Shown one piece after another: positions 1 through 54,700 of a DNA stretch of 54,700 nucleotides. Position numbers and translations under genes: made by a program. The notes under the pieces were generated by a model. The model was not told the origin of the DNA. It was given only the letters and a program-made list of their open reading frames with translations, and ran no database searches. Position 1 is the first letter of the stretch, and every line of letters begins with the position of its first letter. The DNA comes from Chiloscyllium plagiosum (taxonomy: Eukaryota): positions 12,045,575 through 12,100,274 of the forward strand of contig NC_057754.1 of assembly GCF_004010195.1 (NCBI RefSeq). Direction: 5' to 3'.

Positions 1-166
1 TTTGGGACCACTGCTGTTTCTCATTTTTATAAATGATATAGATGCAGGCATAGGTGGATGGATTAGTAAATTTGCAGACGGTGGAGTAGTGGACGGTGTG
101 GAAAAATGTTACAGGTTGCAGGGTGACTTGCATAAACAGCAGAATTGGACTGAGAGGGGGCAAATA
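1..166 (+). mobile_element. CR1 LINE reverse transcriptase fragment
   Basis: Translates LGPLLFLIFINDIDAGIGGWISKFAD (CR1 RT core); cut off at about 166 by the duplicated block. Confidence 0.85.
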
Positions 167-1440
167 TAAAGGAACTTTGGAGTCGTGGTCACAGTATGTT
201 GAACTGTACACGATATCTGAATGCAAAACGGTTTTGTTGTTATTTGAAATTACGGGCTCCATTTTCCTTCTTCCTTTTTGTAACCTTAGTTCCTTTAGCA
301 ATGAATAATCTATCTACCTCTGAATTAAATATACACAATGACGTGAACTCAACAGCTTTCTGTGGCAATGAATTCCACAGATTCTCCACTTTCATTCGAA
401 AGAATTCTTTTTGTTTCCGTTTCAAAGTGTCTTCCATTTGGTGTTGAGTTCTCAGGTTGTGCACTCGAGTCCTCGTTTCTAATTCCAATGGAAACATCTT
501 CCCAAAGTTCATTCTTTACAGGTCATTCCGTATTCTCAAGTTTCAATCAGAATCCCCCTTATTTTTCTAAGCTCCAGCGAGTATGAACACCGAGTCCTCA
601 AAAGTTCCTCCTCTGTTAAGTATTTTATTCCTTGTCTAATTCGCAGGAACCTTCTCTAGACCCTCTCCAGGGCCAATACAATCTTTCTGAGGTAGGCTGC
701 CCAAAATATTCAAAATATCATCTGAACAGAGCCTTATAAAGCCTCAGAAGTCTCGTTTTTGTATTACAGTCCTCGAGAGATGAAGACCACATTATATTTG
801 CCTTCCTAATTACCAATTAAATCCGCACCTTTTTCTTAAGAACATCCTGGACTTGGAATCGCAAGTCACTTTCCCCTTCAGATTTATGAATTTTCTTCCC
901 ATTTAGCAATTGTGAATGCCACTATTGTTCCTATGAAAGTGCATGAACTCACACGTTGCCACATTGTATTACTTCTGCCACTTCTCTGGTCACTCTCCCA
1001 ATGTATCTAAATCATTCTGCTGACTCTCTGCCTCCTCTATACTGCATGTGCCTCCACATATCTTCATATCAGCTGCAAACATAATCAAAATATCCTAAAT
1101 TACTTCATCCATATCATTTATGAATAGAATGAAAAGTTATAGCTGCAAAGTGACCTGTTTCCATATTGAGAAGGACCACTTTATACACATTTTCTACCTT
1201 CTGCCAGACTGCCAATCATTGATCAATAATAGTACCTTGCCTCTAACACCATCAGCACTTATCTTACTGAGGAGCACCCTGTGCAATATCTTATCAAAGG
1301 CCTCCTGGAAGTCCTTCTGACATCTCTTTCGTCTAACCTGATCAAAGAAGTCTCATTAGCATGAGAGCAATGTAATTTATTGAAATGGAGAGGGATAGAT
1401 AGAGTCGATTGCCAGAGACTATTTCTCTGAGCAGAAATGG
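167..1440. repeat. Segmental duplication copy 1 (paralog of 23572-25271)
   Basis: Near-identical to 23572 onward from taaaggaactttggagtcg; lacks the 425 bp corresponding to 24795-25219; runs into the N gap. Confidence 0.92.
240..1340 (-). mobile_element. Old degraded CR1 LINE 3' part (inside duplication copy 1)
   Basis: ORF 240-512(-) KEFFRMKVENLWNSLPQKAVEFTSLCIFNSEVDRLF matches the CR1 ORF2 C-terminus. Confidence 0.75.
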
Positions 1441-1940
1441 NNNNNNNNNNNNNNNNNNNNNNNNNNNNNNNNNNNNNNNNNNNNNNNNNNNNNNNNNNNN
1501 NNNNNNNNNNNNNNNNNNNNNNNNNNNNNNNNNNNNNNNNNNNNNNNNNNNNNNNNNNNNNNNNNNNNNNNNNNNNNNNNNNNNNNNNNNNNNNNNNNNN
1601 NNNNNNNNNNNNNNNNNNNNNNNNNNNNNNNNNNNNNNNNNNNNNNNNNNNNNNNNNNNNNNNNNNNNNNNNNNNNNNNNNNNNNNNNNNNNNNNNNNNN
1701 NNNNNNNNNNNNNNNNNNNNNNNNNNNNNNNNNNNNNNNNNNNNNNNNNNNNNNNNNNNNNNNNNNNNNNNNNNNNNNNNNNNNNNNNNNNNNNNNNNNN
1801 NNNNNNNNNNNNNNNNNNNNNNNNNNNNNNNNNNNNNNNNNNNNNNNNNNNNNNNNNNNNNNNNNNNNNNNNNNNNNNNNNNNNNNNNNNNNNNNNNNNN
1901 NNNNNNNNNNNNNNNNNNNNNNNNNNNNNNNNNNNNNNNN
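1441..1940. other. Assembly gap (500 N)
   Basis: Run of N. Confidence 1.
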
Positions 1941-4104
1941 CAGTATGTAGACAGGCCTACGAGGGACGAAGCCACTTTAGATTTAGTACTGGGTAACGAG
2001 CCTGGCCAGGTGTTAGATTTGGAAGTAGGTGAGCACTTTGGAGACAGCGATCACAATTCTGTCAGGTTTACTTTAGTGATGGAAAGGGATAGGTGTACTC
2101 CACCGAGCAAGAGTTACAGCTGGGGGAAGGGAAATTACGATGCAACTCGGAAAGATTTAGGAAGCGTAGAATGGGGAAGGAAACTGCAGGGGATGAGCAC
2201 ATTAAAAATGGGAACTTTTTCAAGGAAAAGCTCCTGTCTGTCCTAGATAATTATGTAAATGTCAGGGATGGAGGAAGATATAGAACACGTGAGCCGTGGT
2301 TTACTCTACAAGAAGAAGAAGAAGGCTAATGTTAGGACAAAATGTGAAAACTCAGTTAGGGCGCTTGAGGGTTACCAGGAAGTCAGGAAAGACCTAAAAA
2401 GAGAGCTCAAAAGAGCCAGGAGGAGACATGAGACGTCGTTCACGGGTAGGGTCAGAGTTAACCCTGTGGCTTTCCAGGTATGTCAGGAATAAAAAAATGA
2501 CAAGAGTTAAATTAGGGCCAATCAAGGATAATAGTGGGAAGTTGTGTGTGGAGTCAGAGGGTATAGGGGATGCACTAAATAAATATTTTTCGACGGTGTT
2601 TACTATAGAAAACGAAAATTTGGCGAGGAAGATACAGAGATACTTGCATCAAGACGAGAAGAGATTGAGGTTCACAAGGAAGAGATATTAGAAATACTAC
2701 AGAGTTTGAAAATAGACAAGTCCCCTGGGCCAGATGGGATCTATCCTAGGATCCTCTGGGCAGCAAGGGAAAAGATTGCCGAACATTTGGCATTGATCTT
2801 CAAATCATCATTGTCTACAGGAATAGTGCCTGAGGACTGGAAATGTGGTTCCCTTATTCAAAAAGGGTAGTAGAGACAACCCTGGTAATTCCAGACCAGG
2901 TCGTGCCTAACGAATCTAATTCACATTTTTGACAAAGTTACCAAACATGTAGATGAGAGTAAACCGGTTGATATGGTGTGTATGGATTTCAGCAAAGCGT
3001 TCGATAAGGTTCCACAAAATGCGAAGGAATGGGATTGTGGGAGACATAGCAGTTTGGATCAGTAATTGGCTTGCTGAAAGAAAACAGAGGGTTGTAGTTG
3101 ATGGAACATGTTCATCTAGGTGTCCAGTTACTAGCGGCGTACCACAAGGGTCCACTGCTGTTCGCCATTTTTATAAATGATCTGGATGAGGGCTTAGAAG
3201 GGATGGGTTAGTAAATTTGCTGACGACACTAAGGTCAGTGGAGTTGTGGATAGTGATGAAGGATGTAGTCGGTTGCAGAGAAATATAGATAGGATGCAGA
3301 GCTGGGCTGAGAGGTGGCAAATGGAGTTTAATGTGGACAAGCGTGAGGTGATACACTTTGGAAGGAGTAATCGGAATGCAAAGTACTGGGCTAATGGTAA
3401 GATTCTTGGGACTGCAGATGAGCTGAGAGATCTCGGTGTCCACATACATAGATCCCTGAAAGTTGCCAGTCAGATTGACAGGGTTGTTAAGAAGGCATAC
3501 TAAATTTATTAATAGAGGGATTGAGTTCCAGAAACAGGAGGTTATGCTGCAGCTGCACAAATCTCTGGTGCAGCCACACTTGGAGTATTGTGTACAGTTC
3601 TGAACACCGCATTTTAAGAAGGATGTGGACGCTTTGGAAAGGGTGCAGAGGAGATTTACGAGGATGTTGCCTGGTATGGAAGGAAGTCTTTCGAGGAAAG
3701 GCTGAGGGCCCTGAGGCTGTTCTCGTTAGAGAGAAGAAGGTTGAGAGGGTGACTTAATAGAGACATACAAGATAATCAGAGGGTTCGATAGGGTGGACAG
3801 GGAGAGCCCTTTTCCAAGTATGTTGACAGCGAGCACGAGGTGTCATAGCTTTAAATTGAGGGGTGATAGATATAGGACAGATGTCAGAAGTAGTTTCTTT
3901 ACTCGTGTAGTAAGCGTATGGAATGCTTTGCCTGCAACGGTAGTAGATTCGCAAAGTTTAAGTGCATTTAAGTCGTCATTGGACAGGCATATGGACGTAC
4001 ATGGAATAGTGTAGGTGGGATGGGCTTCAGATTAGTATGACAGGGCAGTGCAGTATCGAGGGCCGAAGGGCCTGTATTGCGCTGTAATGATCTATGTTCT
4101 ATGT
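1941..4104 (+). mobile_element. CR1/HER1-like LINE, decayed ORF2 (EN end, RT, 3' tail)
   Basis: QYVDRPTRDEATLDLVLGNEPG...GDSDHNSV (EN), SGVPQGS, SKFADDTK, and 3' tail gggccgaagggcctgtattgcgctgtaatgatctatgttctatgt. Confidence 0.93.
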
Positions 4105-5122
4105 ACAGATATTGTGGCAAATGGCAAAAAACACAGGGGGGAACCGACAAACATGTCAATAATAATCAAAACCAAAATAGGTTAGACAAGTACAAACGAT
4201 CGCACAGTCCAAGTAATTTTTACAACCATATTTTATAGAAATAGTACAAGCATAACACTGACTACCATGCTATATCTTTCACGAAGCTCTTCACGAAAAA
4301 AATGCATGAGCCGACTGATGACGCGATGCCAACACGGAATTCCAGTTCTCCACATGATTCTCCGCCGATGTGAAATGAAATTCCTTCTAATTGTAAACTC
4401 CAATTCCCATTTTCAAGCTCAGTTTCAAGGAATTGCATTCCTATTGTAGCGGTACACGCTGAGTGTGCATTTTGCAGACAGAGATTAGATTTCGCTGCTC
4501 AGCTAGTGTCACAGATGAAATCGTGTAAGTGGAGTCTGTGTTATAAAAATAGGCTCGTAATCGGTTACAGCCAAATCGCATTTAATAAATGAGAACTAAA
4601 TGCATACTGAATGGGACAACAAAATCAAAGGACCGTCAAGGCTACTGCAGTTCCTATGGTATTTTTCCGATGGTTCATCACATGTAGGGTTCCATACATT
4701 TTGTTGGAAAGTATATTGAGGAGATATTCTGCCATGAACTAGAATGAGGCAGGCTCAATGTGTTGAATGGCCTACCACTTCCCAATGTTTCTGTGCGGTC
4801 TGTGGGAAAGTTCTCCAAAAGCTGTGGCAACTCTCAGGTGTTGGGAAGGAGGTTTTTGTCGGGTCAACAGGACTGTTTTCCCCTCCCTTTTCCGATACCA
4901 AAGTTGGTGCTGAGTGTTCTGTCTAGTTTAGTCCTTTAGGAACTCGCAAAGGTTTGATACAGTTGAGTGTCTTGCTTGGCTGTTTGAAGAGTTTGAAGCG
5001 TTTGTCACAGGTCTCTATGTCTGGAGTCGTTTTCTGTCCAGGCGAGAAAACCAAGGAAGATTTGCTTCCAGAAAGTACATTAGTTGCACAGATTGGTGTT
5101 TACATTCGACATTGGCTTCAAG

Positions 5123-5317
5123 ATCAGGATTAGCGTGGTGCTGGAAATGCACGGCACATCGCACAGCATCTGAGGAGAAGGAAAATTGATGTTTCGGGCA
5201 AAAGGTTTTCATCAGGATTTTCCTGCTCTTCAGATGCTGCCTGACCTGCTGCATTTTTCCGGCACCACTCTAATCTTGACTCTAGTCTCTAGCACCTGCA
5301 GTACCCACATTCGCCTA
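5123..5317. mobile_element. Penelope-like (family A) inverted pLTR miniature with degenerate hammerhead
   Basis: Inverted arms (gtggtgctggaaatgca... / ...tgcatttttccggcaccac); minus strand CTGATGA...GAAAC at about 5191-5215; flanked by attggcttcaag (5111-5122) and attgacttcaag (5318-5329). Confidence 0.75.
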
Positions 5318-5449
5318 ATTGACTTCAAGGTCACTGTTAGTGATACCAGATTTTAGATCTCGACATTTTATGAATTGTTTTAAACTTCCACCAAATTCCA
5401 GAGTATTGGCCTTACTGATGCATTTCTACAATAGCACCATCCATACATG

Positions 5450-6180
5450 GGGACCTATCGGAAACCACACTGAGCTTGCTTATTTCTGTACTGCTTGACA
5501 GCTCTGTCAAAAAAAACTCCTACCAATTTGACGATCGTGTTGGGACTAAGGGGTGGCAATTGGTTAGATTGTATTTATTCTTCACTTAGTGGACGAGACA
5601 ATAATGTGTAATTTTCCACATTGCCAGGTCGATGTCAGAGTTGGAGCTGGAATGAAAAAGCTTCCCAAGAGGCATGACATGTTGTGCACTACACGTCTTC
5701 AATCCTACTGCAGGAGTGGAGTCAGTGTCCATTGGTGTTGTTGTATCTAATGTATTCAGCTGTTTTTTCAGGTCACCTGCAGGGAATCAATTGGTTGAAT
5801 ACTAGTATCTGCGATATTGTGGGCATCATAACGAGGATGATGTGGGTCATCAACTCAGCACTTCTGGATGAGGGTGAAGTGAATACTACATACGTCCTTA
5901 TCGATACTGGTGTGCAGGGCTGTTCCATTCACTTGTGGAGCCCTATCCTCTCGTGAGATTTTCAATATTTCATCAACATTTATGACTGGATGAGACAAGA
6001 CTGGAAAGCTTACATCTGATCTGTTGGTGTTGAAATCATTTTGCAATTTTTCTCAGATATTACTTCTGCTGTTTGCAATTCCAGCAGTCAAGTGTCAGAG
6101 CTTTAACTGATTGTCATCAGTTTTAGGTAGAGATTGTTTTGAACCAGGCATGCTTATTCACACTCCTCACTGAACCATAG
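5450..6180 (-). mobile_element. Degraded non-LTR retrotransposon ORF2 (CR1/L2 group, second family)
   Basis: Minus strand retains remnants of the tether/RT N-terminal motifs (G.D....V.LKTC, MWKI..I); heavily mutated. Confidence 0.55.
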
Positions 6181-6224
6181 ATCAGATTGATGATAATGGT
6201 AGACTAAGGGGAAAAAAACTTATC

Positions 6225-9200
6225 GATTGTGGTAAAATGTGAGTGAGATGTAGCAGGTGAGGGACCTGATACATGTTTCTGCCGACCGCATTTGCAGGAA
6301 GTGCACCCAATTCCAGCTCCTCGAAAAACGAGTTAGGGAACTGGAGCTGGAGCGAGATGAACTGCGGGAATCTGAGAGAGAAATAGAGACGATGTATAGG
6401 GAGGTGGTCACTCCTCAGACACAGGATAAGGACAGCTGGTTTACAGTCAGGGAAGGAAAAGAGAATCGTAGACAGTAAAGAGAATCGTAGACAGTAAAGC
6501 AATAAGTATGCCGTTTTGGATACTGCTAATGGGGATGGCCTACCAGGGGAAAGCCATAGTGGTCATGCCTCTGGCACTGAGCCTAGCACTGAGGCTCGGA
6601 AGAATTGTAAATCGCTCGTGGAAGGGGACTCAATAGTTAGATGGATTGACAGGAGATATTGTGGTCACGAACGGAACTCCCTAATGATACGTTGTCTCCC
6701 TCGTGCCAGGATACGGGATGTCGCCAATTGGATTCTGAAGGTGGAAGGTGAGTAGCTGGAAATCTTGGAACATTTGGCACCAATGAATCAACCAGGAAAG
6801 TGAATGAGGATCTGAAGTGTGACTACAGAGAGCTAGGTTGGAAGCTGACAAGCACTATGAGTAAAGTAGTGATCGCAGATTTGATGCCGCTGCCACGAGA
6901 CATTAAGGTGAGGCAGAGTCAGCTTAATGCACGGCTGCGAGGCTGGTGCAGGAAGGAAGGCTTCTGATACTTAGACGATTGAGATGCCTTCTGGGGAAGG
7001 TGGGACCTCTTCATGAAAGACGATTTGCATCTAAAATGGAGGGGCACAAATATCCCGGGCGGGAGATTTGTTCGTGTGGTTTTGGAGTGTTTAAACTAGT
7101 TTGGCGAGGGGGTGGGAACCAGAACTGCATTTCTGAGAGGGGGTACTGGTAGGTGTAATGAATCTATCGGAAAGGTTTTTCACGTGAAAAAACAAGGAGA
7201 TTGGTTAAAGTGTGTCTGCTTTAACGCAAGGAGTGTCAGAAATAAGAGCGATGAACTCAGAGTATGGAACAGTACTTGGGAATATGATGATGTGGCCATA
7301 ATGGAGACGTGGGTTTCACGGGGGCAGGAAAGGTTGCTAGATGTTCCAGGTTTTAGAACGTTTAAAAAGAACAAGGAGGTTGGAAAAAAGGAGGCGATGT
7401 AGCATTATTAATAAGAGTACATCACAGCTGCAAAAACGAAGCTTGTTGAGGAAGGTTTGTCTACTGAAACATTATCGGCAGAAGACAGGAAAAGCAAAGG
7501 TAGCAACCAATTCATTAGGGGGTTTTCTATAGAACCCGTAAGACCAATAGACAAGATTGAAGAACTGATAGGCCGGCAAATGTTGGAAAAATGCAGATGT
7601 CGCAGGGTTGTTATTATGGGTGACTTCAACATTCCCAATATTGACTGGAACCTCCTTAGTGCAGATGGTTTCGATGGAGCAGTTTTTGTTAGGTGTGTTC
7701 AGGAGGGTTTCCTTACTCAGTGGGCAGATAGGCCGACGGGGGTAGAGGCCAATTTGGATTTGGTGCTTGGCAGTGAGCTAGGACAGGTGTCAGATCTCAC
7801 GGTGAGTGAACACTTTGCTTACAGTGACCACAACTGCCTAACATTTACCATAGCCTTGGAGAGGGAGAGGAGTATTTTCCAAGTGAAGATAGTTAATTGG
7901 AGAAAAGAAAATTATTACGCTATAAGGCAGGAGTTGGGAAGTACAGATTGGAAGCAACTGTTCCACCTTAAGGGCACAGCAGACATGTGGAGACTGATTA
8001 AGGAGCAGTTGTTCCGAGAGTGCACAAATTTGTTCCTGGCAAGAAGGGGTAAGGTTAAGGAGCCTTGAATGACGAGAACAAAGGAGCTTCTCGTCAAAAG
8101 GAAGAATGCAGCTTACGGAAGGCGGAAGAAGCAAAGATTTAGCACAGCTTTAGAGGATTACAGGCTTACTAGAAAGGAGCTCAGAAAAAGGCTTGGCAGG
8201 AAGAATTAGGGAGAACCCAAAGGCATTTTACTCGTACGTGAGGAATAGGAGAATGATCAGGGAGATGATAGGGCCGATCAGTGATAGCGTAGGGAAATTG
8301 TGCGTGGAGTCTGAGCAGATAAGGAAGGTTTTGGAAAAAAATTCTGAGCAATATCATTTATTACTATTTGGAAAAGCATAGCATGATTAAAGGCAGTCAG
8401 CATGGCTTTGTGAGGGGCAGGTCATGCTTCACCAATCTTATTGAGTTCTTTGAGGACATTACGAGACAGGTCAATGAAGGTCGAGCAGTGGATGTGGTGC
8501 ATATGGACGTCAGTAAGGCATTGCTTAAGGTTCCCAATGGTAGGCCCATTAATTGTGTCATGTGTTTGGCTGCCTGGATTCAGAATTGGTCGGCTGATAG
8601 AAGGCAGAGAGTGGTTGTAGGTGGGAAGTGTTCTGCCTAGAGATTAGTGGTGAGTGGTGTCTCACAGGGCTCTGTTCTTGGGCTCTGGTTTTGTAGTTTT
8701 TGTAAATGACTTTGAGAAGGTTCAGGGGTGGGTTAGTAAATTTGCCGATGACACAAAGGTTGGAGAAGCCGTTAATAGCATTAAGGGGTATTGCAGGCTG
8801 TAGCGTGACATAGACAGGATGGAGAGCTGGGATAAGAAGTGGCAGATGGAGTTCAATCTGGATTAATGCGAAGAGATGCATTTTGGAAGGTCGAACTCAA
8901 ATGCTGAATGTATGACTAAAGACAGGATTCGTGTCGCTGTGGAGGAACAGAGGGATCTGGGTGTTAATGTGCATAGATCCCTCAAAGTTACCAATCAAGT
9001 GGATAGGGTTGTAAAGAACGCATGTGTGTTTTTGGCTTTCATTAACAGCGGGATTGAGTTTAAGAGCCGTGAGGCTTTGCTGCACATCTACAAGACCCTG
9101 GTGAGACAACACTTGGAATATTGTGTCCAGTTCTGGTCGCGCTATTATAGAAAACATACGGAGGCTTTAGTAAGGTTGCAAGTAAGGTTTAACAGGCTGC

Positions 9201-9644
9201 TGCCTGGACTGAGGGTTTGTATTCGGAAGCGAGGTTGACGAAGCTCAGAATTTTCTCTCTGGAGAGAAGGAGGAAGAGAGGTGACCTGATCGAGATGTGA
9301 AGCTAATGTGAGGCATAGATAGAGTCAATAGCCAGGGTGTTTTCCCGAAGGAGGGATTGACTGGCACGAAGGGTCACAGATTTATGATAGTTGGTGGAAG
9401 ATATAGTGGAGGCGTGAGAAGTATGTTCTTTACGCAGAGAGTTGTGAATGCATGTAATGCGTTGCCAGTGGTAGAAGCAGAGTCATTAGGGGCACTTAAG
9501 CGACTGCTGTACATGATCATGGACAACATTGAATTGAGGGGTGCGCAGTTTAGGTTATTTTATTTAAATTAGGAATAATCCTCGGCACAACATCGTGGGC
9601 CAAAGGGCTTGTTCTCTGCTGTACTTTTCTCTGTTCTATGTTCT
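6225..9644 (+). mobile_element. Near full-length CR1 LINE (ORF1 Zn finger + SGNH esterase; ORF2 EN-RT), inactivated
   Basis: ICRKCTQFQLLEKRVRELE, GDSIVR, GTNE and DDLH (ORF1); CFNARSVRNK..ETW and MGDFNIPNIDW..SDHN (EN); RT with an internal deletion near 8330; tail ctgttctatgttct. Confidence 0.93.
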
Positions 9645-9809
9645 GGAATGTAATTCTACTTCTGTTGCTGCTGAGGTCGACAGCACCCCATGAATATCAG
9701 GAATTCTGTATTCAAGACTGCTTGGAGAACTAGATTAATACCAGTATTTAAAGAGGATTTGTGACTTGGAAATTATTTGAGGTCTAAGTTGCCAGGCAAG
9801 ATGAGTGAG

Positions 9810-10525
9810 AGTCATCGAGTCTTAGAGTTATATAGTGTGGAAATAGACCATCTGGCATAGTTTTCTTAAACAGAACTATTCCCATGTGCTTGCATTTGAC
9901 ACTCGTCCTGTCGATGTACTTGACCAAATGTCTTTTAAATGATGTAAATGTACTCGTCCCGACCACTTCTTTTGACAGCTTGTTCCATTTATGCACCACA
10001 CTCTCCTTAAAAGAAATTCCACTTAGCTCCCTTTTCAGTCTTTCTCCTCTCACCTTAAAACTGTCTGTCCTAGTTGTGAACTCCTCCACCTGGAGGAAAA
10101 ACCCTTAGCAATCTATCCCATCCATGCCCCTCATGATTTCATAAATCTCCAAAAGGTTCCCCCTTAGTCTCCTGCGGAAAAGGGCAAAAAATGCAAGGTT
10201 ATCCAGGCTGCCTTTATTTCCCAAAACCTCCAGTCTCTCCCTCATTGCAGCTTGCATCAATCTTCTTTAAGCAGGGCGACAAGAATTTTACTCATTATTT
10301 CAAATGTATATTTATCATTGTCTTGTACTGCTGCAATACGATGTTCCTACTCCTACACTCAATGCTCTGACCGATGAAGGTAAGTCTTCTTCACTGCCCT
10401 GTCTAACTGCAATACTATTTTCAAGTATAAATGCACCTGCACCCCGGGCCTTTCTGTTCGACAGAGCCCTCCGGTTAACCATGTAAATTCTGCCTGGTTT
10501 GTCTTGGAAAATATAACAACTCACA
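9810..10525 (-). mobile_element. Old CR1 LINE 3' fragment
   Basis: ORF 9784-10089(-) FKVRGERLKR...VVHKWNKL...FKRHLVKY, CR1 C-terminus. Confidence 0.75.
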
Positions 10526-10526
10526 T

Positions 10527-11670
10527 TAGAACATAGAAAATTACAGCACAATCTAGGCCAATCGGGTCTTGATGTTGCACCGACCTGTGAAACCAATCTG
10601 AAGTCTATCCAACCTATACTATTCCATTAGGATTCCCATGTTTATCTGTGTCCTTAAATTTGGCGAGTCGAGCACTGTTACAGACAGGGTGTTCCACGCC
10701 CTTACTGCTGTCTGATTAAAATAAAACTAACTCTGACATCTTTCCTATTTCTATAATCCATCAATTTAAAGCAATGCCCCTTTATGCTAGCCATCATCCA
10801 CAGATGGAAACGTTTCTCACCCTATCTCATCTTCTGATCATTTTGTATATCTTCATAAAGTCACCTTTCGACTTTCTTCTCCCGAATGAAAACAGCTACA
10901 AGGCCCTCAGCCTTTCCTGATAAGACCTTATGTCCACACTAGGAAACATCCGGTTAATCTGCTCTGCACTCTTCCCAATGCTTCCATATGTTTCATACAA
11001 TACAGCGACCGGAACTGTACACAACACACCAAGTGCGGCCACGCCAGAGTTTTGTACAGCTGCAACATGAACTCATGGCTACGAAACTCAATCCCTCTAC
11101 CAGTGTAAGCCAAAACAACAAATGCTTTTGTAACAACCCTATCAACATGGGTGGCAACTTTCAGGGATCTATGCACATGGACACCGAAATCTCTCTGCTC
11201 ATCCATACTACCAAGAATCTGATCATTCACCCCGTATTCTGCATTCCTGTTGCTCCTTTCAAAGTGAATCACCTCACATTTCTTCGCATTAAACACCATT
11301 TGCCACCACACAGATCAGCTCTGCAACTTATCTCTGTCCCTCAGCAGCCTGCATCATCCTTTGGCACTGTCCAGAACTCCAACGATCTTAACATCATCGG
11401 CAAGTTTACTAGCCCATCCTTCTAAACCCTCATCAAAGTCATTTACAAAAATGACAAACAACTGTGGCCCCAAGACAAATCATTGCTTTACACAACCGGT
11501 AACAGAACTTCAAGATAAACAACTCCAATTAAACTTATCAAGCACTTTACTGAAATCCATACACACAACATCAACAACTTATGCCACATGTTTGGTCACC
11601 TTCTCAAAGAACTCAATAAGGTTTGTGAGGCACTACCTACCCTTCACAAACCGTGTTGACTATCCCTACA
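10527..11670 (-). mobile_element. CR1/HER1-like LINE RT and 3' end
   Basis: ORF 10928-11311(-) WQMVFNAKKCEVIHF...LQLYKTLAWPHL; tail tagaacatagaa on the + strand. Confidence 0.88.
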
Positions 11671-11671
11671 A

Positions 11672-12090
11672 TTGAATTGAATTAACTTTATTGTCACATA
11701 CACTCTAAAGTGTGCAGTGAAATATTTACAATATTGTTGCTTATGGCGCTATCTTTTGTACAGGGTACCTAGGTACAGTTTTTTTCAGCATTTGTGACAA
11801 AAATGAAAGAATAATGAATGAAAGTCCAGCAGAGGAATAAAAATAAACAAAGAACGGACTCGAATTAGAGTCACTTCACTCCAGTATACACACGGACCGA
11901 TTCTCTGGATCGCAACGGTCCCAAACTCCACACCAGACCGATCACAGTCTGCGGACTGAACCAGGCCCAGTCTCCAGATCACCCATCTGGCTGAGTCTGC
12001 AGACTGCACCAGGTCAAGGTTCCAGACCGCACCAAGTCTGCAGACTGCACTGGGCTGATTATACAAACTGTCAGAACATTGCCCACTCAC
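11672..12090 (-). mobile_element. 3' end of an unidentified retroposon with short internal repeats
   Basis: Minus strand ends gtgacAATAAAgttaattcaattca; the palindrome agtctgcagact occurs at 11994 and 12035, with variants at 11946 and 11969. Confidence 0.4.
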
Positions 12091-12699
12091 TTAACCTATC
12101 TTCTTTTGGAGTCTTTCGGTGTCCTCTGCATACTTTGTTATACCACTCATCTTAGCATCGTCCACCAACGTTGACACATTACACTTCGTCCTCAAATATA
12201 AATTATCTGTGTACTAAATTGATCATTTGATAATCAGATACTCTTTTACAATCATACAGATACCATCCCTTATTCAGAGATCTGTTCCACCTCCTTCTCA
12301 GTTATGTATATCACTTCCAAATATAAAATGTTCCAGACATTCAGTCCCCATCTAGCCATGTCTGTCTAATGTCATTGAATCATATCTCTTTCGATTTCTT
12401 CACTAAGTTCTCCAATCTTTCTTGACAAAAACAAAACACCTTCCGATAAGGTTTCTTCTTTTCAGCTTTTTAAGCCATTATCATCTATTCTACTGTCACT
12501 TTATTTCTTAATTTAACAGATCAAGAAACAGTCTGACATCGTCATACTCGCAGAATGATGAATAATGTTTCCCACCAGCAGGACAGACCCACAGTGGTGG
12601 AGCCACTGTAAAATACAGTCAGGAAAGTAGTTACCCTGGAATTCTGCAACATTGATTCCAGAACCCGGGAAGGAAAACAAAAAGTTGATTTGCAGGCGC

Positions 12700-12950
12700 A
12701 GCAGGTAAGCCGAAGACAAATGATATATTTCATTGCTAAAGGAATGGAGTTTAAAAATAGAAACGTTGCATTGCAGCTGAGACCAGGTCTGGAGTACTGC
12801 GTAATGTTTTGATCTCCTTACTTGAGATGTAATGGACTGGCGCTGGAGTGGGTGCAGATGACGTTCACGAGCTTGATTCAGAATTTGAGGCATTTGACGA
12901 ATGGGAAGAAATTGTGTAGACTGGCACTGTTCTCACTGGAATTCGGAAGA
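12700..12950 (+). mobile_element. Old CR1 RT C-terminal fragment
   Basis: GMEFKNR..RPGLEYCVMF.SPYL..ALEWVQ.TFT remnants. Confidence 0.65.
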
Positions 12951-13478
12951 AGGGGGGGGGGGGGACTGGGGGATGTATGTGCACTCGAGTCCGTGATTTA
13001 GACAGATTTAATCAGATCCAATCTGATATTTGGACAGATCTGAATGGATTTAACGTGCGAAAGATCCAAGCAGGTTTAAACACTTGCTGATTAGTGTCCC
13101 AGATCATTAAAGTAAAACGTAGGTGAAACAATTTCTTTAATTTCAGTTACTAGCAGTTGATTAAAATAAAAGTGCGAAAATGGCTCTTAAAATGTCTGAA
13201 GAGGTTTTCGGGTGTGAAGATGATTCACAAATTTGTGAAGAAAGTTTAGAAAGAAGAGAAAATACCCTACTCTCAGAAATTGTGAAGCGGTTAGAATTGG
13301 GTTTAACCAGGGATAAATGGAAAGCTGAAATTGTAAGGGACTTACTCAAAAACTTATTTGTGTCAGAGAAACAGACAAGAGTTAGAAAATTTAGTCAGAA
13401 AAACTTACATTGGAGCTTGAGGAAAATGAAATTAGCAGCTAAACAAAGTGGGAGAGAAAAAGAAAGGGGGAAAGAAAG

Positions 13479-13787
13479 TGCGGCACGGTGGCACAATGGT
13501 TGGCACTGCTGCCTCACAGCGCCAAAATCCGAGTACAATTCCCGCCCCAGCCGACTGACTGTGTGGAGTTTACACATTCTCCTCGTGTCTGCGTGGGATT
13601 CTTCCGAGTGCTCGGGTTCCTCCCACGGTCCAAAAATGTGCAGGTTAGGTGAATTAGCAATGCTAAATTGCCCGCAGTATTAGGTGCAGGGGAAAATGTA
13701 GAGGAATTGGTCTGGGTGGGTGCGCTCTGGCAGGTCGGTATGGACTTGTTGGGTCGAACGATCTGTTTCCACACTGTAAGTAATCTG
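13479..13787 (+). mobile_element. HE1-type tRNA-derived V-SINE inserted in gag
   Basis: A box ggtggcacaatggttggc, V-domain ctgtgtggagtttacacattctcc..gtgtctgcgtggg, LINE-like tail ctgtttccacactgtaagtaatct. Confidence 0.88.
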
Positions 13788-16700
13788 TAAATAAAGAGTG
13801 TGAAAAGAAAGATAGAGCGGAAAAGAAAGTGCGAGAAGTTTCTTAGCTGAGCAAAGAGAAAGGGGGAGTGAAGGAAAGGAGAGTGAAGGAAGGGAGAGAG
13901 AAAAATTGAGAAAAGAAAGGAGAAGTGGTGAGGGAATTTGAACTTCAGAAATTGCAACTTAGTCAAGGAAGTCAAATTAGTCAAGGAGTTGAACAGAGAA
14001 GATAGTGATGCATGCAAAGATGTTAATATACTGTCATATTTTGTTGGGAAAGATGTTGAGGCCTTCTCCTTTCACATGAGAAATTGGCAGAGGACTTGTG
14101 GGTAATGCTAGTTCACCCTAAACTGGCAGGCAGTGGTAGTGAGGTATTTGCAGTGCTGTTAGATGAGGGGTGAAAAGATGATGAAGAGGTCAAACAGGCT
14201 ATTTGAAGTGTTAATGAACTGGTTACAGAATCGTATAGACAGCGTTTCATAGACATAAGGAAGGAACAAGTTCAGACTTCTGTTCAGTTCGAAAGAACTA
14301 AACACCGTCCTATTGATAAGTGGGCATCTTAATATTAGGTAAGACCTAGGAGGTTCCGAGAGAGATTATTCTGCTGGAAGAGCTTAAAACTCACTTCCAG
14401 GGATGTTTTGAATTAACGTGGATGAACAGCAAGTTCAGAAAGTGAGAAGAGCAGCAAAGATGGTGGATGAATACTCGTTGATGCGCAAGACAAGGGTCAG
14501 CTTTCACACGAATTTCGTCCTCTGATGGATAGAAGTTGAGATAAGGGGAGATTCGACACTACGAAGTAAACAATAGAGAGCACTGGTAAATGTTCACCAC
14601 AGATTAAAAAGGAAGCCAAAGAGGAAGATAATGTGGTGAAAGATCTCAGGTATTTCCACTGTGGTAAAGCAGAACACGCAATGTTACAGCACCAATCATA
14701 ACATAAATTACCTGTGGGAAAAGATGTGGTAAAAGAAGCTAATCCAGTGAAAGTCGTAAATGAAACCCTAACACATTTCGAGGAGCTGCACAAGAGGGCA
14801 GATCATTGGCAGGGCTTTGCGATGGAGTTAATGCCTGAACTGTCTAAAGGATTTGTCTCTGTCGGGAAAGTTGACTCAGAACGACCAGGGGGAGAAGGGT
14901 AATAGTTAGAATTTTGAGAATTACAGGATATAATCGGTCTCTAATATTAAGAGATGAACGCATTTGCATTTTCCTGACCTCGTACCATATAGAGTGGTAA
15001 TTTGAGCGACAGATGGACAGACATTTAGCGTTCCTCTATGTAAGATCAGGATCGAATGCCAATTCACGACTGCAACTGTAACGGTGGTATTGATTGGCAG
15101 TGACAGTTTCAGGAATTCGGTTTGTTTTTGGGAACGATTTAGGAGGTTCCACAGTGAGAGTAACACCTCTTGTGGTGGAGAAGGCCAAGGGAGAGCAGGG
15201 AATTGAATTTGACAAAAATTCTCCTGTTATTTTCCGAGACTATGTAGGAATAAAGATCCCACCATCATAAGTCACGGCACGGCGCAAAAACTAAAGACAA
15301 ACATGAAGGAGTTGACGTTCAGTCAGTGGACATTATCTTTGACATAATGTTGCAGGAAAAACTTGAAAAGAAGAGGGTCAAACAGATATGTTTAACCCTG
15401 AATTGCGAAGAGAATTGCTACAGAAAGACCAAGACAATAAAACATGCATATGTTGATGCATACACAGAATGGAGGCACAGAATATTCCTGAGAGTTATTA
15501 TTTGAAAGGTAAAATCCTAAGATGAAAATGGAGACCATGGCGGTTTGGTGCATCGGAGAAATGGGCGGAAGTGTACTAGATTGTGTTGCTGGTGGCATGC
15601 AGGAAGAAAATGTTGCAGGTTGCACAGAAACAACCTGACAGATGTCACCTAGGTGTATAAAAATATAACGAAAAATTAAAAAAAAAACATTTCTATTGGC
15701 CTGGAATGCACAATGATGTGGTTACGTTTTGACGTACGTGTCATACATGCCACATGCTGCAGTAACATAGCCAGCACATTTGTTGACATATCCTGCATTT
15801 GAAGAACCATTCATGAGGGTTATGATTGATTGTATAGGGCAACTCACGAGAACAAAAAATATGTGAGCTAGTAATTGCTAACCATAATGGATGTTTCTAT
15901 CAAATTTTGGAAGAAATTCCATTACAAAGCATTAAGGCAAAAAGTGTGATAGAGGAGTTAGTAGCTTCCTTCACGCAGTATGGGCTACCCAGAGTGATAC
16001 AGTCATACCAAGGATAGAGCTTAACTGCTATGCTGTGTGAGGAAGTCATGAATAGCTTAGGTAGAAAGCACTGTAAATCAAGTGTGTACCATCCTGAATC
16101 CCAGCCTTCTTTTGAAAGGTGGCATCAGACCTTGAAGGTCTTGTTGGGAGAATACTTTCAAGATTACAAAAATGATTGGCATAAAGGTATCCTATTCATA
16201 TTATTTGCCATGAGAAATGACTGAAACTAATCTACTCAGCATACTCCCTTTGAATTAATATTCAAAAATGAAGAAAGAGGTCTTTAAAATTAATTAAAGA
16301 GAAATTGGCAGGACCAAAGTCGGAGATCTCACACTTGGATTATGGATTGAAGGTAATGGAGAGATTAAACCAAGTAGGTGAGTTAGCTCAGCAGCACCTA
16401 AAGAGGGCATAGCATAGAATGGAGCAGGTGACAGGTAAACATTCTGAGATTCGAAGGTTTTTGCCCTCGAATGACTTAGTGGTATTGTCATCATTGATAG
16501 GTGATCCCTTCAAAGTCATAGTTAGTGGCTCCAATAAAATCGAGGAACGGTTATGTCAGGTGATCTGTCTGGCAAAGATGCCAGTTAGTTAAAAAAAAAT
16601 TGTATCCAGTATGGCATGTGAATATGTTGACACCTTACATTAAAAGGGATATGGAACTTTTAAAACAGATGTTAGTTACTCCCCCACGGTGTGAGGAATC

Positions 16701-16821
16701 AAATCCAGATTAGATGGAGTTTTATGTGCCTCAAATAGGTTTAACAATGAGGAAGTCTTTGAGAAGTGGGATTCGCTTGTGAACTATCAGCCTCAGGAGC
16801 AATGATCATAGTTGAAAGGTT

Positions 16822-18620
16822 TAGAACATTACAGCGCAGTACAGGCCCTTCGGCCCTGAATGTGGCACCGACCTTTGGAACTAGTCTGAAGCCCATCTAT
16901 CCTACACTATTCCATTTTCATCCATATGTTTATCCAATGAAATTTGAATGCCCTTAAATTTGGGGAGAGTAATACTGTCGCAGGCAGTGCGTTCTACGGC
17001 CCTAAAACTCTCCGAGTAATAAAAATTACCTCTGACATTTGTCCTATATCTATCACCACTCAATGTAAAGCTATGTCCTTTCGTGCCAGCCATACAATCG
17101 AGGCAAAAAAGGCTCTCACTATCCACCCTATGTAATTCTTTGATTATCTGGTATCTCTCAGTTAGGTCACCACTGAAGCTTCTTTCTAACGAAAACAATT
17201 TCAAGTCTCTCAGTCCTTCCTCACAACATCTTCCATCCATAACAGTCAACATCCTAGAAAATCTCCGCTGAACCCTCTCCAAAGCTTCCACATCCTTCCT
17301 ATGATGTGGGGATGAGAACTGCATGCAAAGATCCAAGTGTGTCCGCACCAGTATTTCGTACTGCTGCAGCATGATGTCCTTGCTCTTAAACACAATCCCT
17401 CTACCAATAAAAGCTAACACACTGTATGCATTCTTAATATTCATATCAAACTGGATGGCTACCTTCAGGCATCTATGTATATGGACGCCGAGATGTCGCT
17501 GCTCATCTACACTATGATTCTTATAATTAACCCAGTAATCTTTATTCCTGTTGTTCCTTCCAAAGTGAACCACCTCACATTTTTCCGCATTAAACTCAAT
17601 TAGCATCTCTCAGCACAGCTCTGCAGCTTACTTATGTTCCTTTGTAACCTGCCACATGCTTCAACAGTATCCACAACTCCTGAGTGTCATCCGCAAATGT
17701 ACTAACCAATCCTTCCATGCCCCTATCTAAGTCATTTATAAAAATGAGAAACAGCACTAGATCCAAAACAGATCCTTGCGACACACCACTGATAACTGAT
17801 AACTGAACTCCACGAAAAGCATCTCCCATCAATCACCACCATCTGTATCCTTTCAGCCAGCCGACCTCTGATAAAACGGCTAACTCACTCTCAATACTAT
17901 GCCTGCATTTTGCACAATTGCATACCACGGGGAAATGTATCAAACGTCTTGCTGAAATCCATATACACCGCCATCACCCATTTACCCTCATCCACCTGTT
18001 TGGTCACCATCTCAAAGAACTCAATACTTTTTTGGGAAGAACGTCTTATCCTTCACAAAATGGTGTTGACTATCCCTAATCATTTTTTTTCCTCTCTAGG
18101 TGATTATGAATCGTATCTCTCATAACTTTTTCCATCACTTTATCCAAAACCGAAGTAAGGCTCGCTGGTCCACAATTACCAGAGTTGTCTCAACCCCCCT
18201 TCTTCCTCTTGACAATACAGGCAACTTCTTCAGTAAACCACGGATCTCTCGTTCGACCACTTCCTCCTTACCTGACTGGAAAATATTTATCAAGGGCATG
18301 CAATAGGTGTTCCTTGAGTAAGCTCCACATCTCAATTGTGCCCATCCCCTGTAGTTACCTACCCCATCCTATGTATTCTAAATCTTGCCTAATCGCATCA
18401 CAATTGACTTTCCCCAGAAATAACTCTTGCCCTGCGTTACGTATCTTGCTCTTTCCATTGCTAAAGTAAACATAACCGAATTGTGGTCACTATCATCAAA
18501 GTGCTCACCTACCTCCAAATTTAACACCTGGCCAGGTTCATTAATCAGGATCAAATCCAATGTGGCTTGGACACTTGTTGGCTTGTCTACATACTGTGTC
18601 AGGAAATCATCCTGCACACA
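16822..18620 (-). mobile_element. CR1 LINE inserted in Gypsy between INT and RT
   Basis: ORFs 16902-17606(-), 17632-17832(-) and 18378-18617(-) carry CR1 RT/EN motifs; the Gypsy sequence resumes at about 18625 in register with the second copy at about 30900. Confidence 0.9.
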
Positions 18621-20087
18621 AAAAATGTCTGTTACAGCATTATGAGGACATATGCAGTAATACGATGAGGAGGACTAATGCTAATGTGCACAGGATAGAT
18701 GTTGACAACGCTGTTCCGATAAAACAAAGCCCTTGCAGCCTTAATCCTTTCAAAGCCACACAGGTCCAGAAGGAAGTGGTGGCAATGCTCAACGAAGATA
18801 TAATTAAAATGATTCAGAGCGAGTGGGGTTCGCTAATCGTCTCAGTTCCCAAACCTGATGGACTCAATGATTTCGCATGGACTGTCGGAAGGTCAACTCT
18901 GTAAAGAAATTGGTCTCAGACTCAACACTGAAATTAGTGGACTGCATCGAGAATGTTGGACCAACCAGGTCCATCACACAATTGGACTTAGTGCGTGGTT
19001 ATTGGCAGGTACCTTTATTGGAGGAAGCGAAAGAGGTTCCTGCGTTTCTAAACCCAAATGGGTTATATCAAATCAAAGTGATGTCCTTTGAAATGAAGAA
19101 TGCACCCGCCACAATCCAACTGGCTGAACACAGTGTGCAGTCGACCTGGACGATTAAATGATCTTGACTGAGTTCTGGAAAGATCGCATGATACAGTTGG
19201 CATGGCTCTTTCAATGATTAAGAGAAGCAAAGCTCGTAATAAACTTACAGAAAACAGTATTCGCGAAAGCAGATGTGACAATTTTTGGACATAACATCGG
19301 TCACGGAAGGTTGATGCCAAGGAATGTAAAGATGAACACCATCAAGGAATTTGCACGATCAACCTCGAAGAAAGTTTCTTCGATTTTTGAAACTAAACAG
19401 ATTCTCTCAGACGTTTGTTCCAAACTTCAGCAGCATCGTGGCAGCATTAACAAATTTGCTCGAGAAGAACATTGAATTTCGATGGAAAAACATTGCCAGG
19501 AGGCATTTGACAATTTAAAAGCAGTATTAGCCACTGCACCAGTTCTACCTACGCCAAATTTGTTGAAATCCTTGAAACTTGCAACTGATGCTAGTAACAT
19601 AGCGATTGAATCTGTACTGTTGCAGGAAGATGATGATGGAATTGAATTGTCAGTTGGTTATTTTTCAAAGAAACTCAATGCTCACGAAAGAAAATACTCT
19701 ATGATCGAAAGAGTTATTGTGTTTTGTCTTGGCCTTATAACACTTTTATTTGAACGTCATGAACAATGTGGCGAATCACAAACCTCTTATCTTCTTAACA
19801 CTATTTAAAGACGAAAAAATGAGACTATTTCACTGGAGTCTCATGTCGCAGATTTTTAATTTACAAGTCGTAAATGTTGCGATCGTAAGAATGGAATATC
19901 AGATGTGTTATCACTGATTTGACTGATAAGGTTTGGAGGAGATGAATAGATATGTATGTGGGCAGATGTTAACTTGAATTTAGATAAATGTCCTATGTAT
20001 GTCATGGTAACGTTGCTAAGAAATAGAAACAGAATGAAACCAACTTATTATGATGTCTCATTTATGTTTTCCTTAAAAGGTACGGTT

Positions 20088-20776
20088 CTGAAATTATCAA
20101 CGTATATTGTACCTTTAAGAGAGAGTTAAAGCTGGCAAGCAACTAGAAGGCACAGAATGGGCAAAAAAAATCGGAAAAAGTAAGATTTGGCTGTGAAACA
20201 AAATGTTGACCTGTATTGCTTCGTTCCACAACAATTCCAAATTAGACAATCTGTTTAAATATGCCACGGGTTACTAAAACATTCTAAATTGAATTTTACT
20301 GTTTTAACAGTATCAAAACAATGAGACGGTCTGATATTTTTGGCTGTAAACATCAAGTAGCCAGAGAGATAACGATCACCTACTGTGATCGATAGGCTGC
20401 CCGCTGACCCTCGCCCTAAAAACTACCTTCTCATATGAAGAATCTGTGCAGCAAAAGACTGAAGACATATCCAGTAAGATACAGAGGAGCTCGACAGTTT
20501 GATGGTTTTGAAAATTGATTGTTTTGTAAACTTAATTGACACGTTATTGGATCAGTCGTTGTATGTTGTTACAGAGTCGTTAGTAGGTAAATCTTTCAGA
20601 CAAAGGAGGCTCACGGAGTGGGCAGTTATTGTTTAATGTTCTCGTTTGGAATTAAAGGATAAAGTTTTTTTTTACTTTAAATAGTGGAATGTGGGTAGTT
20701 CTCTGTCACACATGCTACAGCAGAGTACGAGGTGATATGAGCTTTTCCGTGGGTCTGGTTTAAATTAGCAGAAGGA
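20088..20776 (+). repeat. 3' LTR of Gmr1-like element (3' end truncated by CR1)
   Basis: 20625-20776 is homologous to the reverse complement of 29915-30066 (tttaaatagtggaat...gttctctgtcac...atgag). Confidence 0.6.
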
Positions 20777-21135
20777 ATAGACAAGATAGAAGCAGGGAGG
20801 TTGTGTCCACTGGCGGATAAAATAAAAGCTGGGGCCTCGCCTGAAAAAAAAAAGAGGAGGAGAATTAGGACTGATTTGAGGAAGAACTTCTTCATACAAC
20901 GGTTTATGCATCTTTGCAATTCTCTGCTCAGTGAAGCAGTTGAGGCTATCTCGTTGAATGTTTAAAGGCAAGAATAGATCGATTTTTGAACAGTACAAGA
21001 ATTAAAGGTTATGGTCAGAGGGCGGATAACTGGAATGGAGTCCAAGAAAAAAATCAGGCCTGATGTTACTGAATGGCGGAGCAGGCTTGAGGTGCCAGAT
21101 GGCATATATCTGCTCCGATTTCTTATGCTTGTATG
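20777..21135 (+). mobile_element. CR1 LINE 3' end
   Basis: RKNFFIQR...NSL..EAV..SLNVFKARIDRFL, followed by tail gaatggcggagcaggcttgag. Confidence 0.75.
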
Positions 21136-21423
21136 TATTGGTTTAAGCATCTTGTATTTTTGTGCAATGTGACAGTTGATCGGAGCATGGGGAGTGATTC
21201 CCGTTATGAGGATGAGTGGATCTCACTACGTTCACCACATTAATTGGTATTCGAGTCCTCACAGTCAGAATCACGTTAATTCCCCCACTTCTTACTGCAC
21301 AACATTCAATGACCGAGTCCCCAGTCTCCAGAGATTCTGGAATTTACAAACATCCCAGTAAACATGATCAAACCTGAAAGTCCGTTATGGACCTAGATAC
21401 GTTCAGTCCGTGTGAACTACCCT

Positions 21424-21960
21424 GCACAGCCACACTTGGAATATTTTTTACAGTGCTGATCCCCATATTTCGGGAAGGATGTGGAAGCATTGGAAAAGGT
21501 GCAGAGGAGATTTACCAGGATGTTGCCTGGTCTGGAGAGAAAGTTTTTATGACGAAAGGTTGAGAGATTTGTACCTGTTCACATTGGCAAGAAGAAGGCT
21601 AAGAGAGGATTTGATGGAGACAAACAAGATGATCAGAGGATTAGATAGGGTCGACAGTGAAAGTCTTTTTTTCCTAGAATGATGACGTCAGCTTGTACGA
21701 TGGGGCATAACAACCAATTGATGGATGATAGATTAAAGACAGATGTCAGAGGCAGGCTCTTTACGCAGAGAGTGGTAAGGGCTTGGAATGCCCTACCTGC
21801 CAATGTAGTCAATTCAGCCACATTAGGGAGATTTAACAATCCTTCGATAAGCACATGGATGATTTTGGGATCGTGTAGGGGGATGAGCTGGGGATAGGTC
21901 ACAGTTCGGCGCAACATCGAGCGTTGAAGGGCCTGTTCTGCGCTGTATTTTTCTGTGTTT
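21424..21960 (+). mobile_element. CR1/HER1-like LINE 3' end
   Basis: DVRGRLFTQRVVRAWNALPANVV and tail gaagggcctgttctgcgctgta. Confidence 0.88.
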
Positions 21961-21974
21961 CACGTTCCCTTTGA

Positions 21975-22745
21975 ATTCCAGTGTAACGTGCACAAAGCTT
22001 AAAATGTTCTGCGCAGATTTCTGCAGAAGAGGCATAAGTGGCTGAATGGACACATTCTGTTCCTGGTTTAGAAACCCGATAGGCTGAATGTCCTCTTTCT
22101 GTTCCTACCTTGCAGACTTGACTGACAGATTATCCTGTTCCTCAGTATGAGGCTCATGGCTTGCTTATCATTCTGCCGTTTCTGTGTAAAACACTTGAGT
22201 GTTTATGGAACTTTCTTGTTGCTGTGTAACTGTTGTGGGGCTGCCGGGTCTCCTAATATCCCTGCATAACAGTTTCACTATAACGAACAGTCTCGTTCAG
22301 CATCCCTGAAATAGGATCGTGGGAGTGATTATACTTCTTTTGATCCCATGCAGCAGTCACTTATCTCCTTCCTGCTCACAGCATTTCTCAACTATTCTCT
22401 CCAATTCCTGTGCACCAGCTCGATGAGCTGAGTGGCTTCCTGTTATCCCAGTGTAACAGCGTCCAATCAATTTGTGGTCTCTTTCAGTTTCTATGTGTCA
22501 GTCATTAGCAGGCTGAATGAACTGATCCTGTTTCCGTTTAACAGGATTCTGGTGCTGCATGACCTGTGTCTTGGTCCAGTATTATAGACTCGAGGGACTG
22601 ATTGGCCTAAAGCTGTAACTGTATATCAGGCTCCAAGAGCTCAATAGCATCGTCTATTCCTTTTGTATCAAGGTCGAAGGCCTGAACATGCTTCTGCTCT
22701 TACGATGTAATAAGCTGGAGAAGTGGAATGGGCTTCTTCGTTTGC
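21975..22745 (+). repeat. Highly degenerate tandem array (about 40-45 bp) resembling a multimerised CR1 3' tail
   Basis: Recurrent ggctgaatg(g)...ctgttcct...gt(a/t)aacag..ctcgag motifs (e.g. 22040, 22082, 22511, 22588). Confidence 0.5.
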
Positions 22746-23639
22746 TGACTCCTTCCAGTCCTCTATGTAAAATTAAAATCACCTTTCCATCTTGGAAGCT
22801 CCACATTGTATTTGATCAGTCTTATCAAATTTTCTTTGCAAGTAAACAACTTCATTGCACGAATCATTCGAGAGAACCAACTCTGAGCTCCTTCCAATGT
22901 AATAATATCCTTTGTTCGGTGAGGAGACTAAATCTACACACACTACTCCAGATTCTATCTCACTAAGATCCTGTACAGCAGCAACAACACTTTGTCAGCC
23001 TGCTGTATGTTTCCCACACAGGTTAGAGCAGTCGCAGCTCTCTGGGGAAATGCACAGCATTGTTTTAAGGTCATTGTCCTTCTCTACTCCGGTATAACAG
23101 GAAACCTGGTAAAAATGTTACAATGACGTTTGAGAAGAACAGATAAGGCGTGGAGCGATTAACGTAACATTGAGATCAGCCTTGGCAAATATCTGGTCTG
23201 AATCTCTCATTAATCTCCACAAAGCGCACGTCGCTCAGATTCCACAAAATATGCTAATGTGAAGCTTAGAAAAAGCAGGGAGAAGCAAGTATCGATGTGA
23301 GTTATATATCAAAGTAAACATTGGAATTAAAATATTTGGCATGGTATAAGCAGAAAATTAGATTACAAATTTGTTGATACTTCAATAACAACGAACAAAT
23401 TCAGGTTTCGTCTAAACTGTGTTAACCGAAGTGCATGTGACTGCTGGGAGAAATTGATTTCATGAGCGTGGATGAGATGTTTTGCTTTAACAGTATATTG
23501 AGCAACGAGTGAGAAGTCAGGCTACTATTTTGGTGTTGAGTAATCAGAAGTCTTCATTGAAAATTTTGCTTTAAAGGAACTTTGGAGTCGTGGTCACAGT
23601 ATGTTGAACTGTACACGATATCTGAATGCAAAACGGTTT

Positions 23640-24745
23640 TGTTGGTATTTGAAATTACGGGCTCCATTTTCATTCTTCCTTTTTGTAACCTTAGTTCCTT
23701 TAGCAATGAATAATCTATCTACCTCTGAATTAAATGTACTCAATGACGTAAAGTCAACAGCTTTTTGTGGCAATGAATTCCACAGATTCTCCACTTTCAT
23801 TCGAAAGAATTATTTTTGTTTCCGTTTCAAAGTGTCTTCCATTTACTCTCAGGTTGTGCACTCGGGTCCTCGTTTCTAATTCCAATGGAAACATCTTCCC
23901 AAAGTTCATTTTTTACAGGTCATTCAGTATTCTCAAGTTTCAATCAGATTCCCCCTTATTTTTCTAAGCTCCAGCGAGTATAAACACCGAGTCCTCAAAC
24001 GTTCCTCCTCTGTTAAGTATTTTATTCCTTTTCTAATTCGCAGGAACCTTCTCTAGACCCTCTCCAGGGCCAATACAGTCTTTCTGAGGTAGGCTGCCCA
24101 AAATATCCAAAATATCATCTGAACAGAGCCTTATAAAGCCTCAAAAGCCTCGTTTTTGTGTTACAGTCCTCGAGAGATGAAGACCACATTATATTTGCCT
24201 TCCTAATTACCAATTCAATCCGCACCTTTTTCTTAAGAACATCCTGGATTTGGAATCGCAAGTCCCTTTCCCCTTCAGATTTTAGAATTTTCTTCCCATT
24301 TAGCAATTGTGAATGCCTCTATTGTTCCTATGAAAGTGCATGAACTCACACGTTGCCACATTTTATTACTTCTTCCACTTCTCTGGTCACTCTCCCAATG
24401 TATCTAAATCATTCTGCTGACTGTCCGCCTCCTCTATACTGCATGTGCCTCCACATATCTTCATTTCAGCTGCAAACATAATCAAAATATCCTAAATTAC
24501 TTCATCCATATCATTTATGAATAGAATGAAAAGTTATGGTCCCAAAGTGACCTGTTTCCATATTGAGAAGGACCACTTTATACCCATTCTCTACCTTTTG
24601 CCAGACAGCCAATCATTGATCCATAATAGTACCTTGCCTCTAACACCATAAGCACTCATCTTACTGAGGAGCACCCTGTGCAATATCTTATCAAAGGCCT
24701 CCTGGAAGTCCTTCTGACATCCGTTGGGTTTCTTTCGTCTAACCT
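23640..24745 (-). mobile_element. Old degraded CR1 LINE 3' part (inside duplication copy 2)
   Basis: MKVENLWNSLPQKAV and SEGERDLRFQI..RLYKALFR. Confidence 0.75.
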
Positions 24746-24749
24746 GATC

Positions 24750-25165
24750 AAAGAAGTCTCATTTGCATGAGAGCAATGTAATTTATTGAAATGGGGACCA
24801 ACGAGATGGTTATACCTACATACAGAGTGGAAGTGTTCCTCAAAGCAGTCACTGTCTGACTTGCCAATGTACAGAAGACTGCATTATGAGCAGCAATGAC
24901 AGTTGACAGGATTAAAAGAGTAGAAGTGAAATACCACTTCACCTGGAAACTGTACTTCGGACCCTGTGCAGTAAGGAGGCAGGAGGTGAATGGGCACGTT
25001 TTTGGAGCTTCTGCAATTTCATTGGACCGTGCCAAGGGAAGTGGGTAAGTGTTCGGAGCGATTGAGGGCTTCACAGAGGGACGGGAGGGGAAGATGTGTT
25101 TAACAGTGTGTCCTGCTGAAAGTGACTGAGGATTATCCTGTGAATTTGGTTTTGCGGACAGTGGA
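24750..25165 (-). mobile_element. Penelope-like GIY-YIG endonuclease fragment (Neptune-like)
   Basis: Minus strand KTCPF...QGPKYSFQVKWYFT, then after a frameshift CCSQCSLLYIGK, matching the GIY-YIG region at 36820-36930. Confidence 0.7.
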
Positions 25166-25169
25166 AATG

Positions 25170-25522
25170 AGGAGAAAAGGAGGAGGAGAGGAGACCTAAT
25201 TGAGGTATACGAGATAATGAGAGGGATAGATAGAGTCGATTGCCAGAGACTATTTCTCTGAGCAGAAATGGTTGACACGAGGGGTCATAGTTTTAAGCTG
25301 ATTAGAGGAAAGTATAGAGGGGATGTCAGAGGCGGGTTCTTTACACAGAGAGTTGTGAGAGCATGGAATGCGTTGCCAGCAGGAGTTGTGGAAGCAAGGT
25401 CATTTGGTACATTTAAGAGACTGCTGGACATGCATATTGTCACAGACATTTGAGGGATCAATGGTTGGTACACCATCGTGGGCTGAAGGGCCTGAACTGT
25501 GCTGAACTGTTCTATGTTCTGT
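25170..25522 (+). mobile_element. CR1 LINE 3' end
   Basis: TRGHSFKLIRGKYRGDVRGGFFTQRVVRAWNALP; tail ctgttctatgttct. Confidence 0.88.
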
Positions 25523-26509
25523 ATTAGGGCCAGCCACTTTTGTCTGAGCCCTTGTGTTCACCTCTTCTGTTAATATCAATAGGCATGTTATCGGACCAGG
25601 GAATGATTTCTTCAAACAGAGGGTAGTGAAGGTCAGGAAATTTCCATTACAGAGGATTATTGAGCGAGATTACTGTAAGAACTTAAAGTGGAATTCGATG
25701 GATTTTGATCTGTCGAATAGTTGAGTGTGATAATTAATTGGGCATTAATTAGGATTTGACACCTACAGCAAATCAGCAAATCAACAAAGTGTAAGGCAAG
25801 CTTGGGCGGAAACGACCTGCTCCTTTTTCTGATGTTCTCACATTTTATTATTGGAAAATTCGTCATTGTTATATTCATGGAAGTTCTATTATTGAACATT
25901 GCACTCAGGGAGACCAGAGTATTTTCCGGGCCAGCTCTGGGTGAGGTTTGGCTGTATTCACAGGAAACCTGAGTCTACAACATGACTGACAAAGGAAGCA
26001 CAGCTGCAGACAGGTAAAGCTCTCTAAAGAGAGATGGCTACCCTCTTTCTTACCTAGCTTTGGATCTCCAACTACATTTTCGAAACCACCCAAAACTGTA
26101 CGACAGCCTTGACGTGTTGAATACTCCCCTCTGTCTCTGTGCAACAGGTTATAGGAGAAAGTGGTCTCCAACTGCTTCTGTCTAACGGGTTTGAGAGGCT
26201 GAGTGGAACATAGGAACACAGGACAAAAGAGCAGGAGTGGGTTATTGGACACTTTCGGTCTTCTCCATCTGTCACTAAGATCGCAGCTGATCAGGTTGTG
26301 GTCTCAGCCCCACTTTCCTGTTGGCACCCTATTATTCGAGACCAACTTCTCTGTCAAGTACGTAGCTAATTGAGTTTTAATAAATGTAAACAGAGCGGAA
26401 CCCCAAACGTCTGAGGAAGAGAATTCCCCCTCGAAAGATGCTTTTAGAATTTCTCCTCTTCTGTAAATTTATCCTAATTTGATCTACTTTTATTTCCCAA
26501 CATTTGTCC

Positions 26510-26611
26510 NNNNNNNNNNNNNNNNNNNNNNNNNNNNNNNNNNNNNNNNNNNNNNNNNNNNNNNNNNNNNNNNNNNNNNNNNNNNNNNNNNNNNNNNNNN
26601 NNNNNNNNNNN
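26510..26611. other. Assembly gap (102 N)
   Basis: Run of N. Confidence 1.
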
Positions 26612-27830
26612 TCTTTTTAATATTGTATATCTCACAGCCTCCATCCGTTTCTTTAACAGGTCGCTCCATGCACACACCACTGGATGCATGAAAATGTTTA
26701 TCCTAAGGGCTCTTTCAAATCTTTCACCTCTTATCTAAAACCTTTCCCTATTCTGGGAAAAAGAGCTTGGCTATTCATTCTATCCATGTCCCTCATGATC
26801 TTATAAACTTCTGTAATTTCACCCATTGGCCTCCAATGCGCCAGAGAAAAATAAACTGTCTGTAAGGCGTCCCCTGTACCTCAAACTATCCAGTCCTGGC
26901 AATATCGTTGTAAATCTTTTCTGCATCCTCTCAAGTTTAGCAACATCCTTCCTATAGCAGAGCAAAATGAATTGCATGCAGTATTCTGAATGTGACCTTA
27001 CCAACATCTGTACGGATGCAACATGTCATCCCAACTCCAATAATTAATACCCTGAGCAGTGAAGGGAAGTGTGTTCTTCACCAGCTTGTCTACCTGTGAA
27101 TCAATTTTCAAATTACTGTGAGCCTGCACCCCGAGGTCTCTTTTTTCAGCAGCATTCCTCAGGACTCGAGCATTAATTGCTTATGTCCTGCCATGCTTTA
27201 CAATACCAAAATGCATCAACTCACATTTAACTAAATTAAACTTCGTATGTCACTTCTTGGCCCATTGGTCTATCCAATCAAGGTCCCGTTTTACTCTGAG
27301 CTAATCTTCTTCACTGAACACTATAACATCTATTTTTGATGTCACCTTCAAACGTACTAAACAGGCACGTATTCATATCCAAATCATTTATATAAATGAC
27401 GAAAAGCAGAGGACTCAACTCGGACGTTTGCAGCAGACGGCTGCTCACAGTCCTCGATTCAGAAAAGCAATCTTCTAGAAAACATTCTCTGTCTCCTACT
27501 TTCAATCCAATTTTGCAATAAATTGCCTAGCTCATTCTGGATCTGTTTATTATCTAACCCTATTAACTTCTCTGCCAGGCTTAATTTTGTCAAGCTCATT
27601 GCTAAAGTCCATATAGACAACATAGAAAACTCTGCCTTCATCCATCTTTATTGTCACACCTTAAAAACACAGTTCAGATAGTGAGACCGATTTCCCACTT
27701 ACACAACCATGTTGACTATCCCCAATCAATCCTTGCCTTTTCAAATACATGCAAATCTTATCCCTCAGAATTCCCTCCAACACCTTACCCATCATTGACT
27801 TCAGGCTCATATAAATACCTGTTTTCCTTT
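26612..27830 (-). mobile_element. Old CR1 LINE RT fragment
   Basis: LVRSHSEYCMQF..KDVAKLERMQKRFT and PLLFVIYINDLD. Confidence 0.8.
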
Positions 27831-29897
27831 CGGGCCACTGTTTCCTTTATTAGTCATACTTCTTCAGTCGTCATAGAAGTATTAATTGTAACCACGTTGT
27901 GGTATAACTAATAACATACATAACAGACTGTGTCAGGTTCCGTGTTAAGGCTGGTTTCTTTAATATGTTGAAGTTAATAAGTTTATAACCAAAACAAGTT
28001 ACTCAAACTATGATGGAAGGATGAATTACAAAGTGTTGTTATTGCAAATATGTACATTTATTTACTTTTTAAAAAATACTGACACATGCACAAATGCACA
28101 CACACACAAAAACACACACGTACAGGCACACACATACACGTTTGATTGCAAAGTGAAAAACAAAGTTTATGCAGAGTATTAATTTGAAAGAAATTTGCCT
28201 AAATTTCAGATGAACTCATGACAGAAGGGAAAATGAGAGATTGTTCGAATATTATTAAGCTTCTGAATTTATTGTGCTCATTTATTGCTGGCAATGTCAT
28301 TTTTTCCCAGAACAATTGGATTTGACAAAATTCCCTTTGCTTCATGTAGTGGAGGGATTCCAGTTAATCCTCGTCAGGAGTCCTCTGTCAGTGCTAAAGA
28401 TAACTGAGGGGTTTTCAAAACACACTCATTATTGTGAGGAAGAACGAGGAAAGAGAAAGGGAGCAATCGGCCGTTCCTTCTCAGGAAGGTTACATTCCTT
28501 CCCTCGCTGAGTTGAATCACACAATCATGTTAGCTAGCCCCAAACTAGACCACGTGAGGTCTCCTTTATCATTGTCCGAATTGTATTCTATCACATTCCT
28601 TGCTCCATGTAGGTATATTGTTGTTGCTGTCATGCACAGATTCGTTTGCATCGCAACAAATGGCCCCATTGGATTGAACATATGTTTATATGTGCACGAA
28701 TAATTTAAAAATAACATGTTTATCATCCTCAGAATATCTATATTTCAATGAATGCACCTTATTCTTAAATTATTCCCCCAGTTTTGTTCTCCAATACAAG
28801 AGAAAGCATCTATCAGCTATCACTAGCTCTACTCTCATAAATATATAATTAATAGCAACATCTCTCATTCGCATGCCCAACCTGTTCATCATCCATAATT
28901 CCTTCATTCTAAAACGAATAAAGAGAAACGAATTTGAAAATATTCGAAGTCAGATATGTTTTATTTTCATTTCAAGGAATTGGAACTACATAAATTGTGT
29001 CAGATGTGATCGCAGCAATACCCTGTAGAGGTAGAAAAAAGTCCCTAGCGCCATACCAGTTTCCTTTGCAATAAACAGCATCATTCTCTTTGCTTTCCAA
29101 ATCAACCTCTACATCTTCAGAGGAAATTAATGTGATTCATGTAACAGGACACACAAATCCTTCTGTGCCACTGATATCTGTGTTCTCTCTCCAGCTTTAC
29201 CATTTACTGTTGTTTTATCATTTCCCTAAAGCACAAACCTCCCATCACCCAGTTTGTACTTTTTGTTGCTAACGGTTTGCTCACTAACGTTTCCTATCTG
29301 TATTCCATTACTGATGGTCTGCCTCCACTTGACCTTTTATTGGATGACTATTCTGATGTATTAGCAAATTGAAAACCAATCTATTCAGCCCATTCATCAA
29401 AATCATTATTCTAGCTAGTAAATCGTTCATGACCTCACACTGATCCGTGAGAAATTTGACTCGTTCCAGCTTTCCAACCTGAAAATCAATAATTTTCCCT
29501 ATTTCGTATTTTCTGCTTGCTAAGCAGGACTCCCCTGATCCTGTGTCACAGCCGAGGAATGTTGCTATGTGTGCTATGTGTTGGTTGTCAAGATGTATCT
29601 GAGCATAGAAATACTCCATTACGCCATTTGCTACCCGATCATTAGCTAGATGCAGTATTGTTAATGATCCCGATCCTTGAGACTTCTGAAGACGAGCATA
29701 GAATATAGATAAAAATTCGAATAGAACACTGCACAGTTAAACATGTTGTCTTTGAGATGCCGCAATTAATCTACTATGACCTATCAATCAGGTGTTCAAT
29801 TTTCAACAGAAACGTATTAAGGAGGATGGAAAGTTTCCCATTATCCTGGTTAACGTGTCCCATTAACAACATAACCAATAAAGATAATCTTCATCAG

Positions 29898-30590
29898 TGT
29901 AACGACACGGCGGTGAATCTTTCTGTTAATTAAACTAAGCACCAAAAAAACTCATCTCGCCTCATAACCTGATAAAATATGAGTGACAGAGAACTCCGAA
30001 ATTCCACTATTTAAATAAAATTATCCCAATTTATTCTTTAACTCTGAAGTGAACTTTAAACAACAAATTTTCACTCATAAATCATCCCTTTCTGTCAACT
30101 GCTTATTATCTGCCTCCAACTCTATAACATGTTGTTCTGATAAAATCCTTCTGAGAGTTACATCAACTTTATTTCAAAACCATGCAGCGGCGGTATTTGT
30201 CAGTGTGTGTCTTCTTTCGGCTGAAGATCTTCCTGGGTTTTCTCTTTTTTTACTGTGAATATATTTCATATGAAAAAGGTACATTTGAAAGAGAGTGTTT
30301 TTGAATGGCAGTCTCTGTCGACTAATCCGTGTCAATGACAATTAGTCTTTGTTTGACTATCAAATTGCCTGCTTTTTTTTAACGCCCAAAAATTGGATCA
30401 TCTCATTGTTTTGAAGTCAGTACATTCAAACTCGATTGGGCTTTAGTATTCTGGGACCTAATTTAAACTGATTGGTTCCATTTCATAGCCAACTGGTTTG
30501 TTCAACGTCCCCAATACAGTCAACATACCGTAGTATTGGGTATAAGTCATATTTTGTTACAGCATTGACCATTCAATAGTACACACAAAA
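29898..30590 (-). repeat. 3' LTR of second Gmr1-like element
   Basis: Ends in ...gtgtcgttaCA on the minus strand at 29898; homologous to the LTR at 20625-20776. Confidence 0.65.
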
Positions 30591-30658
30591 TAATTCAGCC
30601 CCTTCAGTTTGGGAACTACCACGATTGGTGAACTCCACTCAGTGTGACTCGGCTCAAT

Positions 30659-30726
30659 CAACGTCGATTCTCCTGCTCTTTGGATGCTGCCTGACCTGCT
30701 GCGCTTTTCCACCAACACATTTTCAC
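30659..30726 (+). mobile_element. Short PLE family A pLTR fragment inserted in Gypsy RT
   Basis: aacgtcgattctcctgctctttggatgctgcctgacctgctgcgcttttcc is shared with 33735-33800; flanked by ctcaat (30653-30658, 30727-30732). Confidence 0.75.
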
Positions 30727-33600
30727 CTCAATTATAACTTTATTGAGCATCACATCCACTTCCTTCTGGACCTGTGCGACTCTGAAAGCATTAAGATTAA
30801 AGGGGTGCTGTTTTATTGGAACAGCTTTCCCTACTTCTACCTCATGCACAATTGTATGAGTCCTCCACATCTTTTTTTCCTGCATATGTGTTCATATTGC
30901 TGCAACAAACCTTTCAACTGCGCTCTGTGCTCCTGAAACAGGTAGTTCACTAACCTATTCCATTACTCGTGGACTTCCTTATTGTTTAACAGATTTTGAG
31001 TTATATCAAACTCCACGACATCTGGTATTGTTTTTTTCACTTTGCAAGCTAGTAACTCACACCTGTTACTGAAGTTCCCGCTCTCTATTACAATAAGGTT
31101 TCATGACATACCAGAAACTGTTCTTTTTTGTCCGAAGTCCTCACCTGTAGTGTACCTAAATCAACTTTTTTCTCATGATGATAGCAACCACTTAACTTGG
31201 TTTTCAGGTTTTCTCCTACCATTGCGAGCAATATTAATACATCAATCCCACGGGAAATCGTCGGAAATTCTGAGTTTTTATTTACTACGTGCTTCTTTAT
31301 ATCCTGAGACCTCTTCAGATGCGGTTCAGCTAATTCAGCTACATGATTTAATATCTCCTTCTCGTCAGATACATAATGAAAGCGTGAGATCTTCGACTTC
31401 AATCCTGTCAATTTCACGCTAATTCATTTCAAAGTCCCTCTCATTTCATGTCCGATCACTAACTCAAAGGGAGCAAATTGAGTAGGTCATTTGGAGCAAA
31501 TCTAATGGCAAACAATGCAAATGGAACTAATTATCATAATAATTCGGGTAATCTTGCCAGTATGCTCATAACACGGTCTTCATGGTCCGATGCCAGCTTT
31601 CTAAAGCTCCCTGAGATTCAGGATGAAATGTACTTGTTTTAAAGTGCTACATGCCATAGCTATCCATGGCGTCCTTAAACAGCCTAGCAGTAAAATTAGA
31701 CCCTTGGTCTGATTGAATCACTATGGGTAGCCCGTACGACGTGAAGGAAGATACTAACTCGTCCTCCGCCCTTATTACCTTAATATTCCGTAATGAACTT
31801 GCCTCTGGACATCTGGTAGAAACATCCATTTTGGTTAGCAAATACTGGTTCCTCCTTTTAGATTTAGGAAGGGGATCTTCACAATCAATCATAACCTGCG
31901 TGAAAGGTTTTTCAAATGCGGGAATTGGCAACAAAGGTGCTCGTTATATTACTGCCTGTGCTTTCCTACCATTTGATATGCATGACACGTACAGAAAAAG
32001 GTAACCGCATCCTTGTATATTCCAATCCGGTAGAAAACGTCTTGTACCTTTGCCTAGGTGATACTTACACCTAAGTGATCTCCTCCTCGTAATTCATGTG
32101 CTACCCGTAACACTTCCTATCTGTATGCTACAGACAACACAATCTGGTGCACTTCTGCCCATTTCTTCTCTGCACTAACCTTCCATAGACTCATTTTCCG
32201 AGTGTGTATACGTATATGGCAGTCTCTTCTTTCTCTTGCAGGGTTCTTTAGCCTTTCAGGACTAATCACTTCTACATGACATTCTGCCTGTTGGTTTTTG
32301 CAGCACGATTGCATGAAACAGGGCATCTGCTATCTGATCATTAGCTCCTTCATCTTTCTGTTTATATTTTGCTTCTTACTGTGACTGATGATAGTGGGAT
32401 CTTGCTACTGCGCAGTCTGGAAAGTTTCCAGAGTATTTATCTTTTAACTCCTCAGTTCCCTGCTCTTCCTTTGGCTTAACCACAACAATGAGTGTCAATC
32501 CCACCTCAGATACTGATAAATCGTTCCCAGGTTTAATAAACCCTGTATTTCTGGAAATGACACTCATTCAATCACTCCCACTGTTTCTTCTCCAATCTTA
32601 ATTTGGCATTCCAACCTGATCTTACATAGGACAACGCTAAACTTCTGCCCATCTATTGCACAATTAACACTCTCTCGAGTAACAGGTCAGTAAGAGTGCA
32701 AATACTTTCACATCGTACTATTAGAAACTGATTAGATTCTGTATCTCTCAAAATTAATACTTCTTTCTCTTCTCTACCTGTTCTTTCTGAGTAAACTTTA
32801 CTCGCAGAGGGGAATACATTACAGAGATCAAGCACCAACTCCACACCCAGCCCTGCCTAATCTGTTCATTCTCCTGCAGCGCCTGAACTTTTCTTAGGGT
32901 TTCCTTTTTTACTTTCATAAATGCCTTAGCCTCTTTTTCAACGTCTTTTCCCACAGTGCCTGTCTTTAACGACTGGCACTGTGTGTATACGTGTCCCATT
33001 TTGCTACAGTCTATTTGGCTTCCTTTTGTGCTCTACCCTTTATTTTGCACGTTAGAATCTCCCCTTCGCCCAATTTCAATTCCTCAAAAAATGACATACT
33101 TACTAGAAGCTCAACTTTTCCTGATGCACCAATGCCTATTCATCTGCCATATTTGCTGCTTTTCGAAATGTTTGAAGTTTCTGTTCACCCATATGAAATC
33201 CAATCATCTCTGGAAGTGAGATTTTAAGCTGCTCCAGCAGAATAATCTCTCTTGGAGTTTTGTAGGTCTTATCTGTTTTTAAGGCCTGCATTCATTTATC
33301 AAAGCTATCATTTTAATTCTTTTGAGCTCAAGATAAGTTTGAAATGGTTCCTTCTTTCTGTTTCTGAACCGTTGATTTCAACTTCTGGTACTAATTCATA
33401 AGCACTCGAAATAGCCTGTTTGACATCTACATGATTTCTTTAGCCCTCATCTGACAGCGCTGCAAATATGTCACGAGCTCTGCCTATCAGCTTAGATTGA
33501 ACTAGCATTGCCCACAAGTTCTCTAAGCCCTCCATCTGCCTAGCCAGTTTTTCAAATGAAATGAAGAAGCATCCGACATCTATTTTTCATCATAATGTAG

Positions 33601-33803
33601 GAGTAAGTGAGGATTGCAGATGCTGGAGATCAGAGCTTAAAAATGTGTTGCTGGAAAAGCGCAGCAGTTCAGGCAGCATCAAAGGAGAAGGAGAATCGAC
33701 GTTTCGGGCAAAAGCCTTGAATGCTTATGCCCGAAACGTCGATTCTCCTTCTCCTTTGATGCTGCCTGACCTGCTGCGCTTTTCCAGCAGCACATTTTTA
33801 AGC
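33601..33803. mobile_element. PLE family A fold-back miniature (83-bp arms) inserted in Gypsy gag
   Basis: Arms 33633-33715 and 33723-33805 with 3 mismatches and a 7-nt loop; TSD tcatcataatgtag (33587-33600) / tcatcaaaatgtag (33804-33817). Confidence 0.88.
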
Positions 33804-35340
33804 TCATCAAAATGTAGCAATGTTTTAACATATTTTTGTATCAGTACCTTTTCTCTTCATTTTCATATTATTAATTTGATTTTCCTGACTAATTTTCAAC
33901 TTCTAAAGTTCAAGATCTCTCTACCTTGGTCTTTCTTATCACTCTTTCTCTCCTTTGTCCTTCTCTTTGTTCGTCCCTTTCTTCTCTCTATTTGTTTAGC
34001 TAAGAACCTTGTCTCCCTTTTGCTTTCCCCTCTTTTTCTTTCTTATCTCTTGCTCTTTCTTTTTTTCTCTCTCTCCTTTTCTCCTCTCACTTTCTCTCAG
34101 ATTTTTCCCTGTCCTTATCGTCAAGCTCCATTTTCCTCAATTGTAATTTAAGTTGATCTACCTCTAGTGCACTTGTGTGTTTCACTGACAAAACTAAGTG
34201 AGTGACTAACTCCCTTACAATTTCAGCTTTACTTTTGAAACTAATTAAAACGAATTCTAACCTATTTGATGATTCTAAAGATTTGACTCTTTACTGTCTT
34301 TATAAACTTTCCTTGCTAATTTGCGAATCATCTTCAAATCTCTGGACCTCTAGCAATTTTAATAGCCGGTTCTCTCACGTTTAACTTAACCAACAACAGG
34401 CAAATAAAATTAAATAAATTGCCTCACATACGTTTTATTTTAAAGATTTGTTTTAAAGACCTCTCTTCTGAGGCCAAGAGAGTGTCATTGTGTCATGTAA
34501 AATACCAAGAGACTGTCAGACGTTCCACATTCACGCACACACACAAATAACATACTAATGTAGACACACCGAGGCGCGTATTTACGTTGACAACGGAAAC
34601 CTGTGAGTATTTATCTTCCTTCGTGGCGAGTCTGTCACTATTTTACGCACTCTGAATAATGTGTGTCAGCATTTCTGTATATCATTCGGCAGTGTGTCAT
34701 TATTTGACTGGATCTGCAGGGAGTATGCCAATGTGTCTGACGCTCTGTAGCGAGTATGTACGTATTTCACTTGTTCACACCAGTGAGTATGTTAGTATGT
34801 CAAGTTGTTCCGTGTGGAGTGTAACTGTAGTAAATGTTCACTGCTTGCAGGTATCAAACCTGGAAGTATTTAAAATTATGTGGAGGATGTTGTGGAACTC
34901 CAACAGAGCAGCAAGCAGTTGGTGCATTGTTCAAGTGTTTGGAAAATGAGGATCAATGCAAAGAAATGGGAGATGATGTCCTTTGCTAGAAAGACATTAA
35001 AAGACATTCCTAAATAGGCTATACTATTGTAAATGGACTGCAGCAGCAGAGGGTTCTGTGTGGAAATAAGCACAGATTATTAAAGGTGTCAGGACAAGTG
35101 GGCAGCCACGGCTTCTTCATTCAGTAGCAGTCAGACATTCCCATCGTCTTCTGGACTCCACGTAGGAAAAGAAGGGAGTTCATCCCGGATAAAAGCTGTC
35201 TCTTTCACAGGCGGTTCAAATTCCCCTCCCGCTCCCCACTCCCCACCTCTGACCAAACACTTCAAAGTCTCCCGTGTGCACAGAGAGCAATGGGACCACA
35301 AGAAACATCATGGAGCAGGCCATCAGGGAGATGAGCCGTG

Positions 35341-37490
35341 ATTAGAGTGGTGCTGGAAAAGCACAACTGTTCAGGCAGCATCTGAGAAGCAAGAAAACTT
35401 GACTTTTGGAGCTTAAGCCCTTCATCAGGGCGGAAGACAGGGAGCCTCCAGGGTTGAGAGATAAATGGGAGGGGTCTGTGGCTAGGGACAAGGTAGCAAA
35501 GAATACAATGGATGGATGGGGGATGAAAGTGATAGGTCAGAGAGAAGGGTGGGGGAAGGTGGCAAAGAGTACAACGGGTGGATGGGGGTAGAGATGAAGG
35601 TGATAGGTCAGAGAGAAGGGTGGAGGTGATAGATGGGAAGGAGGATTCGAATCCTCCTATTTTCTCCCGACGAAAGGGGTAGACATGGGCACCCGTATGG
35701 GCCTCAGATATACCTGTCTCTTTGTCGGCTATGTAGAACAGTCAACCTTATGTTGTTACTCCGACAACACTCCCCACCTCTTCCTCCACTACATTGATGA
35801 CTGCATCAGCGCCACCTTGTGCGCCCGCGAGGAGGTTGAGCAGTTCATCAACCTCAACAACACATTCCACCCCGACCTTAAATTCGCTTGGATCACCTCG
35901 GATACCTCCCATCCCCTCCTGGACCTCTCCATCTCCATCAATGACGACCGACTTGACACTGACATTTTTACAAACCCACTGACTCCAATAGCTACCCGGA
36001 ATTACACCTCTTCCCACCCTACCTCCTGCAAAAATGCTATCCCGTAATCCCAATTCCTCCGGCTCCACCGTATCTGCTCCCAGGAGGACCAGTTCCACCA
36101 CAGAACACACCAGATGGTCTCCTTCTTTAAAGTCCGCAATTTCTCTTCCCACGTGGTTGAAAATGCCCTCCAACGCATCTCATCCACATCCCAAACATCC
36201 ACCTGCAAACGACACTCCTCCAAATATAACAAGGACAGTATCCCCCTAGTCCTCACCTTCCACCTTACCAACCTTCGCATAATCGTGGGCTGCACGGTGG
36301 TACAGTGGTTAGCACTGCTGCCTCACAGCGCCAGAGATCCGGGTTCAATTCCCGCCTCAGGCGACTGACTGTGTGGAGTTTGCACGTTCTCCCCGTGTCT
36401 GCGTGGTTTTCTCCGGGTGCTCCGGTTTCCTCTCACAATCCAAAGATGTGCAGGTAAGGTGAATTGGCCATGCTAAATTGCCTCTAGTGTTAGGTAAAGG
36501 GTAAATGTATGGGTATGTGTGGGTTGCGCTTCAGCGGAGCGGTGTGGAATTGTTGGGCCGAAGGGCCTGTTTCCACACTGTAAGTAATCTAATCTAATCC
36601 GCATCATTTGCTGACATTTCCACGACCTCCAAACGGACCCCCCCCCCCACCAGGGATATATTTCCCTCCCCACCCTTTTCCGCATTCTGCAAAGACCGTT
36701 CCCGCCGTGACTACTGGGTCAGGTCCACGCCCCCAACAACCTACCCTCTCCTACTGGCACCTTCCACTGCCACCGCAGGAATTGCAAATCCTGCGCCCAC
36801 ATCTCCCTCTTCTTGTCCATTAAAGGTCCCAAAGCAACCTTCCACATCCATCAAAGTTTCACCTGCACATCCACAAATGTCATTTATTGTATCTGTTGCT
36901 CTCGATGTGGTGTCCTTTATATTGGGGGACTGGACGCCCTCTCGCAGAGCGTTTTAGGGAACATCTATGGGACACACGCACCAATCAACCCCACCGCTCT
37001 GTGGCCCAACATTTCAACTCTCCCTCCCACTCTGTTGAGTACATGCAGGAACTGGGCCTCTTCCACCGCCACTCCCTCATCACCCAACACCTGGATGAAG
37101 AACGCCTCATCTACAACCTCGGAATACTTCAACTCCAGGGCATCATGTGGACTTCACCAGTTTCCTCATTTCCCCTACCCCACCAGTTCCAACCTTGCTG
37201 CTCAGCACCAGGCTCATGAACTGTCCTACCTGTCAATCTTCCTTCAGCTCCGCCCTCCTCTCTGCCCATATCACTTTCTTCCCGACCCCTATCCACCCAA
37301 TGTATTCTTTGCTACCTTCTCCCCAGCCCAATCCCCTTCCCATTTATCTCTCAAACCTGGAGGCTCCCTGCCTTCCGTCCTGAAGAAGGGCGATTTTCCT
37401 GCTCCTCGGATGCTGCCTGACTGGCTGTGCTTTTCCAGCACCACTATAATCTAGATTATAATTCCCTACATCTGCAGTCCTCGCGTTTGC
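35341..37490 (+). mobile_element. Penelope-like element (Neptune-like, family A): inverted 5' pLTR, RT C-half, Zn linker, GIY-YIG, 3' pLTR; decayed
   Basis: MGTRMG..YIDDC..HPDLKF..LDLSI (RT); CHRRNCKSC; FTCTSTNVIYCICCSRCGVLYIG..LAERFREH; 35341-35430 is the inverse of the 37375-37452 pLTR. Confidence 0.9.
36285..36599 (+). mobile_element. HE1-type V-SINE inserted in the PLE
   Basis: A box ggtggtacagtggttagc, B box gggttcaattcc, V-domain, tail gggccgaagggcctgtttccacactgtaag(taatc)3; taatc also lies immediately 5'. Confidence 0.92.
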
Positions 37491-37954
37491 GTCACAGAGA
37501 TGAAGCAACACTTCCAATGTCTGAAACGATCAGAGTGAACTCTCCAGTATAAACTGTAACAGTAAGTCATATACTCTTTCTCGATTTCCGTGGTGTATGT
37601 CTATTCATTCTTCCTGAAAAAATCACAGATTCACAGTTCCCAACATTGTACTCCTTCATCCAAATTGCCCATTGATTATCCATTTAGCGATTCTCTACCT
37701 CCTCTAGATAATTTCAGTTCCCACCGACCTTAACAATCATCGACAAACATCATTAGAATATATTTCTTCCATTTGTCTCAACAATTGTTATAAATTGCAA
37801 ATAGTTGAGCAACCAACACTGGTCAGTCTCCCAATACCGTGGTATTTTCCGTTAAATTGGTAAAGACTAATTTATCCGAGTTAGTGGTATCTTCAAACGT
37901 GGCTGACACTTTTCCTTTGCCAGCACTGTGTGCTGGGAGCTCCGAACGATACTA

Positions 37955-38450
37955 TTAGGGACAGATACCTTTGTGATAGGTAGTTTTCTGAGAATATTTC
38001 CCTCTTGTTGGTTCAACCATCACTCCCCACAGTCTGGTAACTGAGGCTTTGCTCTGTTCAATCAGTGGTGGGACTGTGGAGACTCTCTTGGTGATGGGCA
38101 TTGACTCACTTGTCACCCTCAGTGCTTCCTCCGATTTGTTTCCAACATTGAGGGAAACTGATTTGTCACCGAGGGCTGATGTAGAGGGCAGTAGATGTCC
38201 ATCAACAGCCGAATTCTTCCACCATCTTTGACTTGCGAAAATGCGATTTCTCGTATTCTGGAAACAAAGTTTTGGAATTCCAGGGTAACTCCATACCTGA
38301 CTGCATAACACGGTACCACCACCACTGGTGGATCTGTCCTGCCGGAAGGACAAGATGTAACCAGGGATGGTGATGGGACTTCATGAAATATTAGAGTGCC
38401 GGTCTGACTCTGTGAGCATGACAATGTCAGAATCTTTCCTGACCAGTCAA
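37955..38450 (-). mobile_element. Non-LTR retrotransposon APE endonuclease fragment
   Basis: DIVMLTES..ITIPGYILSFRQDRSTSGGGT remnants on the minus strand. Confidence 0.6.
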
Positions 38451-38895
38451 AATGAGAAAAAAGACAAGAATGGAGAAGGGCACAGTTGTTTAAAAAACTG
38501 AGTGAAAGACATTATATCGGAATGTGTGTTGTATTTTTAAGAAATATTGAGGAATTCCCTGCATACGTTAAGGTACGTGGATGTGATTTAATGGCATTAG
38601 AGAGACCTGGCTGCAGGGGCCTGATACTGGGAACTGAATATCCAGAATATTTAATATTTAGAAATAGTAAGCAAGAATGAAAAGGGATTGATGTAGATCT
38701 AAGAATAATGGTTTGATACTTGCATGCTTTTGAAGGTAAATTATCAAGGTATCAGCTTAATCTTATTTTTTTTTGTGTGCAATATATCAGTTGAGTTGGG
38801 TTTAGGGAGAGCTTCCCAAAATGAAGCTGAGTGGATCTCAACAAACTTAATGGGCAGAAGCGGTTTTGTGACATTAATCTTTCAGACTCTATCAT

Positions 38896-39430
38896 ATTCT
38901 GTACCCGATATTCCCCAAAGTATTCTAACACAGACACTGCCTGAAACATTCTGTACCCATTCTCCGGCACTTTCTATACCCGAAATCCTCCAGAATGTTA
39001 TATAACCCACATTCATTGGAATATTCTATAACCGACATTCTCTTGAACATTTTGTAACCAAAATTCTCCAGAACCTTCTATAACCCACATTCCACAGAAC
39101 ATAGAGTAACCGACATTCTCAAGAACATTCTATACCCGACATTCTCCCAAAAATCCTCGATCCAACATTCCCCACAACATTCTAAACCGGCCTTCTCTGG
39201 AACATTCTGTACCCAACATTCCCTAGAACATCTTATACCTGACATTCTCCACAGCATTTTATACACCTCATTCTCCGAGTTCATTGTATACCGGATATTC
39301 TCCAAGAACATTTTACACACGACTTTCCCTGGAACATTCTGTAACTGATATTCTCCGAAATATCTGATACCCAATATGCCTCAGAACATTCTGGAACTGA
39401 CATCCTCCAGAGTATTCCATAACAGACATT
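38896..39430. repeat. 26-bp minisatellite (about 20 copies), consensus attctatacccgacattctccagaac
   Basis: Units read directly, e.g. attctgtacccaacattccctagaac. Confidence 0.9.
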
Positions 39431-39947
39431 ATTTGTGAACGGCCGGACGTCAGTTAATTAAAGAAACACAAGATCCCGAGAGAAGAGCACCCATTCCAGG
39501 GAGAAGGAGACACCGCTTTCTTACTCCCGTCAGGTAGTTAAAAGGATAAATAAGTTTTCCTTGTGTTTATATTTCTTCACGACAGAGGATCCAATACAAT
39601 CTAGAGTAAAGGATAGAAATTTCCAACTTCCCGTTTGTTTTGAAAGAAGTGGCGATGAATCCTTCAGGACGACAAAGTTTTCACTCTCCACATTACGATT
39701 TCTAAAGAAGTGACCCGTGTCTACTCTTCAGTAATTGCATTTACAGGAATGTTCTAAAAAGCAGTTGTGCTTATGGATGTGTATCTGTGTGTTTGGAGAG
39801 GGAGGATTTCTTGTGTTTTAAATCACATTTTAATAAGTAATTCACATCGTCCCATTTGTTACGTCAATTACATCATCTCTGTCCTCAATAAAACTGATAG
39901 CTCTGCTTCCAGGCGGATGTATAATGTGTTGTTTTCCTTCCTCACAG

Positions 39948-40855
39948 TTAACGTACTAACGATCTACGTCCTGCTTTATAAAGATTGTGGATTGTCTCCA
40001 TGTGTGAGTCGTTACTTGGGAGCCATGGCAGTGGCGGACCTACTGGTCATTATCATCGACGTGATTATGAGACACATTCCATTTGTTTATAAGGAACAGT
40101 TTTATTTCCTGAAGTCCATCCCCGTGTGTAATATCCACGCTGTGCTGCTTTATACAGCCACTGACTGTTCTGTCTGGTTCACCGTCACTTTCACCTTCGA
40201 TCGATTTGTGGCCATTTGTTGCCCGAAGCTGAAAAGCAAATATTGCAGTGTGAAAACGGCGACTGTGATTCTGGTAACAGTGATTGTGTTGAGCTTTTTA
40301 AAGAACATTTTCTGGTATTTTATGCTTTCAGCTCAGTATCGGTTTGGGAATTCCCCCTGGTTTTGTAAGGCAACAGACGATGTTTATAACTCTCGTGTCT
40401 GGGTCACAATCGAGTTCCTCCACCACTTTCTAACCCCGGTTCTTCCATGTCTCTTGATTCTGCTGCTCAATGCTTTCACCATCAGACACATTTTAGTAAC
40501 CAGTAGAGCCCGCAGGAGACTCAGGGCTCACACCAATGTGGACGCTCAGTGTGACAGAGAAATGCAAAATCGAAAAAAATCTATTATTTTACTGTTTGTG
40601 ATCTCGGCCAATTTTATCCTATTATGGACAACATTAATGGTGTTTGTTGTGTGGAAACGGATGTGGTATTTGGGGTATAGGTCTGTATATCTGTCTTGGT
40701 TTGTGCTTCGATTGGGCTTCACGCTGCAGCTCCTCAGCTGCTGCACAAACACAGTGATTTATGCCGTGACACAGACTAAGTTCAGACAGCAGCTGACGGA
40801 CGTGCTGAAATATCCCTTTATCCGAATTCATCAATCAATCAAAATCACTCATTAA
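39948..40855 (+). CDS. GPR139/GPR142-like class A orphan GPCR, main coding exon (end of TM1 to C-terminus)
   Basis: Open frame VNVLTI..CGLS..YLGAMAVADLLV..DCSVWFTVTFTFDRFVAICC..FILLW..LLSCCTNTVIYAVTQTKFR..stop; polypyrimidine acceptor ttttccttcctcacag at 39932-39947 (phase 1). Confidence 0.9.
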
Positions 40856-41279
40856 TCAATCCAACTAAGATTTTCTTACTTCAGTTTAATGGTTCAGTAA
40901 CGATTCAGTCTGTCGCTATAGTAACAGATTGGGGGTCGTACTGATTTGTCCAAACTTATTCCACATGAGATAACGGGGACACATTTCAATGTTTCCGTCA
41001 ACTCAGGGGCCAGTGAGAAAAGGCATCATCCCACTTACTGTTTCTATCACATCAATTTGTAATTTAAAAAGATGTTATTTGAAAGGGGCAATGCAGCAGA
41101 GTCAACTAAATTGTCGTTTGTCTTTGTGGTGAAAAGCTGAGCTGGAGAAAGACAAACACAGCCTCAACTCCTGATCCTCAGAGAAGCAGCCTGAGCTCAG
41201 GAGTTGGTTTAAAGTCACTGTGTACTTGCTTTCACCTCTGGTGTTACACACTCTCACCATTCTACTACACTCGCTCTCC

Positions 41280-41330
41280 ATCTTGCTCTCTCTCTCACTC
41301 TCTCTCTGTCTCTCCCTCTCTCTCTCTCTA
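41280..41330. repeat. (CT)n microsatellite
   Basis: ctctctctcactctctctctgtctctccctctctctctct. Confidence 0.9.
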
Positions 41331-41369
41331 CTTCTAAATCTCACTCTTAATTGCCAAACACTTCGGTTT

Positions 41370-43570
41370 CCTTCCATGGTAAAAGGTTTGCAAGCCGTTA
41401 CTAGGAGAACAGAGTTGGCATGGTTCACATTTCGTTGCGAGGGGATCAGAGTGGGGATGAGTTCATACATCCATCCTAGGGGAACAGAGCTGGAATAAGT
41501 TCACAGGTAGTTGTGAGGTCAATAGAGTTGAGATAACTCACAGGCCATTTCTGGGTGAACAAAGTGGGGAAGCATCGGTACAATGTTGCTGGTGAAATGG
41601 AATTGGAGCAGAGTAACAGGCTGTTGCTGGGAAAACAGAGTGGAAATTTGTTCACAGGCCCTTGCTGGGAGAACATTCAGTTCCAAGGAGAATGGAGTGG
41701 AATGGGCTTCCAGGTTGTTACGGGAGAACATACTGGAGATTGAATCACAGGCTACTTCTTGGAGAAACAATTGGGAATGGGTTCACAAGCAGTTGCTTAG
41801 GGAGCAGAGTGGGGAGGGTTCACTCTCCGTTTCGAGGAGAACAGCTTGGGTTTTGATGTATAGTATGTTGCGAGGGAAACGCCGTGAGGATGGGTTAAAT
41901 GGGCCATTCAGAGCTGAGCGGAGTGGGAATGTGTTCAGAGGCAGTTGCTCAGGGAACAGAATGGGAATGGGTTGATGGGCTGTTTCTTAGGAAACAACTA
42001 GGGGATGGGTTCACAGGCTGTTGCTAGGAGAATAGAATTAAGATAGTTTACTAGACCGTTTATGGGAGAACAGATTTGGGAAAGTTTCACAGACCGTTGC
42101 AACAGAAGAGTGTGGTAATGAATTTGCAGGCTTTTGCGAGCGAAATAGGGTAAGACTGGGGTCACAGGCCATTGCTCGGGCAATAGTGTGGGAATGCATT
42201 CACAGGAAGTTGCTAGGAGAACACATTCGGGTTGGGTTTAGAGGCCAGAGTTAAGAGATCAGAGTTGGAATGGATTCACATGCCATTGCTCAGGGAACAG
42301 TGTGAGGATTGGTTCACAGACAGTTGCTAGAGGAACAAAGTAGGAATGGGTTCACAGGCCGATTCCAAGGAAACAGAGTCGGATTGAGGTCACAGCAAGG
42401 AGAGTGGAATGGGGATGAGTTCACAGGGTGTTCCTATGAGAATGGGAATCAGAGTGAGAATGGATTCTCAGACTGTTGGTAGAGGAACAGAGCCAGGCTG
42501 GAGTCACAGGCAGTTGCTCAGGGACAGAGTTGTTATGGGGTCACAGACCATTGCTATGGTAACAAAATTGAGATAGATCAACGGGTCGTTGCTGGGATAG
42601 AATGTTGGGGATCGGTTCACATCCCATTGTTAGGAGAACAGATTTGGAATTTATTCCTATGCTGTTGCTGGGAAAATATTCTGGGAATGTGTTCACAGTG
42701 CATTGCGAGGAGAACAGATTGGTGATAGGATGACCAGTCGTTGCTCGTAGAATAGTGTGGGGATGCATTCACGTACAGTTGATAAGGGAACAGAATGGGA
42801 ATTGGTTTACAGGCCGTTGCTAGGGAAACAGTGTTGGGATGGGGTCACAGGTTGTTGCTAAGGGAACAGTGTTCACTTTATTTTCCACTGGCCGTTTCTT
42901 GGAGAATATTTTGTGGATGGTTTCACAGCCTGTTGCAAGGAGAACTTAGTGGGAATGGATTTGCAGGCAATTCCTAGGGGAACAGAGTGGGAATGGGGCC
43001 CAGGTCATCCCTAGGCGAACAGAGTGGGGATGGATTCATAGGGCATTGCTAGGGAAGCAGATGGGGATAATGTTACCGGTCATTTCTTGGGGAAAGAGTG
43101 GGGACGGGTTCACTTGTCATTTCGAGGAGAATAGTTGGGAATTGCATTCAGAGGCTTCTGCTCAACAGAGAGGCAATAGAGTCACAGACGTTTCCCTGTC
43201 GGAAAAGAGCCAGGATGGGTTCACAGTCTGTTGCAAGGCGAACAGAGTGGAACTTTTTCAGAGGCTTTTGATGGGAGAACAGACTTGGCATTTGTAAACA
43301 GGCCGTTGGGATCGGTTCATTCTATGTTGTAAGGAGAAAAGAGTAATAATGGTTTCACAGTTTGTTGCTAGGAGAACAGAGAGAGGATGTCTTCACAGGC
43401 CTTTGCGAAGGGAATAGAGAGAGAATGTGGTCACAGGCCGATTCTAGGAAAACACAGTGGGAATGTGTTCAGAGGCCGTTGCTGGGGTAGCAATGTGGTG
43501 ATGGGTTGGTAGGTGATTGCTCGGAGAACAGAGTGTGCATGACTTTGTAGGCCGTTGCGAGGTGAATGAA
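41370..43570. repeat. 38-bp satellite, left block (consensus ggagaacagagtgggaatgggttcacaggccgttgcta)
   Basis: aggccg at 43435 and 43473 (38 apart); roughly 55-60 diverged units. Confidence 0.88.
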
Positions 43571-43838
43571 GTCAGGTGTGGCTTTGTTAGTGAAGTACAG
43601 TATAACGGTGGCCAAAAGATCTTTTGACGAGGATGCGTCTACCGAGGTGGATGGGCTGAAGTCAGAAACACGAGAGGAGAGTTCATACTGTTAGGAGTTT
43701 TGTTACAGTCCTTCACAAAGTTCCAGGGATGTGGGAGTGAGGATTTACAAAAGGATTCTGGGTGGGTGTGAAAGGAACAGGGTGGTCATCATGGAGAATT
43801 TAACTTCCCCAACTTTGATTGGAAATGCTATAATTCTA

Positions 43839-43960
43839 ATTCGGAGATGCCGGTGTTGGACTGGGGTATTACAATCACCTGATGAAGGAGCGTCGCTCCG
43901 AAAGCTAGTGTGCTTCCAATTAAACCGTTGGACTATAACCTGGTGTTGTGTGATTTTTAA
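43839..43960 (+). mobile_element. 122-bp PLE-derived non-coding insert (family B) carrying a hammerhead ribozyme
   Basis: Perfect 11-bp TSD ctataattcta at 43828-43838 and 43961-43971; interrupts the CR1 EN domain. Confidence 0.85.
43876..43910 (+). ncRNA. Minimal type I hammerhead ribozyme (intact core)
   Basis: CAC-CUGAUGA-A-GGAGC(GUC)GCUCC-GAAA-GC-UA-GUG; palindromic AGCU stem III; predicted cleavage after A43907. Confidence 0.8.
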
Positions 43961-46296
43961 CTATAATTCTAGTACGTCAGATGGATCGGTTTTTGTCCAA
44001 TGTGTGTCTAAAGTCCAACAAGAGGATCTGGTCGTTTGTAATGTACCACGCCATGTGTTTGACTTAGTGGTAGGACAGCACCTTGGCGAGAATGATCCCA
44101 ATTCGGTTATGTTTAGTTTAGCGATGTAAAGGGACAGGACATGCCACAGGATAAGAGTTATAAATGCGGAAGGGCAAATATAATGCGATTAGGCAAGACT
44201 TAGGAGGCATAGAATGGGGTTGGAAATGCAGGGGATGGGGAAAATCGAAGTGTAGAGCTAGCTTAAGGAACAGATATTGCGTGCCCTTGATCGTTATGCC
44301 CCTGTCAGGCAGGCAGGAAGTAATAAAGTAAGGGAACCATGGTTTACTAAAGACATTGTACCTCTTCTTAAGTTAAAGAGGGAGGCTTATGTGACGTTGA
44401 GATGAGGTGGTTCAGATTAGGCGACGGAGAGTTACAGAATAGATGGGAAGTATTTAAAGAGAGAGTTAAGAAAAGCAGGGAGGGGACATGAACAGTCTTT
44501 CGCTGCTGGGATAAAAGAGAACCCTGAAGCTTATGTGATGAATAAAAGGATGGCTAGGATATGAATAGAGCCAGTCAAAGATATAAATGGGAGGTCATGT
44601 GTGGACCCTGTGGAGATCGGAGAGGTGTTAAACGAATATTTCTCATCTGCAATCACTCAGGAAAAGGAGAATATTGTAGAGAAGAAGACTGAGATGCGGA
44701 CTATTACACAAGAAAGGATTGAGGTTAGTAAGGAGGAGCTGTTGTCAATTCATCCCTTGGGCTGGATGAGATTTATCCGCGGATTTTCTGGGAAGCTCGG
44801 CAGGAGATGGCGGAACCGTTGACCTTGATCATTTAGTCGTCATTGTCTACAGGTATACTATCAGAGGACTGGAGGATTGCAAATGTTGTGCCGTTGTTCA
44901 AGAAGCACAGCAGAGATAATCCAGGTAATTATAGACCAGCGAGTCTTACGTCTGCTGGAGGAAAAAGTTTGGAAAGAATTGTAAGGAATAGAATTTATAA
45001 TCATCTTGCAAGCAACAATATGATTGGAGATAGTAAACATGGCTTCGTCAAGGGCAGGTCGTGTCCCACAAACATCATTGAGTTTTTTGAGAAGATGACC
45101 AAGTACGTGGATGACGGTAGGGCAGTTGACGTGGTGTATATGGACTTCAGCAAAGCCTTTGGATAAGGTTCCACATGGTTGGCTTTTGTAGAAAATGCAG
45201 AAACATGGGATTGAGGGCGATTTAGCAATTTTAATTATAAACTGGCTTTTTGTAAGAAGCAGCGAGTGGATGTTGATGGAAAATATTCAGACTGGAGTCT
45301 GGTTACTAGTGGTGTGCCACAAGGATCAGTTTTGGGGCCACTGCTGTTTGTCATTTTATAACTGAGTTGGATGCAGGCATAGTTGGAAGGGTTAGTAAGT
45401 TTATTGATGACGCTAAAGTCAGTGGAGTGGTGGACAGTGTGGAAGCATGTTGCAGGTTGCAGGGGAGACTTGGATAAACTGCAGCATTGTGCTCAGAGAT
45501 GGCAAATAGAGTTCAATGCAGATAAATGTGAGGTGATTTGCTTTTGTAAGAATAACAGGTAGGCAGAAAACTGGGTCAATGGAAAAATTCTTGGTAGTGT
45601 GGGTGTACAAAGGGATCTTGGTGTCCATGTGCATAGATCCCTGCAAGTTTACACCCAGGTTGATAATACTGTTTGGAGGTCATTCGGTGTGCTAAGTTTT
45701 ATTCATAGAGGGGATGAGTTCTAGAGCCGTGATGACATGTTGAACTGTACAAAATGCTAATGTGGCTTCACTTGGGATATTGTGTGCAGGTCTGTTCACC
45801 CCATTACAGGAAGGATATGGAAGCATTGGAAAAGATGCAGAGAAGATTTACCAGGATGTTGCCTGGTCTGGAGGGAAGGTCTTATTCGGAAAGGCTGATG
45901 GACTTGGGTCTGTTCTCATTGGAGGGAAAAAGGCTAAGAGGGGATTTAATACAGACATACAGGATGGCCAGAGGATGAGTGTGGACAGTGAGAGTCTCTT
46001 TCCTAGGACGATGATGTCGGCTTGTAAGAGTGGGTCATAGTTGCAAATGGGAGGAGGGGTGACAGGTTTAAGGCAGATGTCAGAGGCAGGTTTTTTACTC
46101 AGAGAGTGTTGAGGGCATGGAATGTCCTGCCTGCCAATGTAGTGAACTCAGCCACACTAGGGGCATTTAAACGGTCCTTGGATTAGCATATGGATAATGA
46201 GGTTATAGTGTAGAGAGATGGGCTTAGATTAGTTCAAAGTCGGCGCAACATCAAGGGTCGAAGCGTCTGTTCTGCACTGTATTGTTCTATATTCTA

Positions 46297-47537
46297 GGAT
46301 GGATTCAGAGAGCGTTGCCAGATAAACAGAGAAGGGATAGGCGCACAGGACATAGATTGTGGAATACTGTTAGGACTGGTACACAGGTCACCGCTAGAAG
46401 AGCAGACTGGAAATGGATTCATAGGCCGTTAGTATGTGAAAAGTGTGGGGATGGTTTCAAAGGCTGTTACATCGAAAACAAATTTGAGAGAGGTTAACAG
46501 GCTGTTTTATCCAGCACAGAGTGGGGATGGGTTCACTGGCCGTTGCAGGGGAAGAGAGCCTGGTTGGTGTCAAAGGCAGTTGCTAGGAGAACAGAAATCT
46601 GATGAGTTCACAGGCTATTGCTAGTGTACTGAAGGTGAAATAGATCGACAGGCTTTGCTAGGGAAACAGGGTGGGGGTGGGTTCACAGACCATTGCTTGC
46701 ACAACAGAATATGAATTTATTCACAGGCCGTTCCTGGGAGATCATTCTGCGGATGAGTCCAGAGTCTGCTGTAAAGAGAACAGCGCAGGCATGGATTCAC
46801 ACTCTGTTGCAAGTAGAACAGAGTGGGAATGGGTTCACTGGCGATTGTTAGGGCAGTAGAGTCTAGATGTGCCCACAGGCCATCCTTCAGAAAACAGACT
46901 AGCGACAAATCACACTCTTTTCCTGTGGGAACCCCGTGGGAATAGGTTCACAGTTTCTTGATAGTAGAACACAGTGAGAAGTTGCTAACAGGACCTTGAT
47001 GGGAGAATTGACTTTACACAGGGGTTCATAGGCCATTGCTTGGAGAACAGAGTGTTGATAACTTCACTGGCCGTTGCAAGGGAAACAGAGTTCGGATGGG
47101 TCAACAGGCCGTTTTTGGGAGAAGAGAGTGGCAATAAGTTGACAAGCAATTGCTCGGAGAACAGATTGGCGACAGGTTCACAGACAGTTGCGAGGAGAAC
47201 AGTGTGGGGATGGGTTCACAGGCTGGTGCTAGGAGCCAGAGCGTGGATGGGGTCACTGGCAGTTGTTAGAGGTATTCGGTGTGGATTAAGTCACAGCCCA
47301 TTGCCAGGCGAATAGAATGAGACTGGGTTCACAGGTCTTTTCTAGGAGAACAAAGTAGTGATGGGTTCACAGGAGAACAGAGTTAAGATGGGTTGACACT
47401 TTGTTGCAAGGAGAGACGAGTGAGGATGGGTACACAGTATGTTCCCAAGGACAACAGAGTGAGGATGGGTTCAAAGGCCATTTTTAGGGGAACATGGCTA
47501 GGAGGGGTTCACAGGCCGTTGCTGGGGGAACAGAGTT
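46297..47537. repeat. 38-bp satellite, right block
   Basis: Same unit resumes directly after the CR1 tail (e.g. ggagaacagtgtggggatgggttcacagg at about 47194). Confidence 0.88.
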
Positions 47538-47544
47538 GATCATC

Positions 47545-49285
47545 CTGTTCTCCCAGGGTCAGTGCTGTAAGAGACTGCTCAGTTTCAGTCTGCTCTGCCC
47601 TGGATCAGTGAGACAAACACTGTGGGGTCAGTCTGTTTGCAGAGATAGCGAGGTCAGTCAGCTCCCCTGGGACCAGTGATGCACACATTGTACGTTCAGT
47701 CATGTCTTCCTGAGGTGAGTGACACAGACACAGTGGGGTCAGTCTGCTCACCTCGGGGTCAGTGATACAGACACATTGGACTCAATCTGCTCTCCATATT
47801 ATTAGTGATACAGACACAGTGGGGGAGATATATTCTGTCCGGGGTGAGTGATAAAAGACACATTGAGGTCTCTTCGTTCTCACCAGGGTTAATAGTACAA
47901 ACAGCGTAGGGTCACTCTCCTCTTTCCAGGGTTCGGTGAGAAGATATAGTTTGGCTCAGTCTACTCTCCACAGGGTCAGTGATGCATACACAGTGTCCTC
48001 AATCAGGTCTCCACACGGTCAATGATACTCACAGTGGAGAAAGTCTCCTCTCCCCATGGTCAGTGATACAGACATAGGGTTGTCAGTCGTTTCTCCATGG
48101 TGACAGTGATACAGACACAGCTTCGTTAAGTCTGCTTTCTGGGCATCAGTGCTACAAACACAGTAGGTCAGCATACGCGTCCAATTGTCATTGAGACGCA
48201 CACAGAAATGTCAGTCTCCTCTCCCCAGTGTCAGTCATACACAAACAGAGGTTTCAGTCTGCTCTCACTGGAGTCAGTAACACATCGACAGTGGGGTGAG
48301 ACTGCTTTTTTTGTCGTCAGTGATACGTACACAGTGGGGTCAGTCTGCTCTCTCTGGGGACAGTGATACGTAACTTGTGGGGTCAGCCTACTATCCCCAT
48401 GGTCAGCGATATAGATACAATGGAGTCTGTGTGTAAACCACTGGGTAAATCATACAGAGCCACTGTTTTCATCCTGCTTTTCCTGGTTCAGTAATGAACT
48501 TACAATGGATCAGACTGCTTTCACCTGGTCAGTGAACAGTTACACAGGTGTCAGTCAGCACTCTATTGTGTCAGTCATGCAGACATAGGGATGTCGATCT
48601 CTTTTCTCATGGTCACTGACACGAATACAGGGCGGTCAGTCTGTTCTGTCAGAGTTAGTGTTATTGCCACAGTGGTGTCTGTTCTTCCCGTTCTCAGTGT
48701 TGCAGACATAGTGGAGTCAGTTTGCTTTCTCAGGGGCCAATGTTAAACACACATTGGCGTCAGTCTGTTCTCCTTATTGTCAGTGATAGACATGCAGTGC
48801 GGGCAGTATCCTCTCGCCGGAGTCAATAATACAGATGCAGCGGGTGTAGTCTGATGTCCCGGTGTCAGTGACAAAGACACAATGAGGTCATTATGCTCAC
48901 GAGACGGTCAGTAATTCACACAAACTGTTGTCAGGTTTGCTGTCCCCAGGGTCAGTAAAACTGATTCAGTAGATCATTGTGCTACACACAGTACCAGTAA
49001 TACACAAAGCGGTATCGGTCTGCTTTATCCCGTGTCAGTACTGCATAAACAGTGGGGTAAGTCTACTTTCCTCGGGTCAGTGATACCTATACAGTGCGGC
49101 GTGTCGGCTCTCCTCAGTGTCAGTGATGTACACAGTGGAGTCAGTGTCATCTCTCCAGGGTCAGTCATGCACACACTGTGGCGTCAGTTAGCTCTCCCTG
49201 GGGTCAGTGCTACAGCCACAGTTGGGTCCGTCTGCTCTCCCAGGCTCATTGATATAGACATGCTAGTGTCAGTCTGCTCTCCCCG
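47545..49285. repeat. 43-bp satellite (about 40 copies), consensus gggtcagtgatacagacacagtggggtcagtctgctctcccca
   Basis: agtg anchors at 47761, 47804, 47847 and 48062, 48105, 48148 (43 apart). Confidence 0.9.
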
Positions 49286-49295
49286 ACGGGCAAAC

Positions 49296-49427
49296 ACTCT
49301 GTTATTGGAGTCATACCTGACAGATAGGAAGATGATCATTGTTGTTGGAGGTCAGTCATCTCAGTTCCAGAACATTTCTGCAGTAGTCCCTCAGGATAAT
49401 GTCCTAGGTGCAACCATCATCCGCTGC
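49296..49427 (+). mobile_element. Non-LTR RT fragment (CR1/L2 group)
   Basis: LESYLTDRKMIIVVGGQSSQFQNISAVVPQDNVLGATI. Confidence 0.7.
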
Positions 49428-50002
49428 GACCAGCTGTCCACTGAAGTGGCTGGTCCATTGGGTCCAGGTCGATGTGCTTATTGATTGTATCTGTGGATGC
49501 CATGCCTCTAGGAATTCCCTGGTTGTTCTCCGTTTGGCTTGTCCTATAATAGTAGTGTTGTCCCAGTCGACCGCATGTTGCTTGTCATCTGAGTGTTTGG
49601 TTACTAATGCTAGCTGGTCATGTCGTTTCGTGGGCAGTTGGTGCTCATGGACACGGACCATTAGCTGACTTTCTGTTTGTCCCATGTAGTGTTTTGTGCA
49701 GTCCTTGCATGTGATTTTGTACACTGCATTGGTTTTGCTCATGCTGGGTATCGGGTCCTTCATCCTGGTGAGTTGTTGTCTTACAGTGGCTGTTATGAGT
49801 CCTAGGACCCAATATACAAGCCACTGCAGCGGACAGCTGGAACTGACAACCGGAAGCGGCAGGTACAAATCACTATAAATGCCGGAGGAAACAAAACAGA
49901 AGCCCTTCACAGGAGGCTCCCAAGCACTGAGGATGTCACCTAGACAGGGGACGAAACGTCTGCAACACAACTAGCCAGCTCCGCGAACAGAACCACAACA
50001 AC
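49428..50002. mobile_element. Penelope-like element (Poseidon-like, family C): inverted GIY-YIG segment plus forward 3' pLTR
   Basis: Minus strand KDPIP..NAVYKITCKDCTKHYMGQT..RVHEH..DWDNTTII..REFLEAWH; 49430-49468 is the inverse of 49805-49840; forward pLTR with hammerhead. Confidence 0.85.
49924..49963 (+). ncRNA. Minimal type I hammerhead ribozyme (intact core)
   Basis: GCA-CUGAGGA-U-GUCACCU(AGAC)AGGGGAC-GAAA-CG-UC-UGC; palindromic ACGU stem III; predicted GUC cleavage after C49960. Confidence 0.8.
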
Positions 50003-51145
50003 AGGAATAAGAGAATGATCAAAGAAAGAGTAGGGCCGATCAGGGATAGCATAGGGGACTTGTGTATGGAGTCTGAGGAGGTAGGGGAAGCCCTAATTGA
50101 GTTTTTTGTTTCTGTCTTTACTAAAGAAAATGACGTTGCAGTTAATGAAAACGTTGAGAAACTGGTAAGCGTTCTGGAACAGATAGATATTGAGGAAGCT
50201 GATATGTTGAAAATTTTGACAAACATTAATATTGACAAGTTGCCAGGGCCAGAACAGATTTGTCCTCGGCTTCTTTGGGAGGCAAGAAATGTGATTGCTT
50301 CGCTGCTTGCGAAGATCTTTGCATCCTCGCTCTCCACCGGAGTCGTACCTGAGGATTGGATGGAGGCAAATGTAATTCTTCTCTTCAAGAAAGGAAATAG
50401 GGAAATCTCTGGCAATTGCAGACCAGTCAGTCTCACGTCTGTCGTCTGCAAGTTGTTAGAAAGGATTCTGAGGGACAGGGGTTATGACCATCTGGAAGAG
50501 CATGGCTTGATTAAAGGCACGGCTTTGTGAGGGGCAGATCATGCCTCACAAACCTTATTGAGTTCTTTGAGGATGTTACTAGACATGCTGATGAGGGTGG
50601 AGGGGTGGATGTGGTGTATGTGGACTTCGGTAAGGCATTTGATAAGGTTCCCCATGGTAGGCTCGTTCAGAAGGTCAGGAGGAATGGGATACAGGAAAAT
50701 TTAGCTGTCTGGATACAGAATTGGCTGGTCGACAGAAGACTGCGAGTGGTAGTGGAAGGAAAGTATTCTGCCTGGAAGTCAGTGGTGAGTGGTGTTCCAC
50801 AGGGCTCTGTCTTGGCCCTCTACTCTTTGTAATTTTTATTAATGACTTGGATGAGGAGATTGAAGGATTGGTTAGCAAGTTTGCAGACGACACAAAGGTT
50901 GGAGGTGTCGTTGACAGTATAGAGGACTGTTGTAGGCTGCAGCGGGACATTGACAGGATGCAGAGATGGACTGAGAGGTTGCAGATGCAGTTCAACCTGG
51001 ATAAATGCGAAATTATGCATTTTGGAAGATCGAACTTGAAAGTTGAGTACAGGATTAAAGACAGGATTCATGGCAGTGTGGAGGAACAGCGGGATCTTTG
51101 TATGCAGGTACATAGATCCCTTAAAATTGCCACCCAGCTGGACAG
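50003..51145 (+). mobile_element. CR1 LINE ORF2 (tether-RT) fragment
   Basis: VPEDWMEANVILLFKKG, DFGKAFDKVPH, SGVPQGSVL, SKFADDTK. Confidence 0.92.
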
Positions 51146-51164
51146 TCTCTATGACTAATGGAAA

Positions 51165-51830
51165 TGTCTTCTAAACACTAACTGTATCACTCTGTACATA
51201 ATCAATCAGTTTCTATCAGACGCCCAACACCTCCTCCCATTCTTCTAAATTCCATCGAGTACAGACACAGAGCCCTCAACTGCTGCTCATATGACAAGCC
51301 GTCATCCCCGAATGCGTAACCTCCAACAACAGCAGTTCATTCCTTAAAACAGCTCCCACTATTCCAAATGCCGTCTGACCAGACCCTTATACATTCTCAG
51401 CAGTATGACACCGCTTTTGCATTCTTGCTCTCTTGAAATGAATGCTGTCATTGCATTTAGTTTTCTAACTGGCAATTGCACCTACACATTAAACATAAGA
51501 GAGGACGAGTACTCCAAACTCCTTTTGTGCTTCAGATTTCATGAAGCTTTTTAGAACATAGTGTCTGTCTTTATTCCGCCTATCAACGTGCTTCTCACAC
51601 GTTCCCATGTTGTGTTCCATCAGCCATGCATTTTCCCAGAGTCCTAAACTGTCCAGGTCTTTCTGCAGCCTTCCCACTTCTTCAATATGACCTGCCCATC
51701 CAATCATCGCTGTGTCATCTGTAAACATAACAAAACTTCCCTCAGGTATTTCGTTCAGGTGGTTAATGTATAAGGTACTTCCTGACTCCCTCAGGTCTGC
51801 CCACCATTGAAAAGGCGAAAAACGTAAGGT
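51165..51830 (-). mobile_element. Old CR1 RT fragment
   Basis: LYINHLNE..MFTDDT..RLQKDLDSL..W. Confidence 0.65.
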
Positions 51831-52485
51831 TCTTGACGCCATTCAAGTTAAAGCAGTGGCTTGACTGGAATTACATCTGTAAATTCTTCACTCCCTGCAC
51901 CATTAACACTCAGTAGGAGTACACCCTGCCCTTTTGTTTGTGAATGTACCCCGTTATGGTGACACAAAACCTTATGGAGCATTATCCCAGTCTACTGATG
52001 GCACTATATCTCAACATTAATTGTGTGATGCTAACAGCAACCAATGTGATTGTGGGAGGAAATGTCTATGATGAATGACTGTGTGTCTGCCAAGCTGAAA
52101 CCTGCCCCGACCGCCTTGGATGTACCTGTGTCCGCTGTCACCGCTGCAGGCATAATCAGTCTTCCTGGGAGTCAAGTCAAGGAAAGTGACGGACCTGGAC
52201 TGTGTTCCTGGCTGAGCACTCAGTCCTGCGAGGACCAACAGGCAGAGATATTCACAAACATCTTCAGCCTCTCCCTCCTACAAGCCAAAGTCCCAACCTG
52301 CTACAAGGAGGCCACCATCATCCTTGTAAGTGAGAAAGCACATGTAACGGGCCATAATGACTACCGCCCAGTGGCTCTGACATCAATAATCATGAAGTGC
52401 TTCGAGACGCTGTTTAAGGCCCACACCCACTTCAGTCTCCCAGCCTGACCTACTGCCCTATAATTTGCCAATTGATGTAACCCCA

Positions 52486-52659
52486 AGATAAGCTAGCTTA
52501 TCTCTCCACGCTTCAGGCTCTCTGCCTTTATTCCTGATTAAGGGCTTTTGACCGAAACGTCGATTTTGCCTGTCCTCGGATGCTGCCTGAATTGCTGTGC
52601 TCTTCCAGCACCACTGATCCAGAATCTGGTTTCCAGCATCTGCAGTCATTGTTTTTACC
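52486..52659 (+). mobile_element. PLE family A pLTR with mutated hammerhead inserted in Rex1-like LINE
   Basis: ttcCTGATTAagggcttttgaccGAAACGTCgatt (G8>U, stem II mismatch), followed by the cggatgctgcctga..ttccagcaccact tail. Confidence 0.8.
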
Positions 52660-52863
52660 ACATAAACCAGATGTCTCCTCATCGACTACAGCTCCACGTT
52701 CAACACCACAATTCCATCCAGACTGATACCAAAAATCTGTGATCTTGGGCTCGGCTCTATTCTCTGCGAATTCATCCTCAGCTTTCTGACTCACAGACCG
52801 CAATCAGTGAAGGTTAGTAACTGAACCTCCTCCACAATAACAGTCAGCACTGGAATTCCTGAA

Positions 52864-53165
52864 GGATGTGCCCTCAATCCCGCTACTGTACTCCGTGTAA
52901 ACCCATGGCTGTGTCCTCAGCTCCCTACAGCACTCCCTGTACACCCATGGCTGTGTCCTCAACCCCCTACTAGACTCCCTGTATACCCACGGCTGTGTCC
53001 TCATCCCCCTACTGTACCTCCTGTACACGCACGACTGTGTCCTCATCCCCCTACTGTACTCCCTGTACACCCACGACCGTGTCCTCAGTTCCCTAATGTA
53101 CTCCCTGTACAACCACTGCTGTACCCCGAGCCTCCACTATACCTCCTGGACACACGCGGCTGTTG
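52864..53165 (+). repeat. 42-bp tandem amplification (7 units) of the Rex1 RT segment GCVLSPLLYSLYTH
   Basis: Unit starts at 52864, 52907, 52949, 52991, 53033, 53075 and 53117. Confidence 0.9.
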
Positions 53166-53494
53166 CCAAATTAGAAAAAAGCCATCTCCACGTTTGCTGA
53201 AGATACCACCAACGCAGGAAGGTTATCACACAACGCCAAGTCAGAATACAGAAAGGAGATCGAGGGCTTGGTACCATGGTGGAATGATTATAACCTCTGT
53301 TCAAATTAGGCAGAAATAAAGAACTGATGATTGACTTCCGAAAGAAACGTGGGAACATGCTGCCATGTACGTCAATGGTTGAGAGAGTGCTGAGCGTCAG
53401 GTTCCTCGGAGTGATGATAAGTGATAACATGTCCTGGACTTCTCACATAGGTCTGACAGTCAAGGAGGTTCAATAAGGTGGGGGGGGGGGGGGT

Positions 53495-54700
53495 GCATAG
53501 AATCAGGAGATGTTGAGTTAGTATGGATGGCTGTGGGAAATTCTAAGGGCAAAAAGACCCTAATGGCTGTTATCTGCAATACCCCAACCAGTAGTCCGGA
53601 TGTAGGGTGTAAAGTGAATAAGGAGTTGAACTTGGTCTTTCGCAAAGGTTTTGCTACAGTTGTTATGGGGAATGCAACATGCACATAGACTGGGAGAATC
53701 AACACAGTACAGGACCCCAAGAAAGGGAGTGTGTGGAGTGCCTCTGAGATGGATTCTTGGAACAGCATGTAATGGAGCCTCTCATTGAGAAGGCAATTCT
53801 GAATCTGGCGTTATGCAATGAACCGGGTCTGATCAGGGAAATCGAAGTAAATGAGCCAGTAGGAGGTAGTGACCATACTATGATACGTTTTAAGCTGCAA
53901 TTTGAGAGGAAGAAGGGAGTGTCAGTATTGCAATTGAACAAAGGGAACTATGGAGCTATGAGGGAGGAGATGACCAAAGTTCAATGGTTCAATACACTAG
54001 CAGGGATGGCAGTGGAATAACAATGTCAGGTAGTTCTTGATATAATGCAGAAGGTGCAGGATATATTCATTCCATAGAGGAAGAAATATCCTAAGGGGGG
54101 GCAGGGGTGGCCGTGGCTGACGAGGGAAGTTAAGGATTGTATTAAGATAAACGAGAAATATAACATAGCAAATATGATGCGGAAGCCGGAGGACTGGGAA
54201 ACATTGAAAGTGCAACAAAGGATAAGTAAAAAGGCAAAACGTGGAGAAAAAAAATCGGTACAAAGACAAGAGCAACAAAGGATAAGTAAAAAGGCAATAC
54301 GTGGAGAAAAAAATTCGGTACAAAGACAAACTGGCCAAAAATATACAGGTGCATAGGCATGTGAAAAGGAAAGAAATAACTGCTTAAGACTAAAATTGGA
54401 CCCTTGAAGACCGAAACGGGCGAATTTATTATGGGGAACAAGGAAATGGCAGAAGAGTTGAATAGGTCTTTTGGATCTGCCTTCACTGGGGCAGACACAA
54501 GCTATCTCCCAGATATAATAGTGACTGAAGGACCGAAGGTAATGGATGTTTGAAGGGAATTTATATTAGGCAGGAAATGTTGTTGGATAGACTGTTAGGT
54601 TTGAAGGTTGGTAAGTCCCCGGGACCTGATGGTCTGCCTCCAAGGGTACTTAGTAAGGTGGCCCTAGAAATCGTGGATGCATTGGTAATCATTTTCCAAT
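53495..54700 (+). mobile_element. CR1 LINE ORF2 (EN to tether), truncated by window end
   Basis: LEQHVMEP..ILNLALCNEPGLI..GGSDHTMIRF; KSPGPDGL; 60-bp tandem duplication at about 54208-54329. Confidence 0.88.

What the first reader, a model, noticed from the sequence alone, without database searches (positions are those of the whole stretch)
43828..43971. 122-bp mobile non-coding element containing an intact minimal hammerhead ribozyme (retrozyme-like)
Seen: a perfect 11-bp TSD (ctataattcta) brackets an insert with no coding capacity. It contains CAC-CUGAUGA-A-GGAGC(GUC)GCUCC-GAAA-GC-UA-GUG, i.e. a full catalytic core, a perfect 5-bp stem II, a 3-bp stem I and a self-complementary AGCU stem III. 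Established: PLE pLTRs carry minimal hammerheads thought to cleave as dimers. Inference: a young insertion of a ribozyme-bearing miniature, possibly a non-autonomous self-cleaving retroelement family mobilised by PLE RT/GIY-YIG. This is the best candidate for an undescribed system in the window.
Basis: partly seen in the sequence, partly recalled or inferred. Interest (0 to 1): 0.8.

Follow-up and report, generated by a model that had tools for sequence, protein, structure and literature searches.

The report
Stump copy of Penelope-like retroelement
This 122-base insert is a real, recent insertion with an intact minimal hammerhead motif, but it is an ordinary stump copy of the ribozyme-bearing end of a very abundant Penelope-like jumping gene, likely copied from the short front end of that element's RNA, and not a new kind of mobile element.

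Summary
A perfect 11-bp duplication (43828-38, 43961-71) flanks a 122-bp insert, and paralogous copies of the host repeat carry the target once without the insert. The insert holds a complete minimal hammerhead (43876-43910).

The insert is not a discrete ribozyme-bearing family. It is a stump insertion of a very abundant Penelope-like element (PLE).
- Positions 43870-43960 are the 92-nt segment just upstream of the PLE ORF, which also ends every PLE copy.
- Positions 43839-43867 are the PLE's optional 'tail' in inverted orientation.
- The hammerhead core occurs 4,688 times exactly in this genome and the tail 9,179 times.
- The junction type of the 122-bp form occurs only 7 times, with no shared diagnostic mutations.

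Family copies show the published PLE hallmarks: head-to-head inverted arms, the tail on one arm only (14 of 16), 9-14 bp TSDs and 5' truncation. In a sample, 15 of 27 insertions start at one point, 30 nt after a TATAAA box. This suggests, but does not show, that the stumps are copies of the element's RNA leader. Poly(A)+ reads end at an ATTAAA-directed site inside the segment.

This scan reached the same reading before on other DNA of this genome and in other genomes.

Verdict: new member of a known kind, low interest.

The parts
43828..43838 (.). Left copy of the 11-bp target-site duplication (ctataattcta)
   Evidence: Present once in 11 of 11 paralogous empty sites.
43839..43867 (-). Inverted PLE 'tail' (29 nt), the reverse complement of ACCCCAGTCCAACACCGGCATCTCCGAAT. 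In full elements this lies between the hammerhead segment and the ORF's ATG.
   Evidence: The tail 29-mer has 9,179 exact copies. The tail runs into ATG ACT ACT ATC... in 7 of 30 loci.
43868..43869 (.). Two junction letters (AT) between the inverted tail and the forward segment. Sister copies read GGGGTGTACAATC, joined at a TACAA microhomology.
   Evidence: L002-L009.
43870..43960 (+). Forward 92-nt terminal/leader segment ('B') of the PLE. It runs from the family's hot-spot 5' end (T)ACAATCACC to the proximal 3' end ...GATTTTTAA, without the 3' tail.
   Evidence: 98.9% identical to 19 other copies. Contiguous with the 3'UTR upstream and tail+ORF downstream in full arrangements.
43876..43910 (+). 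Minimal type-I hammerhead: helix I CAC/GTG, CTGATGA, bulged A43886, helix II GGAGC-GTC-GCTCC, GAAA, palindromic AGCT, A17 = 43907. The predicted cut lies between 43907 and 43908.
   Evidence: The architecture matches PMC4209133.
43919..43938 (+). ATTAAA poly(A) signal (43919-43924) and the place equivalent to the poly(A) sites used in family transcripts (about 43935-43938).
   Evidence: Poly(A)/poly(T) loose ends of run X21 on L171 and L044. Not shown for this copy itself.
43961..43971 (.). Right copy of the 11-bp target-site duplication
43660..44140 (+). Host repeat into which the element inserted: a dispersed, LINE-like repeat. The endonuclease-like reading ...GEFNFPNFDW... is my own recognition and was not tested.
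   Evidence: 1,374 first-look candidates; 39 other scored copies 83-86% identical.

Best explanation
The 122-bp insert is a target-site-duplicated stump insertion of an abundant Penelope-like element (PLE). It joins the element's 92-nt hammerhead-bearing segment head-to-head to an inverted 29-nt PLE 'tail'. It was likely made by the PLE's own reverse transcriptase/GIY-YIG endonuclease priming cDNA synthesis on both cut DNA strands.

Shown:
- It is an insertion with an 11-bp TSD.
- Its two parts are the sequence that ends PLE copies and that also sits directly upstream of the PLE ORF.
- Family insertions are mostly head-to-head inverted pairs with the tail on one arm only.
- More than half of sampled insertions begin at one nucleotide, 30 nt downstream of a TATAAA box.
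- Family transcripts in poly(A)+ RNA end at an ATTAAA-directed site inside the segment.

Inferred:
- The fixed 5' end is the element's transcription start, so the 92-nt and 130-nt stumps would be complete cDNA copies of the RNA leader. This would follow because PLE RT starts internally at two sites (the end of the segment and the end of the tail) just before the ORF, as shown in vitro for an Anolis PLE.
- The forward arm was primed at the proximal site on one DNA strand, and the inverted tail at the distal site on the other strand.
- The two were joined near a TACAA microhomology.

This copy has no promoter and none of the sequence 3' of the RT start sites. It has only one hammerhead, so no partner for helix III. 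It is therefore predicted to be dead on arrival, with the ribozyme as a passenger.
For: - Insertion and TSD.
- Same sequence as PLE ends: L044/L063 carry, on one strand, RT-like (…YIRYIDDIFF…) and Cys-rich/GIY-YIG-like ORF pieces, about 900 bp of 3'UTR, the segment and the tail. L180 shows …IVYLICC…WHIGETEQ… followed by the 3'UTR, TATAAA, hammerhead, tail and ATG.
- Protein family: RVT_1 match at E 3e-4, below Pfam's cutoff. The nearest ESM-Atlas clusters score 0.95-0.96 and include 'GIY-YIG nuclease family protein', with PF01541 on 64% of members.
- Tail runs into the ORF (ATG ACT ACT ATC…, MTTIDTTNCRLKVERISKK…): 7 of 30 loci. The contiguous 3'UTR-segment-tail-ORF arrangement is matched over about the whole 414-nt query at many of the 40 candidates scored.
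- Abundance: core 4,688 exact copies, tail 9,179, controls 0.
- PLE hallmarks in an unselected sample of contig C1: of 27 events, 16 are inverted pairs. Of these, 14 carry the tail on exactly one arm, 2 on neither and 0 on both. The 9 close pairs among the first 100 listed places are all in -/+ (head-to-head) order.
- TSDs of 9-14 bp in 9 of 9 sister copies.
- Fixed start: 15 of 27 events have the longest arm starting at reference positions 2407-2418; 12 start further upstream, at scattered reference positions 860-2397. Of the 3,122 exact ACAATCACC… copies, 1,696 continue into the 3'UTR hexamer.
- Promoter-like geometry: the first T of TATAAA is 30 nt before the A of ACAATC in L171 and others.
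- Rare junction class: 7 exact matches, no shared private mutations. L008 has a longer inverted arm.
- Literature (text read): the tail is the stretch between two internal RT start sites, and both DNA strands are cut and extended (PMC11167929). Inverted 5'-truncated copy and a 30-40 bp tail at one end (PMC8557442, PMC3846280). TSS inside the pLTR (PMC8557442). Solo and opposite-strand min-HHRs as truncated PLEs (PMC4209133).
Against: - No intact parent ORF was seen. All readable copies carry stops, and the longer copies read N over their 5' parts.
- Pfam does not recognise the nuclease domain, so the PLE identity of the protein rests on a sub-threshold RT match, Atlas neighbours and motifs that I recognise from memory.
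- The transcription start is not shown. The one raw-read RNA run is 3'-biased and shows no pile of read starts.
- This copy's junction (GGGGT-AT-TACAATC) differs from that of its sisters (GGGGTGTACAATC). Either it mutated or it was joined differently.
- The order of priming and joining events is inference from insertion anatomy and from one in-vitro system in a lizard PLE.
Confidence: 0.85

Rival explanations
1. It is a member of a self-standing, non-autonomous, retrozyme-like family. Short hammerhead units would be transcribed, self-cleave as dimers, perhaps circularise, and be re-inserted in trans by PLE enzymes.
For: A discrete recurring unit exists: 15 of 27 events share one 5' end. Nine same-architecture copies with TSDs were found. 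Non-LTR retrozymes are reported as PLE derivatives in vertebrates, including one cartilaginous fish (bioRxiv 10.64898/2026.07.22.740005, abstract, introduction and results read).
Against: - No tandem arrays: 0 same-strand close pairs among the first 100 listed core matches, against 9 head-to-head pairs.
- The unit is identical to the parent PLE's own segment, and sister copies share no private mutations.
- Only 7 exact junctions of the 122-bp type exist.
- The stumps lack the TATA box and everything 3' of the RT start sites.
- Insert ends do not coincide with the hammerhead cut site.
Confidence: 0.08
2. It is a miniature inverted-repeat (fold-back/MITE-like) DNA transposon moved by a transposase.
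For: Many family members are about 200-250-bp near-palindromes flanked by direct repeats.
Against: - TSD length varies from 9 to 14 bp.
- Arms are unequal and end at different points, with the tail on one arm only.
- This copy has no terminal inverted repeat.
- The arms are the end of an RT-encoding element with graded 5' truncation.
Confidence: 0.02
3. The fixed 5' end is not a transcription start. It could instead be a preferred stop or template-switch point of the RT, for example at the foot of the hammerhead fold, or an RNA-processing site.
For: No RNA 5'-end data are available. Inverted arms often meet exactly there as a palindrome, GGTGATTG|ACAATCACC.
Against: - The TATAAA box lies exactly 30 nt upstream, with a CA start dinucleotide.
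- Single-arm stumps with their own TSD also start there (L014; L079).
- PLE pLTRs are reported to hold the TSS (PMC8557442).
- ORF-containing copies also begin inside the segment (L111, L112, L124, L125, L130).
Confidence: 0.3

Closest known systems
Insertions of endonuclease-bearing Penelope-like elements with direct/inverted pLTRs and the optional 30-40-bp 'tail' (PMC3846280; PMC8557442; PMC11167929)
   Same: TSD-flanked. An inverted 5'-truncated copy abuts the forward copy head-to-head. The tail (here about 37 nt including an 8-nt linker) is on one end only. Targets are AT-rich. A hammerhead and a TATA box lie in the terminal repeat. The tail borders the ORF start.
   Different: This is an extreme stump: 92 nt forward plus 29 nt inverted, with no ORF. 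In this family the two apparent RT start sites lie just before, or within about the first 10 nt of, the ORF. In the Anolis element they lie about 110 nt inside it. The hammerhead sits wholly in the leader and does not overlap the start codon.
Minimal hammerheads of metazoan PLEs (Cervera & De la Peña 2014, PMC4209133)
   Same: [quoted passage not shown]
   Different: Helix II is 5 bp here, against 7-8 bp in the Schistosoma families. The family is unusually uniform (4,688 identical cores), as in the D. virilis case that the paper calls a recent invasion.
Animal non-LTR retrozymes (Li, Clavereau & Pollet 2026, bioRxiv 10.64898/2026.07.22.740005)
   Same: Non-coding, carries a type-I hammerhead, and derives from the PLE terminal region.
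   Different: Retrozymes are defined by tandem repeats with a hammerhead in each unit. This is a single unit with an inverted tail, and no tandem arrays of it were seen.
Retroviral R region and strong-stop cDNA (analogy from general knowledge, not tested)
   Same: A short segment that would hold both the transcription start and the poly(A) signal and site, and so would be present at both RNA ends. A short cDNA would be made from the 5' leader.
   Different: Priming here is target-primed at internal RNA sites, not by tRNA. The short cDNA is itself integrated.

Membership tests
EN+ Penelope-like element insertion | Parent element encodes a PLE-type RT followed by a C-terminal GIY-YIG endonuclease | tested here: inconclusive
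   RT-like and Cys-rich/…IVYLICC…WHIGETEQ… ORF pieces lie upstream of the segment. RVT_1 scores E 3e-4, below Pfam's cutoff. Pfam gives no GIY-YIG hit. Atlas neighbours score 0.95-0.96 and include GIY-YIG clusters. Longer ORF copies read N.
EN+ Penelope-like element insertion | Optional 30-40-bp tail present at only one end of the insertion | tested here: met
   14 of 16 inverted pairs carry the tail on exactly one arm. This copy has the tail on the inverted arm only.
EN+ Penelope-like element insertion | Adjacent inverted 5'-truncated copy joined head-to-head | tested here: met
   16 of 27 sampled events. All 9 close pairs are in -/+ order. Here the inverted arm is cut down to the tail.
EN+ Penelope-like element insertion | Target-site duplication of variable length and frequent 5' truncation | tested here: met
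   TSDs of 9-14 bp in 9 of 9 sister copies. 5' ends range from reference position 860 to 2418.
Metazoan PLE minimal hammerhead | Conserved core boxes, an extra nucleotide between 9 and 10.1, G10.1-C11.1, palindromic 15.2-16.2 without a helix III | tested here: met
   Sequence 43876-43910. Descriptor hit: 1 in the window, 0 in 200 shuffles. Features as listed in PMC4209133.
Metazoan PLE minimal hammerhead | Helices supported by compensatory changes | tested here: inconclusive
   Among 136 distinct copies, most variation is CpG decay in and beside the helix II loop. The family is too young to test this.
Metazoan PLE minimal hammerhead | Self-cleavage (as a dimer, or assisted by protein) | not testable with these tools
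   No pile of read ends at the cut site in two lays of a poly(A)+, 3'-biased run. That run cannot decide the question.
Rfam Hammerhead type I (RF00163 clan) | Match to the covariance model | tested here: not met
   No hit at gathering threshold or at E<=10. This is expected without helix III.
Non-LTR retrozyme | Tandem direct repeats, each unit with a type-I hammerhead | tested here: not met
   A single unit here. 0 same-strand close pairs among the first 100 listed core matches. One +/+ pair 333 bp apart appears in the list.
Non-LTR retrozyme | Unit-length circular RNA | not testable with these tools
   No suitable RNA data were available.
MITE / fold-back DNA transposon | Terminal inverted repeats and a TSD of fixed length | tested here: not met
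   This copy has no TIR. TSDs are 9-14 bp and the arms are unequal.

The most novel reading that the evidence does not exclude
The 130 nt before the PLE's ORF act like a retroviral R region. They pack, in order, a TATA-directed transcription start, the hammerhead, a working poly(A) signal and site, and two internal RT start sites. An ordinary element mRNA would then carry RT start sites only in its leader. Most retrotransposition attempts would therefore integrate just the 92- or 130-nt capped leader, one start site per DNA strand. That would explain why animal genomes hold thousands of solo and mirror-image minimal hammerheads.
Probability: 0.45. Interest if true: 0.55.

Novelty: new member of a known kind. 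Interest (0 to 1): 0.25.

Why it matters
For annotation: such TSD-flanked hammerhead miniatures should be filed as PLE stump insertions. They are not retrozymes, MITEs or new ribozyme elements.

For mechanism: this young, uniform family has 4,688 identical cores. It is a clean natural record of PLE integration, with two alternative 3' ends 37 nt apart, one per arm. It also shows a fixed 5' end behind a TATA box, and microhomology joints.

If the leader-cDNA reading holds, it would link the in-vitro finding of internal RT initiation to the genome-wide excess of solo minimal hammerheads.

A side effect worth noting: thousands of copies scatter a functional ATTAAA poly(A) signal through the genome.

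Tried and rejected
- Rfam scans of the window and of 43700-44100 at E<=10 found nothing.
- Pfam on five, then three, ORF pieces gave only a sub-threshold RVT_1 match and no GIY-YIG. A PDB sequence search of the C-terminal piece found nothing.
A DNA query was used instead.
- Search for an intact parent ORF failed. All readable copies have stops, and the longer ones read N over the 5' part.
- Sequencing runs: no RNA holder listed.
- Run X22 laid 0 reads, so it is no test.
- The two lays showed no places where many molecules begin or end, at the hammerhead cut or at the proposed start. The library is poly(A)+ single-cell and 3'-biased, so this decides nothing.
- Contig-run depths were 10-50 times higher over the distal segment and tail than over the hammerhead. 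I first suspected a separate SINE sharing the tail. The 30 tail-anchored loci turned out to be the same family with decayed or truncated hammerheads.
- An apparent extra T before ACAATC in stumps looked like a non-templated addition. It came from ranking hits by likeness to my query. In the unselected samples the preceding base is C or G.
- Covariation in helix II: the variation is CpG decay and is not informative.
- A ViennaRNA cofold of two hammerhead segments predicts a strand-swapped helix II, not the AGCU helix III. The energy model is not informative for a 4-bp helix.
- The supplements of the bioRxiv preprint, which list its retrozyme families, were not seen. They might already include this family.
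Full report
**1. Observation**

- ctataattcta lies at 43828-43838 and again at 43961-43971, around a 122-bp insert (43839-43960).
- The motif CAC-CTGATGA-A-GGAGC-GTC-GCTCC-GAAA-GC-TA|GTG lies at 43876-43910.

The surrounding DNA is a dispersed repeat with 1,374 first-look candidates. In 11 of 11 fetched paralogues (83-86% identical), the left flank with the TSD and the right flank with the TSD overlap by about 11 bp. These paralogues read straight through a single copy of the target without the insert. So this is a true insertion with an 11-bp target-site duplication.

I wrote a min-hammerhead descriptor to test the motif. It finds this one site in the window and none in 200 shuffles. Rfam finds no family at gathering threshold or at E<=10. 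That fits a hammerhead lacking helix III.

**2. What the insert is made of**

I searched the window's own genome (3.56 Gb) with the 122 bp.
- Nine matches covered the whole length.
- Many more matched only positions 32-122, at 99% identity, usually next to an inverted second copy.

Reading these loci shows two modules.
- 'B', 92 nt: (T)ACAATCACC…GATTTTTAA, holding the hammerhead.
- A 'tail': CTTTGTAC + ACCCCAGTCCAACACCGGCATCTCCGAAT(CATGA…).

The first 29 nt of the window's insert are the reverse complement of that tail. The rest is B without a tail.

Typical family members are head-to-head pairs, tail'-B'|B-tail. One arm is cut short at the centre. They have TSDs of 10-12 bp. B alone with its own TSD also occurs (L014).

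**3. The parent element**

Some copies extend upstream of B (726 candidates, 97-99% identical). The extension is graded, up to about 900 bp and beyond. It runs into ORF pieces with an RT-like YIRYIDDIFF block and a Cys-rich/…IVYLICC…WHIGETEQ… C-terminus.

The protein evidence is weak.
- Pfam gives only a sub-threshold RVT_1 match (E 3e-4).
- Pfam gives no nuclease family.
- The ESM Atlas's nearest clusters (0.95-0.96) include 'GIY-YIG nuclease family protein'.

Downstream, the tail continues into ATG ACT ACT ATC GAC… in 7 of 30 loci fetched with a tail-plus-ATG pattern, which has 116 genome matches. A 414-nt query spanning 3'UTR-B-tail-ORF is matched over about its whole length at many of the 40 candidates scored. 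The conserved ORF start reads MTTIDTTNCRLKVERISKK….

B+tail is therefore both the 3' end of every copy and the 130 nt directly before the ORF. That is a pseudo-LTR in the sense of the PLE literature. No intact ORF was seen. Readable copies have stops, and longer copies read N.

**4. Numbers**

| Pattern | Exact matches |
|---|---|
| 38-nt hammerhead core | 4,688 (reversed control 0) |
| 29-nt tail | 9,179 (control 0) |
| ACAATCACC… 29-mer | 3,122 |
| The same 29-mer preceded by the 3'UTR hexamer CCCTCY | 1,696 |
| Junction of the 122-bp architecture (GGACTGGGGTRTACAATCACCTGATGA) | 7 |

I took the first 30 core matches on contig C1 as an unselected sample. They represent 27 events.
- 15 events have their longest arm starting at reference positions 2407-2418.
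- 12 start further upstream, at scattered reference positions 860-2397.
- 16 are inverted pairs. Of these, 14 carry the tail on exactly one arm, 2 on neither and 0 on both. One copy with tails on both arms, L022, was seen outside the sample.

Among the first 100 listed core matches, the 9 close pairs are all in -/+ order, meaning their 5' ends face each other. None lie on the same strand.

**5. The 122-bp form**

Its sisters L002-L009 have the same plan and TSDs of 9-14 bp. Most read …GGGGTGTACAATCACC…. Here the inverted tail (which would continue GTACAAAG) and B (TACAATC) share TACAA, so the joint sits at a microhomology.
- L008 has a longer inverted arm.
- The window's copy reads GGGGT-AT-TACAATC.
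- The copies share no private mutations.

With about 10 members among thousands of insertions, this is a rare, recurrent joint class, not an amplifying unit.

The window's copy differs from the commonest B by one missing T, and its TSD is perfect. It is therefore young relative to its host repeat, which is about 15% diverged.

**6. Comparison with print**

Cervera & De la Peña 2014 (PMC4209133, text read) defined minimal hammerheads of metazoan PLEs by these features:
- a G10.1-C11.1 pair;
- a short helix I;
- a palindrome in place of helix III;
- action as dimers, with low activity.

They noted thousands of copies per genome, mostly solo or as pairs on opposite strands 100-700 bp apart, 'probably related to truncated PLEs'. 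Every sequence feature is met here.

Three further papers describe the insertion anatomy.
- Arkhipova et al. 2013 (PMC3846280, passages read) and Craig et al. 2021 (PMC8557442, passages read) describe TSD-flanked inserts with an adjacent inverted 5'-truncated pLTR. They also describe a 30-40-bp tail at one end only and a TATA/Inr in the pLTR, which holds the transcription start.
- Frangieh et al. 2024 (PMC11167929, main text read) showed that an Anolis PLE protein cuts and extends both DNA strands. Reverse transcription starts at two adjacent internal RNA sites, and the tail is the stretch between them. Hammerhead cleavage needs the protein and is not required for insertion in vitro.

Li, Clavereau & Pollet 2026 (bioRxiv 10.64898/2026.07.22.740005; abstract, introduction and results read, supplements not seen) derive tandem 'non-LTR retrozymes' from PLE pLTRs.

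A search for Penelope-like + shark + hammerhead found only a general review (listing seen). A search for Penelope + pLTR + transcription start site + promoter found nothing on leader-only insertions.

**7. Mechanism**

Shown:
- the anatomy described above;
- two alternative 3' ends 37 nt apart, one per arm;
- a fixed 5' end;
- the first T of TATAAA lying 30 nt before the A of ACAATC, which follows a C.

RNA evidence comes from one public poly(A)+ single-cell run, X21, laid as raw reads.
- Sense-strand reads cover the 3'UTR and B.
- 596 of them end in poly(A) right after …GGACTA/…GGACTATAA, 12-15 nt behind ATTAAA.
- The mirror result appears on the antisense locus: 487 reads with poly(T).
- Depth falls to 0-1 in the ORF start.

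Inferred:
- The fixed 5' end is the transcription start. B is then an R-like leader holding start, hammerhead and poly(A) site.
- An RNA that begins there offers the RT its start sites only 92 and 130 nt from its 5' end. Complete cDNA of that leader gives the stumps.
- Longer copies need RNA that reads through from upstream.
- In the window's copy, the forward arm started at the proximal site. The inverted arm started at the distal site on the other DNA strand and was joined after about 29 nt.

A 9-bp complement (TGTTGGACT in B, AGTCCAACA in the tail) would enclose the proximal start site in a stem-loop (MFE fold). This recalls the stem-loop at the Anolis start site.

The copy has no promoter, no sequence 3' of the start sites and a single hammerhead. 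I predict it to be inert.

**8. Rivals**

- A self-standing retrozyme-like family (0.08). It fails on the lack of tandem arrays, on identity with the parent and on the rarity of the 122-bp junction.
- A fold-back DNA transposon (0.02). It fails on variable TSDs and unequal arms.
- The fixed 5' end as an RT stop or processing site rather than a transcription start. This remains open (0.3, within the PLE reading).

**9. Earlier notes of this scan** (read after my own reading was fixed)

The notes reach the same conclusion for palindromic and fold-back stumps in this same genome (e1-7858806, e1-9289027). They do so for fixed-start stumps in other genomes too (e1-9987643, e1-9915512, e1-9034159). 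The last of these also proposes copies of the capped front end of the RNA. These are not independent evidence.

A neighbouring note (e1-9095191) calls the genome a shark's. I did not test that.

**10. Verdict**

This is a new member of a known kind, with interest 0.25. The most novel reading still open is the R-like leader model (probability 0.45).

Noticed in passing
L171:1660-1680 and L044:1451-1470 (equivalent to window 43919-43938): The PLE terminal segment carries a working poly(A) signal. Poly(A)+ reads of run X21 end 12-15 nt after ATTAAA (596 reads on L171, 487 on L044). With thousands of copies, the family scatters poly(A) sites through the genome. The hammerhead cut site lies about 30 nt upstream of the poly(A) site.
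   Followed up: partly
L112, L125, L137 (around position 1500); G000:C1:57023669 and 57024002: Short composite copies in which segment-tail-first 90-330 nt of the ORF is followed directly by the last 40-75 nt of the 3'UTR and a second segment. This gives two direct hammerheads a few hundred bp apart, the only retrozyme-like geometry seen. The joints differ between copies, so these look like separate events.
   Followed up: partly
L124, L137; window 43926-43934 versus the tail: A perfect 9-bp complement (TGTTGGACT in the segment, AGTCCAACA in the tail) encloses the proximal 3'-end site in a predicted stem-loop. In the window's copy the first half has lost one T.
   Followed up: partly
window 36711-37454 (+) and 49404-49970 (-): Two open frames with Cys-rich and …VIYCICCSRCGVLYIGG… / …AVYKITCKDCTKHYMGQTESQL… stretches. 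They look like GIY-YIG ends of other, older PLE copies. Pfam finds nothing in them.
   Followed up: partly
window 39758-40855 (+): A 365-aa open frame with a seven-helix receptor look, about 3 kb upstream of the insert.
   Followed up: no
window 1441-1940 and 26510-26611; loci L051, L106, L107, L124, L180, L181: Runs of N. In the loci they cover the 5' parts of the longer PLE copies, so no complete ORF of the family could be read.
   Followed up: no
L002:1651-1731 and 2303-2388; L148, L152, L153, L163: Older PLE subfamilies with variant hammerheads (helix I TAC/GTG, loop AGC/ATT, GTGCTTCC instead of GTGTGCTTCC) share the same tail. The first look of the RT search gave 41,490 candidates, so PLEs are a large part of this genome.
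   Followed up: no

Follow-up and report, generated by a model that had tools for sequence, protein, structure and literature searches.

A family C hammerhead motif in a 5'-inverted Poseidon-clade remnant of a shark genome and its probable role in the parent element

Introduction

The locus at 49430-50003 of a 54,700-nucleotide stretch of Chiloscyllium plagiosum DNA (hereafter the window) raises the question of what a hammerhead-type ribozyme motif lodged in a fragment of a PLE does, or once did. The role of PLE hammerheads is described as open in the passages covered of Craig 2021. The extra nucleotide after the core and the palindrome in stem III have both been published for the class, whose minimal members are reported to be slow and dimer-dependent (Cervera and De la Pena 2014, PMC4209133, in the sections covered). 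The present genome, with more than 160,000 motifs plus some 200 copies that hold the 5' end of the ORF, offers enough material for the start, cut and priming sites to be deduced from the ends of insertions. We conclude that 49430-50003 is very probably a truncated, 5'-inverted remnant of the Penelope/Poseidon clade, whose minimal family C hammerhead probably worked for the parent element and is probably inactive in this copy. The single locus is an ordinary fossil, and such a lone copy is likely without effect on the host.

The motif and its insertion

The forward-strand letters of 49924-49963 read GCA CTGAGGA T GTCACCT AGAC AGGGGAC GAAA CG TC TGC, with C17 at 49960 (Table 1), and the identity and layout given in the earlier note are confirmed. 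The two parts of the core expected of a minimal type I PLE hammerhead, CUGANGA and GAAA-NUH, are both present, and the motif further agrees with the PLE consensus in its extra nucleotide after A9, the G10.1-C11.1 pair and the palindromic 15.2-16.2 positions. Stem II consists of six pairs and one A.G mismatch, the latter being family-wide. An Rfam search at the gathering threshold returned no matches. A structure-aware scan of the window recovered hammerheads at 43879 (family B) and 49927 (family C), so that the latter is indeed a second intact hammerhead, as first described. Judged by its sequence, 49924-49963 is a genuine hammerhead-type motif of a published class and a new instance of it.

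The motif lies inside a 574-bp, 5'-inverted and truncated remnant of the Penelope/Poseidon clade. The minus-strand translation of 49794-49430 bears out the inverted GIY-YIG segment that had been noted next to the motif; at the DNA level, this segment is about 90% identical to other copies. The first 36 bp of the pseudo-LTR segment are an inverted duplicate of 49430-49465, located at the inversion break, and in uninverted family copies the endonuclease segment continues straight into the pseudo-LTR. The TATA-like hexamer upstream of the motif reads TACAAA in some family copies. Beyond 50003 lies what we take, from its translation, to be a CR1-like LINE. Family C as a whole displays partial tandems, inverted 5'-truncated copies and a 30-40 bp tail, as expected of Penelope/Poseidon elements; inverted, 5'-truncated copies with such a tail are given as typical of PLEs in the parts of Craig 2021 covered. 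Non-LTR retrozymes are defined by short tandem units that are non-coding and each carry a hammerhead; such units are absent here, the locus being a single copy with a coding remnant.

Table 1. Features of the window and their coordinates (position 1 is the first nucleotide of the window)
Feature	Position	Strand	Basis
Other family A pieces	5135-5302, 30660-30729, 33612-33798, 52504-52653		window census
Decayed family A element, Neptune-type Cys linker, broken hammerheads at both ends	35346..37479		sequence
7TM receptor gene, exon 2	39948..40855	+	Pfam 7tm_1 E 1.4e-19; splice sites and phase fit
Intact family B hammerhead	43876..43910	+	structure-aware scan, family B pattern
Inverted 5' segment: decayed GIY-YIG endonuclease/C-terminal ORF part	49430..49794	-	72-75% identical to endonuclease end of full-length copy
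Sense 3' segment (pseudo-LTR)	49805..50003	+	comparison with uninverted copies
TATA-like hexamer, ~30 nt before putative transcription start	49874..49879	+	sequence; putative function
Putative transcription start, 52-57 nt before cut	49903..49908	+	5' ends of long copies
Minimal type I hammerhead, family C	49924..49963	+	sequence, structure-aware scan, genome pattern match, sister-family pairing
Stem I, family C	49924-26/49961-63	+	sequence
Core CUGANGA, family C	49927-33	+	sequence
AUG (A9, extra U, G10.1), start of RT-endonuclease frame in full-length copies	49933..49935	+	L156 frame, relatives' N-termini
Extra U after core, family C	49934	+	sequence
Stem II, family C	49935-41/49946-52	+	sequence
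UAG ending the preceding unit's ORF (...TEDVT*), stem II/loop II border	49941..49943	+	frames of long copies
GAAA, family C	49953-56	+	sequence
Palindrome ACGU (stem III), family C	49956-59	+	sequence
Predicted cut, family C	after C49960	+	sequence
Insertion 3' end, 40-43 nt beyond cut; shorter of two family-wide end sites	50000..50003	+	family end comparison

Abundance in the genome and the window

A general core pattern applied to the whole genome found 166,503 core-intact motifs, or one per 21 kb, as against 324 with the reversed control, which upholds the earlier claim of a very high genomic density. The exact patterns of families A, B and C gave 93,695, 18,140 and 9,151 matches, respectively, with none for any of the three in reverse. 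Since the reversed controls are near nil, the motif is not a product of chance. The density exceeds the published counts of about 4,000 in the coelacanth and 9,000 in Xenopus (PMC4209133, in the sections covered), which were obtained with another descriptor. We also encountered further hammerhead families, namely C2, D and one with a GAGUC/GACUC stem, along with a family A variant compensated to GAGC/GCUC.

The window itself is no ribozyme hot spot, with two intact motifs found versus 2.6 expected at the genome average. It does hold the three families first proposed: the census gave eight family A pieces, none with both an intact core and stem II, one B and one C. The figure of seven to eight full or partial motifs put forward earlier is therefore a fair count, but only two are intact. 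An ORF accompanying the family B motif was looked for and not found. At 5216 and 37391, two of the eight family A pieces resume at or beside the predicted cut, each with 1-2 nt of microhomology. Just past the window, the minus strand carries an intact family A motif (~58,980) and another inverted family C remnant (~59,750-60,740; locus L163, numbered as in the window). Two long degenerate tandem arrays (41377-43562 and 46400-49284) flank the region, a gap of Ns occupies ~1440-1940, and 167-1391 and 23572-24797 form a 1.2-kb direct duplication with 95% identity.

The parent element starts and stops its ORF within the ribozyme

All six long loci carry two same-strand motifs 2.1-2.8 kb apart, which correspond to both flanking repeats of a full-length PLE. 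At locus L156, where they are 2,503 bp apart, the whole unit is ORF: the AUG in the hammerhead opens a 549-aa frame with an RVT_1 (RT) match, and the endonuclease frame terminates in the next motif, at a UAG located eight bases after the corresponding AUG there. Because the ORF begins in one hammerhead and stops in the next, the unit has no untranslated gap. In the sister families C2 and D, the AUG is kept in all seven copies shown and the UAG in five of them. An upstream AUG at 49879 was rejected as the start, as it is absent from both sister families and lies upstream of the putative transcription start.

The single ORF encodes an RT followed by a C-terminal GIY-YIG domain, as in Penelope/Poseidon elements; the latter label comes from motif reading, with Pfam giving no match for it. 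The Zn-finger-like Cys linker, a Neptune/Nematis feature according to the passages covered of Craig 2021, is absent from all four family C frames, which agrees with the Poseidon-type host element proposed at the outset. Among the 120 relatives listed, the closest named protein is from the bamboo shark (89% identity), and the nearest non-shark proteins are those of flatworm PLEs (47-50%). Flatworm or unnamed PLE proteins, with 47-50% identity over the whole query, are closer than any non-shark vertebrate match among the 120.

Seventeen of these listed relatives reach the N-terminus, and 15 of the 17 display M-x(4-7)-KR near the start, versus none of 212 internal methionines. In the RT-endonuclease frame, the core letters GAAACGU encode precisely this KR. 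Thus, the proteins suggest that the start-in-ribozyme layout likely extends to flatworm elements. A comparable layout is known from the lizard Anolis carolinensis, whose Poseidon element PAc has an ORF starting at hammerhead stem II, as in family C, with the cut 26 nt after the start as opposed to 28 nt in family C (Frangieh et al. 2024, PMC11167929, in the parts covered). In the literature passages covered, we found no description of start and stop codons overlapping a hammerhead, and the overlap is absent from the discussion in the sections covered of Cervera and De la Pena 2014 (PMC4209133).

Ends of the insertions

The 3' ends of 82 family C copies fall mainly at two sites past the predicted cut: 37 lie at +35..45 and 41 at +64..88, with one at +20 and three running on. 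None of the 82 ends at the cut. Two end sites past the cut and none at it imply a template whose downstream ribozyme had not been cleaved. This matches PAc, for which two internal RT start sites, a 30-40 bp tail and an uncut RNA template are reported in the parts covered of Frangieh et al. 2024 (PMC11167929).

Among the 5' ends of long copies, a pile-up is seen at -57..-52, with 9 of 39 copies at risk versus 1.1 expected (P=3e-6; ~2.5e-4 after correction for 80 windows, this window having been chosen after seeing the data). The earlier first set had none in seven. The pile-up lies 30 nt after the TATA-like hexamer and, as read from DNA ends, likely marks the transcription start. Drosophila Penelope has been reported as TATA-less in the source passages covered. 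The solo copy with the motif at 49924-49963 retains a TATA-like box, and it could still give rise to transcripts. Four long family C copies (L228, L236, L269 and L273) start exactly at core C3 (-33).

The cut may in addition have been a working step in vivo that removes the cap and AUG and so turns the messenger into an RT template, with some long insertions beginning at the cut; we treat this as a tentative possibility that leans towards the unlikely. In the first set of 30 long copies, four 5' ends lay at 0..+3 (four of the six near the site), a position window that was fixed only after that set and is hence post hoc. In a second set (90 rows among the first 100 of 202 matches, with eight already seen and two further rows left out; 87 with readable flanks), 4 of the 56 copies reaching that far begin at 0..+3 versus 1.27 expected (P=0.04). 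A third set of five, with one deletion dropped and one insertion-bearing copy placed by eye, had one such end. When the long copies are pooled, 9 of the 21 ends within -10..+14 lie at 0..+3 (P=0.003), but this becomes 5 of 15 (P=0.08) without the post hoc set, and short copies show no cut-site excess (11/60, P=0.42; of 99 such copies, 34 with deletions were excluded). The surplus in long copies is thus no more than suggestive. Moreover, the putative transcription start collects more long-copy 5' ends than the cut, and PAc insertion in vitro needs no cleavage and gave no cut-site reads (Frangieh et al. 2024, PMC11167929, in the parts covered).

Returning to the reading of the locus as a remnant whose hammerhead served its parent, we would propose the following cycle. 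Transcription would start ~28 nt before the AUG in the hammerhead, and the uncut RNA would be translated. Reverse transcription would begin in the downstream repeat, 40 or 79 nt beyond its cut site, which would accordingly have been uncut. Within one tandem RNA, two motifs of family C would associate through ACGU and through stem I paired crosswise; their slow cleavage, probably helped by the element protein, would remove the cap and the first nine codons. Most insertions would terminate prematurely or become inverted, and the resulting short 3' fragments, such as the present one, would decay neutrally. Going further, the hammerhead might be a one-way switch: a TATA-driven RNA would have its sole start codon in the ribozyme, the cut would behead the messenger so that it is copied rather than translated, the layout would reach from flatworms to sharks, and the long insertions starting at the cut would be its genomic record. 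We regard this extension as doubtful; were it true, those insertions would testify to PLE ribozyme activity in vivo.

Dimers and folding

On our reading of the double-hammerhead model, stem I forms between the 5' arm of one motif and the 3' arm of its partner. Computed on this topology for 30 copies per family, cross-pairing of stem I reaches 3 bp in 94% of C-C combinations and in none of 900 A-C or 900 C-A combinations. Heterodimers of A/C, A/B and B/C were rejected, with only 0-3% of stem I pairings reaching 3 bp. Since the arms fail to cross-pair, the common ACGU is insufficient for A/C dimers, and the earlier proposal of heterodimers formed through it is not sustained. Folding predictions gave -12.7 kcal/mol for the double hammerhead versus -20.9 kcal/mol for the cofold minimum, favoring inactive alternatives, and placed a competing hairpin over GAAAC in family C. 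The predicted preference for inactive forms is in line with PAc, which cleaves only with protein; its cleavage is protein-assisted in the account of Frangieh et al. 2024 (PMC11167929, in the parts covered).

Relation to known systems

The kind of motif is already published, and by their letters the Cercyon-type motifs of Clonorchis sinensis are nearly identical to family C, with a common stem I (GCA/UGC) and stem II start (GUC) (PMC4209133, in the sections covered). The alignment and table of Cervera and De la Pena 2014 (PMC4209133), as far as covered, are without cartilaginous fish, and our literature search on sharks or cartilaginous fish together with hammerhead ribozymes found no relevant study, although the supplements of related studies may bear on novelty. 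Non-LTR retrozymes, which carry PLE-derived type I hammerheads, are reported from one chondrichthyan genome; they are short head-to-tail tandems, in contrast to the dispersed, inverted coding-element remnant at 49430-50003 (Li et al. 2026, bioRxiv 10.64898/2026.07.22.740005, in the passages covered). What is new here is the putative transcription start, the protein imprint of the start, the test for neutral decay and the case against heterodimers.

Selection, decay and the host

The eight alignable motifs of families C, C2 and D have 90% of cells paired, with two of ten pairs changed on both sides, as against 33-45% paired in slid controls; the eight are related and the shuffle control ignores relatedness, so shuffle counts do not equal probabilities. 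Pair-keeping changes among these eight related sequences support helices I and II of the family C type. The stems of A, B and C are not alignable, and hence there is no covariation among them in the strict sense. For inserted copies, we used 56 drawn from 47 of 58 loci that had been located independently of the ribozyme. Of the 56, 18 remain intact, and non-CpG positions of the core differ at 13/560 (2.3%) versus 132/5169 (2.6%) in the flank (P=0.89). Decay at the two CpGs of the motif (33/89) outpaces that at ten flank CpGs (93/437; nominal P=0.0025; individual flank sites span 7-44%). Sister-family covariation together with neutral decay of the copies indicates that selection on the fold acted on active element lineages, not on the host. 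The covariation-type selection claimed earlier therefore stands between element lineages but not for inserted copies or across families A, B and C.

We found no clear host effect. The proposal that many motifs cut host pre-mRNAs, such as that of the nearby GPCR, or that the host selects against sense-strand copies, appears improbable. The number of core-intact motifs and the faster decay of the two CpGs would fit it, as would the under-representation of tandem retrozymes in Xenopus introns reported in the passages covered, and family C sequence does occur in polyA RNA from the same or a related organism, predominantly on the strand that carries the hammerhead. In that RNA run (X21), 290 reads matched family C, of which only four reached a similarity of 99% or more; reads extend over the cut, and the listing shows no accumulation of ends, in a polyA single-cell library ill-suited to the purpose. 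A second run (X22) had no matching reads. Against action on the host, non-CpG core decay equals that of the flank, and the class is slow and dimer-dependent with cross-family dimers failing. The receptor gene fares no better: exon 1 matching its exon 2 lies at L162:8290-8386, ~1.6 kb before the window, and in the window census the predicted 41.6-kb intron contains only broken family A pieces and no intact hammerhead. As both intact motifs lie past the receptor stop codon, by 3.0 and 9.1 kb, the relevance to GPCR pre-mRNA suggested earlier is not supported.

The family C core is also coding sequence, in two frames, so its conservation is not purely ribozyme-driven. That the motif survives mainly as such overlapping coding sequence, with cleavage lost, would accommodate the frames running through it, the A.G mismatch and the hairpin competing over GAAAC, but is most unlikely given that sister families differ in stems I and II in ways that preserve pairing, that families A and B retain the core with other stems, and that the homologous PAc motif cleaves (Frangieh et al. 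2024, PMC11167929, in the parts covered). Finally, small deletions at short repeats recur within the motif (L284-L383), for instance spanning -6 to +4 in five copies and -18 to -7 in four.
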